From Candidatus Collierbacteria bacterium UBA2277 (GTDB lineage Bacteria; Patescibacteriota; Microgenomatia; UBA1400; MFAQ01), in NCBI GenBank assembly GCA_002347045.1, contig DDWV01000001.1, forward strand, positions 33,553-97,552: DNA of 64,000 nt. The letters run 5' to 3'. Within the stretch, counting starts at the first letter, position 1; every line of letters begins with the position of its first letter. Under the pieces are notes generated by a model, which was not told the origin of the DNA, did not search any database, and saw nothing but the letters and a program-made list of their open reading frames with translations. A program made the position numbers and the translations under genes. Positions 1 through 64,000 of the stretch are shown here, piece after piece.

Positions 1-4
1 ATCT

Positions 5-3000
5 TTGGTTGGTAAGGAGCTTTTGAAGTTGTCGCTTGAAATTGAAAATGAGAATAGTGGTTCTGTGTTGGCTGCAACTTCAGACACCCCCATTGAAGCT
101 ACGTCAAACACGATAATTGGACAAGCGGTGGGTTCGTCTTTTTTCCAAGTTAGAAAAAATATTGAGGACGGCTCTATTGAGGTGTTGTCTGCTGGTTTAC
201 CAGTTGTAAGTTTGGTGCCTGGACCATCTGGTCCACAAGGAATACAAGGACCTCCTGGTCCGGCAGGTGGACCAAAAGGAGATAAAGGAGATAAAGGAGA
301 TAAAGGTGACACTGGTGATACAGGTCCAGCCGGAGCGACTGGGGCGACGGGGCCAGCTGGGAGCAGTGTGGCTGGTGTTGATACACTAAATCTATTATCC
401 GGGGCGCTAAGTGTTGCTGGAGAAGGAATTAACACCATTACTACTAATGGAATTGATACCATTACAGTTACAGGAACTCTGCCAAGTCTTGATCCGACTT
501 ACTTTACAACAGCCAATATTTCTCAGTGGACAAATAATTCGGGATACATTACTTCCTCCGGTACGTCAACGAACTTTTCCGGTTCGCTAACTGGTGACGT
601 TTCGGGCACACAAACAACCACTTCGGTAGAAAAAATTAGAGGGGTGACTTTAGGCTTAACAACAGCAACATCGGGTAACTTGTTGATTGCCAATGGACTT
701 ACTTGGGCTACTCAAGCAATGACTGGCGAAGCATCCATCAACGGATCGGGTGCTTTTGCAATTAATTACGCTGCAGCACAGTCAGCCGATGCGACACATA
801 AAGGATTCCTGACTGCCGCTGATTGGATTTTGTTTAATGGCAAGCAAAACGCTTTAGGGTTTACACCAGAAAATGTGGCGAATAAATCAACCAGTACTGC
901 TTTGGGTACATCGGACACTTTATATCCATCGCAAAATGCAGTAAAAACCTATATCGACAACAACGCCCTTGGTCTAAATTGGAAAACGAGCCTTGACGCA
1001 GTAAACGTGATTGCCGAGACGGCAAGCCCTAGTCTTTCTACAGTTGAAGGAGATGCATATATTATTAATACTGGGGGGAATACCGGTATTTGGTCGACCT
1101 TTTTACCCGGTGACTTGGTGCAGTATCAGAATGGTGGTTGGATAAAGCTGGAATCTTTGACTGTGGGTGATCGAGTTGGTGTGTCCTTCACTTCATCTAC
1201 TTCGGCTACGGGAACCTTTACAGGTTATGACGATAATGTAATTGAAATTTCAGGCGGTGTCCCCGGTGCTTTTACATATAATTTCATTTCTCCTGCCAAT
1301 GGCGATGCTAGGTATGTTGATGATCCACAATCTATATATTATGGAATCTCCTTTACTTATTCCGGATCACTATCTGCATGGGTTCAACTATCGTCAAGTG
1401 TTAATGCTTCTTACGGAAGTGGTTTGCAAAGTGTTTCAAATGTTATTTCTCTAGGGAATTTGACAGAGGATTGGAATCAGACCGGAGTATTTAATATAAA
1501 TACAGCCGGAAACATCTCGACAACCGGAACGGGAACAATAACTTCAGCAGGACTTTTGACGGCATCCAATGGACTAATGGTGACAGGTCTGGCGATAAAT
1601 TCCGCAGTCTATACAGATGGCACCAGCAGTCTTACTACTACTGCTCCTACAGCTGGAGTCCTCGGATACTGGAGTAGAACCGGAACAGTATTATCACCGG
1701 CTACTGCAGGTGATGGAATGACTACGGCCGGAACAACAAACATTGGATCCGGAACAGGAGTTGTAACAATAAACTCCTCGGGATCATTGAACTTAACCGC
1801 AGCTTCAGCATCGACTTTTTCTTTGGCAAATGTAGCAAATGCTCTAAATTTTGATACTGATACTTTAACAATTGACGCTTTGAATAATCGGGTGGGTGTT
1901 GGTACAGGAGCGCCTTTGTCGAGCTTACAAATTAACGGTTCTTTGGGAACAAAAGTTACCACTGTGACTAGTAATTTAACGTTGACGGATCAACACTCAA
2001 CAATTGAGGGTAATCCAGCCGTTTCACTTGTGATTAGGCCGCCGCAGGCATCGACAGCGACAGGAAGGATATACCAAATTAAAAATATTAGTGCCACAGG
2101 TAGTATTACAGTAGATCCATACGTAGCTGAGTTGATTGATGGGCAGTCTACTTATACTTTTAGTGGTCAGTTTAACTCAATTATCATTCAGAGTAATGGA
2201 ACTGGCTGGAATATTTTGTCTGATAAATTATTTGAGGCCAATCAAAATTTAAGAACCACAGATTCGGTTTCATTTGCCGGTATTACCGGTACAGGACTGG
2301 CAATCAACTCCGCAGTCTACACAAATGGTTTTAGTGACTTAACCACAACAGCACCTACTTCAGGAGTACTGGGATACTGGAATAGAACGGGAAACACTCT
2401 TTCTCCTAGTACTTTAGGGGACGCAGTTACGACTTCAGGAAATATATTTTCAACCGGAACAGGAACCATTACTTCTGCCGGACTTCTAACTGCCAGTAAT
2501 GGTCTCACCCAAACAACAGGTGCTACTAATATCACCGGAACATCTGGCGCCTTAACATTGTCTGGACTGGGTGCTTCATCTATATCTACAACTGCAAACG
2601 GATTAACGCTATCTACTGTGACTTCTGGAACTCTAGCACTTACTTCTGCAGGAGCACTAAACATGTCTGCAGGAGCTGCTTCGACGTTTACTTTGGCGAA
2701 TGTAGCTAATGCTTTGAATTTTGATGCCAATACTTTATCAATTGATGCATTGAATAACAGAGTAGGAATAGGGACGACGACTCCTTCGTATACATTATCA
2801 GTATTGGATACTGTTAATTCCGGGGGGGTGACTTCTATATCAAATTTATCTACTACAAATAACGCCGCAGCCTACACAGTGTTGCGATTAAATATGGGAA
2901 CACCAACAGGGACAAATGTTTCTAGGTTTATTAAGTTTTTCGCCGGTTCAACAACGGATGACAATGGAATTGGAGTTGGTAACATAAGACTTAATAATGC

Positions 3001-6000
3001 CGGGGTAACCTATGCATCGGGGAATGCTGATCTGGCTGAGTGGACTGAGGTCTCCGGAGGCCCGGTGGCCGGAGATATTATTGCAGCAAAGGCGTCAGGT
3101 AATACAAAAGCAGTGACTGGGGACTTGATTTTGGGAGTGGTGACCGACACCGCGGCATTTATTGGAAATGAGACGGGAGACCTTACAGGAAAAGAAATCG
3201 TTGGAATGCTTGGCAGGGTTAGTACAAAAGTATCCAATGAAAATGGAGATATCGCTATAGGGGACCCGATTGCTCCAAGCTCTGTAGCCGGAGTGGGTAT
3301 GAAACAGACGAAAGCTGGGCCAACGATCGGAAAAGCGTTGGCGGCAAAAACAGGCGCTACTGTGGAGAGAGTTGAAGTTCAGGTGGTACCGGGATGGTAT
3401 GATCCTGATCCACTGTTGTCGCCGGCTGCCTTTACTGTGAGCGGGACAGATATTTTACAAAGTGGTGAGGTTGTGACTCGAGCAGGCGGATTCCAAGATT
3501 TAAAGATTAAAGACATTACCGTGGCCAACTCGCTAACGTTACCAAACGGTTCAATCTTAAATGCAAATTTGGCTAATTCGAGTTTAACAGTAACAGCAGG
3601 AACAGGATTGTCAGGAGGTGGTTTGGTGTCTCTTGGAGGAACAACTTCATTATCTTTACCTGGTGTGGGAATTGCAGGAACTTATGGAAGTGCATTATCA
3701 ATTCCAGTTTTAACTACTGATGTACAAGGAAGAGTGACTGGAGTTACGGCGACGACTATTTCAGGAATAACAAATTCTCATTTATCTGGGACTGCCGGAA
3801 TTACCGATGCAAACTTGGCAACGATTACAACGGCCAGTAAAGTATCCGGGTCGGCAGTTCAGTTGAATGCAAATGGAGGAATTACAAACAATACCGGATT
3901 ATCACTTTTAACTTCTTGTGCAAGTGGTGAGGTTTTGAAATGGAATGGATCTGCTTGGGCATGTGCCATTGACAACTCAGGGGGGTCACCATCCTTTGAT
4001 TTAATTGCTTCAGGAACTAATACGACTGCCACAATGACTGTAGGTACAGGAGGAACGCTCACTTTCTCAGGAAGTGGTGTAGTGAATGCCTCCACCCTTG
4101 GAGGTGCCACTTTTGCAGCTCCCGGCAGTATCGGCTCAACAACACCAGGCACCGGGGCGTTTACGACACTCTCTGCCAGCTCAACTCTGACTGCATCAAA
4201 TGGATTGACGATGACGACGGGTGCTTTGAGTCTGACTTCTACGTCAGGAGCGATCTCGTCCACCGGATTAACTGGACTGACACAAACATTATCGTCCGGA
4301 ACTGCGGCTATTACCGCGCCAACACTTAACTTAAATGCGTCTTCTACAGGAAATACTGTCATTGGAAACGGAACAGGAACGTTTGCTTTGGCATCAAGTG
4401 GAGGATTGAACGTAACAACCGGTGGTGCACTGACAGGAGTGGCTTCGATCGACACCATAGGGGTAACGGCAACCGGACTTACATTCGCGGGAGCAGGAAC
4501 AATCGTAACAAGCACAACATCAGCGTTGACTTTGGATTCGGGAACGACCGGAGCTGTAAATATTGGAACAGGGGCGAATGCTAAGACAGTGACTCTGGGA
4601 ACAACAAATACTACTTCAACTACAAATATCCAGTCCGGAACAGGAAATATAAACTTTACGGTTGGACCTACTTCTTCTTCCGGAAAGGTACAAATAGGGA
4701 ATAGTGGAACAGCGACACCTGATTTATTGGTGCTGGACAATGGTACTGCCGATCCTACCGGCGTAAACGGGGCGACATATTACAACACGTCGACAAATAA
4801 ATTTAGATGCTTTGAAAATAGCACCTGGAAAGATTGCGATACGACGGGTTCGGGGGGACCGGCAAAGAGTGCAGCAATTGTCGACAGTACCAGTGATACA
4901 TTGACAGGAACTGAGGCTGAGCTGCTGGATGGAACAGCCCCGGCAATCACCCCGTCGTCTACAAGTAATAGAATTTTAATTAATGGTTCGATAAGAGTAA
5001 GGACTACGGTTCGAACTCAACAGACGAATACTTTTAGAATAAGGAGAGGATCGGGTAGTTGCGCTGGTACTCAAGTTGATGGAGATTTGATACTTATAAC
5101 TAAGGAAAGCCATGCAGCGGGCGTCCCCTTTGATAGTTATGTGAGCTTTAGTTTGATTGATGCGCCATCTACCACCTCTTCACAAGCATATACCGTCTGT
5201 GGTTTGTTCTCAGGCGGAACTGCAAATACCACACCATATATCTCAATGACAATAATTGAAGTGGCGGCGACAGGCGCCGACTTGGCTGAGATTTACTCGA
5301 GTAATGATGAAACATTGGCTCCGGGAGATGTGGTGAGTCTTGATTCTTCATTGGAAGCCGGAGTAAAAAAGAGCAGTGTGGCCTACGACAAACAAGTTCT
5401 CGGAATTGTATCTACTAATCCTGGAATGACGATTGGTAGTATCGGTGAAGGGGACACTAAAGCTGTGCCGGTAGCTCTTTCTGGTAGGGTGCCGGTGAGA
5501 GTATCGACAGAAAATGGAGCGATTATGGCAGGTGATTACCTGACTACTTCATCAACTCCGGGTGTCGCCATGAAAGCAACTAAAGCGGGATCAATTATCG
5601 GAACAGCAATGTCAGCATTTGATGGTGACTATGTCGGACAAGTACTGGTATTTGTCAAGAGTGGCAATAGCACTGGTGTAAGTTTGGTGGAGGTTATGAA
5701 GGGACTCGATTTGACAAGTGTTTCGTATAACTCCGATGTGCTATATAACTTGATATTAAATAAAGAGCAGGTAGCGACAGGCTCAACCAATACTTCAGAA
5801 ATAATGACGGATAGGGTAGTGGCCGGGTTGGAAATTATTACTCCGAGAGTCACGACTCAAGACTTACTGGTAAGTGAGAACGCGACCTTCTCGGGAATCC
5901 TGTATGCAGATACGATTAAGGCCAGAAGAATTGAGGGAGTAGATATTCTGACCAAGAAACTGAGTCTACTTACTGATCAGGTGGCCGGGGTCGCCACGGC

Positions 6001-6550
6001 TGCGGGTGAGATACAAAGTAGCACTGCGAGTGAGATTGATATATTTGCGATAATTGCCAATAAGATTGCCGAGATATTCAGAAACACGGTGGAGTTTATC
6101 GGAAAAGTTATCTTCCGAAACGAGGTGGAGTTTGCTGGGAGACCGATTTTTAACAAAGATACTGCCGGGTTTGCCACAATAATGGCAGGTGGAAACGAGG
6201 TGGAGATTCTCTTTGATAAAGAATACAAAGACGAACCTATCGTTACCGCCACGGCACAGATTGCTGGAGGTGTGTCGATTGCCGATATTCCCGGATACGC
6301 GATTGCCGATGTTAATACCAAAGGCTTTAAGATTCGTATGAGTAGAAAGATTGGCATGGACCTGCGGTTTGCCTGGGTGGCGTTGGCTGTCTCGGAGACG
6401 ACGAAGTTTGAGGGAAGTGGGGAAGAAATTGTATCTCCTGTTACCTCTGTAACGCTAGAAACTTTTCCTGATACTTCTTTGACTCCAACCCCGACACCTT
6501 TAGTGGAGGTGACACCTTCAGAAACGGCTAGCGAAAGTGGAAATTTGTAA
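5..6550 (+). CDS. Giant secreted/surface protein, 5'-truncated by window edge (>2181 aa); collagen-like Gly-X-Y tract, Thr/Ser/Gly-rich tail-fibre-like repeats, large internal duplications
   Basis: Single uninterrupted ORF from window start. ~16 Gly-X-Y triplets at nt ~218-360 (GPSGPQGIQGPPGPAGGPKGDKGDKGDKGDTGDTGPAGATGATGPAG). Two ~110-aa near-identical modules (GLAINSAVYT...LANVANALNFD..IDALNNRVG) at nt ~1580-1910 and ~2300-2780. Two further paralogous ~90-aa modules near nt ~3120-3390 and ~5390-5660. Confidence 0.8.
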   Translation: MVGKELLKLSLEIENENSGSVLAATSDTPIEATSNTIIGQAVGSSFFQVRKNIEDGSIEVLSAGLPVVSLVPGPSGPQGIQGPPGPAGGPKGDKGDKGDKGDTGDTGPAGATGATGPAGSSVAGVDTLNLLSGALSVAGEGINTITTNGIDTITVTGTLPSLDPTYFTTANISQWTNNSGYITSSGTSTNFSGSLTGDVSGTQTTTSVEKIRGVTLGLTTATSGNLLIANGLTWATQAMTGEASINGSGAFAINYAAAQSADATHKGFLTAADWILFNGKQNALGFTPENVANKSTSTALGTSDTLYPSQNAVKTYIDNNALGLNWKTSLDAVNVIAETASPSLSTVEGDAYIINTGGNTGIWSTFLPGDLVQYQNGGWIKLESLTVGDRVGVSFTSSTSATGTFTGYDDNVIEISGGVPGAFTYNFISPANGDARYVDDPQSIYYGISFTYSGSLSAWVQLSSSVNASYGSGLQSVSNVISLGNLTEDWNQTGVFNINTAGNISTTGTGTITSAGLLTASNGLMVTGLAINSAVYTDGTSSLTTTAPTAGVLGYWSRTGTVLSPATAGDGMTTAGTTNIGSGTGVVTINSSGSLNLTAASASTFSLANVANALNFDTDTLTIDALNNRVGVGTGAPLSSLQINGSLGTKVTTVTSNLTLTDQHSTIEGNPAVSLVIRPPQASTATGRIYQIKNISATGSITVDPYVAELIDGQSTYTFSGQFNSIIIQSNGTGWNILSDKLFEANQNLRTTDSVSFAGITGTGLAINSAVYTNGFSDLTTTAPTSGVLGYWNRTGNTLSPSTLGDAVTTSGNIFSTGTGTITSAGLLTASNGLTQTTGATNITGTSGALTLSGLGASSISTTANGLTLSTVTSGTLALTSAGALNMSAGAASTFTLANVANALNFDANTLSIDALNNRVGIGTTTPSYTLSVLDTVNSGGVTSISNLSTTNNAAAYTVLRLNMGTPTGTNVSRFIKFFAGSTTDDNGIGVGNIRLNNAGVTYASGNADLAEWTEVSGGPVAGDIIAAKASGNTKAVTGDLILGVVTDTAAFIGNETGDLTGKEIVGMLGRVSTKVSNENGDIAIGDPIAPSSVAGVGMKQTKAGPTIGKALAAKTGATVERVEVQVVPGWYDPDPLLSPAAFTVSGTDILQSGEVVTRAGGFQDLKIKDITVANSLTLPNGSILNANLANSSLTVTAGTGLSGGGLVSLGGTTSLSLPGVGIAGTYGSALSIPVLTTDVQGRVTGVTATTISGITNSHLSGTAGITDANLATITTASKVSGSAVQLNANGGITNNTGLSLLTSCASGEVLKWNGSAWACAIDNSGGSPSFDLIASGTNTTATMTVGTGGTLTFSGSGVVNASTLGGATFAAPGSIGSTTPGTGAFTTLSASSTLTASNGLTMTTGALSLTSTSGAISSTGLTGLTQTLSSGTAAITAPTLNLNASSTGNTVIGNGTGTFALASSGGLNVTTGGALTGVASIDTIGVTATGLTFAGAGTIVTSTTSALTLDSGTTGAVNIGTGANAKTVTLGTTNTTSTTNIQSGTGNINFTVGPTSSSGKVQIGNSGTATPDLLVLDNGTADPTGVNGATYYNTSTNKFRCFENSTWKDCDTTGSGGPAKSAAIVDSTSDTLTGTEAELLDGTAPAITPSSTSNRILINGSIRVRTTVRTQQTNTFRIRRGSGSCAGTQVDGDLILITKESHAAGVPFDSYVSFSLIDAPSTTSSQAYTVCGLFSGGTANTTPYISMTIIEVAATGADLAEIYSSNDETLAPGDVVSLDSSLEAGVKKSSVAYDKQVLGIVSTNPGMTIGSIGEGDTKAVPVALSGRVPVRVSTENGAIMAGDYLTTSSTPGVAMKATKAGSIIGTAMSAFDGDYVGQVLVFVKSGNSTGVSLVEVMKGLDLTSVSYNSDVLYNLILNKEQVATGSTNTSEIMTDRVVAGLEIITPRVTTQDLLVSENATFSGILYADTIKARRIEGVDILTKKLSLLTDQVAGVATAAGEIQSSTASEIDIFAIIANKIAEIFRNTVEFIGKVIFRNEVEFAGRPIFNKDTAGFATIMAGGNEVEILFDKEYKDEPIVTATAQIAGGVSIADIPGYAIADVNTKGFKIRMSRKIGMDLRFAWVALAVSETTKFEGSGEEIVSPVTSVTLETFPDTSLTPTPTPLVEVTPSETASESGNL

Positions 6551-6594
6551 AATACTTGTAAAATTGTTATTTATTTGTTAAATTAGTTACAAAT

Positions 6595-7287
6595 ATGGAT
6601 AAAAGAAAAGTTATTTTGGCTGTGTTAATAGTAATAGTGTTCGGAGGTGTGGGTAGTTTGATAAAACTGACTAGAGATAACAAACAACTTAGATCTGAGA
6701 TACAGGGTTTGAAGGAAGATCCATACAAAATTGCAAAAGAGGAGACGGCAAATATTGTGGCTTTGGTCGGTAAGCTGGTGATTTTGCCTGAAGGAGAAGA
6801 GCCTGTCTTGGCAACCGTAACAGACAAAGAAAAGCTTAAAGATCAGCCAGTATTTGCCAAAGCGGAAAACGGAGACAAGATACTGATTTATTCGATTGCC
6901 CAAAAAGCGTATATTTATAATCCTACAAAAAATGTAATTGTGGATGTGGTTTCGGTAAACATTGGAGAAGAGAATATTGTCATTACGGGTGTCGATAAAA
7001 ATAACCCCTTAAAGATTGCACTGATAAATGGTAGTAAGACTGTTGGATTGACAAATATTTTTGAAGATAATCTTAATGAAAAGAAAATAATGGGCTTGTC
7101 AGTGGTGTTAAAAGCAAATGCAAAAAAAGATGATTATACAAAGACTCAAGTGTTTGACTTGTCTGGGAAATGGAGTGTACAAGCAAAAGAGATTGCTCAG
7201 ATGGTTGGGGGAGAAGTAATAACAGAGACAGAAGAAGATAAGCCAAATGCTGATTTATTGATAATTGTAGGAGAAAATTTTATGTAA
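6595..7287 (+). CDS. Hypothetical membrane-anchored/secreted protein (N-terminal TM helix)
   Basis: 230-aa ORF with N-terminal hydrophobic segment VILAVLIVIVFGGVGSLI. Its stop codon TAA lies inside the start of repeat copy A. Confidence 0.5.
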   Translation: MDKRKVILAVLIVIVFGGVGSLIKLTRDNKQLRSEIQGLKEDPYKIAKEETANIVALVGKLVILPEGEEPVLATVTDKEKLKDQPVFAKAENGDKILIYSIAQKAYIYNPTKNVIVDVVSVNIGEENIVITGVDKNNPLKIALINGSKTVGLTNIFEDNLNEKKIMGLSVVLKANAKKDDYTKTQVFDLSGKWSVQAKEIAQMVGGEVITETEEDKPNADLLIIVGENFM

Positions 7288-7390
7288 GAGCTTGCTCGTA
7301 TTTTTAGCTTAACTTCGTTATGTGTCTAAAAAATACTTGCGCTTCCTCTTATACTGAAACCCCATAATTACTTTGTCATTATGTGGATTG
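7284..7390 (+). repeat. Dispersed structured intergenic repeat, copy A (type 1)
   Basis: Motifs GTAAGAGCTTGCTCG, long hairpin GTATTTTTAG..CTAAAAAATAC enclosing TAAC-TTCG-GTTA, then CTTGCGCTTCCTCTTATACTGAAACCCCATAATTACTTTGTCATTATGTGG. Near-identical to copy C. Confidence 0.75.
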
Positions 7391-7427
7391 GTATAAATTG
7401 AGGCTATTGATGGTAAAATACTATGGT

Positions 7428-7501
7428 GCCACCTTAGCTCAGTTGGTTAGAGCACCTGTTTTGTAAACAGGATGTCCTGAGTTCGAATCTCAGAGGTGGC
7501 T
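7428..7501 (+). tRNA. tRNA-Thr (anticodon TGT)
   Basis: Hand-folded cloverleaf: acceptor GCCACCT/AGGTGGC, D-arm GCTC..GAGC, anticodon stem CCTGT/ACAGG with loop TTTGTAA, T-arm CTGAG-TTCGAAT-CTCAG. CCA not encoded. Confidence 0.85.
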
Positions 7502-7543
7502 CAGTAGTCTGATGTTTTTAGGAAGGATGGTAGGTTCTGTTTT

Positions 7544-7652
7544 GTAAGAGCTTGCTCGTCCTTCTTTCAATAATGGGCTATTATTGAAATGGCCTCCTGC
7601 GCTTCCTCTTATATCATGCGCCGATAATCACTTCGTCATTATCGTCTGGATA
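7544..7652 (+). repeat. Dispersed structured intergenic repeat, copy B (type 2)
   Basis: GTAAGAGCTTGCTCG; perfect 10-bp hairpin TTTCAATAAT-GGGCT-ATTATTGAAA; CTGCGCTTCCTCTTATA; hairpin CGATAATCACTTCGTCATTATCG. Similar to copies D and E. Confidence 0.75.
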
Positions 7653-7691
7653 TAAACAGGATGTCCTGAGTTCGAATCTCAGAGGTGGCTC
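7653..7691 (+). repeat. 39-nt exact duplicate of the 3' half of tRNA-Thr(TGT) (direct repeat of 7464-7502), att-like
   Basis: TAAACAGGATGTCCTGAGTTCGAATCTCAGAGGTGGCTC is identical at 7464-7502 and 7653-7691, bracketing repeat copy B. Confidence 0.85.
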
Positions 7692-7696
7692 TAAAT

Positions 7697-8242
7697 ATGA
7701 ATTTTTCAAAAGTATTGCCCGGCGACAGAATTATATACTCCGAAAAAACTGGAATTAGGCGAATTAGGGTGAATGATGTGGAGGAAATGAGACGCATGAG
7801 AATCATAGAAGATGATCCGGAGGTGTGTAAGTTTGTAGAGGATCTTCAGGCTACGGAGGAGGGACTTCGAAATTTTGCGAAGGGGAGTAGTGAGTCTGTA
7901 GTATTGGGAGTAATACAGGGAGGTGAGGTTCAGGGATGGATTTGCTTGTATCCGGATGAGTCGGAAAGACTGACTAGACTAGGATTGGCAGAAGATGCTG
8001 TAGAGATATGTTATGCCAAGTACCCTGGTGCCCCGAGAGGGCTCATGAGTAGTGGACTGAGACAAGTAATTGAGATGATAGTTGGCGAGACCTTCACTGC
8101 CTACACTGATCCAGATAATTTAAATTCTTCCAGACTACTTGAAGCGGTAGGATTTAAAAATGCCGGGAAGATTAAATATCACCCAGGCGCCAAGACACTG
8201 GACAACTTTTGGATTTTGAATAATAGCCCACTGATTTGCTGA
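7697..8242 (+). CDS. GNAT-family N-acetyltransferase-like protein (tentative)
   Basis: ORF 7685..8242 begins at GTG; first ATG is at 7697. The C-terminal region (AYTDPDNLNSSRLLEAVGF) resembles the GNAT acetyl-CoA-binding core. Weak assignment. Confidence 0.45.
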   Translation: MNFSKVLPGDRIIYSEKTGIRRIRVNDVEEMRRMRIIEDDPEVCKFVEDLQATEEGLRNFAKGSSESVVLGVIQGGEVQGWICLYPDESERLTRLGLAEDAVEICYAKYPGAPRGLMSSGLRQVIEMIVGETFTAYTDPDNLNSSRLLEAVGFKNAGKIKYHPGAKTLDNFWILNNSPLIC

Positions 8243-8352
8243 AAAACTGGCTATTTGAGTCTACTATTTGTCAAGTTGCAGTCAGTATAGGAATGTCTTT
8301 TACTTTCTGGGCTTGGGGAAGATGAAGTTTTGAGGTAAAATAGACGATGATT

Positions 8353-8428
8353 GCCGTCATAGCTCATCTGGCAGAGCGCGTTCTTGGTAAGAACGAGGTG
8401 TTGGGTTCGACCCCCAATGACGGCTCCA
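8353..8428 (+). tRNA. tRNA-Thr (anticodon GGT), CCA encoded
   Basis: Acceptor GCCGTCA/TGACGGC, anticodon stem CGTTC/GAACG with loop TTGGTAA, T-arm TTGGG-TTCGACC-CCCAA, discriminator T followed by CCA. Confidence 0.85.
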
Positions 8429-8453
8429 TATATCGGATATAATAAGCGTATAA

Positions 8454-8536
8454 GCCAAGGTGGTAGAGTGGTCAAATACTCGGGTCTGTAAAACCCGCGG
8501 CGCAAGCCTACACAAGTTCGAATCTTGTCCTTGGCA
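8454..8536 (+). tRNA. tRNA-Tyr (anticodon GTA), long variable arm
   Basis: Acceptor GCCAAGG/CCTTGGC, anticodon stem CGGGT/ACCCG with loop CTGTAAA, variable arm CGGCGCAAGCC, T-arm ACAAG-TTCGAAT-CTTGT. Confidence 0.85.
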
Positions 8537-8608
8537 CTCACAATTTTAGGACAATCTTCTCACAAGTTCTCCCCGGAGTACCGAGGATTTCTACCTTACA
8601 GGTAGTCA

Positions 8609-8631
8609 GAATCTTGTCCTTGGCACTCACA
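8609..8631 (+). repeat. 23-nt exact duplicate of tRNA-Tyr 3' end (copy of 8520-8542)
   Basis: GAATCTTGTCCTTGGCACTCACA is identical to the tRNA-Tyr 3' terminus plus 6 nt of trailer. Confidence 0.85.
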
Positions 8632-8653
8632 TTTAATCTCGGAGTGTGTTTTT

Positions 8654-8760
8654 GTAACAGCTTGCTCGATTTTTCATCATAACTTTGGTTATGTAAATGA
8701 AAAATCTTGCGCTTCCTGTTATTCTGAAACCCCATAATTACTTTGTCATTATGTGGTTGG
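8654..8760 (+). repeat. Dispersed structured intergenic repeat, copy C (type 1)
   Basis: GTAACAGCTTGCTCG; compound hairpin GATTTTTCAT-CATAAC-TTTG-GTTATG-TAA-ATGAAAAATC; CTTGCGCTTCCTGTTATTCTGAAACCCCATAATTACTTTGTCATTATGTGG. Confidence 0.75.
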
Positions 8761-8765
8761 AATCA

Positions 8766-8783
8766 GAATCTTGTCCTTGGCAC
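8766..8783 (+). repeat. 18-nt duplicate of tRNA-Tyr 3' end (third copy)
   Basis: GAATCTTGTCCTTGGCAC; with preceding TCA it forms a 21-nt direct repeat with 8606-8626, bracketing copy C. Confidence 0.8.
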
Positions 8784-8806
8784 CAATAGTTTGATAGACT
8801 GGAAGT

Positions 8807-9100
8807 ATGAAAAAGAAAACAAATGTTGCTTTGTTTCTGGTGGTCTTGGGTTTTGGAGTTCTATTGGGAGGGTGTGCTGGGATTCCTACGGTTAAACAGC
8901 CAGATGTTGTGGCAGAGTCCCCTGTAGTGTCCATAAAGGGAATGGTGAGTGTGTCAGGAGATAAGATATTTATCTTGAAAGATTATATTTCTACCGAGAT
9001 AACGAGTAGAAAAGTTGACTTAAAACAGTATGATGGTCAGAGCGTTGAAGTAACAGGCGAGTTTTCTGGAACTACACTGTATGTTGACGAAGTCAATTAG
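8807..9100 (+). CDS. Small putative lipoprotein/secreted protein
   Basis: 97-aa ORF; signal peptide with lipobox-like LLGGCAG. Confidence 0.45.
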   Translation: MKKKTNVALFLVVLGFGVLLGGCAGIPTVKQPDVVAESPVVSIKGMVSVSGDKIFILKDYISTEITSRKVDLKQYDGQSVEVTGEFSGTTLYVDEVN

Positions 9101-9106
9101 TGATCT

Positions 9107-10318
9107 CTATTTTGCGCTTAGTTCTGGAGATTGATAGAGAATTTCTTTGGTGTTGGAGTTTATCTGTGTAATTAGAGGAGCAGAGCTTAAGCCTTTAGTG
9201 TAGAGTGATAATTGCCAGATGATTCCGTTTCCAGTTTTGATGTATTGTGCCTTTACTGGCGCTTGAGTACAAATAGTTCTGTTTGCACATAGATCATAGG
9301 TAAGATCCAGTGCTTCATCCAGCTCTAAACCTAGTTGATTTCCTAGTACACTGTCGTTGAGGGAAGGAATATTGTCATCGGGAGTAACGTAGATTTGTTT
9401 GTCCATAATTTCTGGTGTGCCTTTGCCTGTAATCGATACATAAAAGTATTTTTTGGTTTGAAGGCTTTCTCGGAAAAAGTACTTGGTAACTGCCGTTGAG
9501 ATGTCTGTGGCGTTGTCAATTTTTATTAAGATTAACTGGGCATTGGGTGATCTGTTTCCGGCGATTTTAAGTGCTGTAGAAGCAAGGCTTAAGGGTTGAA
9601 GTTGATTTATGGTACTTGAGATTGTTGGAGTAGCTGATGGAGTTGCTTCTGCACTGGAAGTGGCTTCTGGTGTGACTGTAGGGGTAGGAATTTCGTAAAC
9701 CGTGGGAGATACAGTTGGTGTGAGTGTGGTTTGTTGTTTTTCAAGTGTTTGAGTGATTTCAGTTAGCTGTGTTTTGAGCTTGGCAGTTTGTTGGGACATA
9801 AATGCCGCAGCAGCTAAACCGATGCCGGCAATAATTAGCAGAACAACAATGATAACTGGAGTAATTGACTTACTGGGTTTGGATGGAAGTGAGGCTGGAG
9901 TCTCGACGGGGGTTAGGGATGGAGCTGGTTCTTCTATCTGAGGCATTTCTTGTGGTTCTGGTTGAGTGGGTTCTAAGGTAGTTTGTTTATCGATGAGTGT
10001 TTCGTTGGCTGAGATAAGTGTTTCCGCCTCATGTGATAATGATTCTGACGTAGCCGATGGAGTAGTGGTTGGTTGTGCCATGGAAGGGATATCGTCTGGA
10101 GTTGGTTCAAATGTAGGTTCTATAGTTGGTTCAAGTTGGGTAGGATCTGTAATGTCTGGAGTGAGATCTGTGGTGGAATAGTCATCATCTTTTGTGATCA
10201 CGGTTTGAGGCACGGGTGCGTTCGATGGTTCCGGGGGGTTACTAGATGGTTGGGGTGGCATTGGAAAAGTTCCAAGATCATCATTGGGCATAGATTTAGT
10301 ATAGCAAATAAAATACAA
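9107..10318 (-). CDS. Pro/Thr-rich single-pass membrane protein, hypothetical
   Basis: 403-aa ORF; P/T/E low-complexity regions, one TM (PVIIVVLLIIAGIGLAAAAF), C-terminal globular part. Confidence 0.5.
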   Translation of the reverse strand: MYFICYTKSMPNDDLGTFPMPPQPSSNPPEPSNAPVPQTVITKDDDYSTTDLTPDITDPTQLEPTIEPTFEPTPDDIPSMAQPTTTPSATSESLSHEAETLISANETLIDKQTTLEPTQPEPQEMPQIEEPAPSLTPVETPASLPSKPSKSITPVIIVVLLIIAGIGLAAAAFMSQQTAKLKTQLTEITQTLEKQQTTLTPTVSPTVYEIPTPTVTPEATSSAEATPSATPTISSTINQLQPLSLASTALKIAGNRSPNAQLILIKIDNATDISTAVTKYFFRESLQTKKYFYVSITGKGTPEIMDKQIYVTPDDNIPSLNDSVLGNQLGLELDEALDLTYDLCANRTICTQAPVKAQYIKTGNGIIWQLSLYTKGLSSAPLITQINSNTKEILYQSPELSAK

Positions 10319-10321
10319 AAT

Positions 10322-10351
10322 GGTATAAAAATCCCCGCGTGTACCGCGGGG
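10322..10351 (-). terminator. Rho-independent terminator (minus strand) for methyltransferase gene
   Basis: CCCCGCG-TGTA-CGCGGGG hairpin; in minus orientation it is followed by AUUUUUAU. Confidence 0.5.
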
Positions 10352-10484
10352 AATTATTTCTTTTAATCTTCCCTTATGTTTATTTGATAAATAGAGATTT
10401 TTTACTTACATTTTTGAAACCTTACTTTTTAGGGAACTGAGTTGTTTACATGGTATTTTCTCAAATTTGTTTTGGAATTTCAAA

Positions 10485-11123
10485 TTATGGGGTGAAGATT
10501 AAATAGTTGTGTTTAGTTTTTTTGAGCTCTAATTTATTTTTGTATGGGTTTATCAGTCTTTTGAGGTACGGCTTGGTAAAAGCAAAACAAAAGCGAGGTT
10601 TTCCCTGAAAAGGGATATATACATGATGTATGTTTTGAATTTTTGTTTTTAGGTCAAGGTGGAACTTGCGATACTTTGGTTGCCATAGGTTCCAAACTGT
10701 AATTAGTACTTTTCCTTTTGGTTTAAGATGTTTTTCTATTTGATTGAGGACAAAGGTTTGATCTTTTTTAGTGGGTAGGTGGTGAAAAACTCCGATGGAG
10801 TAGACATAGTCGTACTGCGATAGGCCTTTCCATGCTGCGACTTTGGTTATGTCAGCTTTAATGAATCTATGTTCGGGATGTGCTTCCTTAGCCTTTTTTA
10901 GCAGTTCTTCGCTGATATCAAGCCCAGTGTAGTTTATATTTTCAGTAAGTCCCATGAGGAGTCTGCCATTTCCGCATCCTATATCGAGAATCGAAGATCC
11001 AGGCTCAATTTGTTCGAGAAATGGCTTGAGATCTGGCCAGATGTACTGTCTAGTGGCAGAAAATTCTTTACCAATTTCATTATAAATATTTTTTACTGAC
11101 TCAATTATATTTTCTTGGTCCAT
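10485..11123 (-). CDS. Class I SAM-dependent methyltransferase
   Basis: Motif I ILDIGCGNGRLL; 212 aa. Confidence 0.7.
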   Translation of the reverse strand: MDQENIIESVKNIYNEIGKEFSATRQYIWPDLKPFLEQIEPGSSILDIGCGNGRLLMGLTENINYTGLDISEELLKKAKEAHPEHRFIKADITKVAAWKGLSQYDYVYSIGVFHHLPTKKDQTFVLNQIEKHLKPKGKVLITVWNLWQPKYRKFHLDLKTKIQNIHHVYIPFQGKPRFCFAFTKPYLKRLINPYKNKLELKKTKHNYLIFTP

Positions 11124-11188
11124 CAGTGGTATTTTATCAGCGTTGGAGTAAAATACGAAGAAAGTTCTTTAAAAAATAGATTGGAGGA

Positions 11189-11977
11189 GTGATGTCAGGT
11201 GAGTTTGATATGTACAAGCTTGATGGGAAAACCGTGTTGATTACAGGGGCTTCATCTGGTATTGGAAGAGCGACGGCTAAATTGTTTGCTGAACATGGTT
11301 GTCGGGTTTTTCTAGTCGACATAGATTTTCAAGGAATGATTGACACTGTAAGAGAAATGAAACTATCAGAGAGCCATGAAACTTTTTTGGTTGATCTGAG
11401 CAAAAAAGAAGAGATCGATCGTTTCTGGAGCAGTTTAGAAAGGTTTCCTGATGTTTTGGTAAACAATGCAGGGAGTTATCCCTCGATAGATTTTTTGAAA
11501 ATGACTGAAGTTGAGTATAAGAAAACGATTGATGTGAACTTGAACTCGATGGTTTGGATGTGTCATGAGTTTATTAAGAGACGCGGAAAAGCGGGTGGAG
11601 TGATCGTCAACATTGGGTCAATTGAGGCAATTTTACCTTTTAAGAAACACCTCGTTTCTTATAGTTTGAGCAAAGCTGCGGTGATTGCATTAACTCGTTC
11701 ACTGGCTAGAGATTATGGCAGAAAAGGATTTAGAGCTAATGTCGTATTGCCGGGAGCGATTAAGACTCCAGGAACAATGTCACAAGTTAAGAATGGTTTA
11801 CTTAGTTTCCGAGTAGATTTGATGAGAGTTGCTGATGTTTTTCAGTCTCGTCTGGCAATGGGTAGATGGGGGAACCCTCAAGAAGTTGCAAAAGTAATCT
11901 TGTTTCTAGCCAGTGATATGGCGAGTTATGTCCAGGGAGCAATGATTCCTGTTGATGGTGGATTTTTATCTTCGTAG
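11189..11977 (+). CDS. SDR-family oxidoreductase (short-chain dehydrogenase/reductase)
   Basis: TGASSGIGRATA Rossmann motif; catalytic YSLSK (YxxxK); 262 aa. Confidence 0.8.
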   Translation: MMSGEFDMYKLDGKTVLITGASSGIGRATAKLFAEHGCRVFLVDIDFQGMIDTVREMKLSESHETFLVDLSKKEEIDRFWSSLERFPDVLVNNAGSYPSIDFLKMTEVEYKKTIDVNLNSMVWMCHEFIKRRGKAGGVIVNIGSIEAILPFKKHLVSYSLSKAAVIALTRSLARDYGRKGFRANVVLPGAIKTPGTMSQVKNGLLSFRVDLMRVADVFQSRLAMGRWGNPQEVAKVILFLASDMASYVQGAMIPVDGGFLSS

Positions 11978-11984
11978 GTGTTTT

Positions 11985-12013
11985 GGCGGCTTTTATTTAA
12001 GCCGCCTTTTTTT
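11985..12013 (+). terminator. Rho-independent terminator after SDR gene
   Basis: GGCGGCTT-TTATTTA-AAGCCGCC followed by TTTTTTT. Confidence 0.6.
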
Positions 12014-12020
12014 GTGTCAA

Positions 12021-12049
12021 AAAAAGCCCCCGCCAAATGGCGAGGGAAA
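12021..12049 (-). terminator. Rho-independent terminator (minus strand) after small membrane ORF
   Basis: Minus orientation reads CCCTCGCC-ATTT-GGCGGGGG followed by TTTTTTT. Confidence 0.55.
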
Positions 12050-12091
12050 GAACGAAGATATTATTTCAAATCAAGAAGATACGAACCTTAT

Positions 12092-12343
12092 TTAGGATTT
12101 AGGTGGTTTGTTGACGATTCCCATCCAAATCAAGGCGATTATCGCTCCAATGTCAAGAATAACCAGAGGAGCAAGTGTTTCCACTGAGACATTAACCCCC
12201 ATGGCACCTAAAATGATGCCGACGAATAGGCCAAAGACGACAGCCACACCCATCGGAATCAGGCCCAGGGCCCATCTCTTACCAGTCTTTTTCAAATTGT
12301 TACATACCCAAAAGGTGAGGATCACTTGAAGAATAAGAATCAT
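12092..12343 (-). CDS. Small 2-TM membrane protein, hypothetical
   Basis: 83-aa ORF, two hydrophobic helices; has its own terminator. Confidence 0.4.
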   Translation of the reverse strand: MILILQVILTFWVCNNLKKTGKRWALGLIPMGVAVVFGLFVGIILGAMGVNVSVETLAPLVILDIGAIIALIWMGIVNKPPKS

Positions 12344-12468
12344 TTTGGTAATAATCTCCTTTGTTATTGGAATGTGCTTGAGTCCCCTTACTCAGCTAAG
12401 TTGGGATTATATTGCTTACCCATAGTAGTGTCAATGGTGATAGTTTTAAGATAGAGTAAAATTAGAGG

Positions 12469-13998
12469 GTGAAAATTGATGAATTGGTGTGTAGAGACAA
12501 TGAAAAATTGACACTTGAGAATATCGAGGATTATCGTCGTTCTTGGGCAAAAGAGATTGGACATATGCCAAGAAACTCGGAGATTTGGCAACACCTGGTC
12601 GACTCTGAGCTTATAGAGGCTATGAAGACTAGAGGGGTTCGTACCGAGTCTGGGGTGGCGCCTTTTGCTGTAATGATGAAGCCATTTTCTTGTCCTGGAA
12701 AATGTATATACTGTCCGTCGGAGGAAGGAATGCCTAAGTCTTATTTATCAGATGAACCGGCTGCCCAGAGAGCCAAGCTTTTGAACTTTGACGCTGGAAA
12801 ACAAGTGGAAAGTAGAGTACGTCAGATGGATGAGACAGGACATATGACGAATAAAGTTGATTTGATAGTAATTGGGGGAACTTTTGGTAGCTATCGAAAT
12901 GATTACAAAAGAGAGTTTTTTAAGGATATGTTTGACGCTGTCAATGGAGTGAAAAGTAATTCCCTGGAAGAGGCACAGAAATACAATGAAACTGCTGGCA
13001 GAAGAGTTGTGGGAATCTCAGTGGAAACTAGGCCAGACTGGGTAAATGAAAAAGAGATTAAACTTTGGCGAGAGCTAGGGGTGACCAAGGTCCAGCTTGG
13101 CGTTCAAGCCTTTGATGAAAAGATTTTGAAAAGTATTAAGCGTGGTCATGATTTAGATAGTGTTGCTAAGGCCACTCGCCTTTGTCGGAATGCTGGTTTG
13201 AAGATTTGCTATCACTTTATGCCAAACTTGCCAGGTAGTTCTCCAGAAAACGATATTAGGATGGCCGAAATTATGTTTGTTGATCCTCGTTTTGGTCCTG
13301 ACTATCTGAAAGTGTATCCTGCCATGACTATTCCAGGGACGCAGATGCACGAGATGTGGAATATGGGTGAGTACGAGCCTTACAGTGAGGAGAAGCTAAT
13401 TTATGTACTTAAGGAGATTAAGAGATTAACTCCTCCTTGGTGTAGGATAGATAGGCTGATTCGGGATATAAGTAAAAAATGGGTTGTGGCAGGTACGGCT
13501 CGAACAAATTTGAGACAGGTATTACAGAAAGAGCTTAAAGATGAAGGCAAGAGGTGTTTATGTATTCGTTGTCGTGAGGTAAGGGCAGGGGTATACGACG
13601 CATCTTTAGATTTATTGATGGATGAGCGCGATAGTTTGGGAGGCAAAGAGCTATTTTTGTCGTATGAGAGTCGTTCCGGTGAGACAGAGGGAAAGTTATT
13701 TTCTATGTTGCGTTTGAGATTGCCTCTAAAAACAGAAAAAATGTTGTTTGAGGAGCTTGAGGGGGCGGCGATGATTCGGGAGGTGCACACCTATGGTCAG
13801 GTTCAGCAGTTTAGGGAAAGTGGGGGAGATCTGACTCAACACAGAGGACTGGGGAAGAAACTGATGGCAAAGGCTGAAAGCATTGCTCGTGAGAGAGGTT
13901 TTAAGAGAATGGCTGTGATCTCCGCAATAGGTACGAGAGAGTATTATCGGAGTCTTGGATATGAACTTAAGGGGACGTACATGGTTAAAGAAATTTAA
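12469..13998 (+). CDS. Elp3-like radical SAM / GNAT acetyltransferase (tRNA wobble-uridine modification family)
   Basis: Resembles Elp3 core: ...PFAVMMKPFSCPGKCIYCPSEEG (Cys cluster), NKVDLIVIGGTFGSY, C-terminal GNAT region (GLGKKLMAKAESIARERGF); 509 aa. Confidence 0.65.
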   Translation: MKIDELVCRDNEKLTLENIEDYRRSWAKEIGHMPRNSEIWQHLVDSELIEAMKTRGVRTESGVAPFAVMMKPFSCPGKCIYCPSEEGMPKSYLSDEPAAQRAKLLNFDAGKQVESRVRQMDETGHMTNKVDLIVIGGTFGSYRNDYKREFFKDMFDAVNGVKSNSLEEAQKYNETAGRRVVGISVETRPDWVNEKEIKLWRELGVTKVQLGVQAFDEKILKSIKRGHDLDSVAKATRLCRNAGLKICYHFMPNLPGSSPENDIRMAEIMFVDPRFGPDYLKVYPAMTIPGTQMHEMWNMGEYEPYSEEKLIYVLKEIKRLTPPWCRIDRLIRDISKKWVVAGTARTNLRQVLQKELKDEGKRCLCIRCREVRAGVYDASLDLLMDERDSLGGKELFLSYESRSGETEGKLFSMLRLRLPLKTEKMLFEELEGAAMIREVHTYGQVQQFRESGGDLTQHRGLGKKLMAKAESIARERGFKRMAVISAIGTREYYRSLGYELKGTYMVKEI

Positions 13999-14047
13999 CT
14001 CATTAAGATGTTCTCCTTTTGAATAATAATTTTGGTACAATAATTTT

Positions 14048-14689
14048 ATGAAGAAATTTGCTTTAGGTGTATCGTCACTTGCTATTTTAGGCTCGTTGGT
14101 CTTGCCAAAAGTAGCCATGGCTAATGAGGGTGTAGCAATGCTAAAAGGTGCTGGAAATAGCGGAGCCTGCTACGCAGCCTCTGTTTTTGTGGATGGTACT
14201 TATCGAGTTTTGGCCACTTGTCGAGATTTGAAGATGGCCCTTTCTCCAGAACAAAATCGTTATGTGGTTTGGGTTACTCAAGAAGACGGAAAGTTTAGAC
14301 GACTAGGTGAAATAGTAAATGGAAAAATGTCCATGGCCACAGACGCGAAGTTTACTAGTTTGTTTGTGACGGCAGAGGCAGATGGTTATGGAAACAAACC
14401 ATCGGAGAGTGTTCTTCTTTCGGGGGCAGTTCAGCCAATTAATTTTGGTTCCGGCATTTCTGGGGTAGAAGTGGCTCCTTCACCAACTCCTACTATTGCA
14501 AAAGAAGCTAAGACTGCGAAAGTTACCCCAACAGAAACTGTGACTGCTGATGAGATAGTGGATGATGACTCAAGCCAAGGTGTGAGTGGAGCATTGTCGA
14601 CGGTTTTGAAAATTGCTTTGTTTGGATTTGGAGCTTTGCTTTTAGTAGTTGGTGTATTTAGCTTTATTTCAAGGAAGAGATCTCTGTAA
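14048..14689 (+). CDS. Secreted protein with signal peptide and C-terminal TM anchor, hypothetical
   Basis: 213 aa; N-terminal signal-like segment; C-terminal LKIALFGFGALLLVVGVFSFISRKRSL. Confidence 0.5.
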   Translation: MKKFALGVSSLAILGSLVLPKVAMANEGVAMLKGAGNSGACYAASVFVDGTYRVLATCRDLKMALSPEQNRYVVWVTQEDGKFRRLGEIVNGKMSMATDAKFTSLFVTAEADGYGNKPSESVLLSGAVQPINFGSGISGVEVAPSPTPTIAKEAKTAKVTPTETVTADEIVDDDSSQGVSGALSTVLKIALFGFGALLLVVGVFSFISRKRSL

Positions 14690-14841
14690 GTTAATCTATT
14701 GTTTTACTTCTTGGTGTAGTGTTTTTAGCATTTGTTTGGAGTTGAAGTTGTCATGGAAGATATGGCAATTGAGTTTTTATATTAGCACCCAGGTCAGTAA
14801 GATTTATATTAGAGATAGAGTTTTCTTGAGCTCTATTCTGG

Positions 14842-15468
14842 TTAGTGTAGAAGAATGCGAGCTATGAAGCTAATTATTGGATTCATGATGGCAGAGATTG
14901 GGGAAGAGCCTGAGATGGGGAGAATTAGGAGAAGTAGGATTAAGGTCCCGTATCTATTCATGATTACTTGGTACTCATAGGCTAGGTCTCGAGGAAGTAG
15001 TCCAAAAAGAATTTTTTGTCCGTCGAGAGGGCCTACCGGGATGAGGTTGAACACTGCTAGGGCTACGTTGGTAAGTATAAAAGGAACTAAAAATACTGAG
15101 ATTGTGTAAGGCAGGAAACGAATTGCAATAGAGACTATTACGGCAAGTAGGATATTACTGAGAGGGCCCGCAAGAGAGATAATGCCTGTGTCACGTCTGG
15201 GTTTTTGAAGGTTGTATGGGTCAAAAGGAGTGGGTTTGCCCCAACCAAATGCAAAAGTTCCACCACTGAGTAGGATTAATGTCAAAGGGAGTACTACTGT
15301 ACCTATAGGGTCAATGTGGGCTAGAGGATTGAGCGTAAGTCGGCCCGCTACTCTTGCTGTGGGGTCTCCAAGGCGGTCAGCTGCAAAGGCATGAGCAAAC
15401 TCATGAATGGCAACAGCCAGTACCAAATATGTGACTCCAAGAAGGAGGCTGATAAGTGTATATATCAT
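14842..15468 (-). CDS. Peptidase M50 (site-2 protease) family membrane metalloprotease
   Basis: HEFAHAFAAD (HExxH) within a TM helix; multi-TM; 208 aa. Confidence 0.65.
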   Translation of the reverse strand: MIYTLISLLLGVTYLVLAVAIHEFAHAFAADRLGDPTARVAGRLTLNPLAHIDPIGTVVLPLTLILLSGGTFAFGWGKPTPFDPYNLQKPRRDTGIISLAGPLSNILLAVIVSIAIRFLPYTISVFLVPFILTNVALAVFNLIPVGPLDGQKILFGLLPRDLAYEYQVIMNRYGTLILLLLILPISGSSPISAIMNPIISFIARILLH

Positions 15469-15533
15469 GTATTTTCTATTTTATTATACTTTGCAGTACC
15501 CTGAAAAGGCGTTTCTGTGTTAAAATTTGCTTC

Positions 15534-15773
15534 ATGAAACAAAAAGTAAAAGGTCGCCTTGAGTGCGCTACTTGCGGTAAAGGTGTTCAGCACTCAAATA
15601 TGGTTAGTTTTTCAAAGCAAAGAACTAAAGTTGTACGAAAGCCAAATTTGCACGTTCATCATTTGATGGTTGAAGGTTCAAAAGTAAAAATTAAGGTTTG
15701 TACTACCTGTAAGAGGTCGTTGAGGCAGGCTCAAAGAGCCGAACAGGTTGCTTTGTCAAAAGTTAATGCCTAA
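15534..15773 (+). CDS. rpmB: 50S ribosomal protein L28
   Basis: ORF 15456..15773 with internal ATG at 15534; MKQKVKGRLECATCGK...RKPNLHVHHLMVEGSKVKIKVCTTCKR matches L28 (Cys4 variant). Confidence 0.7.
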   Translation: MKQKVKGRLECATCGKGVQHSNMVSFSKQRTKVVRKPNLHVHHLMVEGSKVKIKVCTTCKRSLRQAQRAEQVALSKVNA

Positions 15774-16470
15774 TTTCTCTCCAGATTTCTTGAGATATAG
15801 TCCCATGGAGCCAAAGTTTGGTTCGATGATTGATATTTATGGAGGTACGAGTATACCTGAGGAAGAAGTTCTGGATCGTAATGCTTTTAGTGTATCGAAA
15901 GAAACTTCTTTGGGCAACCTAAGCATTAAGTTTGTGGAGGGTGGAATAAATATTTTGAATTTAGATTTAGGGATTGGCTTGATATATGGTGAAAACGGGC
16001 AGTTGAAGCTTGCGGGCATAAATTTATCAAAGTTTTGTGAAAACATTAATCCGGATATGTCTGGAGATATTGGAGGTGAGTACATCGCAGACATATTTAG
16101 CTTGATGAATGGAATGGGAGACAATTATCATGCATTGTTTGACTTGGAAAATAGGATATTTGCTGTGTTAAATATGAATAACGTTACTGGCAAACAGGAG
16201 TTAGTTTCCAGTATGGAGAACGCTAACTTTTCTTTAGACACTTTAATACAGCTGAAGTATGGAAGATCATCTTTGTTTATTAGATATCAGGTAATTGAAG
16301 ACGAACTTGCGATAGGTATCAGCGGAGGAAATTTTGAGGCTAAGCCTGATACAAATATGAAGGCTTCAGGCCTAAGAGTTTTGACAGATTGTAACTATCA
16401 AACATTTTTAGATAGTAGTTCTGAAGATAAATACGACAATCTTGCAAGGAGAGTTTTTCTTTTGAGTTAG
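15748..16470 (+). CDS. Hypothetical protein
   Basis: 240-aa ORF; 5' end overlaps rpmB so the true start is probably internal (e.g. ATG at ~15805). No recognisable motifs. Confidence 0.4.
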   Translation: MLCQKLMPNFSPDFLRYSPMEPKFGSMIDIYGGTSIPEEEVLDRNAFSVSKETSLGNLSIKFVEGGINILNLDLGIGLIYGENGQLKLAGINLSKFCENINPDMSGDIGGEYIADIFSLMNGMGDNYHALFDLENRIFAVLNMNNVTGKQELVSSMENANFSLDTLIQLKYGRSSLFIRYQVIEDELAIGISGGNFEAKPDTNMKASGLRVLTDCNYQTFLDSSSEDKYDNLARRVFLLS

Positions 16471-17342
16471 ATTTTGTGTCCTTGAATAAACTGTTTCCAT
16501 GAAATAGGGGATTTGCCAGGAAGTTGTACTGTGTCTATTATGAGTGAGTTTCCTGTGATGGTGGTTTTGATTATTTTTATATCAGTATCGTTAATTGTTG
16601 TCCATGCACCGGGGTCAGGATTTAGTGAACGGATGAGGGCATGAACGGTGAGGGAGTCGATTCCTTTTTGTCCATCTGATATTTTTTTGAAAGGAATATA
16701 GGCGGTTTGGTGACTAATAGTTTTGTGACTTGGTGTGAAAACAGACAGAGTTTCGTCTTGGTCCTTTTTTAAGTAGTTTTGAGCACAAATTTCGGGTATT
16801 TTATCGTCCAATAACATAATTGCTGCTTGAGTAAGTTTTGTGGTCAATGTGGATACATTGTCGTTGATATCTATGTTTACTTTTGACTGAGAAATTACAG
16901 GCCCGTGGTCTAATAGCTCGTCCATTTCCATTAGGGTAACACCTGTTTTTTTGTCTTGGTTTTTGATGGCTTCACTGATACATAATGCACCACGATATTT
17001 TGGAAGTAGTGAAAAGTGAATGTTAAAAGTGCCGATCTTTGGGGTGTCTATCCATTTTTTGGGAATTATTTTGCCGAAGGAGACAACAAGGAATATATCG
17101 GGATTGAGAATCTTTAGGTGGGCTAGGTTAGCGTCGTCAAGTTTGGTTGGTTTGTAAACAGGAAGGTCATATGCGCACGCTAGGGTGGCTACTGGGGATG
17201 GTGTAAGAGTTAGCCTGCGACCTGTTGGCTTGTCTGGAGTGGTAATCACAGCAACCACATTGATGGAGTCATTTTTTATGAGTGATTCTAGGATTGTGGC
17301 TGAGAACTGAGGCGAGCCGAAAAATATTAAGTTTGATTTCAT
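16467..17342 (-). CDS. fmt: Methionyl-tRNA formyltransferase
   Basis: N-terminal MKSNLIFFGSPQFS, formyltransferase core TPDKPTGRR...NIHFSLLPKYRGA; 291 aa; downstream of def. Confidence 0.8.
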   Translation of the reverse strand: MKSNLIFFGSPQFSATILESLIKNDSINVVAVITTPDKPTGRRLTLTPSPVATLACAYDLPVYKPTKLDDANLAHLKILNPDIFLVVSFGKIIPKKWIDTPKIGTFNIHFSLLPKYRGALCISEAIKNQDKKTGVTLMEMDELLDHGPVISQSKVNIDINDNVSTLTTKLTQAAIMLLDDKIPEICAQNYLKKDQDETLSVFTPSHKTISHQTAYIPFKKISDGQKGIDSLTVHALIRSLNPDPGAWTTINDTDIKIIKTTITGNSLIIDTVQLPGKSPISWKQFIQGHKI

Positions 17343-17643
17343 GAATGTATTTTAGCATTGAGAAGAATACTAGTGCTTTGGGGTAAATATATCCTATATA
17401 CTTGACAATAAGAGTTTCTTTAGGTATAGTACCATCATTGAGAGCTTGTTCTTTTAGTTATAGTTAATGAGGAGAAAAATGAAAAATAAGGAAGTTGTGA
17501 GTTGTAATATTAGAAGGCTTTCAGGATTGGAGGCATTTGCTTCAAGAATAAATGCCTTTAAATGGATGATTATCCACCCATTTAAGTGGTGGATAAATAT
17601 CCACAAGAAGTAGTTATTTATGCCTCGGGAAACCGAGGCTTTT

Positions 17644-18183
17644 TTACATCTTGAGAGGTGAGAGGCCTTGAGGAGTTTCTTGCAAGATGATGCCTTTTTG
17701 TTCGAGAATCCGGTCTGTGAATAGTATGCCATCTAGATGGTCATTTTCGTGTTGTATATATGAAGCATCTACGTCTTCAAATTTGCGATGACGTTTTTCA
17801 AGTTTTCCATTTATCGGAGTTAGATAATCGACTTCTATTGAGTAGTGTCTATCGACAAAACCCCAGAGTTTAGGTACGGAGAGGCATCCTTCAAGCCATC
17901 TCTTTTTCTCTTTGACGTGTACATCCGAAAGCATGGCTTCAGAAAAATTACTTAGTTTTGGATTTATAAATATTTCTGGAGTGCCGTTGAAACTGATTAT
18001 AAATAGACGACGGTTGATGTCGACTTGTGTGGCTGCTAAACCTACGCCCTCAGGATCTTTAGCAGATTTAAGGGATTTGATCATTTCGGCGATTTGCTCT
18101 GTAAGTTTCTTGTCTAGAGACTCTACAGATTTTGCGACTCGACGAAGTTTTGGGTCTGGTGTAGTTAGTATTTTTAAACTCAT
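17644..18183 (-). CDS. def: Peptide deformylase
   Basis: GVGLAATQV, EGCLS, HENDHLDG motifs; 179 aa. Confidence 0.8.
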   Translation of the reverse strand: MSLKILTTPDPKLRRVAKSVESLDKKLTEQIAEMIKSLKSAKDPEGVGLAATQVDINRRLFIISFNGTPEIFINPKLSNFSEAMLSDVHVKEKKRWLEGCLSVPKLWGFVDRHYSIEVDYLTPINGKLEKRHRKFEDVDASYIQHENDHLDGILFTDRILEQKGIILQETPQGLSPLKM

Positions 18184-18199
18184 TAGCTATATTTTAACA

Positions 18200-18228
18200 T
18201 TGACCTGTAATATATGCAGGGATAGAAT
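18200..18228 (+). promoter_or_regulatory. Sigma70-like promoter (TTGACC-N17-TAGAAT) with no ORF downstream
   Basis: TTGACC at 18200-18205, 17-nt spacer, TAGAAT at 18223-18228. Confidence 0.4.
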
Positions 18229-18333
18229 TCTTTTTGTACTTAAAACTATCATTTATTGAAGGGAGATAGGGTTGTATAAGGTTAGGAGCAGTTCTTCTTT
18301 TGTTGAATGTGTTTTCAGTAGTGATTAGTTTTA

Positions 18334-18360
18334 CCCCTCCCGTTTGGGAGGGTGTTTTTT
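18334..18360 (+). terminator. Rho-independent terminator (plus strand)
   Basis: CCCCTCCC-GTTT-GGGAGGG followed by TGTTTTTT; the opposite orientation lacks a U-tract. Confidence 0.55.
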
Positions 18361-18363
18361 CGC

Positions 18364-20298
18364 TTATTTGCTTAGGTTATCGAGGTAGTCTTTGGCTGTT
18401 TGGGACTCGGGATTGAGCTCAATTGCTCTTTCAAAGGCTACTTTTGCCATGTCTATGTTTCCAAGATTTTGATAAAGAATTCCTACGTTTTGGAAGTTGC
18501 TACTTTCTGTTGGTGATAATTCTGTAACTTTGAGAAGGGAGTTTAGTGCATCTTGATAAAGTTGTGGATTGATTGTGGCTAGTGTTATCTCTGTTTTTGC
18601 TTTGGTTTTTATGATATTTAGATTGTATGGATTTAGCTGTTGAGCTTTGTTGATGTTGTCTATGGCAGAGTTAACATATTTTTCCAAAAAGCTATTAGCT
18701 TGTTTTTTGATGTCTGCTGATGCTGATGCCGGAAGTTCTGCAATTTGAGGAGCGATAACTTGGGAGGCAACAAGAGCATTGATGCTGCCTAGCTGAGCGT
18801 AATATATGGGCTCGTGTGGATTAAGTGTCACAGCCTTTTGGCTTTCCTCTAGACTTTGTTTTCCCTTGTTGTAGGCAATGTCTGCGGCCCACATTCGACG
18901 AAGTCCTAGGAGAAGCCAAATCGAGATACAAAAAACTAAAAAATAACCAAAAGTGGAGTCCAGCTTTAGTTTTCGGCCGATTATCTGAACTTGGTCGCTT
19001 GAAGCAAGTACTATTGCAGGACACAAAAAAAAGAAGAGGGCGATATTTACTACAGAAAAGCCAAAGTAATTGGTGATGAGAATCGAGATGAAGCCGAGAA
19101 AGAGTGGCTGGGATATGTTTGGCTCAGTTTTCCAGTTTTTGAGGTATATATTTGAGATGAATGCTATTAGTAATAGATAGGTAGCAAGTCCCACAAAACC
19201 TGTTGTGGCAAAGAAGTTTAGATACTCATTGTGTGCCTTGTTGTAGAGAAAATCAGCCTCAGAAGTGAGATTGTGGGCGGCTGGTCGTACCCAGTAGTAA
19301 GAGTAGCCAAAAGTCTCGACTCCTGTACCAAAGAATGGGCGTTGAAGGCCCAGTTTGATTGCCCCTTCCCAGACCACTCTGCGAATAGCCATAGAGTCTG
19401 AACCACCAATTCTTGTTTTGTTTTCCTCTTTGATAATAGTGTTTGTGTCGGAGTAGAAGGGATTAATCTTATTTAAAGAAGATAGGGTAAGTTGGATAGA
19501 TGGTCCCTTAAATATGATAATGATAGCGAAAAGGGGAACCAAAGTGAGTAAAAGCCAAGTCTTTTTGTTTTGGATAGAGCTAATAATAAAAAACATAAGA
19601 AGGATTACAAAGGTTGCTCCAATACCTGACTGTGATTTTGTAAAGGCAATGGCTGATAGATATAAGAGTGATAGCCCTAAATAAATGAGACGATTGGAGT
19701 TATTTTTTGATCTAGTTGCCTGAAAAAGTGAAAGGGGAAGTATGGCTACAAGGAAAGCTGATAGCCAGTTTGGTTGACCAAGGGTGGAGAAGACTCTATT
19801 TTGAACATCTTGCACCCAGACGTTTTTGTCTATTCCAAGACGTTCTAGTACGGCATATACGGAAACAATGGCAGCAGACGAAAGAATGGCTGTAATTAAG
19901 TTTTTGATAGCCTTTGGTTGATTTGAAAAATGAGTGACAAGGGCGTAGTAGAGAGTTATGTAGGAAATTGTAGAAACAAGGCCTCCATGAAAACGTGAAT
20001 AGTATCCCCAAAGACTTGTGTGAGGGTTTATGGAGATGATGGTTGAAATTATCTGTGAGGTGAGAAAAAGAAGAATGGGAATGTCTAAAGGGGTTTTGGC
20101 TATCACAAATTTTTTGTTTGAAAAAGACATTATTGCCCAGGCTGAAGCGATAAGAACAGTCATAAGGTAAACAAAGATCATTTTGTTGAACTCGAAAACT
20201 TCTGAGGTAAAAGGCCAGAGAATTAGTGGGGTCAGAAAAAAGAGAACATAAAACAATTGCTGGATGATTTTATATGGCTTGTTTGTGAAGTCGGGCAT
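18364..20298 (-). CDS. O-antigen ligase/polymerase-like polytopic membrane protein with C-terminal TPR repeats
   Basis: 644 aa; >10 predicted TM helices (Wzy_C-like topology); C-terminal TPR-like repeats (AYNKGKQ...AFERAIELNP). Confidence 0.55.
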   Translation of the reverse strand: MPDFTNKPYKIIQQLFYVLFFLTPLILWPFTSEVFEFNKMIFVYLMTVLIASAWAIMSFSNKKFVIAKTPLDIPILLFLTSQIISTIISINPHTSLWGYYSRFHGGLVSTISYITLYYALVTHFSNQPKAIKNLITAILSSAAIVSVYAVLERLGIDKNVWVQDVQNRVFSTLGQPNWLSAFLVAILPLSLFQATRSKNNSNRLIYLGLSLLYLSAIAFTKSQSGIGATFVILLMFFIISSIQNKKTWLLLTLVPLFAIIIIFKGPSIQLTLSSLNKINPFYSDTNTIIKEENKTRIGGSDSMAIRRVVWEGAIKLGLQRPFFGTGVETFGYSYYWVRPAAHNLTSEADFLYNKAHNEYLNFFATTGFVGLATYLLLIAFISNIYLKNWKTEPNISQPLFLGFISILITNYFGFSVVNIALFFFLCPAIVLASSDQVQIIGRKLKLDSTFGYFLVFCISIWLLLGLRRMWAADIAYNKGKQSLEESQKAVTLNPHEPIYYAQLGSINALVASQVIAPQIAELPASASADIKKQANSFLEKYVNSAIDNINKAQQLNPYNLNIIKTKAKTEITLATINPQLYQDALNSLLKVTELSPTESSNFQNVGILYQNLGNIDMAKVAFERAIELNPESQTAKDYLDNLSK

Positions 20299-20572
20299 GG
20301 GACTAGTTTAACATTTTTAAAATCGTACTTATGCTTAATATCAGACCTTTTGCCTTATACCTTTTGCAAAAACCAGACGTTCTTCACCTGCGTTGAGGCC
20401 GTCTTTGTGCTGCGGGTGAAAAAATTTTCTCTATGAGAAAATGCCATGCTTTTTCGCACGTGCGCAATATTTTTGAAAAGATTTAAGGCTACGGTCTATC
20501 GAGTTGAAAGTGATAATTTGAATATATTTTGCGTGCCAAATAATGAGGCAATCTGTTATTATTAGCCATATT

Positions 20573-21637
20573 ATGTTCGAGTCTTTGTGGCGATTAGCGA
20601 CGTTGGACGTGGGTATCGATTTGGGTACCGCTAATACTGTGGTTCATGTAAGAGGTAAGGGTGTTGTAATTCGTCAGCCGTCGGTGGTAGCTAGACACAT
20701 GAAGACTAAGGAAATTTTGGCAATTGGAGAAGAAGCAAAGAAAATGTTGGGAAAGAATCCTGCCAATATAGAAGTAGTACGCCCCTTAAGAGATGGTGTG
20801 ATAGCGGACTTTGATGCTGCTGAGGCCATGTTGAAGCATTATGTGGTTGAGGTTCATGAGTTTTATAAAGGACTGGGCTTTCGAATAGCTCGTCCGAGAG
20901 TAGCTATTGGAATTCCGAGCGGTGTAACAGAGGTAGAAAGAAGAGCTGTTCAGGAAGCTGCCTTATCTGCTGGAGCAAGGGCAGCCTTTTTGATTGAGGA
21001 ACCTATGGCAGCAGCCATTGGAGCCGGTCTTCCGGTAGAAAAAGCTGAGGGGCAGATGGTTTGCGATATTGGTGGAGGTACAAGTGAAATTGGAATTATC
21101 TCATTGGGTGGTTTGGTGTTGAATAAAAGTTTGCGTGTAGCAGGGGATGAATTAACAGAGTCGATTACAAATTATGTTCGTTTGAAGTACAACCTCTTGT
21201 TGGGAGAAAGTACTGCAGAGGCGGTAAAAATCAAGGTTGGTTCGGCATTTCCCCTGAAGTGTGAAAAAGATGGTAACCCTTTGAGTGTAGTAGTTCGAGG
21301 AAGAAGTTTAGAAAATGGTTTACCGATGTCTATGAAGCTGAATAGTGTCGAGATTCGAGAAGCAATGATGCCAATAATAAATCAAATTTTATCTGAAATT
21401 GCTTTGATTATTGAAGAAACGCCACCTGACTTGGTTGCTGATATTTTGGAAAAAGGGATGGTAATGGCAGGAGGAGGATCACTGATTCGCGGAATTGACA
21501 AGCTAATTTCAGAACAAACAGGTATGCCCGTGTGGGTGACAGAGACGCCTTTGGAGGCAGTGGTGCGAGGTTGTGCTAGAGTGTTAGAGAGTGACAAGCT
21601 TTTGGGCAAGGTGAGAGTTATTGGCGGTTTGAGGTAG
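20573..21637 (+). CDS. mreB: Rod shape-determining protein MreB (actin-like ATPase)
   Basis: ORF 20543..; internal start MFESLWRLATLDVGIDLGTANTVV matches the MreB N-terminus; actin-fold motifs DIGGGTSE, GGGSLIRG. Confidence 0.85.
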   Translation: MFESLWRLATLDVGIDLGTANTVVHVRGKGVVIRQPSVVARHMKTKEILAIGEEAKKMLGKNPANIEVVRPLRDGVIADFDAAEAMLKHYVVEVHEFYKGLGFRIARPRVAIGIPSGVTEVERRAVQEAALSAGARAAFLIEEPMAAAIGAGLPVEKAEGQMVCDIGGGTSEIGIISLGGLVLNKSLRVAGDELTESITNYVRLKYNLLLGESTAEAVKIKVGSAFPLKCEKDGNPLSVVVRGRSLENGLPMSMKLNSVEIREAMMPIINQILSEIALIIEETPPDLVADILEKGMVMAGGGSLIRGIDKLISEQTGMPVWVTETPLEAVVRGCARVLESDKLLGKVRVIGGLR

Positions 21638-21696
21638 GGGTGGTAAAATATTGACCATTGTTCTTTAAGTAAATCTATTTTGATCTGGAGGTAGAC

Positions 21697-22020
21697 ATGA
21701 AAAGAAAGCGTGACAGTTTTGCAGAGGAGTTTTTGGTTTTTTACTTGTTTGTGTTTGCTGTTTTTCTTGGAGTCCTTGGGGTTTCGAGAGGAATTTTTGT
21801 ATCCTCAGAAAAAGCACAAGTTGCTGCAATCCAACTCATCGATGTTGATGCTGTTGTGGGTACAAAACATGTTTATTTTGTGAACTGGCGAGGTTGTGAC
21901 GAAGGTGACGCGGCCATGTTTGAAATCAATCCCTTTGTTAATCAGCAAGGAGTATTGGTGGAAAACGTAGTCCTTTGTTCAGGCTGGCCTTTAAAGGGGT
22001 TTACTCCAAGAGTTAAATAG
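21697..22020 (+). CDS. Hypothetical small membrane protein
   Basis: 107-aa ORF with N-terminal TM; followed by terminator CCCCAGC-TTTG-GCTGGGG-TTTTTT at 22030-22052. Confidence 0.4.
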   Translation: MKRKRDSFAEEFLVFYLFVFAVFLGVLGVSRGIFVSSEKAQVAAIQLIDVDAVVGTKHVYFVNWRGCDEGDAAMFEINPFVNQQGVLVENVVLCSGWPLKGFTPRVK

Positions 22021-22073
22021 AGATATTTATAAATTCCCCAGCTTTGGCTGGGGTTTTTTGTGTAACGGAGACG

Positions 22074-22838
22074 TTATTGTTCGAGGACGATGATGAGATT
22101 TTCAAGACTATCCGAAAGGCTTGCTTCAAGGATAATCTCTGCTTTTTGCAGTGGTTCTTGAGATCCTGATATTATTTTTTTAATTTTGCCTACGACGAGA
22201 TTGCCTGGAATAAGCTCTCCGGGTTCAGTAAATACATAATCATCGACCGTTATCAGCGAAAGGTTGGGAATGTCGGAGATCTGAGGAGTGTTGTCAGAGA
22301 ACTTGAACTGCCCTTTTACCCCTGATGATGTGTGAATTGGGAAACTGATTGATCGATCTGAGTTTAGGGGGGTTATGGTGATTACTGAGCCTTTGACTTT
22401 TGTGACAGTACCTAAAAAAATTTTTCCTGAAACGAGAGGTTGTCCAACCTTGACCTCTTCTAGTGAGAGTGTGGATGAAACAGTGTTGTTTCCGATGGCA
22501 CCGGAGACTCTAACTGGTAGTATTGATTTGAAGTCAGATCTGGGTAAGAGAGTGTTTCTGTCGGCGAGGGATTGTTTTAGGAGTTCGTTTTCGGATAGTA
22601 TTTGAGCATATTTTGATTTGAGAGAGATGTTTTCATTGTTGAGAGAAGGGAATCTTTTGATAAAAGAAAACTGTTTGTCTGTAAACTGCCGCAGGTACCC
22701 TACAGGTGAGTGAATCGGTATTAGTATGGTGTAAAAAAAGGAGTCAATAGCATTGCCGATTTTTAGTTTTGTTGCAGTAGACAAAAGTATTGCAATGAAT
22801 AAAGGCAAAAGGAGTAAATCAATTTTTGTACTAATCAT
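22074..22838 (-). CDS. mreC: MreC-like rod-shape protein (tentative), on opposite strand to mreB/PBP2
   Basis: N-terminal TM, coiled-coil segment, C-terminal beta domain ending ...PGNLVVGKIKKI as in MreC; 254 aa. Confidence 0.5.
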   Translation of the reverse strand: MISTKIDLLLLPLFIAILLSTATKLKIGNAIDSFFYTILIPIHSPVGYLRQFTDKQFSFIKRFPSLNNENISLKSKYAQILSENELLKQSLADRNTLLPRSDFKSILPVRVSGAIGNNTVSSTLSLEEVKVGQPLVSGKIFLGTVTKVKGSVITITPLNSDRSISFPIHTSSGVKGQFKFSDNTPQISDIPNLSLITVDDYVFTEPGELIPGNLVVGKIKKIISGSQEPLQKAEIILEASLSDSLENLIIVLEQ

Positions 22839-22863
22839 TAGTTGGGTTATACTTCACTATATA

Positions 22864-23292
22864 ATGCTTGAAAATAGGCAATCCAAGAATACCATAAAAA
22901 TTGTAATCACAGTTTTAGTTATGGTAATTTTTGGTGAAGGTGTTTTGGGATGGGGTATCTATTGGCCATTTCTATTAGTTTTGCTTGGTTGGGAAGGTAT
23001 TTATTGGTTGGCTTTAGTGTCTGGAGTTCTTATTTCAATATTGAGAGGTATGTCTGTGGGTATGCCAAGTTTGTTTATTCTGATAGTGATTGGTGGTTTG
23101 TCTTTTGTAGTAAATGCGAGAAAAGAAATGAGTTGGGTGTTTGTGGTGATTAGTGTCGTCGCTAGTGTTGTATTTGATCTTGTTTTTGGCTTTGAGGTAA
23201 GTGTATTTGAGATTATCGGAGTGACTGTGTCAAGCGTTTTGGCTATATCGTGGTTTGATAGAACAGAGGCAATAAAAATTCGATATAGCTGA
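22864..23292 (+). CDS. Small polytopic membrane protein, possibly MreD-like (position upstream of PBP2)
   Basis: ORF 22753..23292; the first 86 nt overlap mreC on the other strand, so the internal ATG at 22864 is preferred. 4-5 hydrophobic helices. Confidence 0.3.
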   Translation: MLENRQSKNTIKIVITVLVMVIFGEGVLGWGIYWPFLLVLLGWEGIYWLALVSGVLISILRGMSVGMPSLFILIVIGGLSFVVNARKEMSWVFVVISVVASVVFDLVFGFEVSVFEIIGVTVSSVLAISWFDRTEAIKIRYS

Positions 23293-23293
23293 T

Positions 23294-24808
23294 ATGGAAA
23301 ATAATAATATATTCCATTTTGCTCGATTAACTTTAGTGTTGTTGGTTGCAATGGCTTTTTCAAGATTATTTTTTTTAACAGTGTTTATGGGTCGGCATTT
23401 TAGCGATCAAGCTTTGGGGAATATGATAAAAATTGAGAGAACTGCAGCAACGAGAGGTGTGATTAGTGATAGAAATGGAAAACCTTTGGCGATGAATATT
23501 GATAACAATGGAGAAGTGGTTAGGTTTTATCCTGCGGGAGAGGTGGTAGCAAGCGTTGTGGGATACTTGGGAAAGTCCGATGAATTATCGAATCTTGGAA
23601 GTGTTTTGGTTGGACGAAGTGGTTTGGAAAAAGAGTATCAGGATAGATTGGTTGGAAGTTTTGGAGAAACGATTGTAGAAGAAACAGCTCAGGGGGTAAA
23701 GAGAACTGAGATTAAAAGACGAGAAGCTGTTCATGGAGAAAACGTGGTTACGAACATCGACTTACCAATCCAACAAACTGCGTATTTAGCTTTGAAAAAC
23801 ACTCTTAATTCTGTTGGGGTAAGTGGGGCAGTCGTCGTGGCGACTGTAGATGGTCGAGTGCTGGCGCTGGTGTCTGCTCCTTCATATGACACAAATTTGT
23901 TTGTTTCGGGTGGAAAAAGAAGTGATTTTGGTGGTGACTTTAAGGATGTAAAAACTTTGTTGAGTGACACCGAGAAAAAGCCTTTGTTTAATAGGGCAAT
24001 TTCTGGGGACTTTGCTTCAGGTTCGGTTTTTAAGTTAGTTCCGGCGTTGGCGGCCTTGGAAGAAAATAAAATTGACAAAGATACTCTGATAGAAGATAGT
24101 GGTGAGATTGTAATTGGAGCTTATCGTTTTGGAAATTGGTTGTTGGATAAATACGGACAGACTGAAGGAAAGATTAACGTAGTAAAAGCTTTAGCTAGGA
24201 GTAACGATATTTTCTTTTACAAGATTGGTGAGTACTTGGGAGCTGATAAATTAATTTCATGGAGTAGTAAGTTGGGATTTGGTGAAGTGACGGGAATTGA
24301 TATTCCCGGAGAGTCTAGAGGTTTTTTACCCACACCATACTGGAGAGAAAGAGTTTTAGGTGAAAAGTGGTACTTGGGAAATACGTATCACTTTTCTATT
24401 GGTCAAGGAGACTTGACAACGACTCCTTTGCAGATCAACAGAATGACGGCAATGGTGGCTTCTGGGATAAAGTGCGATCCAAGGATAGTTGGGGTAGGTG
24501 AGTGTGTTGATTTAAAGATTAGTGAGGGGAATAGGCAAATTGTCTTGGAAGGAATGAAAGCTACTTGTAGTCCAGGGGGTACGGCTTTCCCTTTTTATGA
24601 GTACGAAGGAAAGCTTTACTGTAAAACTGGGACTGCGCAAAAAGGAGGAGAGGAGACATTGCCAAATGCTTGGTTTTCTATGGTGGTTCCGGTTGGAGAT
24701 AATGTTAAAGATTGGATTGTAGTTACAGTTTTAGTAGAAGAGGGGGGTGAGGGAAGTGCCGTAGCTGCACCAATAGCTAAGGAGTTGGTGCCTTTACTTC
24801 TAAAGTAG
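23294..24808 (+). CDS. mrdA: Penicillin-binding protein 2 (class B transpeptidase)
   Basis: SxxK (SGSVFK), SxN (SND), KTG (KTGTA) motifs in order; N-terminal TM; 504 aa. Confidence 0.8.
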   Translation: MENNNIFHFARLTLVLLVAMAFSRLFFLTVFMGRHFSDQALGNMIKIERTAATRGVISDRNGKPLAMNIDNNGEVVRFYPAGEVVASVVGYLGKSDELSNLGSVLVGRSGLEKEYQDRLVGSFGETIVEETAQGVKRTEIKRREAVHGENVVTNIDLPIQQTAYLALKNTLNSVGVSGAVVVATVDGRVLALVSAPSYDTNLFVSGGKRSDFGGDFKDVKTLLSDTEKKPLFNRAISGDFASGSVFKLVPALAALEENKIDKDTLIEDSGEIVIGAYRFGNWLLDKYGQTEGKINVVKALARSNDIFFYKIGEYLGADKLISWSSKLGFGEVTGIDIPGESRGFLPTPYWRERVLGEKWYLGNTYHFSIGQGDLTTTPLQINRMTAMVASGIKCDPRIVGVGECVDLKISEGNRQIVLEGMKATCSPGGTAFPFYEYEGKLYCKTGTAQKGGEETLPNAWFSMVVPVGDNVKDWIVVTVLVEEGGEGSAVAAPIAKELVPLLLK

Positions 24809-24817
24809 CTTATATAC

Positions 24818-24846
24818 TTGACAAATGAGTGTTATTGTGGTATATT
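24818..24846 (+). promoter_or_regulatory. Consensus sigma70-like promoter TTGACA-N17-TATATT
   Basis: TTGACA at 24818-24823, 17-nt spacer, TATATT at 24841-24846, directly after the PBP2 stop. Confidence 0.5.
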
Positions 24847-24854
24847 ATCGGTTA

Positions 24855-25641
24855 TCCTGAAAAAGGATGAACATTTAATTTATTTGATCAATCTAGATAT
24901 AACTTAGAGGCGTAAATATGAGCGTTCGGGATCCCCCGAAAGTTTATTAACTGATGGATAACTCCATCAGTTGTATCTAAAAGTGGAAACTCCTGCCAAA
25001 AAAAAGGAGGCCTATGGCCCGCTTTATGAATAAAATCCAAGTTATGCCTTCTGCCACCTAAGGGATTAGTGGTGTGTAGAGGCTGATGGGTGAGAGTCCT
25101 GTCCAGATCCATATTTGGGAACGCGAACCAAATATGGGAAAAGTGCTTAAGCATCCAGTCCAAGTTACGGGGTGAGGTCTTAATACCTACCACAATTAGC
25201 TACCGTCTTCTGAAAGAGCGGTTGGGTGTGCACAAACAAAAGATCAAAATTATCGGTATGAGAGGAGATTCAGTTCTAAGACAAATGGCCAATGGACAGC
25301 CCGCGGAAGTAATGGCTGCGTCCCCGGTTTTGCCTGACAAATTGAAAATCCTCTTGAGGAGTGAGCGGTGGGGTGGACAGCAAAGGTCACCCATTTTAAG
25401 CCGCTAGAGGTGGAAGGGGGAATGTGAGCCAGCTGTGGCAGCATTCCCTCTAAAAAAGTCCAGGGCAACAGTTCCCTGGCGCATACGATTTGCGGGAGGC
25501 ATGGTCTCGAACCGTGTTTTATTCCCGCCAGGGCGGTCATCCTTGGTATAGTACCGCGCCGTGAGCTTGTTTAAGCTCATTAAGGCGCTGGTGAATCCTA
25601 GGAGTCCCCCTGAAATCTGGCCCTTCTGCAGATACCGCAGA
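24855..25641 (+). ncRNA. Candidate large structured non-coding transcript (~790 nt) between promoter and terminator; identity unknown
   Basis: No credible long ORF. Many perfect hairpins: AACTGATGGA/TCCATCAGTT at ~24941-24968, CCATATTTGG/CCAAATATGG at ~25110-25145, GGGAATG..CATTCCC at ~25413-25449, CCAGGG..CCCTGG, nested GCGGGA[GGCATGG-TCTCGAA-CCGTG]TCCCGC. Terminator at 3' end. Confidence 0.3.
25608..25641 (+). terminator. Rho-independent terminator
   Basis: GGCCCTTCTGC-AGATACC-GCAGAAGGGCC followed by TTTTT. Confidence 0.65.
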
Positions 25642-25719
25642 AGGGCCTTTTTCTTGCTTAAAATTTGCTGTTTTGGTGTTTGTAGTAGAATACTTGGTTC
25701 GAAGTAAGGTATATTTTAT

Positions 25720-27744
25720 ATGGCAATGAAGAAATTAGTTATCGTAGAGTCTCCCACAAAAACAAAAAGTCTCTCCAAGTATTTGGGGTCTGATTTTGAG
25801 ATCTTGGCTTCTATGGGGCATGTGCGTGATCTTCCAAAAAGCAAGCTAGGAATAGAGATTACAGAAAAGGGGAGAGGTAAGTATGATTTTGTTCCTTCGT
25901 ATGAGTTGATGAGTGGAAAAGGAGAACAAGTGAAGAAGTTAGAAGATGCTGCTTCTAAAGTGGACGAGATAATACTGGCAGCTGATCCTGATCGTGAAGG
26001 AGAGGCAATTGCTTGGCATGTTGAGCACATTTTGAAGAGTTCTAGAAAGCTAGCAAATAAGAAAAATCTTGTTTTCAAAAGAATTTCATTTCACTCGATC
26101 ACAAAAGAGTCTGTCCTTGAAGCTTTAGAAAATCCACGAAAAATTGATATGGATATGGTAAATGCCCAACAAGCAAGACGATTCCTGGATCGTTTGGTAG
26201 GGTACAAACTATCTCCAATCCTTTGGAAGAAAGTCCGTAGAGGTTTGTCTGCCGGTCGTGTACAGAGTGTGGCTGTAGAGCTTATTGTAGAGAGAGAACG
26301 AGAAATTGAAAAGTTTAAGCCTGTAGAATACTGGCAAATTAAAGTGCTGGTAGCTACCGAAAAGGGCAAGAAACTTGAGATTGAGTTAGCAAAAATACGA
26401 GGAAAGAAGGCTGAAATAGGTGATTCTGAGAAAGCAAAAAAAATATTGGTTGATCTTGAGAAAGCGAAATATATTGTTTCAGAGATAAAGAAGTCTGAGC
26501 GAAAAACTTCCCCTCATGCACCATTTAAGACATCTACACTACAGCAGGCGGCGGCAAATGTGTTGGGTTGGTCTGCAAAAAGAACAATGAATGTGGCCCA
26601 AAAGCTTTACGAGCAGGGAGACATCACTTATCACCGTACTGATTCATTTTATCTTGCTCCAACAGCTATAGAAGCTGCTAGGAAGTTTATTGGTGAGAAC
26701 TATGGTTCTGAGTATTTACCAAAAGGGCCTCGATTGTTTAAAGCGGCAGGAAAAGTTGTGGCTCAAGAAGCTCATGAGGCAGTCAGACCTACACATATTG
26801 AGATTTCACCAGATGAGTTTACTGGTCAAGAAATGGCTACAGACCAGAAAAAACTTTATTCTTTGATTTGGAGAAGAACTGTAGGTTGTCAGATGGCTGA
26901 CGCCTTGTTTGACAATACCAAGGTGGTTGTGTCGGCAACTTTGGGAGATAGTAAGTCTTCTGATTACGAGTTGACAGCTACAGGAGTTGTGGTTAAGTTT
27001 GCTGGATGGAAAAAGTTGTTTTTGAAAGACAAGGATGAAGTTAAGGTTTTGCCAGAGATGGCAAAAGACGAGATCTTGGAGAAAAAGAAGGTTATAGGCG
27101 ATCAAAAATTTACTCAACCGTCGGCAAGATTCAATGATGCATCTTTAATTAAAGAGTTAGAAAAAAGAGGCATTGGAAGACCTTCAACTTATGCAGCAAT
27201 TATTTCTACTATTTTGGATAGACGCTACGTAGAACAGAGAGATAAAAAGTTTTTCCCAACTACCATTGGTATTGCTGTTGTAGATTTCTTGATGGAAAAC
27301 TTTCCACAAGAGATGGATTATGAGTTTACTGCAAAGATGGAAAACTCGCTCGATGAGATTGCCGATGGGAAATTGAACTGGGAAAAGATGTTGAGTGTTT
27401 TTTGGGATAAGTTTCGTGAACGAATTGTAAAAGTAGATAAGGATAGTGCAAGAGTCGGAGTGCCTACGGTGTCTACAGGAAAAAAGTGTCCAGAGTGTCA
27501 TGAGGGGGAGGTAGTAATTCGTGATGGAAAGTATGGAAAGTTTTTGTCTTGTTCGAGATATCCAGAGTGTACATACAAGGCCCCGTTTATTGAGTTTGTT
27601 TCTGGTGTCGCGTGTGAGAAATGTGGTAAGCGAGTCATTTTAAGAAAGACTCGTACTGGTCGTGACTTTTATGGTTGTGAAGATTATCCAAACTGCACAT
27701 GGGCTAGTTGGCATAAGCCAGGAACGAAAAAAGAAGAAAAGTAG
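25720..27744 (+). CDS. topA: DNA topoisomerase I with C-terminal zinc-ribbon repeats
   Basis: Toprim N-terminus (LVIVESPTKTKS), active-site region, three C4 zinc ribbons at the C-terminus (CPECHEGE..., CSRYPEC..., CEKCGK...); 674 aa. Confidence 0.85.
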   Translation: MAMKKLVIVESPTKTKSLSKYLGSDFEILASMGHVRDLPKSKLGIEITEKGRGKYDFVPSYELMSGKGEQVKKLEDAASKVDEIILAADPDREGEAIAWHVEHILKSSRKLANKKNLVFKRISFHSITKESVLEALENPRKIDMDMVNAQQARRFLDRLVGYKLSPILWKKVRRGLSAGRVQSVAVELIVEREREIEKFKPVEYWQIKVLVATEKGKKLEIELAKIRGKKAEIGDSEKAKKILVDLEKAKYIVSEIKKSERKTSPHAPFKTSTLQQAAANVLGWSAKRTMNVAQKLYEQGDITYHRTDSFYLAPTAIEAARKFIGENYGSEYLPKGPRLFKAAGKVVAQEAHEAVRPTHIEISPDEFTGQEMATDQKKLYSLIWRRTVGCQMADALFDNTKVVVSATLGDSKSSDYELTATGVVVKFAGWKKLFLKDKDEVKVLPEMAKDEILEKKKVIGDQKFTQPSARFNDASLIKELEKRGIGRPSTYAAIISTILDRRYVEQRDKKFFPTTIGIAVVDFLMENFPQEMDYEFTAKMENSLDEIADGKLNWEKMLSVFWDKFRERIVKVDKDSARVGVPTVSTGKKCPECHEGEVVIRDGKYGKFLSCSRYPECTYKAPFIEFVSGVACEKCGKRVILRKTRTGRDFYGCEDYPNCTWASWHKPGTKKEEK

Positions 27745-27771
27745 TTACATGACTTCATTGACCCCATAAGA

Positions 27772-27800
27772 TTGATTTAAGGTGTGTTTTCGGATATAAT
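27772..27800 (+). promoter_or_regulatory. Sigma70-like promoter TTGATT-N17-TATAAT within a 24-nt block duplicated at 29355-29378
   Basis: Block GACCCCATAAGATTGATTTAAGGT; -35 at 27772-27777, -10 at 27795-27800. Confidence 0.5.
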
Positions 27801-27843
27801 ATGCGAGCTGTAGAACATTAAATCTATCGAGGAGGAGGCTTAA

Positions 27844-28362
27844 ATGTATGAAGTGTCTTTACCCCTGAAAGAGCAGTTCACATATTGGGATGTAGTTCGA
27901 TCATTGCCCACAGGCTGGGTTGCTGAGCCGTCAGATGATGGAGTTTTCATCTATGACATTCAAAAGCTTGGTTCCCGTCGTCGAGTTGGCAAGGTGGAAA
28001 TTACCGACAATGAGTTAGTATTTTCTGTCGACGAAAGTACTGAAGATGGTGCCAAGTTCTGGGATGATTTTTCTTATAAATATCCAATGAACTCACCTCA
28101 AAGGGTGTGTTATGGAATTGTTTACAAAATTTCAGAGAAAATTTACCTGTTTGAGAAGACAGTAACCCAGAATTATTTGCCTGGAGTATTGGAAAATATG
28201 AGAAAGTACAAAGCAATTGATGTATATTTCGTTACTTTCTTTTTGGGGGACTTGAAAAAGGGTAAAGAACTGAAGGGTCTTTATCATCAAAGGATTGACT
28301 CTGAAGGTTCCCTGGGAGACACCTGGGGGGAGTGCGTATTTAGTTTTTCTAATCCTGGATAA
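27844..28362 (+). CDS. Hypothetical protein, paralog 1 of a pair flanking thyX
   Basis: 172 aa; shares LP.GW, FW..F..KYP, FV.FFLGD motifs and overall length with the 29439..29972 product. Terminator GAGGGC-TCTAAG-GGGCCCTC-TTTTTT follows. Confidence 0.55.
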   Translation: MYEVSLPLKEQFTYWDVVRSLPTGWVAEPSDDGVFIYDIQKLGSRRRVGKVEITDNELVFSVDESTEDGAKFWDDFSYKYPMNSPQRVCYGIVYKISEKIYLFEKTVTQNYLPGVLENMRKYKAIDVYFVTFFLGDLKKGKELKGLYHQRIDSEGSLGDTWGECVFSFSNPG

Positions 28363-28455
28363 TAGGTTTGTGATTTTTATTTTTGAGGGCTCTAAGGGGC
28401 CCTCTTTTTTGTGGTGTAAAATGACTCGGTTCGTACCTTAAAAAATGGAGGATAA

Positions 28456-29349
28456 ATGCCAGTAAATAATTTAGCTCATGATAAGAGTTTTCCATATGTG
28501 ACACCCGATGTGTTCGAAACTGATAGTGGAGTGAGGTTTTTGCAATCACCGGGGGTTGCGGTGATCAGCGTACCCGACGTTTGTCTTGAAGGAGTAGGGC
28601 AGTTTTTGAGTGGTTTTCCTGATGATCTTGGTTTTTCTGATTACCTTTTGGATCCCACTGTATTGTCGTCTTCTGAGTCTTTGTGTAAGTTTGCAGGGCA
28701 GCTTTGCTATTTATCTTTTGGTCCACAGAGAACTTACAACGAGAACGCTGATAAGTATTTTAAAAATATTAAAATGTCGAGTCATGGTTCTGTTTTGGAA
28801 CACGCGAATATTTCCATGCTTTGGTGGGGTATTAGTAGGACCTTGACACATGAACTAGTTCGTCACAGAGCAGGATACGGATTTTCCCAAGTGTCACAGA
28901 GATATGTAGGCGGGAAGACCATTCGCTTTGTAGAGAGAGTCGAGTTTCAAGATAATGATCTTCTACATCAATGGTTTCTGAGGAGAATTGAGAGGTCATA
29001 TCGGGAGTATATTGAGTTAACAGAGTACTTGGTTTCTCTCCAAAAAGAAGGGGAGAGTTCACTCTCGGCTGAGCGAAAAACTGACCTTCGAAAAAAAGTA
29101 CGCCAAGCATCACGAGCACTATTACCCAATGAAACTGAAGCTCCGATTTTGGTAACGGCAAATGTACGAGCATGGAGACATTTTTTGAATATGCGAGTGA
29201 GTGAGCATGCTGAGGTAGAGATTCGAAGAGTAGGTTACGAAGCGTATCGATGTTTGTATTCCTTGACTCCTTTGCTGTTTGATGATTTTGAAGTGGTTGA
29301 CCTTATTGATGGAACTAAGGGATTGAAAACTGAGTATCCAAAAGTGTAG
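28456..29349 (+). CDS. thyX: Flavin-dependent thymidylate synthase ThyX
   Basis: ThyX signature RHRAGYGFSQVSQRY (RHRxxxxxxSxRY); 297 aa. Confidence 0.85.
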   Translation: MPVNNLAHDKSFPYVTPDVFETDSGVRFLQSPGVAVISVPDVCLEGVGQFLSGFPDDLGFSDYLLDPTVLSSSESLCKFAGQLCYLSFGPQRTYNENADKYFKNIKMSSHGSVLEHANISMLWWGISRTLTHELVRHRAGYGFSQVSQRYVGGKTIRFVERVEFQDNDLLHQWFLRRIERSYREYIELTEYLVSLQKEGESSLSAERKTDLRKKVRQASRALLPNETEAPILVTANVRAWRHFLNMRVSEHAEVEIRRVGYEAYRCLYSLTPLLFDDFEVVDLIDGTKGLKTEYPKV

Positions 29350-29367
29350 GTTTAAGACCCCATAAGA

Positions 29368-29396
29368 TTGACTTAAGGTATATTTTCTCGTAAAAT
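29368..29396 (+). promoter_or_regulatory. Sigma70-like promoter TTGACT-N17-TAAAAT (duplicate of the 27772 module)
   Basis: GACCCCATAAGATTGACTTAAGGT block; -35 at 29368-29373, -10 at 29391-29396. Confidence 0.5.
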
Positions 29397-29438
29397 ACGT
29401 TTATTGTTGCTCATTCAAATATATGTGAGGAGGAAAGA

Positions 29439-29972
29439 ATGTATCGAGTTGAAAGAAAATTAGGAAATACCGATTTTAGGTCGGTTTTAAGAGCTTTACC
29501 AAAAGGCTGGATTATTGAGGCAGTCGGGTATATCAACTTGTTTCAAATATCCAACGAGACAACTTATGTTGGAGTAGGATTTGTGAAGATATTAGACGAG
29601 AAGACAATTTCTATCTTGGTTGACGAAACCGAACCTGATGGTAAGTTGTTTTGGCAGGCTTTTGCCAGGAAGTATCCTGAACAAAATCCATTTGATATTC
29701 GATATGCCCTGCTTTATCAGGTCGGTGGTGAGGGGGAGCTTTATGAGATTGATAAGTACCCAAGTCATTCGATTGGAGACCCTTTTAGTCAGGCTATCCA
29801 TTACAAAAATGTTACAGCATTTGTCGTTTCATTTTTGTTTGGGGACTGGGTTCCTGGGAGGTCTGTTGAGGTAATTGCCTATCAGGAGATTCTGAAAAAT
29901 GGTGATCTTGGGCCAGAACAGCCAGCAAGAGTTTTCCGGCTTGCGGGTATCGAAAACGAAAATACAATGTAG
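29439..29972 (+). CDS. Hypothetical protein, paralog 2 of the pair flanking thyX
   Basis: 177 aa; same motif set as 27844..28362. Terminator GCTCCGGCT-TTCA-GCCGGAGC-TTTTTT follows. Confidence 0.55.
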   Translation: MYRVERKLGNTDFRSVLRALPKGWIIEAVGYINLFQISNETTYVGVGFVKILDEKTISILVDETEPDGKLFWQAFARKYPEQNPFDIRYALLYQVGGEGELYEIDKYPSHSIGDPFSQAIHYKNVTAFVVSFLFGDWVPGRSVEVIAYQEILKNGDLGPEQPARVFRLAGIENENTM

Positions 29973-30091
29973 TCTATTTTGCTCCGGCTTTCAGCCGGAG
30001 CTTTTTTATAAGTGTTTAAAGAAGTATCACTACAATAGACTCTTGTAGTTTTAGGTATTGTCAGAAGCAATTTTTTGATTTATCTTAGGTA

Positions 30092-30295
30092 ATGACAGAA
30101 AAATTTGAAAGCGACTTTCACAAAAGGTATGTTGGTGGTCAAGGTGACGTGGAAGAAAAAGAGACGTTTGTGTTTCCTGCAAAAAATGTTGAGAAAATTC
30201 CATATGATGAGATTTTGGCCGAGTATCGAAAATATGTGGGAGACTCAGATGCAGAATTACCCGGTGAGTTGTTATTGTTTAGCATGTTTAGCTAG
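30092..30295 (+). CDS. Small acidic hypothetical protein
   Basis: 67-aa ORF; its stop abuts the tmk start (TAGATGG). Confidence 0.3.
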   Translation: MTEKFESDFHKRYVGGQGDVEEKETFVFPAKNVEKIPYDEILAEYRKYVGDSDAELPGELLLFSMFS

Positions 30296-30925
30296 ATGGT
30301 AGAAAAAAGAAAACCATTTGTTGTGGCTGAGGGTGGAAGTGGTGCTGGGAAAACAACAGCAATTGAAGGAATCAAGAAGGAATTGTCTGACTGGAAGTTT
30401 TTTAGAGAGCCTGGTGGCTCAGAGTTTGGAGAAGCGATGAGGGAAGCTGTCCAACAACATAAGGATTGGGAGATTGACCCCCTGGCCTCAGTATTGGCTT
30501 ACAGCGCTTCAAGGGCAAATTTGATTAATACACAAGTTGTTCCTGTGCTTGAAGGTTATGTTCCTGCCAATGGTGTGTTTTTGGATAGGTATTGGTTTTC
30601 AACGTATGCCTATCAGGGTGGTGGAGAGGGTGTCGATAGGGAAATAATATTGGCAGTAAGTAAGATGGCTACAAGGGGGCTGTTGCCGGACCTAGTACTG
30701 CATTATGATTTGGTTCCGGAGCTTGCTGTGGCTCGAAAATCTAAATGTAGTGATATAGACAGGTATGACATGAAAGAGTTGGAGTTTCATCGCAAGGCTA
30801 GAGATGGGTATTTGGAGTTGTCGGTGATGTTTCCTGATTTTTGGAGAGTAATTGATTCATCACAGAGTAAAGAAAAAGTTTTGCTCGATTCATTGATGAC
30901 ATTGAGAGAGTTTGGTATGGTTTAA
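30296..30925 (+). CDS. tmk: Thymidylate kinase-like (dTMP kinase)
   Basis: P-loop VAEGGSGAGKTT followed by FREPGG; length ~209 aa; position next to thyX. Confidence 0.65.
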   Translation: MVEKRKPFVVAEGGSGAGKTTAIEGIKKELSDWKFFREPGGSEFGEAMREAVQQHKDWEIDPLASVLAYSASRANLINTQVVPVLEGYVPANGVFLDRYWFSTYAYQGGGEGVDREIILAVSKMATRGLLPDLVLHYDLVPELAVARKSKCSDIDRYDMKELEFHRKARDGYLELSVMFPDFWRVIDSSQSKEKVLLDSLMTLREFGMV

Positions 30926-31118
30926 GATTTTTAAATGCCTTTTGACTTGCCTATAGGCTAGGTATACCAATACATAGCGTTAGATAATTGGTCTCTTTAC
31001 AATCAAAAGAGGAGAGCTTTGTATATGAAAGTTGAAGATTGTGCACCTTGTAATTCCAGGGGCTTTTTTGTACCTTGAGGTATAAAAAACCGCCCCATAT
31101 AGGGGCGGTGTTGGTTGG

Positions 31119-32162
31119 TTACTGAAGTGGTTCAATCAGCTTGATCGATGAGCCTGACAGTGTCAGGTTCCATTCACTTCCGTTCTTGTACATTGGGAAC
31201 TCTGTAGTGCAGTCCGGAAAATATGAGTAAATTCGCTTATCCGTAAGAAACTCCGTTTTGCAATGAATTTCTTGATTACCGCTTTGTCTCAGGGTTTCAG
31301 TTTCTGTTACGGCAGGACAAACAATATTATTGTCAACCCCTGTTGACTCCAGAGGATTAATTGAAACCCATTCCCAAATGTTGTACTTGTACATGGTTTG
31401 GTAATTGGGTACAGGGAGGAAAATTTTCTCGTCCTCGCAATGTTCAACCCAGTCCCAATCATCAATAGGTACTATGTCTGTCGTTGGAACGCATGTCGTT
31501 ACATCTTTGTAATTATCGATGACATCGCAAGTTCCGTCATCGTAACAGAACGTATTTGTATCAACGTACACTGACTCTGTATTGCAATCCTCACCCTTTA
31601 CAATCTCGTTATGTGACCCGACCACTTCCCAATTTTTATCGCAGATAGTATCTGTACGTAAGTAGACTTGGTCATAGTGATGAATTTCTTGACTTTCAGA
31701 AATATAATCACCATCTGGAGGAATACTCCAGTCACTGTGAAGATTGTATTGGTACTCAGACATGGGTACCTTACACGACCAACTGCTGGCAGATACCCTT
31801 CCTACCATTTCGCGAGGGGAGAAGATCCATATTAGTCCAAACACTATTACCAGTAGCGCCAGTGAGGCTCCCACGATACCAACCCAGTTTAAGCTTTTGG
31901 TTTTTGGACCGTAGCCTGGGAGGTAATAATCTCGTGAATCTTGTGTTTGATAAGATGGCCTGGAAGCGAAGCTTTCTTTTGTGGTGGTTTCTGCACTGTT
32001 TTTCAGGACGGTTTCTGATCCACAACTTGAACAAATCAAATCGTTTGTTTCGATTGAACAGTTCAAACACAATCGATTTGTTTTCCCGACATTTTGATGG
32101 CCCCACCACAGTTGGGGCATATCTTGGACTTGGGTGCGATTTTTGCATTGCAAAAAGGGCAC
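31119..32162 (-). CDS. C-terminal (frame-shifted) part of a multi-zinc-ribbon membrane protein: third Zn ribbon, TM helix, Cys-rich extracytoplasmic domain
   Basis: This frame begins with GTG and has no obvious RBS. CLNCS...CSSCGSE ribbon, TM (WVGIVGASLALLVIVFGLIWIF), then 15+ Cys in the ectodomain. Continuous with 32063..32452 after a -1 shift at 32081-32087. Confidence 0.55.
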   Translation of the reverse strand: MPFLQCKNRTQVQDMPQLWWGHQNVGKTNRLCLNCSIETNDLICSSCGSETVLKNSAETTTKESFASRPSYQTQDSRDYYLPGYGPKTKSLNWVGIVGASLALLVIVFGLIWIFSPREMVGRVSASSWSCKVPMSEYQYNLHSDWSIPPDGDYISESQEIHHYDQVYLRTDTICDKNWEVVGSHNEIVKGEDCNTESVYVDTNTFCYDDGTCDVIDNYKDVTTCVPTTDIVPIDDWDWVEHCEDEKIFLPVPNYQTMYKYNIWEWVSINPLESTGVDNNIVCPAVTETETLRQSGNQEIHCKTEFLTDKRIYSYFPDCTTEFPMYKNGSEWNLTLSGSSIKLIEPLQ

Positions 32163-32452
32163 TCTTCATCGGATCCGTGATCCAAATCAACCCCACGTGC
32201 TTTCATGTCCTTTTCAGTGAGAAATGGTCGGCTGTCGGCTGGTGTGACGTAGGTTTCTGTGGAGTCCTTTGGATTTCCACACATTGGGCAAAGTTTAGTA
32301 CTGCCATTTATGTGGTCATGACCACAACTATTGCATGTCCAGTCGGCATCAACTGTACCGACATAGACTGTTCGTGTGCCCGCTGGCTTTGTCATCCCAG
32401 CTTTTTTTGGATTCACGGACTTAGTACTCGATACGAGCTTTCTTTCTGCCAC
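32063..32452 (-). CDS. N-terminal part: tandem C4 zinc-ribbon protein (129 aa) ending just after a -1 slippery site
   Basis: Cys pairs CNSCGH/CPMCGN and CPFCNA/CPNCGG form two Zn ribbons. The stop lies 16 nt after heptamer G_GGA_AAA. Confidence 0.6.
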   Translation of the reverse strand: MAERKLVSSTKSVNPKKAGMTKPAGTRTVYVGTVDADWTCNSCGHDHINGSTKLCPMCGNPKDSTETYVTPADSRPFLTEKDMKARGVDLDHGSDEECPFCNAKIAPKSKICPNCGGAIKMSGKQIDCV

Positions 32453-32591
32453 GGTAACTCCTTTATTGTTTTCTAGGTGTTAAGGTTCAATTTCGATGGA
32501 TAATGATAGCACATTTAGGCTCAAATGTCAAGGTTATAGGGTGTAAATCACTGTTGATGAATGTTTTCTATAAGTAGGATAAAATTAGTGT

Positions 32592-33806
32592 ATGAAAGAT
32601 ATGATCGGACAGTTAATTGAAAAAGAGTCGAAACGACAGTCTGATACTTTGAGTTTAATCCCATCTGAAAACTATGCCTCTTGTGACGTGCGTGAAGCAA
32701 TAGGCTCTGTATTGGCAAATAAATATGCTGAAGGATATCCAGGAAGAAGGTATTACCAAGGAAACGATGTGGTGGATGAAGTGGAGAACTTGGCTATTGA
32801 GAGAGGTAAAAAGCTTTTTAAACTAGAACACATTAATGTGCAGCCTTACTCTGGAAGCCCAGCTAACTTGGCTGTGTTACTTGCATTGGTGTCTCCAGGA
32901 GACATCATTTGTGGAATGGAACTTTCAGCGGGAGGCCATCTGACGCATGGACACAAAGTTAGTGTTACAGGGAAGTGGTTTCGAAGTGTGCAGTATGGAG
33001 TAGACAGTACAGGAAAAATTGATTATGAGGCTCTGTCTAAGCTAGTAACTACCGAGAAACCAAAAGTAATCATTGCAGGGACTACTGCATATCCATGGAG
33101 TATTAATTGGAAAATGTTTGCTGAGATAGCTGAGAGTGTTGATGCTTATCTTGTAGCTGATATCAGTCATATCGCAGGACTAATTGCAGGTGGTGCAATG
33201 GAAAGTCCTGTTGACTATGTTCATTTGATAACAAGCACGACTCACAAGGCGCTAAGAGGGCCTAGGGGGGCTTTTATAGGGGTGACAAATAATGGACTTG
33301 AGAAAGATGACTCTTTGTCGGGAAAGATTGATAAGGCTGTGTTCCCAGGGTTGCAGGGTGGTCCTCATATGAACGCTATCGCAGGTATGGCGGTCGCTTT
33401 TGAAGAGGCGAGTCAGGTTGAGTTTGGATCGTACTGTGTAAAAGTGTTGAAAAACGCTAAAATTTTGGCTAGTGAGTTGAGTGCTAGGGGGGTGAAGGTG
33501 TTTGGAACTGAGAATCATCTTATGCTTTTGGACGTTGGGCTACAAAAAGGAAAAGAAGTGGCTATAGCTTTAGAAAAGGCGGGAATTGTGGTAAATGCTA
33601 ATACTGTACCGGGTGAAAAGGGCAGTCCAGTGAACCCGTCTGGTATACGGATAGGCACTCCAGCTGTTACGACAAGAGGTATGGGTGAAAATGAGATGAA
33701 AATTGTGGCAGAATTGATTTACAGAGTAATTTCCGGAAACAATCCTGAAGAGGTAAAAATCGATGTTATTAAATTGTGTAGGAAGTTTCCTTGCCTTGAG
33801 ATATAG
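32592..33806 (+). CDS. glyA: Serine hydroxymethyltransferase
   Basis: PLP-site region TTHKALRGPRG, SGSPANLAV, overall SHMT architecture; 404 aa. Confidence 0.9.
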   Translation: MKDMIGQLIEKESKRQSDTLSLIPSENYASCDVREAIGSVLANKYAEGYPGRRYYQGNDVVDEVENLAIERGKKLFKLEHINVQPYSGSPANLAVLLALVSPGDIICGMELSAGGHLTHGHKVSVTGKWFRSVQYGVDSTGKIDYEALSKLVTTEKPKVIIAGTTAYPWSINWKMFAEIAESVDAYLVADISHIAGLIAGGAMESPVDYVHLITSTTHKALRGPRGAFIGVTNNGLEKDDSLSGKIDKAVFPGLQGGPHMNAIAGMAVAFEEASQVEFGSYCVKVLKNAKILASELSARGVKVFGTENHLMLLDVGLQKGKEVAIALEKAGIVVNANTVPGEKGSPVNPSGIRIGTPAVTTRGMGENEMKIVAELIYRVISGNNPEEVKIDVIKLCRKFPCLEI

Positions 33807-34978
33807 TGGTATTTAGATATATGGATAACGAAAAATCGACAAAGAGGGGTTTACCGGCGTCAAGTATTGTGGCAATTGTGTTTTTGGTTTTGATAATGTA
33901 CTTTTTTGTAACAGGTGGGCTGTATAAATTTTACGCAAGTGCCTTGTTTCTTTTTTATTCTTTCACTCAAAATATATGGGTTTCTGTTGTGCTTTTGGGT
34001 GTGTTTCAAACTATTTTATTGGTGCCTTTTCGTATTATTAGATTACTTGATTTCAAAAATATTCGTGATTTTCAGGCAGAAACTTTGGATACAAGAGTAT
34101 CTTTTGAACAAGAGTCTTATCTGAAACGTCAGTTTAGACAAGGAAACTGGACGTTTACTTTTTACATGCTTGATTTTGTGGTTCAACTTTCGACATATAT
34201 GACAATTGGAAGGCTGTTTTTGACTAACTTTTATACTAAAGCCTTGGACCCTAAAGTTTTATTTTCTTTTGTTAAGTATCCAGAGTATCCAATCTTAGAG
34301 AGATTTTTTAAGATCCCATATCCTCATATAACAAAAACAATTGATCTTGGTTTTGAATCTGTTTTATATTTTTGGTTGATAATTATTGTTGTTGAGATAC
34401 TGATTTCAATTTTTATTTCAGCTAGAAATGCCAAAAACACTCGAGAGGGTTCTAGCTCTTCCGATAGAGCAAGGGTTCGCCTTTCTAGTAAATATCTGGT
34501 TTCGTATGGGGTGATAATGATGGTAGTTTCGTATTTTTTGATGCGCAACTTTCCTGTAGGTATAAGACTAAGTATCTTTTCTGGGGATGTTGCTTTTCAG
34601 AATAGTATATTTAATACAGTTACGGCGATAGCTACGTTTATAACCTTGATGTGGTTTGGTGTAAACGATATTATTCGAAAAGGAAAAATTGCCAGAGAGA
34701 TGGGTATTTCTCAGGGTTTGATTGACTCAACTCAGACAAAGATGTTTAAAGAGTCTTTTTCTAGAGCGGTATTAATTGGTTTGGGTGCATATTTTATTAC
34801 CAATCAGATCCCTTGTGCCTTTGAGCTTTCAATATTTACCTTGGAGGTTATTTCTTTGTTTTCACCTCTTACTTTGGATAAATGGATTTTAAAAGCCGCA
34901 CCAAAGAAGGAGGATTTGGTCGTTGATCGAAAGAGTCGGGAGGAGCTTGAGGTACTAGAAAGTTTTCAGGTAAAATAG
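33806..34978 (+). CDS. Polytopic membrane protein, hypothetical
   Basis: 390 aa with >8 hydrophobic helices; no recognisable motif. Confidence 0.5.
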   Translation: MVFRYMDNEKSTKRGLPASSIVAIVFLVLIMYFFVTGGLYKFYASALFLFYSFTQNIWVSVVLLGVFQTILLVPFRIIRLLDFKNIRDFQAETLDTRVSFEQESYLKRQFRQGNWTFTFYMLDFVVQLSTYMTIGRLFLTNFYTKALDPKVLFSFVKYPEYPILERFFKIPYPHITKTIDLGFESVLYFWLIIIVVEILISIFISARNAKNTREGSSSSDRARVRLSSKYLVSYGVIMMVVSYFLMRNFPVGIRLSIFSGDVAFQNSIFNTVTAIATFITLMWFGVNDIIRKGKIAREMGISQGLIDSTQTKMFKESFSRAVLIGLGAYFITNQIPCAFELSIFTLEVISLFSPLTLDKWILKAAPKKEDLVVDRKSREELEVLESFQVK

Positions 34979-34982
34979 AGAG

Positions 34983-35735
34983 ATGAAGACATTTCTAAAT
35001 GGTAAGAAGGAATCAGAAAAAATTGCTATGTTTTTGGAGGAGTCAGAAAGACTTTTGGGGAAAAGCTTAATTATCATTCAGTGCGATGGCCATGTCGAAG
35101 AGAGTATGTATGTCAGATTAAAGAGAGAAATGGGTGAAAGGCTTGGGGTAATGGTAAGTGTTTTGTTTGCAAAAAATATCGATGAGGTTGAGGAGTTTGT
35201 TAGTGACGCCAATGGTGATGATACAGTTGATGGGATATTGGTTCAGTTGCCGATTCTGGGAGCTGACATCGATAAAATAGATCAAATTTTGTGTTCGATT
35301 AATCCAGCTAAGGATATTGACGGATTAAACCCGAAATCTAGGTTCATTCCGGCGGTAGTTAGGGCGGTTGAAAGAGCAATGGAGATTTTTAAAATAAGTA
35401 AAACTGAGAGAGTTGTGGTGGTGGGTTCGTTGGGAGAGGTTGGAAAACGGTTAGTAAAGAGATTGATTTCTTTAGGGTTTGACGTGACGGGTTTTGATAA
35501 GGGAGACAATCTGCATGAGCTGAAGAAGTTTGATGTCGTTATAGGAGCTACTGGAGTCGATGGACTTGTCAAAGGCAACTTTGTGTCAGATGGTGTTACT
35601 GCTATTGACTTGGGTTATCCAAAAGGGGATTTTTCTCCCGAGGCTTTAGAAAAAGCAGAGAAGATTACACCAGTACCAAACGGGGTAGGTCCTTTGACAA
35701 TTGTGTCGTTATTTGAAAGCTTGGCTGAAGTATAG
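34983..35735 (+). CDS. folD: Methylenetetrahydrofolate dehydrogenase/cyclohydrolase FolD-like
   Basis: GILVQLPI, PAKDIDG, VVVVGSLGEVGKRL, TPVPNGVGPLTIV match FolD motifs; follows glyA (one-carbon module). Confidence 0.7.
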   Translation: MKTFLNGKKESEKIAMFLEESERLLGKSLIIIQCDGHVEESMYVRLKREMGERLGVMVSVLFAKNIDEVEEFVSDANGDDTVDGILVQLPILGADIDKIDQILCSINPAKDIDGLNPKSRFIPAVVRAVERAMEIFKISKTERVVVVGSLGEVGKRLVKRLISLGFDVTGFDKGDNLHELKKFDVVIGATGVDGLVKGNFVSDGVTAIDLGYPKGDFSPEALEKAEKITPVPNGVGPLTIVSLFESLAEV

Positions 35736-35767
35736 ATTTTTGTGGTAAAATAAGCAGGTTAAATTAT

Positions 35768-35874
35768 ATGAGTTTGCTCGTCTTCTCTTCAATATATTCA
35801 TTATTGAAGTATCCAGACGGCACTTTCTCTTATAATCTAATCGCTCATAACTATGTTATGGTGCTTGATTATAA
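35768..35874 (+). repeat. Dispersed structured intergenic repeat, copy D (type 2, degenerate 5' end)
   Basis: GAGTTTGCTCG; hairpin CTTCAATA-TATTCAT-TATTGAAG; ...CTCTTATAATCTAATCGCTCATAACTATGTTATGGTGCTTGATTAT. Lies upstream of rpsB. Confidence 0.7.
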
Positions 35875-35931
35875 AATTGTCCCGGCACGAATCTCTGCAA
35901 AGTGCCTGTGGATTAAACGAGATGAATAAAT

Positions 35932-36858
35932 ATGGCTACTAAAAAAGCTACAGAAAAAAAGGTTATTGTTTCCGCTTCTACAAAGAGCGAATTGAGTACA
36001 AAAAAAGATGTCGTTAAGAAGGTGTCGTCTGCTAAGAGTAAGTTAGTTGCTAAAGAAATTGATAAGGTTGAAATAACGCTAGATGCAGTAGAGACAAAAG
36101 AAACCCCCGTTAAGGTTAATGAAGAGGTTAAAGTCGCTAAAAAATCAGGAGAAAAAATCACTGCAGAAGAACTATTTGAGGCTGGTGCACATTTTGGACA
36201 TGTGGTCAAAAAATGGAATCCAAAAATGAGAAAATTCCTCTGGGGAGAAAAGAATGGTATTCATATATTTGATCTTGAAAAAACTCTATTGGGATTAGAA
36301 GAAGCTTGTAAAGTCTTGTCGCAAGCAGCCGAAGATGGAAAGAGAATTGTAATGGTCGGTACAAAGCGTCAGGCAAAACAGATGCTCGAGGCAGAAGCTA
36401 AGAGAGTTGGAGTTTCTTACATTACTCAGCGCTGGATGGGTGGTTTAATCACAAATTGGAAACAAGTAAAGCAGACCATGGATAGATTGAACTCTTTAAA
36501 ACTTAAGCGAGATCAGGGTGACCTAAAGAAGTTTACCAAAAAAGAACAGGTACTGATCGACAAAGAGATTGTTCGTTTGGAAAGAATTGTTGGTGGTATT
36601 GCTACTTTGAAAAATGCTCCTGAACTTATCGTGGCAATAGACACCCACAAAGAAAAACTGGCTGTAAAAGAGTCTAATAATCGTAAGGTTCCGGTGATTG
36701 GATTGGTCGATTCAAATGCAAATCCAGATGTGGTTGACTATCCTATTCCTATGAATGATGACTCTGCAAAAGCACTTCAGATTGTGATTTCTGCCTTTGG
36801 TAGCGCTATTGAATCAGGTATGAAGAAGAAAAAAGACACGGTTGTTGCTTCGAAGTAA
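35932..36858 (+). CDS. rpsB: 30S ribosomal protein S2 with Lys-rich N-terminal extension
   Basis: GAHFGHVVKKWNPKMRKFLWGEKNGIHIFDLEKT core; 308 aa with ~70-aa K/E-rich leader. Confidence 0.85.
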   Translation: MATKKATEKKVIVSASTKSELSTKKDVVKKVSSAKSKLVAKEIDKVEITLDAVETKETPVKVNEEVKVAKKSGEKITAEELFEAGAHFGHVVKKWNPKMRKFLWGEKNGIHIFDLEKTLLGLEEACKVLSQAAEDGKRIVMVGTKRQAKQMLEAEAKRVGVSYITQRWMGGLITNWKQVKQTMDRLNSLKLKRDQGDLKKFTKKEQVLIDKEIVRLERIVGGIATLKNAPELIVAIDTHKEKLAVKESNNRKVPVIGLVDSNANPDVVDYPIPMNDDSAKALQIVISAFGSAIESGMKKKKDTVVASK

Positions 36859-36897
36859 AAGTGTCTTTTCTTAGAGTTATAAATTAATATATTTGAA

Positions 36898-37350
36898 ATG
36901 TTAGAAAAAATTAAAGAGTTAAGGCAGAAAACTGGGGCAGGGGTGATGGATGCTAAAAAAGCCTTGGAAGAGTCAAAGGGTAATGTTGAAAAAGCGATTG
37001 AGCTTATCAAAGCAAAAGGTCTTGCAAAAGCTGAAAGTAAGTCTGATCGTGAAGTGAACAGTGGTAAGGTGTACTGTTACACTCACGCAGGTGGATCAGC
37101 AGCTGCCATGGTTGAGGTCGCTTGCGAAACAGATTTTGTAGCAAAAAATGAAGAGTTTGAGGCTCTTTGTAAGGAAGTTGCCATGCAGATAGTTTCTATG
37201 AATCCAAAAGATGTTGAAGAGCTTATGTCTCAGGCGTATATTCGTGATTCTTCGAAGACGATTGAACAGTTGGTAAAAGAGTTGGTTGGTAAGACAGGAG
37301 AAAATATTCGTGTAATTCGTTTTGCTAGGTACAAATTGGGCGTAGAATAA
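36898..37350 (+). CDS. tsf: Elongation factor Ts (short form, 150 aa)
   Basis: LRQKTGAGVMDAKKALEESKGNVEKAIELIKAKG UBA-like N-terminus plus one dimerisation subdomain. Confidence 0.8.
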   Translation: MLEKIKELRQKTGAGVMDAKKALEESKGNVEKAIELIKAKGLAKAESKSDREVNSGKVYCYTHAGGSAAAMVEVACETDFVAKNEEFEALCKEVAMQIVSMNPKDVEELMSQAYIRDSSKTIEQLVKELVGKTGENIRVIRFARYKLGVE

Positions 37351-37370
37351 AATTATTTGTGGGATATATA

Positions 37371-37397
37371 AAAACCTCCCGTCGGGAGGTTTTTTTG
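37371..37397. terminator. Bidirectional rho-independent terminator between tsf(+) and the 37400..38245(-) gene
   Basis: CCTCCC-GTCG-GGGAGG flanked by A-run upstream and TTTTTTT downstream. Confidence 0.6.
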
Positions 37398-37399
37398 GT

Positions 37400-38245
37400 T
37401 TATAAAGCTTTCAGTAAAAAAGTGGCCATAACAAGACCAAAATAGTAGGCAATTTGGATAAATGTTTGCCAGTTTGTCATAGATTGAGTGCTATTCCAGT
37501 GCTTTGGTGGATACTTTTTTTGTTTGTGCCATATTCCAACAGCCATTAGTAGAAGGAAAATTACCGCTCCGAAGTTTTGGATAAGTGCATTAAGGACCGC
37601 TGTTTTGCCTAGTCCAATTGGGAAGATGAGAATCGCAGTTGTGATAACGGTTGAAAAATAGATTCCACCGAGGGTAATAAGTCTGTCAGATTTCTTTTTT
37701 AGCGAAGAAAAAACGATCTGAAATAGTTGTCCACCGTCTATGTTCCATAGTGGGAGTAGGTTGAACATTGCCAAGACTCCGTTTATGAAAATCATTTGAC
37801 GTCCGAGTTCAGGGAGGATCATAGTGTGGACAAGTATTTGGCCGAAGGCGATCTGGAGAATATTCATTGTTGGCCCCGCTTGAAGAATCCATCCTATGTT
37901 CCACAAAGGAAGTAGATCAGACTTGCAATTTTCATCTTTGTTGATTGGAGCAGCAACAGCACCAAGGGGGAATAGAAAAAGAATGACTGTTTTGATGTCG
38001 TTATAGACAAACATGGCGAAGTGTCCGAGCTCGTGGATATACATTCCGAGCAGCATAGCTACAACTGCCCATGGGTTTTGAAATGCAATCCAAAAAATGG
38101 CAACAAAAGCCAAAACCCCTAGAATTTGAGATTTGGGATTGTTTTGCTTTTCAATTAACCACCAAATGATTTTTTGTTCTTGGAGTGTTGCTTTTATTTT
38201 TGTTACCAATGTTTTTGGGTTATTTGAGGACACTTGGTTAAGCAT
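37400..38245 (-). CDS. Membrane zinc metalloprotease, peptidase M50-like
   Basis: HELGHFAMF (HExxH) in a TM helix; 281 aa, multi-TM. Confidence 0.5.
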   Translation of the reverse strand: MLNQVSSNNPKTLVTKIKATLQEQKIIWWLIEKQNNPKSQILGVLAFVAIFWIAFQNPWAVVAMLLGMYIHELGHFAMFVYNDIKTVILFLFPLGAVAAPINKDENCKSDLLPLWNIGWILQAGPTMNILQIAFGQILVHTMILPELGRQMIFINGVLAMFNLLPLWNIDGGQLFQIVFSSLKKKSDRLITLGGIYFSTVITTAILIFPIGLGKTAVLNALIQNFGAVIFLLLMAVGIWHKQKKYPPKHWNSTQSMTNWQTFIQIAYYFGLVMATFLLKAL

Positions 38246-38388
38246 CGAAGCTCCTTTACTATACCTATTTGAAGGGGCGATAAAATACTGCTTAATTTAA
38301 CATGTTGGGTAGGTTCAGTCAAGTGTAGATGTTTATAATTTGTGATAAATAATTACTGCAATTTGTAATCCTGTTGTACAATTGAGTT

Positions 38389-38952
38389 ATGGTTATAGAA
38401 CATGAATTGATAGTATTGTTGCGTCAGAAGTTCGCAAAGGTCATAGAAAACATAGAGGAAGATTTTGCGACAGTGAGGGTGGGTAGGGCAAAACCAAGTT
38501 TGGTTGAGGGTTTGATGGTGTCTGCTTATGGATCTCATATGCGCTTGATGGAGTTGGCAACAATAACTGCTCCAGACTCAAACATGCTTATTATTTCTCC
38601 TTATGACAAAAGCGTATTGAGAGATATAGAAAAGGCGATTCAGGATAGCGAGATGCAGCTTTCGCCTTCAGTGTCAGGAGATGTTATTCGAATTGTGATT
38701 CCTTCCTTGACTCAGGAGAGAAGACTGGATTTTGTGAAGCTATTAAAACAGAAAACAGAGTCTGGCAAAATTATGCTTCGTCAGGCACGTCAAGACGTTA
38801 AAGAAAAGATAGATGCACTTAAAGAAAGAGAAGATGTTTCTGAAGATGATATTTACATGTTACTTGAGCAACTAGACAAAATTACTGGTGAGTTTAATGA
38901 GGAGATTGAGGAGATGAGTAGGGGGAAAGAAGAAGAGATTATGGTAGTGTAA
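38389..38952 (+). CDS. frr: Ribosome recycling factor
   Basis: VRVGRAKPSLVEGLMV..., PSLTQERRLDFVKLLKQKTESGKIMLRQARQD matches RRF; 187 aa. Confidence 0.85.
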   Translation: MVIEHELIVLLRQKFAKVIENIEEDFATVRVGRAKPSLVEGLMVSAYGSHMRLMELATITAPDSNMLIISPYDKSVLRDIEKAIQDSEMQLSPSVSGDVIRIVIPSLTQERRLDFVKLLKQKTESGKIMLRQARQDVKEKIDALKEREDVSEDDIYMLLEQLDKITGEFNEEIEEMSRGKEEEIMVV

Positions 38953-39000
38953 GGGATTTTTCGATTGCTTAATGGCTATATTTGAATATAGAATGTAGTA

Positions 39001-40083
39001 ATGCAACTTATTGTTTTTATATTAATGCTTTCGCTTTTGATTTTGATTCATGAGATGGGTCACTTTTTTATGGCACGTCTTTTTAAGATGAGAGTTGAGG
39101 AGTTTGGTATTGGTTTACCCCCTAGGGCGAAAACGTTGTTTGTGAAGAAGGGGACTTTGTTTAGTTTAAACTGGCTCCCCTTGGGGGGTTTCGTAAGGCT
39201 TTATGGTGAGGATATGGATAATCCTGAACAGGCAAGTTCTCCTGAGGCCTTTTTTAATAAACCTATGTGGCAAAGAGCGGTGGTACTATTAGCAGGAGTT
39301 TTTATGAACTTTCTTTTAGGAGTTGTAGTTTTTGGAGTTGTGTACTCTTACTTGGGAATTCCTACTGAAACAGATAAAGTATTCATTGTGGAAGTGAGTA
39401 AAGATTCACCAGCTGAGTTAGCGGGTATTGTAAGTGATCGTGAGGTTAAGAAAATTGTGTTTGAAGAACAAGAGTATTTATTTGATGGGGTTGATGGTTT
39501 TATAGAGCAAGTGAGTTTTTTAAAAGGTAAAGAGATAGAGATGTTGTTACTAGATAAACGAGGAGCAGAGAGTGTGGTAAAGCTGGTTCCCAGAGTAAAT
39601 CCGCCAGAGGGTCAGGGTTCTTTGGGAGTAGCCTTGTCTAGTATTGAAATGAAGAAATATCCAATATGGCAGATGCCGTTTATGGGGATAAAGGTTGGTT
39701 TGAGAGAAGCCTGGGGTTGGGGTAAGGAAATTGCGTCTAATCTTGGGACTATTATGTATGGACTGATAACTGGTAAAGGCATTCCAAAGGATGTTGCTGG
39801 CCCTGTAGGTATGTATCAAGTGAGCAAGGAAGTATACAAAGTAGGTTGGGTGGCTGTTTTGCAGTTTATGGGTATATTATCAATTAACTTAGCGATACTG
39901 AATGCCATGCCTTTTCCGGCACTGGATGGTGGAAGAATTGCTTTTTTGGGAGTCGAGAAGATTATTGGAAAAAAGAGAAAGAACAGGATTGAAGGCTATG
40001 TAAATACAGCAGGAATGATCTTTTTACTCAGTTTTATGGCCTTTGTGACGGTGAAAGATGTGATTAAATTATTTGTAAAATGA
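39001..40083 (+). CDS. rseP: RIP zinc metalloprotease RseP-like (M50 with PDZ)
   Basis: LILIHEMGHFFMARLF (HExxH), central PDZ-like region, C-terminal NxxPxxxLDGG (LNAMPFPALDGG); 360 aa. Confidence 0.75.
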   Translation: MQLIVFILMLSLLILIHEMGHFFMARLFKMRVEEFGIGLPPRAKTLFVKKGTLFSLNWLPLGGFVRLYGEDMDNPEQASSPEAFFNKPMWQRAVVLLAGVFMNFLLGVVVFGVVYSYLGIPTETDKVFIVEVSKDSPAELAGIVSDREVKKIVFEEQEYLFDGVDGFIEQVSFLKGKEIEMLLLDKRGAESVVKLVPRVNPPEGQGSLGVALSSIEMKKYPIWQMPFMGIKVGLREAWGWGKEIASNLGTIMYGLITGKGIPKDVAGPVGMYQVSKEVYKVGWVAVLQFMGILSINLAILNAMPFPALDGGRIAFLGVEKIIGKKRKNRIEGYVNTAGMIFLLSFMAFVTVKDVIKLFVK

Positions 40084-40135
40084 GTGAATTATCTGGAAGT
40101 AAAATAAAATTGTTTCGAGATAAATCATTTAATGA

Positions 40136-40540
40136 GTGTTAGTCCTGTGTATTATGATAGATAAAAATTGTCTTTTTTGTCAGATCGGGGGACACAAAGA
40201 ACCAGCAGAGATTGTTTGGGAAAATGAGGAGTTTATAGCTATAAAAAATAAACATCCTGTTGCTCCTGTGCATGTGCTTGTTTTGCCGAAAAGTCATGTA
40301 GAGAAAAGTAATTGGGTTGCCCCACTACGTGAAGCAAAACTACGCGGGGCAAAATTGCCCGACACAACGGGGGAATTTTGGGGTAAAATAATGCCAGTCG
40401 TTTTTGAGGTGGTTGTTTTGCTTGGTTTAGATAAAACTGGTTACAAACTAGTGAATAATGGAGCTGGCTACAATCACTTTGAGCATGAACATATACACAT
40501 CCTGGGAGGCACAGAAGTTGAACCAGGTGGATCAACATGA
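40136..40540 (+). CDS. HIT-family (histidine triad) nucleotide hydrolase
   Basis: Histidine triad HEHIHILGG; 134 aa; ends with TGA. Confidence 0.75.
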   Translation: MLVLCIMIDKNCLFCQIGGHKEPAEIVWENEEFIAIKNKHPVAPVHVLVLPKSHVEKSNWVAPLREAKLRGAKLPDTTGEFWGKIMPVVFEVVVLLGLDKTGYKLVNNGAGYNHFEHEHIHILGGTEVEPGGST

Positions 40541-40610
40541 TAACGCATTAATAAAGAAAATAATATCCGCCAAAGGCGGATTGAATACAAGAAAGGTAGG
40601 TGCATTTTTT

Positions 40611-40835
40611 ATGGCACTCGTTGCAAGAAAAAAACAAGGTCAAAGTACACAACAGTTAATCAGCGAATTTAAAAAGCTGACTTATGAAGATCAAGGACTC
40701 GAAAGAGTTAAGACTGTTGGTATGACTGGATATCAAAAACCATCAACTATACGTAACGTTAAGATGATTGAACTTCGAAAAGCTTCGGCTAGAATTCGTC
40801 GTCGAAACAAGCGTGCAGCTGGTTTTACTAAATAA
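40611..40835 (+). CDS. rpsU: 30S ribosomal protein S21-like small basic protein
   Basis: Internal ATG of ORF 40458..40835, whose 5' end overlaps the HIT gene. MALVARKK..LISEFKKL..YQKPSTIRNVK...RIRRRNKRA parallels the S21 pattern (MPxIxVR..ALRRFKR..YEKPSxxRKRK). Immediately upstream of GatB/YqeY, a common rpsU-yqeY linkage. Confidence 0.5.
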   Translation: MALVARKKQGQSTQQLISEFKKLTYEDQGLERVKTVGMTGYQKPSTIRNVKMIELRKASARIRRRNKRAAGFTK

Positions 40836-40846
40836 CATTACAATAC

Positions 40847-41278
40847 ATGCTTTATGAAAGGCTAAAAGAAGAGTCTGTAACTGCTTTGAAAGCGGGAGAT
40901 TCTCGTTTGCTTGGGATTTTGCGATTGTTGTTGTCTGAGTTGGCATATGCACAGGCAGACTATAAAGAGGGTGATCTTCCAGATGAAGAGGTGGTTCGTA
41001 TCTTGTCAAAGGAGGCCAAAAAGCGTAAAGAAGCAATTGAGATCTACGAAAAGGCTGGTGAAGCTGCTAGAGCCGATCAGGAAAAGTATGAGTTAGGTGT
41101 TATAGATCAGTATCTTCCTCGATTGATGGGCGAGTCAGAAGTAGAAGCGGAAGTGAGTAAAATTGCTTCTGAGACTGGCCTTAGTGGAGGTCGTTTGATG
41201 GGAGCTGTTATGAGTAAGCTTAGAGGAAAGGTGGATGGGGGAATGATAAACAAAATTGTGCTTGAAAAGTATTCCTGA
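40847..41278 (+). CDS. yqeY: GatB/YqeY domain protein
   Basis: MLYERLKEESVTALKAGDSRLLGILRLLLSEL... is a typical YqeY N-terminus; 143 aa. Confidence 0.7.
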   Translation: MLYERLKEESVTALKAGDSRLLGILRLLLSELAYAQADYKEGDLPDEEVVRILSKEAKKRKEAIEIYEKAGEAARADQEKYELGVIDQYLPRLMGESEVEAEVSKIASETGLSGGRLMGAVMSKLRGKVDGGMINKIVLEKYS

Positions 41279-41336
41279 GTGTTTTGTAGTAAAATATCTT
41301 ATATTCATTGCATATTAACATGCTATAGGAGGTGTT

Positions 41337-41615
41337 TTGAGTGTCCGAGTGTTAAGGCATGGGATTGAGGATTTTGAACCTTTTGAGTGTCCTTGCATTT
41401 TTTGTAAAAATATTTTATTTGTTACAGAAGCTCGAGACCTTAATCTTACCGATTACAGTAGCTCATTTGACGATAATTTTCACGATGTTATGATTTATGT
41501 AATTTGTCCAGAGTGTCGCTCGGCTGTTATATGTCCGGATGATCAGCAACGATTGTATCTAACAAGATTACTAGTTAGAAGAAAATCTAATCAAGAAAAA
41601 TGGAGAGATATCTGA
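41337..41615 (+). CDS. Small 4-Cys zinc-ribbon protein, paralog 1
   Basis: 92 aa; DFEPFECPC..C...YVICPECRS..CPDDQQRLY; overlaps paralog 2 by 16 nt. Confidence 0.5.
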   Translation: MSVRVLRHGIEDFEPFECPCIFCKNILFVTEARDLNLTDYSSSFDDNFHDVMIYVICPECRSAVICPDDQQRLYLTRLLVRRKSNQEKWRDI

Positions 41616-41869
41616 TGACAGTTATCGTGAAGAAACATGGACTTGATGATTTTGAACCTTTTGATTGTACATGTAAGGTCTGTGGTTGTTTGGTTGAGGT
41701 AACAGAAGCAGAGGATTTGAAAATTGCTTCTTATAATGGAGTTGATGACGGCCCTGGAGAGGCAATGATTTATGTTGATTGCCCGGACTGCTATTCAGAC
41801 ATTCTGTGTCCAGATGAACAGCAAAAACTTTACACAAAAAAAGTGTTAGTGATGATCAAAAAAAAATAA
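41600..41869 (+). CDS. Small 4-Cys zinc-ribbon protein, paralog 2
   Basis: 89 aa; DFEPFDCTCKVCG...YVDCPDCYS..CPDEQQKLY; collinear with paralog 1. Confidence 0.5.
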   Translation: MERYLMTVIVKKHGLDDFEPFDCTCKVCGCLVEVTEAEDLKIASYNGVDDGPGEAMIYVDCPDCYSDILCPDEQQKLYTKKVLVMIKKK

Positions 41870-41876
41870 TTTGTAG

Positions 41877-42308
41877 TTGCCCTGGTTTATCCAGGGTTTT
41901 TTGTGGATATATAATAGAGATATGAAGTTGTTTTTAGACATAGCGGCAGATAGTAGGTACCAGTTTGATAGAAAGCGGGTCAAGTTGGCTTTGGAGAAGT
42001 TGCTGGTTGAGCAAGATATGGTGAGTGGAGATGTAAAAATTTCCTTATCTGTTGTCGGTGAGAGGAAGATACGAGAGTTAGAGAAGAAATATTTTAATCG
42101 TGATGAGGTTACTGATGTGTTGTCTTTTCCTTTAGAAGAGGGTGAGTTGATGCCTGAGGATGATGATGGATTAAATCTAGGAGATATTGTTATCTGTTAT
42201 CCTCAGGCAAAGCGACAGGCTTTGCAATGGAACAGAACGGTGGATGATGAGTTGGAGTTTTTGGCTTGTCATGGTTTACTACATCTTTTGGGTATTCATC
42301 ACGACTAA
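41877..42308 (+). CDS. ybeY: Endoribonuclease YbeY (rRNA maturation factor)
   Basis: C-terminal HGLLHLLGIHHD (H3xH5xH zinc motif); start may be the internal ATG ~41922. Confidence 0.8.
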   Translation: MPWFIQGFLWIYNRDMKLFLDIAADSRYQFDRKRVKLALEKLLVEQDMVSGDVKISLSVVGERKIRELEKKYFNRDEVTDVLSFPLEEGELMPEDDDGLNLGDIVICYPQAKRQALQWNRTVDDELEFLACHGLLHLLGIHHD

Positions 42309-42375
42309 GGTTGTCTCCGTGGTAGAATTTGCTGGTACTTTGAGTAAAATCCTAGATATATTCTTGGAGGTGTAA

Positions 42376-42738
42376 ATGAGTGAAGGTATAAAGATTTTGG
42401 ATGTTCAGGTGGCCGTAGATGTTGCACAGAGAGTTCTTGATATGTTGAAGGGGAAGGTCTTTGATGTTGTTACATATCACTCTGCTCATAGGTTTGATTT
42501 GACAGTCTTAGAGGAGGCACGACTTAAGGGTGACTCGATTGATGTAAATAACACAATGGTTAGGATCTTTTTGTATCCAAAGAGATCAATTGCTTTTGGT
42601 GTTGCTGAGTCTCCTGTGGTTACTTTTATTTCTGAGCGAAGAGTGGACATCGTAAGGAAGTTTCCTAATGGTGACACCTTAATAAGAATTATCTTGATTA
42701 ATCAGGACGGGCTCCGTCTTGAGTGGATGAATGACTAG
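42376..42738 (+). CDS. Hypothetical protein
   Basis: 120-aa ORF with SD-like GGAGG upstream. Confidence 0.4.
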   Translation: MSEGIKILDVQVAVDVAQRVLDMLKGKVFDVVTYHSAHRFDLTVLEEARLKGDSIDVNNTMVRIFLYPKRSIAFGVAESPVVTFISERRVDIVRKFPNGDTLIRIILINQDGLRLEWMND

Positions 42739-42954
42739 TTTTTTTAGTTTACCCAGCACTTTGCTGGGTATTTTTATTGGAAAATTGTTGATTAAGGTTG
42801 ATAAGGGAGACTTATTGTATTTATTGAGTAATATAATTTTTTTTATATTCTTTTGAGTTTTTAAAATAATGATATAGTTGCTCGAAAAATTGACTGGTTT
42901 TGAGGTGGTTATTTGTAGTTGACACGAGTGAGGGGGACATCATAAGGTGTTAAT

Positions 42955-44538
42955 GTGAGTTTTTATCAAAAGTATCGACCAAGGAAAATTTCTGAACTAG
43001 ACCTGGTGTCTGTTCGTGAGTCTTTGGAGTCCGTTCTGAAGAGTGGAAAACTTTCTCATGCCTACTTGTTCGTAGGTCCTCGAGGATCTGGAAAAACTAG
43101 TACTGCTCGGATTCTAGCTCAGATAGTTAACTGCGAGAAGAATGTCGACAAAAAGTCAAACTTATCTGAGCCTTGTGGAGAATGTTCGGCTTGCTTGTCG
43201 ATACTCCGAGGGAGTAGTGTTGATGTAATTGAGGTTGATGCTGCCAGTAGCGGCTTGGTTGATGACATTCGTGATTTACGAGAGAAAGTTCGTTTATCGC
43301 CAACACATCTTCAAAAAAAGGTATACATAATTGATGAGGTCCACATGGTGTCTACCGCAGGTTTTAATGCACTACTTAAGACGCTTGAAGAGCCTCCGAA
43401 ACATGCAATGTTTATTCTTTGTACTACTGAGTCACAGAAAGTACCTGAGACTATTGTGAGTCGTTGTTGCCGGGTGAATTTTACGAAGGCTTCGATATCT
43501 GAAGTAGTGGGGTCTTTGATGAAAGCTGTGAATGGAGAGGGTCTAGACATCAATGAAGAGGCTCTTGGTGAGATAGCAGAAGCTACTGACGGTAGTTTTC
43601 GTGAAGGTCATAAGCTACTTGAGCAAATCGCTACGCATGGAAAGTCAATTGACTCAGATTTGGTTCTTCAGGTTTTAGGTATCGTGGGAAAACAATCTGT
43701 AAAAGACTTAGTTTTGTCGGCAAAGAAGAGGAACTCAGTAAAAATTGTAAAGAGCTTTGGTGAGATGGAAAAGTCAGGTATTAAGGCACAAGTTTTGGCG
43801 GCATCACTTTTGGCGCAGCTAAAGGATGAAATGGAGGAGGCCCTTGAAAGAGGTTTTTCTGTTGTTGATGACTTGAAATTAATTGACGAGTTAATAAATG
43901 CCACAGACAAAATAAAGATCTCTCCTTTGCCACTTTTGCCTTTGGAGATTGCTTTACTTTCCTTGTCGATTGAGGATGATAGTTCTGGTAGAAGTGCTTC
44001 TTTTGGTGGTGATAAAGACTCAGAGAAAAATGAAACAACAGAAAGTGAAAAGTCTGTTAAAAGTGAGTCGACTGAAATAAAAGATGTAAAAACCGATAGT
44101 GTCAAAAAATTGACACAAGAAGAAAAAATAGAAGATGCGAGCAATGTTGTTGTACATAATTATGACGGACCTTTGGTGAGTTTGGAGAAGATTAAAATGG
44201 AGTGGATGGATTTTTTGAATGTGATGTCAAGCAACTATGGACCTTTAGCCGGGATGTTGAGGCTTGTTTCACCTGTTGATATGAATGGCAAGTCTTTGAC
44301 ATTAGCAGTTACATCCAAGTTTCAGCAAGATATCCTTGAGAGGGATGTTAAGAAAAAATTGATTGAAGAACAAATGGCAAAAATATGGGGTCCAATGACT
44401 TTCCGTTGTGTGTTGGGGGAGAAAGAAGCAGCCAGGATAGCTCCTGAGCCGAGTGATGTGAATGTTGAGCCTCTTAATGAAGATGTTAAAGAAGATAGGG
44501 GAATAGTAGCTGCTGCAGAAGAAATTTTTGGAGGATAA
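42955..44538 (+). CDS. dnaX: DNA polymerase III subunit gamma/tau
   Basis: YRPRKISELDLV, Walker A GPRGSGKTSTARILAQ, Zn-module CGECSAC, Walker B YIIDEVHM, sensor motifs; 527 aa. Confidence 0.85.
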   Translation: MSFYQKYRPRKISELDLVSVRESLESVLKSGKLSHAYLFVGPRGSGKTSTARILAQIVNCEKNVDKKSNLSEPCGECSACLSILRGSSVDVIEVDAASSGLVDDIRDLREKVRLSPTHLQKKVYIIDEVHMVSTAGFNALLKTLEEPPKHAMFILCTTESQKVPETIVSRCCRVNFTKASISEVVGSLMKAVNGEGLDINEEALGEIAEATDGSFREGHKLLEQIATHGKSIDSDLVLQVLGIVGKQSVKDLVLSAKKRNSVKIVKSFGEMEKSGIKAQVLAASLLAQLKDEMEEALERGFSVVDDLKLIDELINATDKIKISPLPLLPLEIALLSLSIEDDSSGRSASFGGDKDSEKNETTESEKSVKSESTEIKDVKTDSVKKLTQEEKIEDASNVVVHNYDGPLVSLEKIKMEWMDFLNVMSSNYGPLAGMLRLVSPVDMNGKSLTLAVTSKFQQDILERDVKKKLIEEQMAKIWGPMTFRCVLGEKEAARIAPEPSDVNVEPLNEDVKEDRGIVAAAEEIFGG

Positions 44539-44634
44539 TTTTTCTTGGTTTCTAGTGCTCGTGTAAATTAACAAATAGTCGCTCTTTTTGTTATGTTGCT
44601 ATAATTGGATTATTAAAAGTTAGTATATAAAAAT

Positions 44635-44934
44635 ATGTTCAATGGTATAAAACAGTTTGGAGCACAAGGTGCAGCTATTACAAAGTTGGCCTTGCTTCAA
44701 AAGAGGATTCAAAAACACAAGACTGAAGTAGAAGAGAATGGTGTTAAGGCTGTGGTTACAGGAGACGGAAAGTTAAAAGAGTTATATGTTGACGGAGAGA
44801 GTTTGGGGACAGCTGTAAAAGTAGTCAATGAGGCAATTACAAAGGCACAGAAATATTCTGCTGAAGAGATGAAGGATTCTATGGGCGACTTGTCCAAAGT
44901 TTTGGCAAATATGCCAAAGGGAATGGGGCTGTAA
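44635..44934 (+). CDS. ybaB: Nucleoid-associated protein YbaB/EbfC
   Basis: 99 aa; MFNG...QKRIQKHKTEVEENGVKAVVTGDGKLKELYVDGESL matches the YbaB family; lies between dnaX and recR. Confidence 0.75.
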   Translation: MFNGIKQFGAQGAAITKLALLQKRIQKHKTEVEENGVKAVVTGDGKLKELYVDGESLGTAVKVVNEAITKAQKYSAEEMKDSMGDLSKVLANMPKGMGL

Positions 44935-44955
44935 ATTAAAAACAGATTTAGGTGT

Positions 44956-44990
44956 AAAAAAGCCCTCTTTTTAGAGGGCTTTGTTTTGGG
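44956..44990. terminator. Bidirectional terminator
   Basis: AGCCCTCT-TTTTAG-AGAGGGCT with A-run before and TTTGTTTT after. Confidence 0.55.
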
Positions 44991-44996
44991 TCTTGG

Positions 44997-45380
44997 TTAA
45001 ATTACGAATTCGATAGTGATTTCCTTGGATGATTCTGATTTTGTGTTCCAACCTTTTGAAAGGTCGTCAATCAGTTTGAGAAGCTCTGTGTTTTCTCTTT
45101 CTTCTGGAATAATTGTTCCATAATTATCATATCTAAAAAGGTCAATGTTGATTAATGCAATTTGGACATTTTTGAAAATAGTAACCACTTCTGTTTTTTT
45201 AAAAAGTTTCTTTTTTTGCACCTTAATTGTTTTAGGAATCAAGATACGAATTTCATACCTTTTCTTTTGATATGCTTCTACTTCCACAATGAACTGTGGG
45301 TAGTTCATTGCAGTAGCCTTTGCGTTGGCTACGTTTTCTTTTTGCAAAGTTTCGCCAGATTTTACTATTTTTACTGACAC
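44997..45380 (-). CDS. Hypothetical protein on the opposite strand inside the dnaX-ybaB-recR cluster
   Basis: 127-aa ORF, Lys-rich, no recognisable motif. Confidence 0.45.
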   Translation of the reverse strand: MSVKIVKSGETLQKENVANAKATAMNYPQFIVEVEAYQKKRYEIRILIPKTIKVQKKKLFKKTEVVTIFKNVQIALINIDLFRYDNYGTIIPEERENTELLKLIDDLSKGWNTKSESSKEITIEFVI

Positions 45381-45533
45381 TTTTCTTCCTCCAATTTTTG
45401 AATGTTCTGTGTGGATTTACGTTAGGGGGAGTATAGCATTTAACCTATAGGGAGTCAATTGTGATACTTTGGGTAGTTTGGCTATGTTTGATGGGCGATA
45501 AAATGGCCGTAATCGTGTAATATTGAGTTTGTT

Positions 45534-46145
45534 ATGAGAAGTATCCGACCAGTACAGAAAGTAATTGATGCCTTTGAGGCTTTGCCAGGGGTTGGTCCAA
45601 AGTCTGCAGCTCGCTTGGCTTACTATCTATTGAATGTTCCTCAAGAAAAACTTACTAAGTTCGCTGATGCTTTGGATAATCTAAAGAAGGATACAAAGCT
45701 ATGCAAACTTTGTTTTAACGTGGGTGAAGAGGATTTTTGTCCTGTTTGTCAGGATAGTACAAGGAGTAAGACACAGGTCTGTGTAGTAGAAAACTCGTTG
45801 GACTTACTGGCTTTTGAAAGGGCAGATGGCTATAAGGGCGTGTACCATGTTCTAGGAGGAGTAATTAACCCATTGGCTAATATTGGTCCAGACGATTTAC
45901 GTATTCCGCAGCTGATGGCTCGAGTGAAGGCTGGCGAGATCAAGGAGCTAATTATTGCTACGAATCCAAATATGGAAGGTGAGGCTACGGCTATGTATCT
46001 GACGATGAAAATCAAAGATATGGGTTTGAGTAATGAGATTAAGATAACGAGAATTGGGCGGGGACTTCCAACTGGTGCGGATGTCGAGTATGCAGACGGT
46101 CAGACTTTGATGAGAGCTCTGGAGAGCAGGAGTGAGATGAGTTGA
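45534..46145 (+). CDS. recR: Recombination protein RecR
   Basis: HhH N-terminus (LPGVGPKSAARLAYY), C4 zinc finger CKLCFNVGEEDFCPVC, Toprim domain; 203 aa. Confidence 0.85.
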   Translation: MRSIRPVQKVIDAFEALPGVGPKSAARLAYYLLNVPQEKLTKFADALDNLKKDTKLCKLCFNVGEEDFCPVCQDSTRSKTQVCVVENSLDLLAFERADGYKGVYHVLGGVINPLANIGPDDLRIPQLMARVKAGEIKELIIATNPNMEGEATAMYLTMKIKDMGLSNEIKITRIGRGLPTGADVEYADGQTLMRALESRSEMS

Positions 46146-46226
46146 AAAGATAGACCCAATTACTTGACGCATAGCATTTTTATGCTATGATTTGAGTCTT
46201 AAGTTCTTTCAAATCAAGGAGAAAAA

Positions 46227-46757
46227 ATGGCAAAACATTGCACGGTCCAGTTTCTTGGACAGATATTTTTAGAGACTTATCCAAAGCAATATTGCATCGA
46301 CGCTTGGCCGACCTACGCGTTTGTTTCAAAATACGATGTGCGGCGCAGGCTTCACGAAACAGTTGCTCTATACGACTTTAAGAAAAATGAAGTTCAAATT
46401 TTTTGTCCTTCTTTTTGTGAATACCATAAAGTCAAGGAAACAATCTCAAAGATGGTTGAAGCGGGCTATGAGCCTTTTCAAATTGTCACAAGTAAGACTG
46501 TAACTTGGAACTTTCTTGATTTTATAGCCTACTGGTTGGAAACTACTACAGAGTGTGATGGTAATGGAAACACTCTTATGTTGAATGAAAACCTAACAGT
46601 TGTGGCCCTGAGATTGAGTATTCTGAAGAATATTAGCGAGACTGAGATAGTCTATGTTTTTGATGATGAGATTCTGAGAAAAATGAATGAATTTCTAGCT
46701 GAATACAAAGTTGTTTCTCGGATACCGGTATCCCTTGAGTGTTTAAGGGTGTACTGA
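46227..46757 (+). CDS. Hypothetical protein
   Basis: 176-aa ORF; strong terminator CCCCCCC-GATTATCA-GGGGGG-TTTTTTT at 46766-46794. Confidence 0.45.
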   Translation: MAKHCTVQFLGQIFLETYPKQYCIDAWPTYAFVSKYDVRRRLHETVALYDFKKNEVQIFCPSFCEYHKVKETISKMVEAGYEPFQIVTSKTVTWNFLDFIAYWLETTTECDGNGNTLMLNENLTVVALRLSILKNISETEIVYVFDDEILRKMNEFLAEYKVVSRIPVSLECLRVY

Positions 46758-46850
46758 TGTGATTACCCCCCCCGATTATCAGGGGGGTTTTTTTATGGAT
46801 AAAATGCGACACTTATTTTGAATAGATGATTTGTGTGGTTTAATTAAGTA

Positions 46851-47285
46851 ATGCCCGGTGTATTAGGTCAGGTTGGTCAAAATATGGCCGACAATTTGTT
46901 GGAGATTGGTCAAAGCGCCGTGAAAGGAACGGCGAAGGCTTTGACAGATGTGGCCCATGAATCTATTGAACAGTTATCGGGATCTATACCTCAAGGTGTT
47001 GGTAGCTTGAGTAGTCCAAAGCCTCCAGAAGAAAATAGAGATATTTCAACAGAGCAGAGAAAGTTGGATGAGAAACGTAGATTTGAAGAGGTGCGTGGTG
47101 AGCTGGCACAGTATATACAATGGAAAAAAAGGATAGAACAACAGCGAATATCTGAAGAAAATGCTCAACGTTCTCAACAAGTGGAGCACAATAAAGCAGT
47201 AGAGAAAAAAGAGAAAGAGTCTTGGGTAAGTAGGATAATTAATCGATCACAAACTGGAACAGAAAAAGGTCGTTCTAGTGAGTAG
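46851..47285 (+). CDS. Hypothetical coiled-coil protein
   Basis: 144-aa ORF, Glu/Lys/Gln-rich. Confidence 0.4.
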   Translation: MPGVLGQVGQNMADNLLEIGQSAVKGTAKALTDVAHESIEQLSGSIPQGVGSLSSPKPPEENRDISTEQRKLDEKRRFEEVRGELAQYIQWKKRIEQQRISEENAQRSQQVEHNKAVEKKEKESWVSRIINRSQTGTEKGRSSE

Positions 47286-48761
47286 TTAAGGTAAGGGGGT
47301 GAGGTGGCTTCTTTCTACGACATGGGTAACTCCAAGAAGTTTTAAAGTGTTAATGTTTTCTTGGTTTAGACCTTCCTCGTTAATTTTTTGAACGGTTTCT
47401 ATCCAGTGATTGGTTGCAAAGCCAGAGAATCCACCGAATCGTCTATGTCTGTGAGACAGAGAGTAAATTGACCGAATCGACTCAATTTCATGTCCTTTAT
47501 CGTTCCAAAGTTTTATGGGCAGCTCAAGAATGATAGAGTTTGCTGGTAGAGTGGAAACTTGTTGATATATTTGAGGTGGGGTGATGTCTACTGGATAGGA
47601 AGTAATGGGTGGGGAAAGCTCGTATAGAAGGAGTGAAAGAATGAGAAGGCTGACAGTTATTTTCGTTTTGGTTTTTAATTTTACAAATAGTTTTTGAAGC
47701 GAGTAGCCAGAGATTATTGTGATGGCTAATAAAGTAAGAATAATGAAGCGACTGGGTGTGCGGAAGCCGGTAAACCCTGGAAAAAGATAGTAGAAAATAA
47801 AATATGGGAGTGGAATAGGGAGTCCGAGGACTTTGAGTGTGTTTCCAAATATTTTTATAACAGGGCCAAGAGACATGAGTAAGGAAAGGGTAAATAGAAA
47901 CCACCACGACTTTGATTTGGCAGAGATTCCTTTTACAAAAAGTGAGGAGAGTATGAAAATGACAAGACTCGTAGTTCCGTGGTATTTGGTAAATACTTCC
48001 TCTAGTCCTAGGGAAAAATGAGCGGCGTCATGAATTGATCTTTTGGCTTCAGGAAAAGTAAAGTGTAGTTTGAGATAGGGGAAGATTAGTATTATCCAGA
48101 GAGGAATAAAGAATAATAGTTTTGAAAGGATTTTTTTAATTTGAGATGGTTTTTGTAGAAAAAGAATGAAGGTTGTAAAGAAAATTAAGTAAACGGGGAA
48201 AATACTTTCTACGAGTTGGAGTGTGACGGTAATAAAAAACAGTGTAAGGAAATGAGAATTGTTTTCCTTTTGGAAACGTAAATAGAAGTAGATTGATAGA
48301 AGAAGTGACCATATATTAAACATTTGAAGATGGGGGAGATAGGAAAAGTGATATCCAGAGAGGGTGAGTAGAAGTGTAGTGATTATATTTAGCCAGGTAT
48401 TTTGAAAAATATAGTCAAAAAGAATGTAGGCTGACATAAATGTAAGCACAAAGCCAAGAATTAGAGATATGTTGAAAATGACTATAGGTGAAGAAGTGAG
48501 TAGGCGAAAAGGTAGTGTGATAAGAGAGGTGGTGATAAATGCATCGGAGTAGGAAAGGGTGTTTGTGTCGGGAGCGAAGAACGTTCCGTAAAAAAGAGGT
48601 TGGCGTAGTGTGATGTTTTGCTGGACTTGGCCAATGATGTAGCTAATTAGTCTGGTGTCGTTTGTGTCTGGAAGAGAGGTGTTGGAGCTTAGAAAGGCAG
48701 ATGGGTAGATAAAGAAAAATAGAGTAATAGAGGAGAGTACAAGAAAAAGGTACCGTTTCAT
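47286..48761 (-). CDS. Large polytopic membrane protein, hypothetical (possibly glycosyltransferase-like)
   Basis: 491 aa with >10 hydrophobic helices. Confidence 0.5.
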   Translation of the reverse strand: MKRYLFLVLSSITLFFFIYPSAFLSSNTSLPDTNDTRLISYIIGQVQQNITLRQPLFYGTFFAPDTNTLSYSDAFITTSLITLPFRLLTSSPIVIFNISLILGFVLTFMSAYILFDYIFQNTWLNIITTLLLTLSGYHFSYLPHLQMFNIWSLLLSIYFYLRFQKENNSHFLTLFFITVTLQLVESIFPVYLIFFTTFILFLQKPSQIKKILSKLLFFIPLWIILIFPYLKLHFTFPEAKRSIHDAAHFSLGLEEVFTKYHGTTSLVIFILSSLFVKGISAKSKSWWFLFTLSLLMSLGPVIKIFGNTLKVLGLPIPLPYFIFYYLFPGFTGFRTPSRFIILTLLAITIISGYSLQKLFVKLKTKTKITVSLLILSLLLYELSPPITSYPVDITPPQIYQQVSTLPANSIILELPIKLWNDKGHEIESIRSIYSLSHRHRRFGGFSGFATNHWIETVQKINEEGLNQENINTLKLLGVTHVVERSHLTPLP

Positions 48762-48791
48762 TTATCCAGAGTATAACAAAGTAGGTTAAAA

Positions 48792-50210
48792 TTGGGTTAT
48801 ATGCTACATCTATATAACAGTCTTACGAAAGAAATAGAAAATTTTGTCCCGATAAAAAAAGGAGAAGCGGGACTGTATGCATGTGGGCCAACAGTGTATG
48901 GTTATACCCATATTGGCCATGGGAGAAAGTATGTAACAGATGATGTGCTTAGGAGATTTTTGGAAGTTATTGAAGAGCTGAAAGTAGCCCACGTACAAAA
49001 CGTAACTGATGTGGGACACCTTGTGTCTGATGGCGATACAGGTGAAGACAAGATGGAGAAGGGTGCTGCTTTGTCTGGAAAGACGGTTTGGGAGGTGGCT
49101 GAGGAGTTTACTGAGTATTTTTATAAGGTGATGAAAGAGTTGAATGTATTAATGCCTGATGTGGTTTGTAAAGCAACGGACCATATTTCAGATCAGATAG
49201 CTCTTATTGAAAAAATTATCGCTAATGGCTATGGATATGACACACCCGAAGCGGTTTATTTTGATGTAACGAAGTTTGCTGACTATGGCAAGATGTTTAA
49301 TCAGAACTTTGATGACAAGGAAGTGGGTGTACGAGAAGAAGTTCAGACCGGGGAACACAAGAAACATCCGGCTGATTTTGTTTTGTGGTTTAAGAGAGTG
49401 GGGAAGTATAAAGATCATGTGATGCACTGGGCTAGCCCTTGGGGCGACGGGTTCCCTGGATGGCATATAGAGTGTTCTGCTATGAGTATGAAGTACTTAG
49501 GTGAGCAGTTTGATATACACACTGGAGGAGAAGACCATCTTCCTATTCATCATCCAAATGAAATTGCCCAAAGTGAAGCTGGTACAGGAAAAAAACCATT
49601 TGTGAAGTACTGGGTTCATACAACATTTTTAATGGTTGACGGAAAGAAGATGAGTAAAAGTTCGGGGAACTTATACAAGCTTACAGATTTAGCAGAAAAA
49701 GGTTTTTCGCCTTTGTCTTTGCGCTATTATTTTTTGACTACTCATTATCGGAAACAGATGAACTTTACTTGGGAGGGGATGGCTTCTGCTCAAACAGCTT
49801 TAACTAAATTAAACAAAATGGTAGTTGATCTTACTGATGTGCCGGTAACTGCCGATGGCTGGTCTGATGAAGGTAAACCATTCTATGAAAAATTTGTGTC
49901 GGTAATGGAAGATGACTTGAATACTTCTGTGGCTTTGTCTGTTGTTTGGGAAATGATGAAGAGTGATATAAGCGACTCGGCAAAGAAAAATTTGATCGTT
50001 TTAATGGACTCTGTTTTAGGATTGGATTTAGGTACTGAGCCAGAGAGTAATATAGGTATTCCAGACGAAATTAAGGAACTCTTAAAGAAGAGAGAAGAAG
50101 AAAGAAAAAATAAGAATTTTGCTGTTTCTGATATGTTGCGTGATGAAATTGAGGCAAAAGGGTACAAAGTGGAAGACTATGCTGATGGGGCGAAAGTGGT
50201 AAAGGTTTGA
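48792..50210 (+). CDS. cysS: Cysteinyl-tRNA synthetase
   Basis: HIGH motif (YTHIGHGR), KMSKS (KMSKSSGN), Cys-binding region; the start may be ATG at 48801 ([11 protein letters not shown]). Confidence 0.85.
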
Positions 50211-50216
50211 CGAAAA

Positions 50217-50603
50217 CTAAACCTCGATAAATCCTTTTTCGAGATAATCAGGGAGTTCTGATAGGTTTATTAAAATGAAGCTGTAGTCTTCATCTTTTGT
50301 GTCATAAAAGACAAGCGTTTTGCCTATATTTTTTAGGTGAAGATTAGCTTTGTTCACGATGTCGATTGGTTTGGTTTCTGAGTCTAGGTTAAATTTGTAT
50401 TCTTTTCCTTCTATTGTTAAAGTCTCAATCCAGTCTCCAAGTACTTGTACTGCTTTTTCACCGTTTATATCAAGTGTGGGAATTATTTCCTTTATATTGA
50501 ATGCTACGTCTTCTGCTCCAAAGTCCCAGTCGACAGCAAAAGCCTTCTTATTTTTCTGAGCTTCGTCAAATATCTTTCCTTGTTCTGATTGTGATAGTAT
50601 CAT
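50217..50603 (-). CDS. Hypothetical acidic cytoplasmic protein
   Basis: 128-aa ORF. Confidence 0.45.
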   Translation of the reverse strand: MILSQSEQGKIFDEAQKNKKAFAVDWDFGAEDVAFNIKEIIPTLDINGEKAVQVLGDWIETLTIEGKEYKFNLDSETKPIDIVNKANLHLKNIGKTLVFYDTKDEDYSFILINLSELPDYLEKGFIEV

Positions 50604-50688
50604 TGTGAAATTATTATACTTCTAATGATACTTTTCTTAGGTATTTGGAAATTTTGAAAGGTCGATGTGAACAAGAGAAAAGGGGATT

Positions 50689-51264
50689 ATGCTAGACTTA
50701 TTTATGAGCTTTAAAAGGCCTTATGTAATAATTCTGCTAATCCCTTTGTTTTGGTCTGTGTGGCAAATTTATGGTTTGCTTGATGGTTCGAAACCACGTG
50801 TGCTTGCTGTAACGACATCTAAAACAAAGACAACAGATGAGAGAGTGGCTTCTCTGGAGTATAGAGTTGCTGTTTTGGAGAAAAATGCAGGGGTTGGATA
50901 CTATGCTTCAAGTAAAACGACTGAGTCTTTTGTTTCACTTTCTGGAGGTAGTATTAGTAGTTTTGGGTGGTCTAAGATCTCTGGAACTGATTTTTATCTG
51001 GACACTTCTTTGTATGGGAAGACTGTAGAAGTATCGTGGCAAGGGTGGTTGGAAGGTGGTTCGGGTGGTGTTCGTTTGTATGACGCAACCAATCATCGCG
51101 CAGTAGATTTTAGTGAGATAATTTCTGGGGGAAATGATAAGAGAAGTTTTTATACAAAAGCTGTTTCGATATGGAGAGGGCAGAACCAGTACTATATAGA
51201 AGGTAAAACTACTGGTGGAGTAATTAATCTATCATCTCCTCGATTGAGAATTGTTGCGAAATGA
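50689..51264 (+). CDS. Hypothetical membrane-anchored secreted protein
   Basis: 191 aa, N-terminal TM/signal anchor. Confidence 0.45.
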   Translation: MLDLFMSFKRPYVIILLIPLFWSVWQIYGLLDGSKPRVLAVTTSKTKTTDERVASLEYRVAVLEKNAGVGYYASSKTTESFVSLSGGSISSFGWSKISGTDFYLDTSLYGKTVEVSWQGWLEGGSGGVRLYDATNHRAVDFSEIISGGNDKRSFYTKAVSIWRGQNQYYIEGKTTGGVINLSSPRLRIVAK

Positions 51265-51512
51265 AACCATGGACAGTTTATTTGGTGAAATGTAGCGACG
51301 AGAGCTTGTATACAGGAATTTCAAATGATGTAGAAAAGAGAGTTAAAGCTCACAACCTTGGTAAAGGGGCTCGTTATACTAGAGGTAGGGCGCCTGTAAA
51401 GATAGTTTTTTCAGAGGAGTGTGAAGATAAAAGCAAGGCTTTGATAAGAGAAGCTGAAATTAAGAAAATGAATAGAAAGCAAAAATTGTCGTTAGTTGAT
51501 AAATGTTTATAA
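51261..51512 (+). CDS. GIY-YIG nuclease family protein (UPF0213-like)
   Basis: VYLVKCSDESLYTGISNDVEKRVKAHNLGKGARYT resembles the GIY-YIG core; 83 aa. Confidence 0.6.
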   Translation: MKPWTVYLVKCSDESLYTGISNDVEKRVKAHNLGKGARYTRGRAPVKIVFSEECEDKSKALIREAEIKKMNRKQKLSLVDKCL

Positions 51513-51573
51513 ATTAGATTAATGTCAGAATTTTTATGGCTAAATTTGGTTTGTAATGCGATAATATGAGCAT

Positions 51574-52620
51574 ATGTCACTTAAAGTGGGAATTGTTGGT
51601 TTGCCAAACGTAGGGAAGTCTACTTTGTTTAATGCGCTTTTAAAGCGTCAGCAGGCTTTGGTTGCAAATTACCCATTTGCGACGATAGAGCCTAATGTAG
51701 GCATAGTAGAAGTGCCTGACGAGAGATTAAATGTACTGTCTGAGATATCTAGTAGTAAAAAACAAGTTCCAGCAACTGTTGAGTTTGTAGATATTGCCGG
51801 TTTGGTGGCTGGTGCTGCTAGTGGAGCTGGTTTGGGAAATAAATTTCTAACTCATGTTCGAGAAGTGGATGTGATATTGCAGGTGCTGCGTGATTTTGAT
51901 GATTCTGAAATAGTAAAAGAGGGGAGTGTAGACCCAAAAACTGATTATGAAGTAATTGAGACAGAACTGATTTTGAAAGACCTTGAGACAGTTACGAAAA
52001 CCCTAGAAAGTAAAGAAACAAAAGCAAAAGGAGCAGAGAAGAAAAGGGGAGTGGTAGAAAAACTTTTTGCTGGTCTCAATGAGGGTAAATCGGCCAGGGA
52101 GATACTGGTTTCTGATGAGGAAAGAGAGCTTGCAAGGGATTTATTCTTGTTAACTAGTAAAAAAGAGATTAAGGTTTACAACGTGGGCGAGGGAGATGAA
52201 AGATTGCGACAGCCTATGGGGGAAAATTTATATATTTGTGCCAAGATTGAGTCTGAGCTGTCGAGTTTGGCCGAAGATGACGCAAGAATTTATATGGAAG
52301 AACTGGGAATCAAGCAGAGTGGCTTGGATTTGCTTATAAAAATGGCTTATCGTGAGCTGGGACTTATTTCTTTTCTTACGACAGGGGAGATGGAAAGCAG
52401 GGCTTGGACGATTACAAAGGGATCAAAAGCTCCGCGGGCAGCTGGAGTGATTCATACCGACTTTGAAAAAAAGTTTATTAAGGCTAAGGTGTGTGATTAT
52501 GAAAAGTTTGTAAGTGCTGGTGGTTGGAAAGATGCCTCTGAGAAGGGTTGGGTAAGATTTGAAGGGAAGGAATACGAGATGAAAGATGGAGATGTGGTGG
52601 AGTTTATGATCGGCTCTTAA
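51574..52620 (+). CDS. ychF: Ribosome-binding ATPase YchF (Obg-family GTPase)
   Basis: G1 GIVGLPNVGKSTLFNAL, G3 DIAGLV, C-terminal TGS domain; 348 aa. Confidence 0.85.
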   Translation: MSLKVGIVGLPNVGKSTLFNALLKRQQALVANYPFATIEPNVGIVEVPDERLNVLSEISSSKKQVPATVEFVDIAGLVAGAASGAGLGNKFLTHVREVDVILQVLRDFDDSEIVKEGSVDPKTDYEVIETELILKDLETVTKTLESKETKAKGAEKKRGVVEKLFAGLNEGKSAREILVSDEERELARDLFLLTSKKEIKVYNVGEGDERLRQPMGENLYICAKIESELSSLAEDDARIYMEELGIKQSGLDLLIKMAYRELGLISFLTTGEMESRAWTITKGSKAPRAAGVIHTDFEKKFIKAKVCDYEKFVSAGGWKDASEKGWVRFEGKEYEMKDGDVVEFMIGS

Positions 52621-52670
52621 AACTAGTATCTCTCAGGGTTTTTGTGGCTATTTGTGATACAATATCTTGT

Positions 52671-52772
52671 TATAAGAGCTTGCTCGTTTTCTTTTCAATA
52701 TTTGATTATCGAAATATTCAAACTGCGCTTCCTCTTATAATCGCTCATAACTTCGTTATGATGCTTGATTAT
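52671..52772 (+). repeat. Dispersed structured intergenic repeat, copy E (type 2)
   Basis: TATAAGAGCTTGCTCG; AT-rich hairpin AATATTT-GATTATCG-AAATATT; CTGCGCTTCCTCTTATAATCGCTCATAACTTCGTTATGATGCTTGATTAT. Lies upstream of rpsF. Confidence 0.75.
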
Positions 52773-52826
52773 TAAAAGAACCAAAAAAAGGTGAGAAAAA
52801 CAAAGACAACCGAAACAAAACCGTCC

Positions 52827-53108
52827 ATGGGCTCAGTAAATAAATACGAGCTTGTTGTCATTTATCCAGTGTCCGAGAATGAAATCGGTGCAGAAAAGGC
52901 AATTACAGAAAAGTGCAAAAAACGCGCTTTGAAAGTGATTGACATTGATAAGTGGGGAACAAAGACCATGGCTTACGAAATTAAAAAACAGAGTAAGGGA
53001 TACTATCTGAAGCTTAATCTCGAAGGATCTCCATCTAGTGTAAAAGAGTTGGAACGAGACTTGCAGATGGACGATAAAATGTTAAGATTTTTATTGATTA
53101 GGATTTAA
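52827..53108 (+). CDS. rpsF: 30S ribosomal protein S6
   Basis: ORF 52791..; internal ATG at 52827 (MGSVNKYELVVIYPVSE...KWGTKTMAYEIKK) fits the S6 N-terminus. Confidence 0.75.
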   Translation: MGSVNKYELVVIYPVSENEIGAEKAITEKCKKRALKVIDIDKWGTKTMAYEIKKQSKGYYLKLNLEGSPSSVKELERDLQMDDKMLRFLLIRI

Positions 53109-53124
53109 CAAAACAGGAGGTAAT

Positions 53125-53637
53125 ATGAGTACAAGAAGTTTAAACAAAGTAACATTAATTGGTAATTTAACTCGTGACCCTGAGTTGAAATATACTCCTT
53201 CAGGCACTGCAGTTTGTACATTTGGTTTGGCGACAAATCGTGAGTGGACTGACTCAGCGGGTCAGAAACAAGAGGGGGCAGAGTTTCATCGTATTGTGGC
53301 TTGGGGTAAGCTTGGTGAGATTTGTTCTCAACTAATGAGTAAGGGCCGAAAGGTATATGTTGAGGGCCGTTTGCAAACAAGAGCTTGGAAGAGTCAAGAT
53401 GGTGCAGATAGACAAGTAACAGAGATAGTTATAGAAGAGATGATTCTTTTGGATTCACCAAAAGGTGATCGAGATGAAGGATATGAAAGTAGATTTACAT
53501 CGAATGAATCAGGGTCTCCTTTGTCTGATGTATCACCTGCAGAGGAAGTTTTTAATCCTATTGCTGATGTTGATGAAGAACCAAAAAAACCTTCAAAGAA
53601 AAATGAGGTAAATGAAGATGACGAAATACCTTTTTAA
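53125..53637 (+). CDS. ssb: Single-stranded DNA-binding protein
   Basis: OB-fold N-terminus (NKVTLIGNLTRDPELKYTPSG...), acidic tail ending DDEIPF; 170 aa. Confidence 0.85.
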   Translation: MSTRSLNKVTLIGNLTRDPELKYTPSGTAVCTFGLATNREWTDSAGQKQEGAEFHRIVAWGKLGEICSQLMSKGRKVYVEGRLQTRAWKSQDGADRQVTEIVIEEMILLDSPKGDRDEGYESRFTSNESGSPLSDVSPAEEVFNPIADVDEEPKKPSKKNEVNEDDEIPF

Positions 53638-53652
53638 GTAATTAGTACTCCG

Positions 53653-53910
53653 TTGAAAGCGGATTTAATACAAAATAGAATGATCAAAAAAAAGAAAATC
53701 AAAAAATCAAGCAAGCCTTGTCCTTTTTGCGCAAAAAAGAGTGAACCAAATTATATAGATTTGGAGTCATTGGCAATTGGGGTTTCCAACAAAAAGAGAA
53801 TTGTTTCTCGTTGGACAACTGGAGTTTGTGAAAAGCATCAGTTGAGATTGGCTCGGGCAATCAAGCGTGCGAGACATCTTGCTCTTTTGCCAGTAACAGA
53901 CAGAGTTTAA
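53653..53910 (+). CDS. rpsR: 30S ribosomal protein S18
   Basis: CPFCAK...YIDLESL...RLARAIKRARHLALLP matches the S18 family; rpsF-ssb-rpsR order. Confidence 0.75.
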   Translation: MKADLIQNRMIKKKKIKKSSKPCPFCAKKSEPNYIDLESLAIGVSNKKRIVSRWTTGVCEKHQLRLARAIKRARHLALLPVTDRV

Positions 53911-53931
53911 TTAACAATTTTTATTCAGATT

Positions 53932-55143
53932 TTGCCCATGAACCTAAAAAGGATTAGGAGATTACTTGTTGGTATTTTGTTTACGGGGTTTTGTTTTCTG
54001 GGGGGTTATAGGTATGGTGTGTGGCAAACTGAAAAATTTAATAGCTCCAGAGTTAGCCTGAACACCAGTTCGATGAATGAAGTTTTGGAGCGTTTAAAGG
54101 CCAGCTATTTGAAGCCTGAGGATATTGATAACTCTAAGTTGATGTATGGTGCAACTGAGGGAATGACAAATTCACTAGGTGACCCATACACAAATTTCTT
54201 TCCGCCTGTAGATAACACTCGCTCAAAAGAAGATTTATCGGGTGAGTTTGGTGGAGTTGGAATTGAGCTTGGGTATATAGATAAGACGTTGGCTGTGATT
54301 GCTCCAATAAAGGATAGTCCAGCCATGAAAGCAGGAATTAGGGCAGGGGATTTGATACTCAGTATTAAGGATACGGAAAACGGAGTGGACAAAGATACAT
54401 TAGGAATTTCGATTACTGATGCGGTAAATTTAATTCGAGGAAAAAAAGGTAGTACTGTGACACTGAGTATTTTTAGAGAAGGAGATATGGAGTCGAAGGA
54501 TATTGATTTAGTTCGTGACACAATTACTGTTCCGTCTACTAATCTTGAGTGGGTAAATAATGGAAAGGTGGCTCATGTGACTGTGAGTAAGTTTGGAGAA
54601 AAAACTCTACCGGAATGGGAAAAGATAGTTAATGAGATTGTTGCAAAAGGAGCTACCGGTGTGGTGCTTGACCTTAGAAATAACCCAGGTGGATTTCTTC
54701 AAAGAGCTGTAGACTTAGGTAGTGAGTTTATTTCTAACGGTGTGATTGTAAAACAAAGAGATAAAACAAGAACGGAAGTTATGAATGTTGATAGAAGGGG
54801 AAAGTTAATTGGAATGCCTTTGGTTGTCCTTGTAAATCGTGGTTCGGCATCTGCCTCTGAGATTTTGGCCGGTGCGTTGCGAGAGCGAATTGGAACAAAG
54901 TTGGTAGGAGAGAAAAGTTTTGGAAAAGGAACGGTCCAAGAAGCACAGGAGTTGCCAGATGGCTCTGGTTTGCATGTAACTGTAGCTGAGTGGCTTTTAC
55001 CTTCAGGTAAAAATATTCATGGCGATGGATTGGAGCCTGATATTGAGGTAGCCTATGTTTATGATGAAAAAAACCCAAAAGCTGACAGTCAGCTGGATAA
55101 GGCTTTGGAGGTTCTTGGGGGAGTTATTGCTTCTGTAAAATGA
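53932..55143 (+). CDS. ctp: Carboxyl-terminal processing protease (S41) with PDZ domain
   Basis: PDZ region (GDLILSIKDT...), S41 catalytic region VVLVNRGSASASEILAG...; N-terminal TM; 403 aa. Confidence 0.8.
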   Translation: MPMNLKRIRRLLVGILFTGFCFLGGYRYGVWQTEKFNSSRVSLNTSSMNEVLERLKASYLKPEDIDNSKLMYGATEGMTNSLGDPYTNFFPPVDNTRSKEDLSGEFGGVGIELGYIDKTLAVIAPIKDSPAMKAGIRAGDLILSIKDTENGVDKDTLGISITDAVNLIRGKKGSTVTLSIFREGDMESKDIDLVRDTITVPSTNLEWVNNGKVAHVTVSKFGEKTLPEWEKIVNEIVAKGATGVVLDLRNNPGGFLQRAVDLGSEFISNGVIVKQRDKTRTEVMNVDRRGKLIGMPLVVLVNRGSASASEILAGALRERIGTKLVGEKSFGKGTVQEAQELPDGSGLHVTVAEWLLPSGKNIHGDGLEPDIEVAYVYDEKNPKADSQLDKALEVLGGVIASVK

Positions 55144-55145
55144 TA

Positions 55146-55180
55146 TAAAAACCCCCGCCTTTTTCAGGCGGGGAGAGGAA
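55146..55180. terminator. Bidirectional terminator after ctp(+) and the 55182..55436(-) gene
   Basis: CCCCGCC-TTTTTCA-GGCGGGG with A-run upstream; reverse orientation gives hairpin+UUUUUA. Confidence 0.55.
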
Positions 55181-55181
55181 G

Positions 55182-55436
55182 TTATTTCCCTTTGTTTTTT
55201 CTTTCTATGTACCACTTAGAGATGTATGCTGTAATGATGGGGAGAGCTATTTCGTCGATTAGCGGAATTGGGTCTACAATGAACAGATCAAGAATCCAAA
55301 TTCCAAAGAGCAGAAAAACACTGACGATGATTACCCAGTCTTGGTTGCTTGATGGAATGCTGTTTACAATTTTTAGAAAAATTCTTGAAAAAAAGTTTAA
55401 TTTTTTTTCGGTTTCACCTACAGGATTTTGTTCCAT
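55182..55436 (-). CDS. Small membrane protein, hypothetical
   Basis: 84-aa ORF with two hydrophobic segments. Confidence 0.35.
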   Translation of the reverse strand: MEQNPVGETEKKLNFFSRIFLKIVNSIPSSNQDWVIIVSVFLLFGIWILDLFIVDPIPLIDEIALPIITAYISKWYIERKNKGK

Positions 55437-55456
55437 ATTTCTCCTTTTGTTTTAGA

Positions 55457-55488
55457 AAATCCGCCCGAGATTAGTCGGGCGGTTGGGG
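55457..55488 (-). terminator. Rho-independent terminator for the 55497..56039(-) gene
   Basis: CCGCCCGAC-TAATC-TCGGGCGG followed by ATTTT on the minus strand. Confidence 0.5.
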
Positions 55489-55496
55489 AAAGATAG

Positions 55497-56039
55497 CTAT
55501 TTTACAAGCAGGGCGGCATCAGGTTTCTGTTTGATAATTTTTTCCCATTCTTCAGGTAATGAGTCCTTAATGCCCTGGAGAATTTCGACTGCTACTTTTT
55601 GCCAGTCTATGCTGGAAAAGTCATTAAATAGTTTTCCTGTTTCACCATATACCGGCAGTGCATCAATAACCTTGCCAATTTTTTCGGTCATTTCTTCATA
55701 CTTTTCAGAAAATTTCATGAAAATTTCGGCAAATTTTTTCTTAAAGTCGGGGTCGTAGAATACGAGCTGGGCGATTTTTGTGATGTCATCTTCATCCACG
55801 GGAATCACTTCATACCTGTCGAAAAAGGTACTGTATGTTACCATGATAGAGACGTCTTTCATGAGGAAAAGATAATTTTCGCTAACAGTTACGATTTCAG
55901 AGAGGCTTGGTGCAATATCAACCTTTGTCAGTTTTGTATACACAGGTAGTATATATTCCTGTTTTCCATCTCCGACACTGGAAATAAATGTTTTTTCTTC
56001 AACTTCCAAAACTGCGATACCCTTCATACTGAATTTCAT
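55497..56039 (-). CDS. Hypothetical protein
   Basis: 180-aa ORF. Confidence 0.45.
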   Translation of the reverse strand: MKFSMKGIAVLEVEEKTFISSVGDGKQEYILPVYTKLTKVDIAPSLSEIVTVSENYLFLMKDVSIMVTYSTFFDRYEVIPVDEDDITKIAQLVFYDPDFKKKFAEIFMKFSEKYEEMTEKIGKVIDALPVYGETGKLFNDFSSIDWQKVAVEILQGIKDSLPEEWEKIIKQKPDAALLVK

Positions 56040-56122
56040 TTAATTTTCTCCTGGGGATAGTTTTTGGATACACAATGATATGTGAATGTTCTACTGCGGG
56101 TATTTTATCTTATAAAACGCAA

Positions 56123-57049
56123 TTATTCAAGTTTGGCGAACTCGGATAGTGTAAATTCTAGGACATTTGTAAGATCTCCTTCGAGGACATCTTTGAGGTT
56201 GTGCCATGACTTGTTGAGTCGGTGATCTGTAAGTCTGTTTTGAGGAAAGTTGTATGTTTTTATTTTTTCTGCACGAGAGCCACTTCCGATGGCCTTTGAT
56301 CGTTTGTCTGATAGGCTTCCAAGACGTTTGTCTTCTTCTAGCTGCCACAGTTTTGAACGGAGTATTTGAAGGGCAATTTCTTTGTTTCTAACTTGATATC
56401 TTTCTTCTCTGACAAAAGTGATTATGCCTGTTGGAATATGGGTAAGTCGTACTGCTGTACTTACTTTGTTTACGTTTTGACCTCCTGGTCCTCCTGCTCT
56501 AGTAAACTGCCAGTCTAGGTCGGCGTCATTGATCACAATTTGATTTGATTTTACTTCCGGAAGCACAGCTATTGTAGCGGTACTAGTGTGAATTCTTCCT
56601 TGGCTTTCTGTTTCTGGCACACGCTGAACTCTATGAACTCCTGACTCATACTGGAAGGTTTCGTATGCTCCATGATTCCAAAGACTTCTGTTTGGTTTGG
56701 AAATTTTTATTACTCCATCATCGATAGACTCAACGGTAAAGCCTTTGGTTTCGGCAAAACGAGAGTACATTCGTAGAATATCTCCAGCAAATAATTTTGA
56801 TTCGTCTCCACCGGCAGCTCCACGAACTTCGATGATAGCAGGGGAGTCGTTGAAATTTTCTGAGGCTTCTTCCTCCTCTTCGTCTTTTATGGTAACGGCA
56901 CTGCTTTCGAGGGATTGAATTTGCTTTTTTAGTTTTTCAACTTCCATTTTAGCTAATGATCCTAAGTCAGGATCGTTGACTAAGGCTTCGTTGGCTTTAA
57001 TCTCGTTTTCTATACGAGAAATTTCTGATGCTAAATACGGATTATCCAT
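56123..57049 (-). CDS. prfA: Peptide chain release factor 1
   Basis: GGQ motif (AGGPGGQNVNKV), RF1-type PxT-region context (GVHRVQRVPETESQGRIHTS), YNFPQNRLTDHRL; short N-terminus (308 aa). Confidence 0.8.
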   Translation of the reverse strand: MDNPYLASEISRIENEIKANEALVNDPDLGSLAKMEVEKLKKQIQSLESSAVTIKDEEEEEASENFNDSPAIIEVRGAAGGDESKLFAGDILRMYSRFAETKGFTVESIDDGVIKISKPNRSLWNHGAYETFQYESGVHRVQRVPETESQGRIHTSTATIAVLPEVKSNQIVINDADLDWQFTRAGGPGGQNVNKVSTAVRLTHIPTGIITFVREERYQVRNKEIALQILRSKLWQLEEDKRLGSLSDKRSKAIGSGSRAEKIKTYNFPQNRLTDHRLNKSWHNLKDVLEGDLTNVLEFTLSEFAKLE

Positions 57050-57103
57050 AGTTTAGTCTAAACTATTATTTGATGAAAAGTCTGCTTTTAAGGCAGGTTT
57101 GAC

Positions 57104-57433
57104 CTACTCTGATTTTGCTTCTTCGGTGACAGACGATTTTGCTTCTGCTTTTTTCTTGGCGTCTAGCATTTCTTTAAGAGTTTTAGGTGTTGTGTCGGTG
57201 TCTTTTTTAAGCTTGTCTTTTTTGACATATCCGGAGGCAGCTTTTCGTTTGGCAATGAATTTGTCTACTCTTCCCATGGAATCAATGAATCTTTGTGTGC
57301 CAGTGAAGAAAGGGTGACACTTGTCACAAACATCTACTTGTAAGGTTGTACTTGTACCGCCGACGGTAAATTTGTTGCCGCATGCGCAGGTGACAGCTGT
57401 CTCTTGGTATTGTGGATGAATATTCTGTTTCAT
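57104..57433 (-). CDS. rpmE: 50S ribosomal protein L31 with Lys-rich C-terminal extension
   Basis: MKQNIHPQYQETAVTCACGNKF...VCDKCHPFFTG (L31 Cys4 core). Confidence 0.75.
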   Translation of the reverse strand: MKQNIHPQYQETAVTCACGNKFTVGGTSTTLQVDVCDKCHPFFTGTQRFIDSMGRVDKFIAKRKAASGYVKKDKLKKDTDTTPKTLKEMLDAKKKAEAKSSVTEEAKSE

Positions 57434-57517
57434 AGCCTCTGTATTGTACCACAGGAGGCTAGTTTTGACATAAAAATAACCGCTTTTGTGGAGATTTGAG
57501 GGGTTGGCTGTTTAAAC

Positions 57518-58393
57518 TTATCTTGTTTCAGATATGTACACCCCTAAAGCAATAAAAATAGTGGCTACTATAGCAATGGGCGAGAAAACTTCTTTAAGCC
57601 ATACGATTGATAGAGGAATGGCAAAAATTGGTTTGAGATAGGAGAAAACTACTGCTTCTGAGGCCTCTATGCGCTTTTGTCCTTCCTGATAGGTCCAAAA
57701 AGCGATAATAGACCCAGCAATAGACATAAATAGCACTCCGGGGAGTGCAAGAGGGCTTAGGGTAAGATTTGATCCAGTAGAAACTGAGGCTACGTAAAAG
57801 AAGGGGATGCTAATAACAAATGAATAAAAAGAAAGATAAATAGGGTTTATTTTTAGTTTTTTAGAAAAAAATAGGAACAAAGACCATATTAGAGCTCCGA
57901 GAAGAATGAGTAGATTTCCTTTGACAGATGAGTGTGATGCTTGGTGACCTCCCCTGATAAGGGGTTCTATAACTATCATTAGTGTTCCTGAAACAGCGAT
58001 AAGCAGTCCTTTTAATTCTTTTTTACTAAGTTTTTCATTGAGAAATAGAACACACAGTACAACGGTAAAAAGTGGACTAGTGGCGTCCAGTAATGAGGCT
58101 TCAAGTGATGATGTTAAGTTTATTCCAGCGTAAAGGGGGATTAGACAAAAAGGAGTACCGATAAGTGCTACTAGAAGAGTTTGAGTATGATTAATTCGGT
58201 GTTTCTTTTTAGCTTTGTAGGTGAAAAAAATCGGAATAAATAGAAGCGAGGCAAATAGATATCTGAAAAACAAAAAAGGAAGTGGTTGAATGAATTGAAA
58301 AGAATGTTTAATGATGGGCGTTGACACTCCCCAAATTGCAGCACTCATGAGTAATAGGAGATAGGCAACTAAACGGTTGTTTGAACGAGGCAT
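57518..58393 (-). CDS. EamA/DMT-family transporter
   Basis: 291 aa, ~10 TM helices arranged as two EamA-like halves. Confidence 0.6.
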   Translation of the reverse strand: MPRSNNRLVAYLLLLMSAAIWGVSTPIIKHSFQFIQPLPFLFFRYLFASLLFIPIFFTYKAKKKHRINHTQTLLVALIGTPFCLIPLYAGINLTSSLEASLLDATSPLFTVVLCVLFLNEKLSKKELKGLLIAVSGTLMIVIEPLIRGGHQASHSSVKGNLLILLGALIWSLFLFFSKKLKINPIYLSFYSFVISIPFFYVASVSTGSNLTLSPLALPGVLFMSIAGSIIAFWTYQEGQKRIEASEAVVFSYLKPIFAIPLSIVWLKEVFSPIAIVATIFIALGVYISETR

Positions 58394-58412
58394 TAAGTAA
58401 TTCTAACTTAAA

Positions 58413-59048
58413 TTAGAGTACCTTGGAACGGGATATTAGCAAGTTGCCATCGTATTCTTTAACTATTGCTAAAATAGTTTGACCCTGCTCGAGTTCTTCG
58501 ATCTTTACGGTAGATTTTTTTGAAAGAGAGAGAATTTTGTCTTGTTCGTTTATTGTAAGAGTAACGGTTTTCTTTTTTGTGTCCGTGGAGACAACTTCGG
58601 CAACGACAGCGGATGTCTTTACTAGCACTGGTTCTGCTTTGAAAACATTTATTCTTTTTGCTTGAACGATGTCGTCTTTTACTGAAGTTCCTATGACTAT
58701 GATTTTATCTCCAATCCCAAGTGAAGCGAATTTGAGAGTTGAGCCATTTTTTTGTATGAGTGTTTTGGCTGAAGTTGTTATCTGAATAAGATTCCCTTTT
58801 GATTCTATGGTGAGATTGTTACTACTTATGGAGGTGATGTCACCAGCAAATCCAACGAGTGTGTGGAGGTCAACTTTTTCTTTGAGTTTGGCTTCTGTAG
58901 TTGATAAATTTTCTTGGACAAGCAGTTTGATCTTGTCTTCCATGTTCTGAGTAGGGTTTGCTTCTGGACTGGCTGTTTCTGCCATTGTGCCAGATGTTAT
59001 TAGGAGAAAGAATAGACTAAAGATAAGGAAGGAATATATAAATTTCAT
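58413..59048 (-). CDS. Hypothetical secreted protein
   Basis: 211 aa with N-terminal signal peptide. Confidence 0.45.
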   Translation of the reverse strand: MKFIYSFLIFSLFFLLITSGTMAETASPEANPTQNMEDKIKLLVQENLSTTEAKLKEKVDLHTLVGFAGDITSISSNNLTIESKGNLIQITTSAKTLIQKNGSTLKFASLGIGDKIIVIGTSVKDDIVQAKRINVFKAEPVLVKTSAVVAEVVSTDTKKKTVTLTINEQDKILSLSKKSTVKIEELEQGQTILAIVKEYDGNLLISRSKVL

Positions 59049-59049
59049 A

Positions 59050-59481
59050 TTATTCAGGTATATTTTGTGTGTATATTACGGTAATGGAAGCTGAAGAAGT
59101 GGAAAGAGTTGGATCAACTATGGTTACTGAGATGGTGTTTTCACCATTAATGAGGTTAATTGGCGAAGAGTAGTTTCCATCTGAGTCTGAAGTAGTAATG
59201 ATGTTATCAGCTTCAGTAATTATAGCGATGTTTGAGTTAGGTTTAGTGACTCCCTTTAAAGTTATCTTGGATTCGGTGATAACAGCGTGGTCCTGAGGGT
59301 AAATAAATGATGTAGAGTTTTGTTCCTTAGGAGTATCAGTTGAGCTTGTGTCGTCGGTTTCTGTGGTTCGAGAGTCCGTTTGAACTGGAGCAGCGGCATT
59401 ATTTGCCATATTTATTCCATATAGTATTACACCACCAAGAATTACACCAATAATGACAGCTAGAATAACTTCTTTGCGCAT
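59050..59481 (-). CDS. Hypothetical membrane-anchored protein
   Basis: 143 aa, N-terminal TM, Thr/Ser-rich linker. Confidence 0.4.
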   Translation of the reverse strand: MRKEVILAVIIGVILGGVILYGINMANNAAAPVQTDSRTTETDDTSSTDTPKEQNSTSFIYPQDHAVITESKITLKGVTKPNSNIAIITEADNIITTSDSDGNYSSPINLINGENTISVTIVDPTLSTSSASITVIYTQNIPE

Positions 59482-59606
59482 ATGCTTTCGACAGAAGAAT
59501 AACAGTTAGTTTATAAAAATGCAAGTTTTGATAGTAAAAAGTGATAAAAAATGAAAGTTAGAAATATTGGTCCGTACTTAAAAATAGCCTGTGGTATTAT
59601 TGATTC

Positions 59607-60272
59607 ATGGAAATCACGTATTTAGGAAACGCATGTTTTAAATTAAAAAACAAGAACGGAATGTGTCTTTTGATTGACCCATTTAAGAGTGACTCCGTTG
59701 GTTTGCCATTGGCTAAAGAGGTAGCCGATGTGGTTACAATTTCTCATGCTCATGAAGGTCATAGCGCAATAGAGATAGTAACTGGCCCAGTGACACGTAA
59801 AAAAACTTTTGTTATCGATAATGAAGGTGAGTATGAGATAGATGGTGTTGAGATTACTGCTTTAAAGACTTTTCATGACAATGAAGAAGGTAAGGTTTAT
59901 GGAAAGAACCTGATAGTATATATCAGGATTGATGGAGTAAAAGTATTACACTTGGGTGACTTGGGTCATAAGCTGACCGAAACTCAGATTGATAAACTTG
60001 GTTCGGTGGATGTCTTGATGGTAGGTATAGGAGGTGTTACTTCTTTAGAAAATAATGAAGCAGTGGAGCTAATAAAGAGTATCCAACCTTCTTATGTAAT
60101 TCCGATGCATTACTCGGTAAAAGGTATGAAAGGGAACTATGCCACTAAACATACCTTAGAAGAATTTTTGGATAAAAATAAATTTTTGGTGTCTGGTGAG
60201 CCTGTTCATAAAATAAAAATCGACGAAAATAATATGCCAGACGATACGCAAGTACTAATAATGAATGCCTAA
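59607..60272 (+). CDS. MBL-fold metal-dependent hydrolase (UPF0173-like)
   Basis: ISHAHEGH metal-binding motif; 221 aa. Confidence 0.65.
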   Translation: MEITYLGNACFKLKNKNGMCLLIDPFKSDSVGLPLAKEVADVVTISHAHEGHSAIEIVTGPVTRKKTFVIDNEGEYEIDGVEITALKTFHDNEEGKVYGKNLIVYIRIDGVKVLHLGDLGHKLTETQIDKLGSVDVLMVGIGGVTSLENNEAVELIKSIQPSYVIPMHYSVKGMKGNYATKHTLEEFLDKNKFLVSGEPVHKIKIDENNMPDDTQVLIMNA

Positions 60273-61575
60273 TACTCGGATTCCACCTCATGCAGATGAG
60301 GCTGAAAAATCAATTTTGGGTGCAATCTTGATCGACAAGGATGCAATAGTAGATATTGCTGTTCTTTTGAGACCTGAGATGTTTTATAACGGAAACAATG
60401 GGGAGATTTTTAATGCTATGGTATCTCTGTATGAGAATCGAGATCCTATTGACGTTCTTACTGTGGCAGACTGGCTAAAGAAAGAAAAGCAGTTGGACAA
60501 GGTGGGTGGTAGGACATATTTGTCAGAGCTTTCAAATGTTGTTCCGGTTGCTTCTCATGTAGCAAAGTACGGCCAGATTGTGCGAGAAACATATATAAAG
60601 CGACAGCTTATCTCAGCAGGTGCTGTTATGGGAGAGATGGGGTTTGATGAAAGTAAACCGTTAGGTGAGATACTGGATAAAGCTGAACAGGCAATTTATT
60701 CCCTGTCACAAACGCATGTTAAAAAGTCTTTTGTTCCTGTAAAAGATGCTTTGGCCGAAAGTTTTGATCGTTTGGACTCCTTGCAAAATACTCCAGACGG
60801 ACTAAGAGGTTTACCTACGGGTTTTGCAGATTTAGATAAGATGTTGGCCGGAATGCAGGACAGTAATTTACTCATATTAGCTGCTCGTCCTGGTATAGGA
60901 AAAACAACCCTTGCTACAAATATTGCCCAGTATGCTGCTGTTGAGAAAAAACTTCCTGTGGGATATTTTGCTTTGGAAATGAGTAACTTGGAAATGGTAG
61001 ATAGAATGTTGGTGTCTCAGTCAAATATTGATGCATGGAAATTAAAAACGGGAAACTTGAAGGATGATGATTTTGCTAGATTGTCTGAAGGAATGGGAGT
61101 TTTGGCTGAGTCACCTTTGTATATCGATGATACCCCTGGTCAGTCTATTCTTGAGCTTAGAACAAAAGCTCGTCGTTTGCATTCTCAGGTAGGATTGAAG
61201 CTTTTGGTGGTTGATTACTTGCAGCTTTGTGTGGGTGACAAGAACTATGAGAGCAGAGTTCAAGAAGTGGGTGCCATATCTCAGGGATTGAAGAACCTGG
61301 CTCGTGAGCTGCGAATTCCAGTATTGGCGCTTTCACAGTTGAATCGTGGAGTTGAAAATAGAACGGACAAGACACCTGTGCTTGCTGATTTACGTGAGTC
61401 GGGCAGTATTGAGCAGGACGCAGATGTTGTTATGTTTCTTTATCGAAACGATGACGCGGTTTTGGAGGATGTTAAGTTGGCTATTGCAAAACATCGTAAT
61501 GGTGGACTGGGAACAATTGATCTTAAGTTTCGTGGTGATAGGGTTAAGTTTTATGGTGTGGATAGGGGAAGGTAA
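60265..61575 (+). CDS. dnaB: Replicative DNA helicase DnaB
   Basis: N-terminal primase-interaction domain (PPHADEAEKSILGAIL), Walker A ARPGIGKTT, Walker B LLVVDYLQL, arginine finger region; no intein; 436 aa. Confidence 0.85.
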   Translation: MPNTRIPPHADEAEKSILGAILIDKDAIVDIAVLLRPEMFYNGNNGEIFNAMVSLYENRDPIDVLTVADWLKKEKQLDKVGGRTYLSELSNVVPVASHVAKYGQIVRETYIKRQLISAGAVMGEMGFDESKPLGEILDKAEQAIYSLSQTHVKKSFVPVKDALAESFDRLDSLQNTPDGLRGLPTGFADLDKMLAGMQDSNLLILAARPGIGKTTLATNIAQYAAVEKKLPVGYFALEMSNLEMVDRMLVSQSNIDAWKLKTGNLKDDDFARLSEGMGVLAESPLYIDDTPGQSILELRTKARRLHSQVGLKLLVVDYLQLCVGDKNYESRVQEVGAISQGLKNLARELRIPVLALSQLNRGVENRTDKTPVLADLRESGSIEQDADVVMFLYRNDDAVLEDVKLAIAKHRNGGLGTIDLKFRGDRVKFYGVDRGR

Positions 61576-61680
61576 GAGCTTTCTCGATATTTCATCATAC
61601 CTACGTTATGTATCTGAAAAATTTTGTGCTTCCTCCTCTAATACTGAAGCCCCACTGATTCTTTACACATAGCTGTGCAC
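61572..61680 (+). repeat. Dispersed structured intergenic repeat, copy F (type 1, divergent)
   Basis: GTAAGAGCTTTCTCG begins at the dnaB stop codon; CATCATACCTACGTTATG; TGTGCTTCCTCCTCTAATACTGAAGCCCCACTGATTCTTTACACATAGCTG. Confidence 0.65.
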
Positions 61681-61773
61681 TGTTGATATGGCCTATAGCT
61701 TGACATTATACAAATATATTGATACAATTCAAGAGTACTTTAAACCTATTTTTTAGACCACAGGAGGAGAATA

Positions 61774-62013
61774 ATGATGTTTCTTGATGTTTTAAACTTA
61801 GTTATGGCTGTTACCTTTATTCTTTATGCCACCTCGGGACATGATCAGAGTGGCATAGTTAAAGAATTTGCCGATATTGGTATGATCCTTTCTCTGATAA
61901 TGATTTGTATTATTAGGGTATCATATTGGCCATTTATGGCCTGGAGTACATTATTGGTAGGCGAGGTAATTTACCTCGCTTATAAAATAATTATACGTAA
62001 TAAGAAAAAATAG
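61774..62013 (+). CDS. Small 2-TM membrane protein, hypothetical
   Basis: 79 aa; strong SD GGAGGAG 6 nt upstream. Confidence 0.45.
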   Translation: MMFLDVLNLVMAVTFILYATSGHDQSGIVKEFADIGMILSLIMICIIRVSYWPFMAWSTLLVGEVIYLAYKIIIRNKKK

Positions 62014-62042
62014 GTAGTTAAAAAGTTTTTTTAACCCATTTC

Positions 62043-62325
62043 AAATGAAGTGGGTTATTTTATGCCGAGAGAGGGGATGCGATTCCCTGCCTCACCAGGT
62101 TCGTTAGGAAACTGGTTCGCCTGTTCGATCCCCTCATGCTTGTCAAAACAAATAGCCCTCCATAAAGGAGGACTATTTTTTTAGTGCCGAGAGAGGGGAT
62201 CGCCATTCAGTAACTATTTGCTAATAGTTCTTCATGGCCTGCCTCGTTGTCAGCCACACCTCCGGCTTTCGATCCCCATTTATGACAAAAAAATATACGT
62301 CCACAAGGGACGTATATTCTTATTG
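62043..62325. repeat. Two tandem ~141-bp units, each beginning with the 3'-terminal 17-20 nt of tRNA-Leu (minus-strand sense); att-like tRNA-end array
   Basis: TGCCGAGAGAGGGGAT(CG) recurs at 62043, 62184 and 62326 (the real tRNA 3' end) with 141/142-bp period. Each unit also contains a TTCGATCCCC block. Confidence 0.7.
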
Positions 62326-62408
62326 TGCCGAGAGAGGGGATCGAACCCTCACGGCCTTGCGACCACAGGTTTTTGAGACCTGAGCGTATACCATTCCGCC
62401 ATCTCGGC
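62326..62408 (-). tRNA. tRNA-Leu (anticodon CAA), long variable arm
   Basis: Minus strand: GCCGAGATGGCGGAATGGTA..., anticodon stem CAGGT/ACCTG with loop CTCAAAA, variable arm TGGTCGCAAGGCCGTG, T-arm GAGGG-TTCGATC-CCCTC, acceptor 3' strand TCTCGGC + A. Confidence 0.8.
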
Positions 62409-62436
62409 ATTACTAAGTTATATTTTATCTCACTAA

Positions 62437-62492
62437 GGTCTTGCGACCACAGGTTTTTTAGCCTTAAGTGTTTACCATTCTGCCATCTTGGC
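62437..62492 (-). pseudogene. Truncated tRNA-Leu(TAA)-like 5' fragment (acceptor, D-arm, anticodon region, variable arm) lacking T-arm and 3' acceptor strand
   Basis: Minus strand GCCAAGATGGCAGAATGGTAAACACTTAAGGCTAAAAAACCTGTGGTCGCAAGACC is ~80% identical to the 5' two-thirds of the adjacent tRNA-Leu; no TTCGA T-loop follows. Confidence 0.6.
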
Positions 62493-62556
62493 ATGACTAA
62501 GACTATATTTTACATTAAATCGCTTTGTTGAGGGTGGAATGGAGTAGAATATAGGA

Positions 62557-63117
62557 ATGATTGATGTAAATAAACTAAAAGTTGGCGTTACCTTCACAGA
62601 AGAAGGTCAGCCATTTAAAGTGACAAAATATGACTTCACTAAAATGGGAAGAGGTAACGCCACGATAAAAGTTAAAGCCAAAAACATGTTTTCTGGCGCC
62701 ATTGTTACAAAGGGTTACATTTCAGGAAACATGGTTGAAGACATCACTTTAGACAAAAAGCATTTACAGTATTTGTATAAAGATGAAGACAAGGGTTATT
62801 TTATGGATCCAGTATCATTTGAACAGTATGAGATACCTCTAAAGGTATTAGGGGATGATGTTTCATACCTAGTTGAGGGAGACAAGGCTTGGGTGCTTTT
62901 TTGGGATGAAAAGATTCTTGGTGTTGAGCTTCCAGCAAGTGTAGTGATGGAGATCACTGAGTCAGAACAGGGAGCAAAAGGAAATACCGTTAGCAATGTT
63001 TTGAAGCCTGCAAAAACTTCTTCTGGCTTAATTGTAATGGTTCCTTTGTTTATCAAAGTAGGAGACTCGATAAAAATTAACACTGAAACCGGAGAGTATA
63101 CCTCTAGGGTTAACTAG
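62557..63117 (+). CDS. efp: Elongation factor P
   Basis: 186 aa; N-terminal KOW-like domain with conserved loop TKMGRGNAT; three-domain length. Confidence 0.8.
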   Translation: MIDVNKLKVGVTFTEEGQPFKVTKYDFTKMGRGNATIKVKAKNMFSGAIVTKGYISGNMVEDITLDKKHLQYLYKDEDKGYFMDPVSFEQYEIPLKVLGDDVSYLVEGDKAWVLFWDEKILGVELPASVVMEITESEQGAKGNTVSNVLKPAKTSSGLIVMVPLFIKVGDSIKINTETGEYTSRVN

Positions 63118-63119
63118 GT

Positions 63120-63566
63120 TTATTTGAGAAGAAGGACTAAAAGAATTACAAGAAGCTGAGGAAGTAGACCCCAAAGTTTGTCTGGTGTTGATCTATGGGC
63201 CCATTTGTGGAGATTGGCAAGCTGTTTGATGGGAAAAAATTTCATGTTTAGGAACAGGTAGGGGAACTCGAGAAAATCTGGTAATAAAGCAATAAACCAG
63301 CCTAGCCATGCAGCCCAATTGAAGGGTCGGCCAACTTGAAATACTAAGAAAACAGCTAGTATTGAAAGAGGAAAATCGACAAATAGCTCTTGGAGAAAAG
63401 CAATCTTTTTTGATTTATCTTTTTTGGATAGCCCTTGACCAATGTCCCAGTGTGGCACTCTATCTTCGATATAGTGTGAAAGAAGTACCAGAGGAACACT
63501 AATGTATGGGTTAGGAATTTTTGAGGCTATTAGGGCGCCAGTTAGTCCGTGTGATATAGATAGCAT
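63120..63566 (-). CDS. Membrane protein, hypothetical
   Basis: 148 aa, 4 hydrophobic helices. Confidence 0.45.
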   Translation of the reverse strand: MLSISHGLTGALIASKIPNPYISVPLVLLSHYIEDRVPHWDIGQGLSKKDKSKKIAFLQELFVDFPLSILAVFLVFQVGRPFNWAAWLGWFIALLPDFLEFPYLFLNMKFFPIKQLANLHKWAHRSTPDKLWGLLPQLLVILLVLLLK

Positions 63567-63594
63567 GTAGTTTTCTAGTATACAATACTGATAG

Positions 63595-64000
63595 ATGAAT
63601 GAAGCAGTATTTAGATTAAACGGTATATCGGTTTATGGTTTTGGATTGCTTGCTGTGGTCTCTTTTTTATGGGGATCATTTGTTTATTATCAAAAATCAA
63701 TTGAGTCTCGCCTGGATGAAAAGTTGATTTTGGACAGTGTGGTTTTGGCGGCTTTTTGGGGCTTAATCGTAGGGAGGATCGTTTATGCTTTTTTTGATAT
63801 TGGTACTTTTATGAGTCATTGGTCTAGATTATTTTTATTATCAAATTATCCTGGTCTAAATCGTTGGGGAGTGTTGATAGGGTTGTGTGTCGGGCTATGG
63901 TTTTCAATTAGGAAGATAAAAGCAAAACTTTTGGACTGGCTAGATCTAGTTGCTTTGGGAGTGTCTGCAGGTAGTTCGGTATTTTTTGCCGGTTTATCGA
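63595..64000 (+). CDS. lgt: Prolipoprotein diacylglyceryl transferase, 3'-truncated by window edge
   Basis: ATG at 63595; LNGISVYGFGLLAVVSF, AAFWGLIVGRIVYAFF, WGVLIGLCVGLW parallel Lgt TM1-TM3 motifs (GPxxxxWYG, GGRxxYV, GGxxG). ORF runs off the window. Confidence 0.55.
   Translation, partial: MNEAVFRLNGISVYGFGLLAVVSFLWGSFVYYQKSIESRLDEKLILDSVVLAAFWGLIVGRIVYAFFDIGTFMSHWSRLFLLSNYPGLNRWGVLIGLCVGLWFSIRKIKAKLLDWLDLVALGVSAGSSVFFAGLS

Follow-up and report, generated by a model that had tools for sequence, protein, structure and literature searches.

Does a canonical −1 slippery heptamer with a hairpin behind it, found where one reading frame ends and another continues, mark a programmed frameshift, or does it mark a gene that has been broken? 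A locus of Candidatus Collierbacteria bacterium UBA2277 raises this question. It lies near the middle of the 64,000-nt stretch of DNA that we analysed (the window). The first-pass annotation of this DNA had proposed programmed frameshifting of the dnaX type at G_GGA_AAA, with a pseudogene or a homopolymer error as the alternatives.

To describe the locus, we read both frames and their flanking signals directly from the sequence. The features of the gene, all on the minus strand, are collected in Table 1. Much of the earlier description held. The 129-aa ORF1 does run past an in-register heptamer, although 15 nt rather than 16 separate the heptamer from the stop. The stem UCGAUUG/CAAUCGA is present with its 13-nt loop, its arms lying at 32076-32070 and 32056-32050, and a spacer of 4 nt separates it from the heptamer. 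The last codons of ORF1 are ATC AAA ATG TCG GGA AAA CAA ATC GAT TGT GTT TGA. Its tail thus consists of nine out-of-frame residues (MSGKQIDCV) followed by TGA at 32065-32063, and the truncated product ends in AIKMSGKQIDCV. In the −1 frame, the same DNA reads ...CAA AAT GTC GGG AAA ACA AAT CGA TTG TGT TTG AAC TGT... and meets no stop before the one at 31121-31119. This 3′ part encodes zinc ribbon 3 (CxxC...CxxC, 32069-32016), a disordered linker, a transmembrane helix (~31886-31821), and an elongated, Cys-rich, all-beta extracytoplasmic domain. The open −1 frame with its third ribbon, helix, and ectodomain had been described before and is borne out by direct reading, by homologues, and by a structural model. 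No further stops or shifts were found in the 3′ part (31119..32093).

Table 1. Features of the interrupted gene, in window coordinates.
Feature	Position	Strand	Location or basis
Promoter-like site: TTGACA, 17-nt spacer, TG-TATCAT (11/12 matches, extended −10)	32503..32531	−	~50 nt 5′ of the start codon
Shine-Dalgarno sequence AAGGAG	32458..32463	−	5 nt 5′ of the GTG start at 32452; read from sequence
ORF1 (129 aa), the gene's 5′ portion, with zinc ribbons 1 and 2 and the out-of-frame tail	32063..32452	−	
Lesion: A4 run in ATCAAAATGTC, against ATCAAAAAT/CGTC (A5) in the nearest orthologues	32092..32095	−	Codon alignments, HMM
GGGAAAA heptamer in X_XXY_YYZ register (TCG GGA AAA)	32081..32087	−	Read from sequence
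Hairpin: 7-bp A/U-rich stem, 13-nt loop containing the ORF1 stop codon, −6.4 kcal/mol	32050..32076	−	
3′ portion, read in the ancestral frame (AAT GTC GGG AAA ACA onward)	31119..32093	−	
Strong intrinsic terminator: 8-bp stem (7 GC pairs), then T-run	31089..31109	−	10 nt 3′ of the stop codon

Judged from these signals, ORF1 and ORF2 with their putative promoter, ribosome-binding site, and terminator have the architecture of a single transcription unit. The downstream frame had been said to lack both an ATG and a ribosome-binding site of its own. The second half of that statement stands, as no Shine-Dalgarno sequence could be read 5′ of any candidate ORF2 start. The first half does not, since the −1 frame contains in-frame starts 5′ of the break (ATG 32120 and GTG 32162). 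Two TTG codons also lie within 10 nt of the ORF1 stop (TTG 32072 and TTG 32066, the latter overlapping the TGA). A G-rich stretch, GGUGGGG, occupies 32107-32101, 13 nt 5′ of the heptamer. A spacing of ~13 nt is that at which upstream Shine-Dalgarno-like stimulators act in dnaX and IS911.

A search with the fused product of both frames returned 15 homologues (34-57% identity). Fourteen of them, 407-448 aa long, are single proteins spanning the whole query; the fifteenth (355 aa) has lost its N-terminus at a contig end and still crosses the junction in one frame. The gene was likewise uninterrupted at 10 of 10 genome loci from species-representative genomes, which belong to Candidatus Collierbacteria, doubtfully labelled CPR MAGs, and Anaerolineae. 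The fused product aligns end to end with these homologues and keeps all 26 invariant residues, and the −1 frame aligns with them to their C-termini. Because the homologues are uninterrupted single ORFs, ORF1 and ORF2 are parts of one gene, as the first-pass annotation had argued. No homologue split like this gene was found among the protein homologues and genome loci searched. The best match (P0001/L001) is also syntenic, being divergent from SHMT-FolD with thymidylate kinase close by. A scan of genome contigs revealed no relative closer than 57% identity, and a metagenome scan gave only relatives at 21-27% identity.

The position of the break within the protein was defined with Pfam. The double zinc ribbon family DZR (PF12773) matched residues 98-145 of the fused product at 29.2 bits, against a gathering threshold of 27.3, and the match contains four CxxC pairs. 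Ribbons 2 and 3 therefore form one DZR match that spans the break, which places the break inside a domain and not between domains. The earlier description, of a split exactly between the second and third ribbons, is corrected to this extent. Ribbon number varies within the family: ribbon 3 is missing from two homologues (P0014 and P0015), and the match to distant members extends over only 76-81% of the query.

In an AlphaFold model built from a 16-sequence alignment (mean pLDDT 82), the three ribbons are followed by a disordered linker, a transmembrane helix at residues 190-211, and the long Cys-rich ectodomain. The ectodomain (residues 214-372, window ~31814-31338) was predicted at pLDDT 90-98, with beta strands of 28-65 residues. 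Searching with the predicted ectodomain gave no significant match in the PDB. Faint resemblance was seen to the stems of beta-pore-forming toxins and to a DUF2500/YhhM-like small barrel. The ectodomain may represent an unusual fold, found in CPR and Chloroflexota.

Codon alignments with the nearest orthologues showed where the frame changes. At the junction, L026 reads ATC AAA AAT GTC GGT AAA ACA, L025 reads ATC AAA AAT GTG GGC AAA ACG, and L003 reads ATC AAA AAC GTC GGC AAA ACC, while the window reads ATC AAA A-T GTC GGG AAA ACA. Three of the four nearest orthologues have an A5 run where the window has A4 (32095-32092), 9 nt 5′ of the heptamer. The protein alignment gave the same picture. Homologues share I-K-[N/D/G]-[V/A]-G-K-T across the junction, whereas frame 0 encodes A-I-K-M-S-G-K-Q and the −1 frame encodes ...H-Q-N-V-G-K-T-N-R. 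The N-V that precedes the heptamer in the −1 frame fits the [N/D/G][V/A] of the 13 homologues that keep this segment; the M-S of frame 0 fits none. As the −1 frame is already family-like two codons 5′ of the heptamer, the frame change is not at the heptamer. Constraint on this segment follows the −1 frame and not frame 0, the reverse of what a programmed frameshift predicts.

The frame change was also placed with an HMM made from the orthologues alone, against which every single-base repair between 32119 and 32064 was scored. Repair anywhere in the A-run gave the peak score (580.0 bits, AIKNVGKT), compared with 574.2 bits for a frame switch at the heptamer (AIKMSGKT). The margin of 5.8 bits corresponds to a ~56-fold difference in likelihood. 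In the ancestral frame, the heptamer is GGG AAA A(CA), encoding the Gly-Lys-Thr that is conserved in the closest orthologues. Only one orthologue has the heptamer sequence, at the intact locus L004, where it is read in frame as GGG AAA ACA. Judged from these alignments, GGGAAAA is in slippery register only through the upstream deletion and is a by-product of conserved Gly-Lys-Thr codons. The homopolymer alternative of the first-pass annotation was thus right about the kind of lesion, an indel in a homopolymer, and wrong about the run, naming GGGAAAA instead of the A-run.

We compared the apparent recoding signal with chance. The window contains 18 copies of GGGAAAA, where 17.6 would be expected. 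The best 46-nt fold 3′ of the heptamer (−11.9 kcal/mol, z = −2.07) ranks in the top 4.3% of all 46-nt windows of the sequence and in the top 6.8% among windows that follow any XXXWWWN motif. A 76-nt fold that includes the heptamer gave z = −0.93. The hairpin is weak and not clearly distinguishable from background; its spacer is 4 nt, where bacterial sites of the dnaX/IS3 type have a stable stimulator ~5-8 nt after the heptamer. When all one-base deletions were simulated in 45 genes of the window, 7.4% met an in-register slippery heptamer before the first stop. Neither the frameshift arrangement nor the slippery site is conserved among the 15 protein homologues and 10 genome loci.

Published measurements give a scale for what such a heptamer might do. 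In E. coli, −1 frameshifting on GGGAAAA was 0.117% without a stimulator and 0.511% with moderate IS911 stimulators, and reached 17% only with the strong IS3 pseudoknot, over a background of ~0.04-0.07% (Sharma et al., PMC4066793). By analogy, spontaneous −1 slippage at the locus would give ~0.1-0.5% full-length protein at most, these being E. coli values from which the CPR ribosome may differ.

The lesion itself was followed through assemblies and records. The window has a perfect counterpart in a Logan assembly of SRR5324103, with 0 mismatches over 9,215 bp, the A4 included; five samples are reported with the contig. A 1,305-bp contig from JGI metagenome 3300002700 likewise matches the window exactly. 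Records of the 129-aa ORF1 come from NCBI/ENA and JGI, where it lies on contigs of 640 and 647 kb. A 333-aa call for ORF2 (from ATG 32120) is found on six contigs, including all four contigs of 0.2-1 Mb that carry the locus. This call exists only when the gene is split. Altogether, either identical DNA or the split-only 333-aa call is present on seven of the seven contigs on record for the locus. The repaired allele, sought as its 444-aa and 425-aa versions, is absent from a collection of 15 billion proteins. With the same split in every contig on record, from several sources, random assembly error is unlikely. We regard the lesion as genuine in this clonal population, as judged from assemblies, which may share data.

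Five other groups of adjacent same-strand ORFs in the window were examined. Seven of their nine ORFs match complete, distinct families (def, L28, HIT, YqeY, S6, and SSB). The other two have no family, no pair shares a family, and no other split gene was found in the five groups.

Taken together, these data favor a plain reading of the locus. Most likely, an ordinary deletion of one base in a short A-run truncates a single gene, and the heptamer is a by-product rather than a programmed signal. The intact gene, with one promoter, one ribosome-binding site, and one terminator, would have encoded a protein of ~444 aa with three cytoplasmic zinc ribbons, a transmembrane helix, and a Cys-rich beta ectodomain. 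Loss of one A (A5 to A4), most likely by replication slippage, would have changed ATC AAA AAT GTC into ATC AAA ATG TC. Ribosomes would then read Met-Ser-Gly-Lys-Gln-Ile-Asp-Cys-Val and stop, releasing a 129-aa two-ribbon fragment, and the membrane and ectodomain part would no longer be translated in phase. From these sequence features, we infer that the allele is a recent loss of function, a pseudogene in the making.

The lesion is isolated and probably recent. It is the only one in 1.3 kb of gene; the invariant residues, promoter, ribosome-binding site, and terminator are all intact, and no further decay (extra stops, indels, or lost conserved residues or signals) was found in the gene. As the gene is otherwise undamaged, the allele is either very recent or tolerated, if not still under selection. 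Its being the only allele seen across assemblies of this population counts against a plain pseudogene. Were ribosomes to slip by −1 at the heptamer, the frame would be regained at the cost of only two changed residues (NV to MS).

This last property is the basis of another reading, in which the deletion has occurred and enough ribosomes slip −1 at the fortuitous G_GGA_AAA to be of use to the cell. The gene would then be a 'pseudo-pseudogene', its full-length membrane protein made in small amounts beside an excess of the new cytoplasmic fragment of 129 aa with two ribbons. Slippage may be helped by GGUGGGG, the weak hairpin, and a CPR ribosome possibly devoid of L9. We consider this reading unlikely. 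In its favor, an in-register heptamer precedes the first stop and has a sequence prone to frameshifting in E. coli, the downstream fold ranks among the top 4-7% of windows, the G-rich stretch stands 13 nt 5′, and the sole allele seen is otherwise pristine. Indel alleles rescued by frameshifting are also a recognised class (PMC5009743). L9, which is described as restraining mRNA slippage (PMC5009743), is absent after the S6-SSB-S18 operon, as seen at its usual operon position within the 64-kb window only. Some Microgenomates genomes, among CPR groups, are reported without L9 (PMC10221324), and a missing L9, which would fit these reports, could make the ribosome more prone to slippage. Against this reading, no pseudoknot or stable stem is apparent; the motif gives 0.1-0.5% in E. 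coli with no or moderate stimulators; no conservation points to selection for the signal; and 7.4% of random deletions would look alike. It is more doubtful still that the gene works as two, with a soluble two-ribbon protein and a one-ribbon membrane protein made separately. Translation of ORF2 would begin at ATG 32120 or by termination-reinitiation at TTG 32072 or TTG 32066. Such in-frame starts do exist, ATG 32120 is the one chosen by public gene callers, the TTG codons are near the ORF1 stop, and the family tolerates a variable number of ribbons. These points are countered by the absence of a Shine-Dalgarno sequence at every candidate start, by a break that cuts a single Pfam domain, and by the lack of any database homologue divided in this way.

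A sequencing or assembly error, with A5 in the true genome and an intact gene, is very unlikely. The lesion does lie in a homopolymer, and the copies are 100% identical, so overlapping read sets are conceivable. Yet runs of 4-5 A are too short to be error-prone on short-read platforms, the same A4 comes from different assemblers and sources (Logan, JGI, and the NCBI/ENA/JGI contigs of 640-647 kb), and the adjacent ORF groups hold no other split genes. The one-off sequencing error that the first-pass annotation had considered is thus contradicted by seven contigs. For an evolved, programmed −1 frameshift, which would make a short cytoplasmic protein with zinc ribbons and, in fixed proportion to it, a full-length membrane fusion, we find the in-register heptamer, the open −1 frame, and the nearby hairpin, and still hold it to be extremely improbable. 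Comparison of orthologues had been named as a check on this reading, and it fails there: every orthologue compared is in frame, and no slippery site is conserved among them. The frame changes 9 nt upstream of the heptamer by the HMM margin given above, the two codons 5′ of the heptamer are conserved in the −1 frame, and the heptamer itself consists of G-K-T codons, with a stimulator that appears weak beside a motif inefficient without a strong one. Least credible of all is a phase-variable (contingency) switch, in which slipped-strand mispairing at the A-run would toggle a surface protein. In its favor, the lesion is in a homopolymer inside the gene for a membrane protein with an exposed domain, but known contingency tracts are usually at least 7 nt, far longer than 4-5, and only one allele is present on the seven contigs. 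Two further candidates were rejected. Under an alternative code with UGA as sense, as in some CPR, frame 0 also meets TAA and TAG, and the homologues follow the −1 frame; for transcriptional slippage at the A-run, A4 is far too short.

A one-base deletion that leaves the heptamer as a by-product has its closest counterpart in young homopolymer-indel pseudogenes. These share the loss of one base in a short A-run, intact orthologues, a stop within 10 codons, and an otherwise undamaged sequence. The locus differs from an ordinary pseudogene in that its shifted frame meets a slippery heptamer before the stop, which has a chance of ~7% in the window's genes. Low-level rescue by slippage at the heptamer is mechanistically possible.

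Among programmed frameshifts, E. coli copA is reportedly a −1 case, yielding CopA(Z), described by Meydan et al. in 2017. The frameshift site of copA likewise falls between the N-terminal metal-binding module and the membrane part of one gene. There, frame 0 is said to encode the full membrane protein and the signal to be conserved, neither of which applies here. Like dnaX tau/gamma, the locus has an X_XXY_YYZ motif that places a Lys codon in the A site, a hairpin 3′ of it, and, 13 nt 5′, a run rich in G; two products of unequal length would follow. In dnaX (A_AAA_AAG, Shine-Dalgarno-like element, and stem-loop), frame 0 yields the full-length protein and the shift the short form; here the roles are reversed. 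The dnaX signal is conserved and its stem strong, in contrast to the unconserved site and weak stem of this gene. The Z base here is A, not the far more efficient G (PMC4066793).

Compensatory frameshifting on indel alleles has been reviewed, with the G-run mutants of herpesvirus thymidine kinase as an example (PMC5009743). As in those HSV TK mutants, the gene has been disabled by an indel, and occasional slippage close by could return a small amount of product. Slippage in the HSV TK mutants occurs in the mutated run itself, whereas the candidate site here is a separate heptamer 9 nt downstream.

The organism and the surroundings of the gene were also considered. The nearest named relatives of the S2 protein encoded in the window, at 73-79% identity, belong to Candidatus Collierbacteria (Microgenomates). 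The locus lies on contigs of ~0.64 Mb, and the organism is a CPR bacterium with a small genome. MAGs with the closest orthologues (L003, L004, and L005) are labelled 'Spirochaetia bacterium' or 'uncultured Pseudomonadales'. The 'Spirochaetia' label (L001/L003) looks wrong, as the S2 (77% identical to that of the window) and the gene order both suggest a Collierbacteria-like CPR organism. The gene (28456-35735 region) sits in a thymidylate/folate neighbourhood with thyX, tmk, glyA/SHMT, and folD, which adjoins rpsB-tsf. At L001, L025, and L026, the orthologue keeps some of these neighbours (S2, FolD, Tmk, and SHMT) in a changed order, and L001 has a ThiF/SAMP2-like pair inserted.

Several other features of the window were recorded. 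Between SHMT and FolD lies a 390-aa multi-pass membrane protein (33806-34978, plus strand), whose GTG start overlaps the SHMT stop; it had no match in Pfam or NCBIfam. An ORF of 2,181 codons is found near the window start (5-6550, plus strand). Farther downstream, rpsF (S6), ssb, and rpsR (S18) at 52791-55143 are followed directly by an S41 C-terminal processing peptidase, and rplI (L9) is absent from its usual place after S18 in this operon.

The break has also left traces in public annotation. On the strand opposite the gene, 31862-32476 (plus strand) holds a 204-codon ORF, and one Logan assembly calls a 180-aa protein there together with a 214-aa fragment of ORF2. The frameshift seems to have prompted the 180-aa call, which has the look of an artefact of annotation. 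In JGI records, the 129-aa fragment carries the name ribosomal protein L37E, and the homologue P0007 that of rRNA maturation protein Nop10; both names appear to be misannotations driven by the zinc ribbons.

For annotation, the public 129-aa and 333-aa 'proteins' are to be merged and flagged as one frameshifted gene. The locus also calls for caution in reading a canonical heptamer and hairpin at a gene break as a recoding signal, given that an in-register heptamer arises by chance after ~7% of one-base deletions in the window's genes. If meaningful rescue in this CPR bacterium proved true, the locus would be a small, instructive example of compensatory recoding and a snapshot of a programmed frameshift site born from an accident.

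What the first reader, a model, noticed from the sequence alone, without database searches (positions are those of the whole stretch)
62043..62492. tRNA-Leu locus: tandem 141-bp units each starting with the tRNA 3' terminus, plus a truncated tRNA-Leu(TAA)-like 5' half
The minus-strand tRNA-Leu(CAA) 3' end (plus-strand TGCCGAGAGAGGGGATCG) is repeated at 62043, 62184 and 62326 with a strict 141/142-bp period. Each upstream unit also carries a TTCGATCCCC block. On the other side of the intact tRNA lies a 56-nt tRNA-Leu(TAA)-like 5' portion with no T-arm or 3' acceptor strand. This is a second, independent hotspot of tRNA-end duplication in the window. It looks like stacked att-site remnants, or a gene conversion/replacement in which an incoming element supplied a new tRNA-Leu 3' part.
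Basis: seen in the sequence. Interest (0 to 1): 0.6.

Follow-up and report, generated by a model that had tools for sequence, protein, structure and literature searches.

The report
Structured repeats built on tRNA ends
The repeated tRNA-Leu ends are the closing segments of two copies of an apparently undescribed small folded element that sits behind many tRNA genes in Microgenomates (CPR) bacteria, each copy carrying a duplicate of its neighbouring tRNA's 3' end.

Summary
The 16-mer TGCCGAGAGAGGGGAT (the tRNA-Leu(CAA) 3' end) occurs exactly three times, at 62063, 62185 and 62326. The spacing is 122 and 141 nt, not a strict 141. The two extra copies are not bare att scars. Each is the 3' strand of the closing helix, plus a tail, of a 65-95-nt element ("E"). 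E lies on the tRNA strand and follows a terminator hairpin.

E is a conserved family. A covariance model finds 48 copies in 393 kb of Collierbacteria/Microgenomates DNA and none in 459 kb from other phyla. Copies lie 41-58 nt downstream of tRNAs with 17 different anticodons. Both arms change with the neighbouring tRNA's T-arm, and the internal helices covary strongly. I found no Rfam family, paper, viral contig or nearby integrase.

A relative (L101) carries the same two modules in swapped order, with the same distal terminator.

The "Leu(TAA) 5' half" is a decaying 84-nt tandem duplicate of the CAA gene's 5' part and promoter. Its anticodon position reads AAA.

Best reading: a small non-autonomous module (tRNA 3' end + terminator + folded element) that recombines at the T-loop-to-3'-end repeat. 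The main rival is a host RNA made from tRNA trailers. This is likely a new element class, and its mechanism is unresolved.

The parts
62326..62408 (-). Intact tRNA-Leu(CAA) gene; CCA not encoded
   Evidence: ARAGORN; Rfam tRNA 58.3 bits
62285..62318 (-). Terminator-like hairpin 'B' (AATATACGTCC CTTGT GGACGTATATT) followed by a T-run on the minus strand. It travels with E copy 2.
   Evidence: Inverted repeat I3; terminator scan; module B+E2+fragment is 90% identical in L101
62185..62279 (-). E copy 2 (long form). Left arm is 62268-62279. It has the P2 helix, a variant hairpin 1, and helix P3 with a tandem G.A motif. Right arm is a copy of tRNA positions ~56-65 (62193-62202). The free tail is a copy of the acceptor 3' strand plus discriminator (62185-62192).
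   Evidence: Covariance model R1 39.7 bits, E 2.8e-08, minus strand only; fold z-score -2.4; exact 19-nt repeat of the tRNA 3' end
62152..62176 (-). Terminator-like hairpin 'C' (ATAGTCCTCC TTTAT GGAGGGCTAT), followed on the minus strand by TTTGTTTT and the TTGACAA motif (62140-62146). It travels with E copy 1.
   Evidence: (I1, D2); homologous to hairpin 'A' of L101, with a paired change in the stem
62063..62135 (-). E copy 1 (short form, no P3). Left arm GAGGGGATCGAAC is 62123-62135. It has P2 and hairpin 1 with tip UCCUAACGA. Right arm plus tail is a copy of the tRNA 3' end (62063-62080).
   Evidence: R1 50.2 bits, E 5e-11; antisense strand scores only 10 bits; fold z-score -2.55; exact repeat
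62032..62057 (.). Distal bidirectional terminator 'T3'. It is probably the resident tRNA-Leu terminator and is shared with the plus-strand 79-aa ORF (61774-62013).
   Evidence: (I7); an 80%-identical terminator sits at the distal end of the L101 array although the module order differs
62437..62512 (-). Decaying tandem duplicate of the first ~56 nt of tRNA-Leu(CAA) (62437-62492) together with its upstream promoter region
   Evidence: TRF period 84, 1.9 copies; D1 85% identity; not called as a tRNA; fold no better than shuffles, z -0.56

Best explanation
SHOWN. The two extra tRNA-Leu 3' ends belong to two copies of a conserved 65-95-nt element ('E'), one from each of two subfamilies. E folds on the tRNA-sense strand.
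- A left arm, complementary to tRNA positions 54-65, pairs with a duplicated copy of positions ~57-65 to form helix P1.
- P1 encloses a 3-bp helix P2, a conserved GGA/GA purine loop and a hairpin with tip UCGUAACGA.
- In long forms it also encloses a third helix containing a tandem G.A motif.
- The duplicated acceptor 3' strand plus discriminator trails as a single strand.
- Each E is preceded by its own terminator hairpin and a TTGNCAA motif.
- The family sits 41-58 nt behind tRNAs of at least 11 amino-acid identities in Microgenomates. Its arms always match the local tRNA.

INFERRED. The unit that moves or multiplies is the module [tRNA 3' end from the T-loop + terminator + E].
- A crossover within the ~19-nt repeat (T-loop to 3' end) places a module directly behind the tRNA body.
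- The tRNA then uses the module's 3' end and terminator, and the older 3' end and resident terminator are pushed distally.
- Recombination between the repeats also duplicates, deletes and reorders modules.
- The active form is a folded single strand (read-through RNA or ssDNA).
- The left arm may act as a guide for the T-loop/T-stem of the tRNA or its gene.
- No enzyme has been identified. The element is non-autonomous and dispensable.
For: Exact triplicate of the 3' end.

Family membership:
- The metagenome pattern scan returned 43 loci, of which 38 are genuine.
- The covariance model gives 48 hits below E 1e-5 in 393 kb of related DNA. It gives 0 hits in 459 kb from other phyla.
- Scores are strand-specific: 50 and 40 bits on the tRNA strand against 10 bits antisense.

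Association with tRNAs:
- 33 of 43 armed copies have a same-strand tRNA 41-58 nt upstream. Second units lie 143-189 nt away.
- The repeat starts 16-22 nt before the tRNA 3' end.
- 38 of 43 copies are preceded by a hairpin plus T-run.

Structure:
- 89.9% of cells are paired against 73.1% in shuffles. There are 152 cells changed on both sides against 51.6 (0/500). Slid controls give 28-49%.
- On an unbiased MAFFT alignment, P2 plus hairpin 1 give 91.3% against 81.4% and 46 against 14.3 (0/500). One P2 pair shows all four Watson-Crick types: GC10, CG7, AU5, UA4.
- The conserved GA/GA and GGA/GA purine motifs exist only on the tRNA-sense strand.

Module behaviour:
- Window order is tRNA|B-E2-f|C-E1-f|T3. 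L101 order is tRNA|A-E1-f|B-E2-f|T3.
- B+E2+f is 90% identical between them, C/A+E1+f 84% and T3 80%.
- The upstream terminator therefore travels with E, and the resident terminator stays distal.

Copy-number and presence variation:
- L018 and L125 carry identical tandem units.
- Among 22 relatives in which the Leu(CAA) gene was called, copy number is 0, 1 or 2. Truncated remnants occur in L007 and L021.
- Different subfamilies are stacked at one tRNA.
Against: - No recombinase, reverse transcriptase or other mobility gene lies near any copy. There are no viral-contig hits.
- Copies at different tRNAs within one genome (L103) are strongly diverged. Copies at the same tRNA in different genomes share a subfamily, for example Tyr in L090/L097 and Leu(TAG) in L086/L093. 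That looks like old, vertically inherited elements under purifying selection on structure. It fits a host-useful RNA at least as well as an active mobile element.
- How a left arm matching each different tRNA arises is unexplained.
- A terminator directly upstream argues against efficient transcription of E.
- GU versus AC counts do not discriminate the strands overall (19 against 21). They do only in P2 plus P3 (8 against 1).
- The P1 register and P3 boundaries in alignment A3 were chosen by me to maximise pairing.
- The swapped module order can also arise from an E1-E2-E1 ancestor by deletions.
Confidence: 0.5

Rival explanations
1. Host-functional RNA. E is part of the tRNA transcription unit, a structured 3' trailer made by terminator read-through. 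Its built-in copy of the tRNA 3' end, half sequestered in P1 and half free, serves a tRNA-specific role. Possible roles are a pseudo-substrate or decoy for 3'-end processing or CCA-adding enzymes or for tRNA-targeting nucleases, or a sensor or sponge that pairs with the cognate tRNA (left arm with positions 54-65, tail with positions 1-7). Copy-number changes are then only unequal crossing-over.
For: - Same strand and near-constant spacing behind tRNAs; each fragment is usually followed by its own terminator.
- Strong compensatory evolution among old paralogues and between orthologous copies.
- Sense-strand-specific G.A motifs and conserved loops.
- The fragment is kept identical to the tRNA (L006/L009/L018 share TCCCGGCA; L016 shares GAGC).
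- In L103 all four tRNA transcription-unit ends carry one.
- The left arm conserves GAA, complementary to T54-T55-C56 of the real tRNA, although its own right arm lacks TTC.
- Precedent from my knowledge: the 3'ETS of leuZ in E. coli is a functional sRNA sponge.
Against: - E is absent from about half of the close relatives at the same tRNA, and it decays to remnants in L007 and L021.
- Two different subfamilies are stacked at one tRNA, and their order is swapped in a relative.
- A strong terminator lies between the tRNA and E, and no promoter-like -10 is present (sequence).
- Armless copies occur in inverted orientation and behind protein genes.
- In L016 the left arm did not follow the tRNA change, so P1 pairing is not strictly maintained.
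Confidence: 0.3
2. Decayed tandem tRNA gene duplicates invaded by mini-insertions. tRNA genes here duplicate in tandem, as the 84-nt duplicate shows. Small hairpin elements (E, M, U and GC-rich palindromes) insert into loop positions of the redundant copies. Deletion then removes the rest of the pseudogene.
For: - An 84-nt tandem duplicate lies at the same locus.
- L008 has an almost complete upstream pseudo-tRNA-Leu with E inside its T-loop (TTC|E|GATC).
- Pseudo-fragments carry inserts at the D-loop, at 31/32, in the T-loop and at 65/66.
- In the window, tRNA-Thr is followed by a degenerate copy with the M element in its anticodon loop.
Against: - The left boundary of E units is highly regular (terminator, TTGNCAA, left arm) in 38 of 43 copies. 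There is no residual variable-arm or anticodon-arm sequence, which random decay does not predict.
- The left arm is the complement of the whole T-loop (GATCGAA), not the T-stem 5' strand followed by TTC.
- Terminators travel with E.
Confidence: 0.12
3. Classical stacked att remnants. Successive large integrative elements entered tRNA-Leu through an integrase, and their interiors were later deleted, leaving attR scars.
For: The direct repeat runs from the T-loop to the 3' end, which is typical of integrase identity blocks (my knowledge: Williams 2002). Variable small ORFs lie distal to the array in several relatives.
Against: - The interior is a conserved structured element found behind 17 different tRNA anticodons, not random leftovers.
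- No integrase homologue is found in any locus.
- Independent deletions would not give the same 65-95-nt architecture every time.
Confidence: 0.06

Closest known systems
Integrase-mediated integration into tRNA genes and tandem island arrays (attL/attR direct repeats starting in the T-loop or anticodon loop)
   Same: The direct repeat begins in the T-loop and runs to the tRNA 3' end or beyond. The tRNA is restored and the old 3' end is displaced. Units are stacked. A sister element (M) is linked to repeats that start in the anticodon loop.
   Different: The units are 122-151 nt with no genes, and no integrase is nearby. The interior is a covarying single-strand fold. The inverted copy of the core lies 60-90 nt away from the repeat, not next to the overlap region.
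Folded single-strand recombination sites (integron attC; CTX-phage attP used by XerCD)
   Same: An imperfect hairpin of 60-140 nt whose structure rather than sequence is conserved in the stem. It occurs in arrays. The stem reproduces the duplex sequence of the target site.
   Different: E has conserved loop sequences and internal helices. The stem sequence changes with each target tRNA. There is no intI or dif context, and the R''/R' AAC..GTT boxes are not intact.
Bacterial MITE/REP-type structured repeats (Correia, ERIC, RUP, REP/BIME)
   Same: Small and non-coding, located behind terminators or genes, with inverted-repeat ends that fold into a long hairpin. Copy number is variable.
   Different: The 'terminal inverted repeats' are derived from the neighbouring tRNA and differ at every site. 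One end is an 18-20-nt direct copy of the target. Copies within a genome are highly diverged yet keep compensatory pairing.
Functional tRNA trailers (3' external transcribed spacer of leuZ acting as an sRNA sponge in E. coli)
   Same: Non-tRNA sequence downstream of a tRNA gene with a possible RNA-level role.
   Different: E lies beyond a terminator, contains a copy of the tRNA's own 3' end, is a multi-helix fold, and occurs behind most tRNA types.
Archaeal split or intron-containing tRNA genes (bulge-helix-bulge introns at non-canonical positions)
   Same: Inserts sit at loop positions (D-loop, 31/32, T-loop, 65/66). The insert's 5' end pairs with the downstream tRNA segment.
   Different: The inserts are in non-functional partial copies beside an intact gene. 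No bulge-helix-bulge motif is evident. These are bacteria, which are not known to have the splicing endonuclease.

Membership tests
Functional tRNA gene (for 62437-62492) | Complete cloverleaf with T-arm and 3' acceptor strand, detected by tRNA finders | tested here: not met
   Not called by ARAGORN or by Rfam tRNA at E<=10. The fold is no better than shuffles. The D and anticodon stems are broken by substitutions (sequence).
tRNA-Leu(TAA) derivative (for 62437-62492) | Anticodon TAA and a variable arm like Leu(TAA) genes of the lineage | tested here: not met
   The loop CUAAAAA puts AAA at positions 34-36. The variable arm equals that of the CAA gene. The segment is 85% identical to the CAA gene plus its upstream region as an 84-nt tandem copy.
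Tandem repeat array with 141-bp period | Constant period and alignable units | tested here: not met
   Spacing is 122 and 141 nt. The units are 59% identical. TRF reports no array at 62043-62330.
Integrase att duplication at a tRNA gene | Direct repeat made of the tRNA 3' part, starting in the T-loop or anticodon loop | tested here: met
   The repeat starts 16-22 nt before the 3' end in 33 of 33 copies that have a called tRNA. The window has 16-19-nt exact repeats.
Integrase att duplication at a tRNA gene | Integrated element with an integrase or cargo genes between the repeats | tested here: not met
   There are 122-141 nt between repeats and no plausible gene; the only ORFs listed there (44-52 aa, and a 95-aa one over the tRNA itself) overlap the structured RNA features. 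tblastn with the genome's tyrosine recombinase finds no homologue in any E-bearing locus.
Integrase att duplication at a tRNA gene | Core-type inverted repeat immediately flanking the crossover region in attR | tested here: not met
   The inverted copy (left arm) is separated from the repeat by the 45-75-nt body of E.
Structured RNA/ssDNA motif | Helices supported by compensatory changes beyond controls | tested here: met
   0 of 500 shuffles reach the observed values, and the slid controls collapse. RNAalifold on the naive alignment recovers only the hairpin-1 stem.
Structured RNA motif | Evidence that it is transcribed | not testable with these tools
   No transcriptome data are available. 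A terminator lies upstream and no promoter-like -10 is present.
Any Rfam family (including hammerhead, twister, pistol, YrlA, tmRNA) | Covariance-model match | tested here: not met
   No match overlaps an E core at E<=10 in the window locus beyond two weak ones (E 2.4 and 7.3) to the terminator-driven Phe_leader and sX4 models. None overlaps one at E<=1 in 8 other loci.
Bacterial MITE | Element-borne terminal inverted repeats, short target-site duplication and near-identical dispersed copies | tested here: not met
   The arms differ at every tRNA and match the target. The duplication is 16-37 nt of the tRNA end. Copies within a genome are diverged (L103).
Integron attC | R''/R' boxes (RYYYAAC ... 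GTTRRRY) and an intI-linked array | tested here: inconclusive
   The left arm ends in ..CGAAC in the Leu copies but in GAAT/GAAA elsewhere. The right arm lacks GTT. intI was not searched for.

The most novel reading that the evidence does not exclude
E, together with its sister elements M and U, is the cis-acting part of a new kind of tRNA-directed mobile system in CPR bacteria. A folded single strand (RNA or ssDNA) uses a target-complementary arm to find the T-loop/T-stem (or anticodon loop) of a tRNA or its gene. It inserts there while rebuilding the tRNA end. This would be guide-directed, structure-aware insertion without a linked recombinase gene. Alternatively, E is a family of tRNA-specific riboregulators, one per tRNA, each reading its own tRNA.
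Probability: 0.25. Interest if true: 0.9.

Novelty: new variant of a known kind. Interest (0 to 1): 0.7.

Why it matters
If this is real, Microgenomates carry a conserved, covarying nucleic-acid fold behind many of their tRNA genes, and half of its closing helix is a copy of that tRNA's own 3' end. Such a fold is either a new type of tRNA-targeting selfish element with target-matched arms, or a new class of tRNA-linked RNA in organisms with minimal genomes.

Either reading bears on three things:
- how tRNA genes serve as recombination sites;
- how reduced CPR genomes tolerate or use repeats;
- annotation, because these fragments can be mistaken for att scars, genomic-island borders or tRNA pseudogenes.

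The work also yields a concrete covariance model. That model can be run over complete Patescibacteria genomes to find the partner enzyme by phylogenetic profiling.

Tried and rejected
- Tandem Repeats Finder on the region finds only the 84-nt duplicate and no 141-nt array.
- Rfam at permissive thresholds was run on the locus, on eight other E loci and on the Thr/Tyr region. Only tRNAs and terminator-driven noise came back.
- The viral-contig scan with the E core pattern gave 0 hits.
- tblastn with the genome's tyrosine recombinase against all fetched loci found only the housekeeping gene itself.
- Near-identical contigs from other samples (L001-L004) show no polymorphism at the locus.
- RNAalifold on a naive MAFFT alignment recovered only hairpin 1, so I built a parsed alignment and checked P2 and hairpin 1 on the naive one.
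- By-eye resemblances were considered and dropped:
  - Hammerhead (GAUGA...GAA): C3, U4 and A15.1 are absent and there is no Rfam hit.
  - K-turn or box C/D: there is no 3-nt bulge. The motif is a tandem G.A inside a continuous helix.
  - Group I intron remnants: the Patescibacteria tRNA-intron paper PMC13011429 concerns position 35/36 and never mentions the T-loop or T-arm.
  - TIGR arrays: seen only in a search list; not tested.
  - TnpB/IscB-type guide RNAs: the guide-like end is half sequestered and no nuclease gene is nearby.
  - Retroviral-type primer-binding site: the fragment is on the same strand as the tRNA.
- The TTGNCAA motif was considered as a -35 box. No -10 follows it on either strand.
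- Six literature searches, including exact sequence strings, found no description.
Full report
**Observation**

ARAGORN and Rfam find one tRNA-Leu(CAA) at 62326-62408 on the minus strand. The plus-strand 16-mer TGCCGAGAGAGGGGAT, which is the complement of the tRNA's last 16 nt, occurs exactly three times, at 62063, 62185 and 62326. Shuffles expect 0.38 matches even with three mismatches allowed.

The two units are only 59% identical, and Tandem Repeats Finder sees no array there. The TTCGATCCCC blocks are real (62124, 62268).

On the other side of the gene, TRF and the repeat finder show an 84-nt tandem duplication, 62353-62417 versus 62437-62501 at 85% identity. The "5' half" is therefore a copy of the CAA gene's first ~56 nt plus its upstream region.

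- It has 9 substitutions, mostly G:C to A:T, and they break the D and anticodon stems.
- Its loop reads CUAAAAA, which puts AAA at the anticodon.
- Its variable arm is that of the CAA gene.
- It is not called as a tRNA.

**Anatomy on the tRNA strand**

Read 5' to 3' on the minus strand, the locus is:

1. pseudo-5' copy
2. tRNA-Leu
3. hairpin B plus T-run
4. unit 2
5. hairpin C plus T-run
6. unit 1
7. hairpin T3

Each unit starts with (G)AGGGGATCGAA, the complement of the T-loop plus T-stem 3' strand. Each ends with CGATCCCCTCTCTCGGCA, a copy of the tRNA from the T-loop to the discriminator. The two ends pair, and both units fold better than shuffles (z about -2.5).

**Relatives**

The window is identical to contigs from several samples, including a 647-kb contig. 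EF-P relatives identify the organism as a Candidatus Collierbacteria bacterium (Microgenomates, CPR) and give 23 related loci.

tRNA-Leu(CAA) lies next to efp in almost all of them, but in either orientation and 50-2100 nt away. Many carry extra 3' ends downstream and extra 5' parts upstream.

The sequence between a terminator and each extra 3' end is conserved between species and shows visibly compensatory hairpins.

**A family behind many tRNAs**

A degenerate pattern from the element's core (hairpin-1 tip plus GAGNCNGG, none of it tRNA-derived) found 43 metagenome loci. Five of them are chance hits in unrelated GC-rich contigs.

In the genuine loci the element ("E") follows tRNAs of many identities: Leu (four anticodons), Val, Tyr, His, Arg, Ser, Glu, Gln, Pro, Gly and Thr. 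Both of its arms change with the local tRNA's T-arm.

Of 43 armed copies:

- 33 have a same-strand tRNA 41-58 nt upstream. Second units in tandem lie 143-189 nt away.
- The repeat begins 16-22 nt before the tRNA 3' end.
- 38 are preceded by a hairpin plus T-run.
- The other 10 lie mostly at contig edges or are distal units.

In L103, all four tRNA transcription-unit ends within 10 kb carry an E.

**Structure**

Parsing 29 copies gives this architecture:

- P1: left arm paired with right arm, 6-12 bp.
- A GAA(N) junction.
- P2: 3 bp, gNC/GN'C.
- A GGA/GA purine loop.
- Hairpin 1, with tip UCG-UAA-CGA.
- One nucleotide.
- P3: an outer 3-4 bp, a tandem G.A, then an A/U-rich hairpin whose loop is often CAGCAG.
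- The right arm.
- A free tail made of the acceptor 3' strand plus discriminator, with CCA where the gene encodes it.

Short forms, such as window unit 1, lack P3. Window unit 2 has a variant hairpin 1.

Pair counts on the parsed alignment:

| Measure | Observed | Shuffled | Shuffles reaching observed |
|---|---|---|---|
| Cells paired | 89.9% | 73.1% | 0/500 |
| Cells changed on both sides | 152 | 51.6 | 0/500 |

Controls with partners slid by 1-3 columns give 28-49% paired.

I chose the P1 register and the P3 boundaries to maximise pairing, so I repeated the count for P2 and hairpin 1 on the untouched MAFFT alignment:

| Measure | Observed | Shuffled | Shuffles reaching observed |
|---|---|---|---|
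| Cells paired | 91.3% | 81.4% | 0/500 |
| Cells changed on both sides | 46 | 14.3 | 0/500 |

The middle P2 pair shows GC10, CG7, AU5 and UA4.

Other structure results:

- RNAalifold on the naive alignment recovers only the hairpin-1 stem.
- GU and AC counts are equal overall (19 against 21) and favour the tRNA-sense strand only in P2 plus P3 (8 against 1).
- The conserved GA/GA and GGA/GA motifs are sense-strand features.
- A covariance model built from the alignment finds 48 copies below E 1e-5 in 393 kb of related DNA. It finds none in 459 kb from other phyla.
- In the window it finds only the two units, at 50 and 40 bits on the tRNA strand against 10 bits antisense.

**How the units behave**

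- L101, a relative of the window organism, has the same two module types in the opposite order.

  | Genome | Order |
  |---|---|
  | Window | tRNA, B-E2-fragment, C-E1-fragment, T3 |
  | L101 | tRNA, A-E1-fragment, B-E2-fragment, T3 |

  Identities between the two are 90% (B+E2+fragment), 84% (C/A+E1+fragment) and 80% (T3). Hairpins A and C are homologous, with a paired change in the stem. So the terminator upstream of an E travels with it, and T3 behaves as the resident terminator that stays distal.
- L018 and L125 have identical tandem units.
- L113 has two units flanked by a repeat that includes a whole terminator.
- Among 22 relatives in which the Leu(CAA) gene was called, E is present 0, 1 or 2 times. 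In L007 and L021 it is truncated to a left arm plus a few bases.
- In L016 the tRNA's T-loop changed from GATC to GAGC. The fragment followed but the left arm did not. The fragment is therefore homogenised with the gene.
- Within one genome, copies at different tRNAs are diverged (L103) or mosaic (L099). Copies at the same tRNA in different genomes share a subfamily (Tyr in L090/L097; Leu(TAG) in L086/L093) and differ by compensatory changes.

**Interpretation**

Shown:

- The repeated tRNA ends are integral parts of a conserved, structured, strand-specific element family tied to tRNA 3' flanks.
- The family is not in Rfam 15. It was not found in viral contigs or in six literature searches.

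Inferred, at about 0.5:

- The unit that multiplies is [tRNA 3' end + terminator + E].
- It recombines within the T-loop-to-3'-end repeat.
- A module placed next to the tRNA body supplies the gene's 3' end and terminator and pushes older ones distally.
- Recombination between repeats also duplicates, deletes and reorders modules.

The repeat boundaries match the classical T-loop sublocation of integrases. The sister element M is linked to repeats that start in the anticodon loop.

The idea does not hold as "remnants of islands". There are no genes between the repeats and no integrase, and the interior is a covarying fold.

Two things remain unexplained:

- How a left arm matching each tRNA arises.
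- Why the left arm conserves GAA, complementary to T54-T55-C56 of the real tRNA, when its own partner lacks TTC. This hints that the arm may recognise the tRNA or its gene.

Rivals:

- Host RNA made from tRNA trailers (about 0.3). Old, orthologous, structurally constrained copies favour it. Patchy presence, stacking of subfamilies, an upstream terminator and inverted armless copies argue against it.
- Loop-targeted mini-insertions into decaying tandem tRNA duplicates (about 0.12). L008's upstream pseudo-tRNA with E in its T-loop favours it. The very regular left boundary argues against it.

**Verdict**

What is there appears to be a new tRNA-linked structured element family with an unresolved mechanism. 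Interest is about 0.7.

Noticed in passing
window 7428-7691: tRNA-Thr(TGT) (7428-7502) is followed by a degenerate partial copy, an 'M' element (7544-7653) and then a 38-nt exact copy of the tRNA from the anticodon loop to the 3' end (7654-7691). The repeat starts in the anticodon loop rather than the T-loop.
   Followed up: partly
window 8454-8783: tRNA-Tyr (8454-8537) is followed by a miniature E-like unit. Its left arm AGGACAATCTTC (8548-8559) pairs with a copy of the Tyr 3' end (8608-8626), and the fold has z -2.1. After an M element (8654-8763) there is a third copy of the 3' end (8765-8783). Model R1 does not detect this unit.
   Followed up: partly
window 7284-7392, 7544-7653, 8654-8763, 52672-52775, 61572-61680; also L008, L027, L092:10530-10645: 'M' is a ~110-nt repeat (GTAAGAGCTTGCTCG ... 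CTGCGCTTCCTCTTATA ... hairpin), and all five window copies are on the plus strand. It folds with a closing helix GUAAGAG/CUCUUAU, which becomes GUAACAG/CUGUUAU in one copy (a compensatory change). It lies after protein-gene stops or between a tRNA and an anticodon-loop-to-3' fragment. It has no Rfam match.
   Followed up: partly
L009, L015, L016, L017, L018, L020 (upstream of tRNA-Leu(CAA)): Upstream partial copies of tRNA positions 1-31 carry a second conserved insert, 'U' (UGAGCC..GGCGAARUG..hairpin..GGGCG), followed by the anticodon-loop sequence CUCAAAAAC. UUGAGC pairs with GCUCAA, which extends the anticodon stem. Each unit keeps a promoter-like TAAAAT.
   Followed up: partly
L016:3330-3380 and 3660-3690; L090 near 3120-3160; L103 near 4900-4940 and 8190-8225: Small GC-rich palindromic inserts (e.g. 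CTGCCTGCCGG...CCGGCAGGCAGG, CGCCACAGGCGGGCAGGCC) interrupt tRNA fragments. They sit between the T-stem and the acceptor strand, or in the D-loop. They look like a third mini-repeat family.
   Followed up: no
L091:5300-5365, L092:10696-10793, L085, L105/L106, L110: 'Armless' E variants lack tRNA-matched arms. In L091 and L092 they lie in inverted orientation directly behind tRNA-Arg(CCG) or between two copies of its 3' two-thirds. In L105/L106 and L110 they follow protein-gene terminators.
   Followed up: partly
L005-L027 (efp loci of relatives): The tRNA-Leu(CAA) gene next to efp is on either strand (10 plus, 12 minus including the window) and at very different distances. Different small ORFs with their own promoters lie distal to the array. 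This makes it a variable hotspot.
   Followed up: no
L094:1330-1700 and L109:12450-12780: Upstream of these two E copies no tRNA is called. Instead there is a long conserved GC-rich structured-looking stretch. It may be an intron-containing tRNA (the copied 3' end resembles tRNA-Gln) or another RNA.
   Followed up: no
window 1-64000: GC skew is very strong and uniformly positive on the plus strand (0.09-0.40 per 2 kb). This suggests the whole window lies on one replichore.
   Followed up: no
window 62140-62146 and 62282-62288; the same position in most E copies: A near-palindromic TTGNCAA motif lies between the terminator's T-run and the left arm in most copies. It is also present where the terminator is missing (L023), and as a solo remnant after the last fragment in L006. 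Its role is unknown, and no -10 box follows it.
   Followed up: partly
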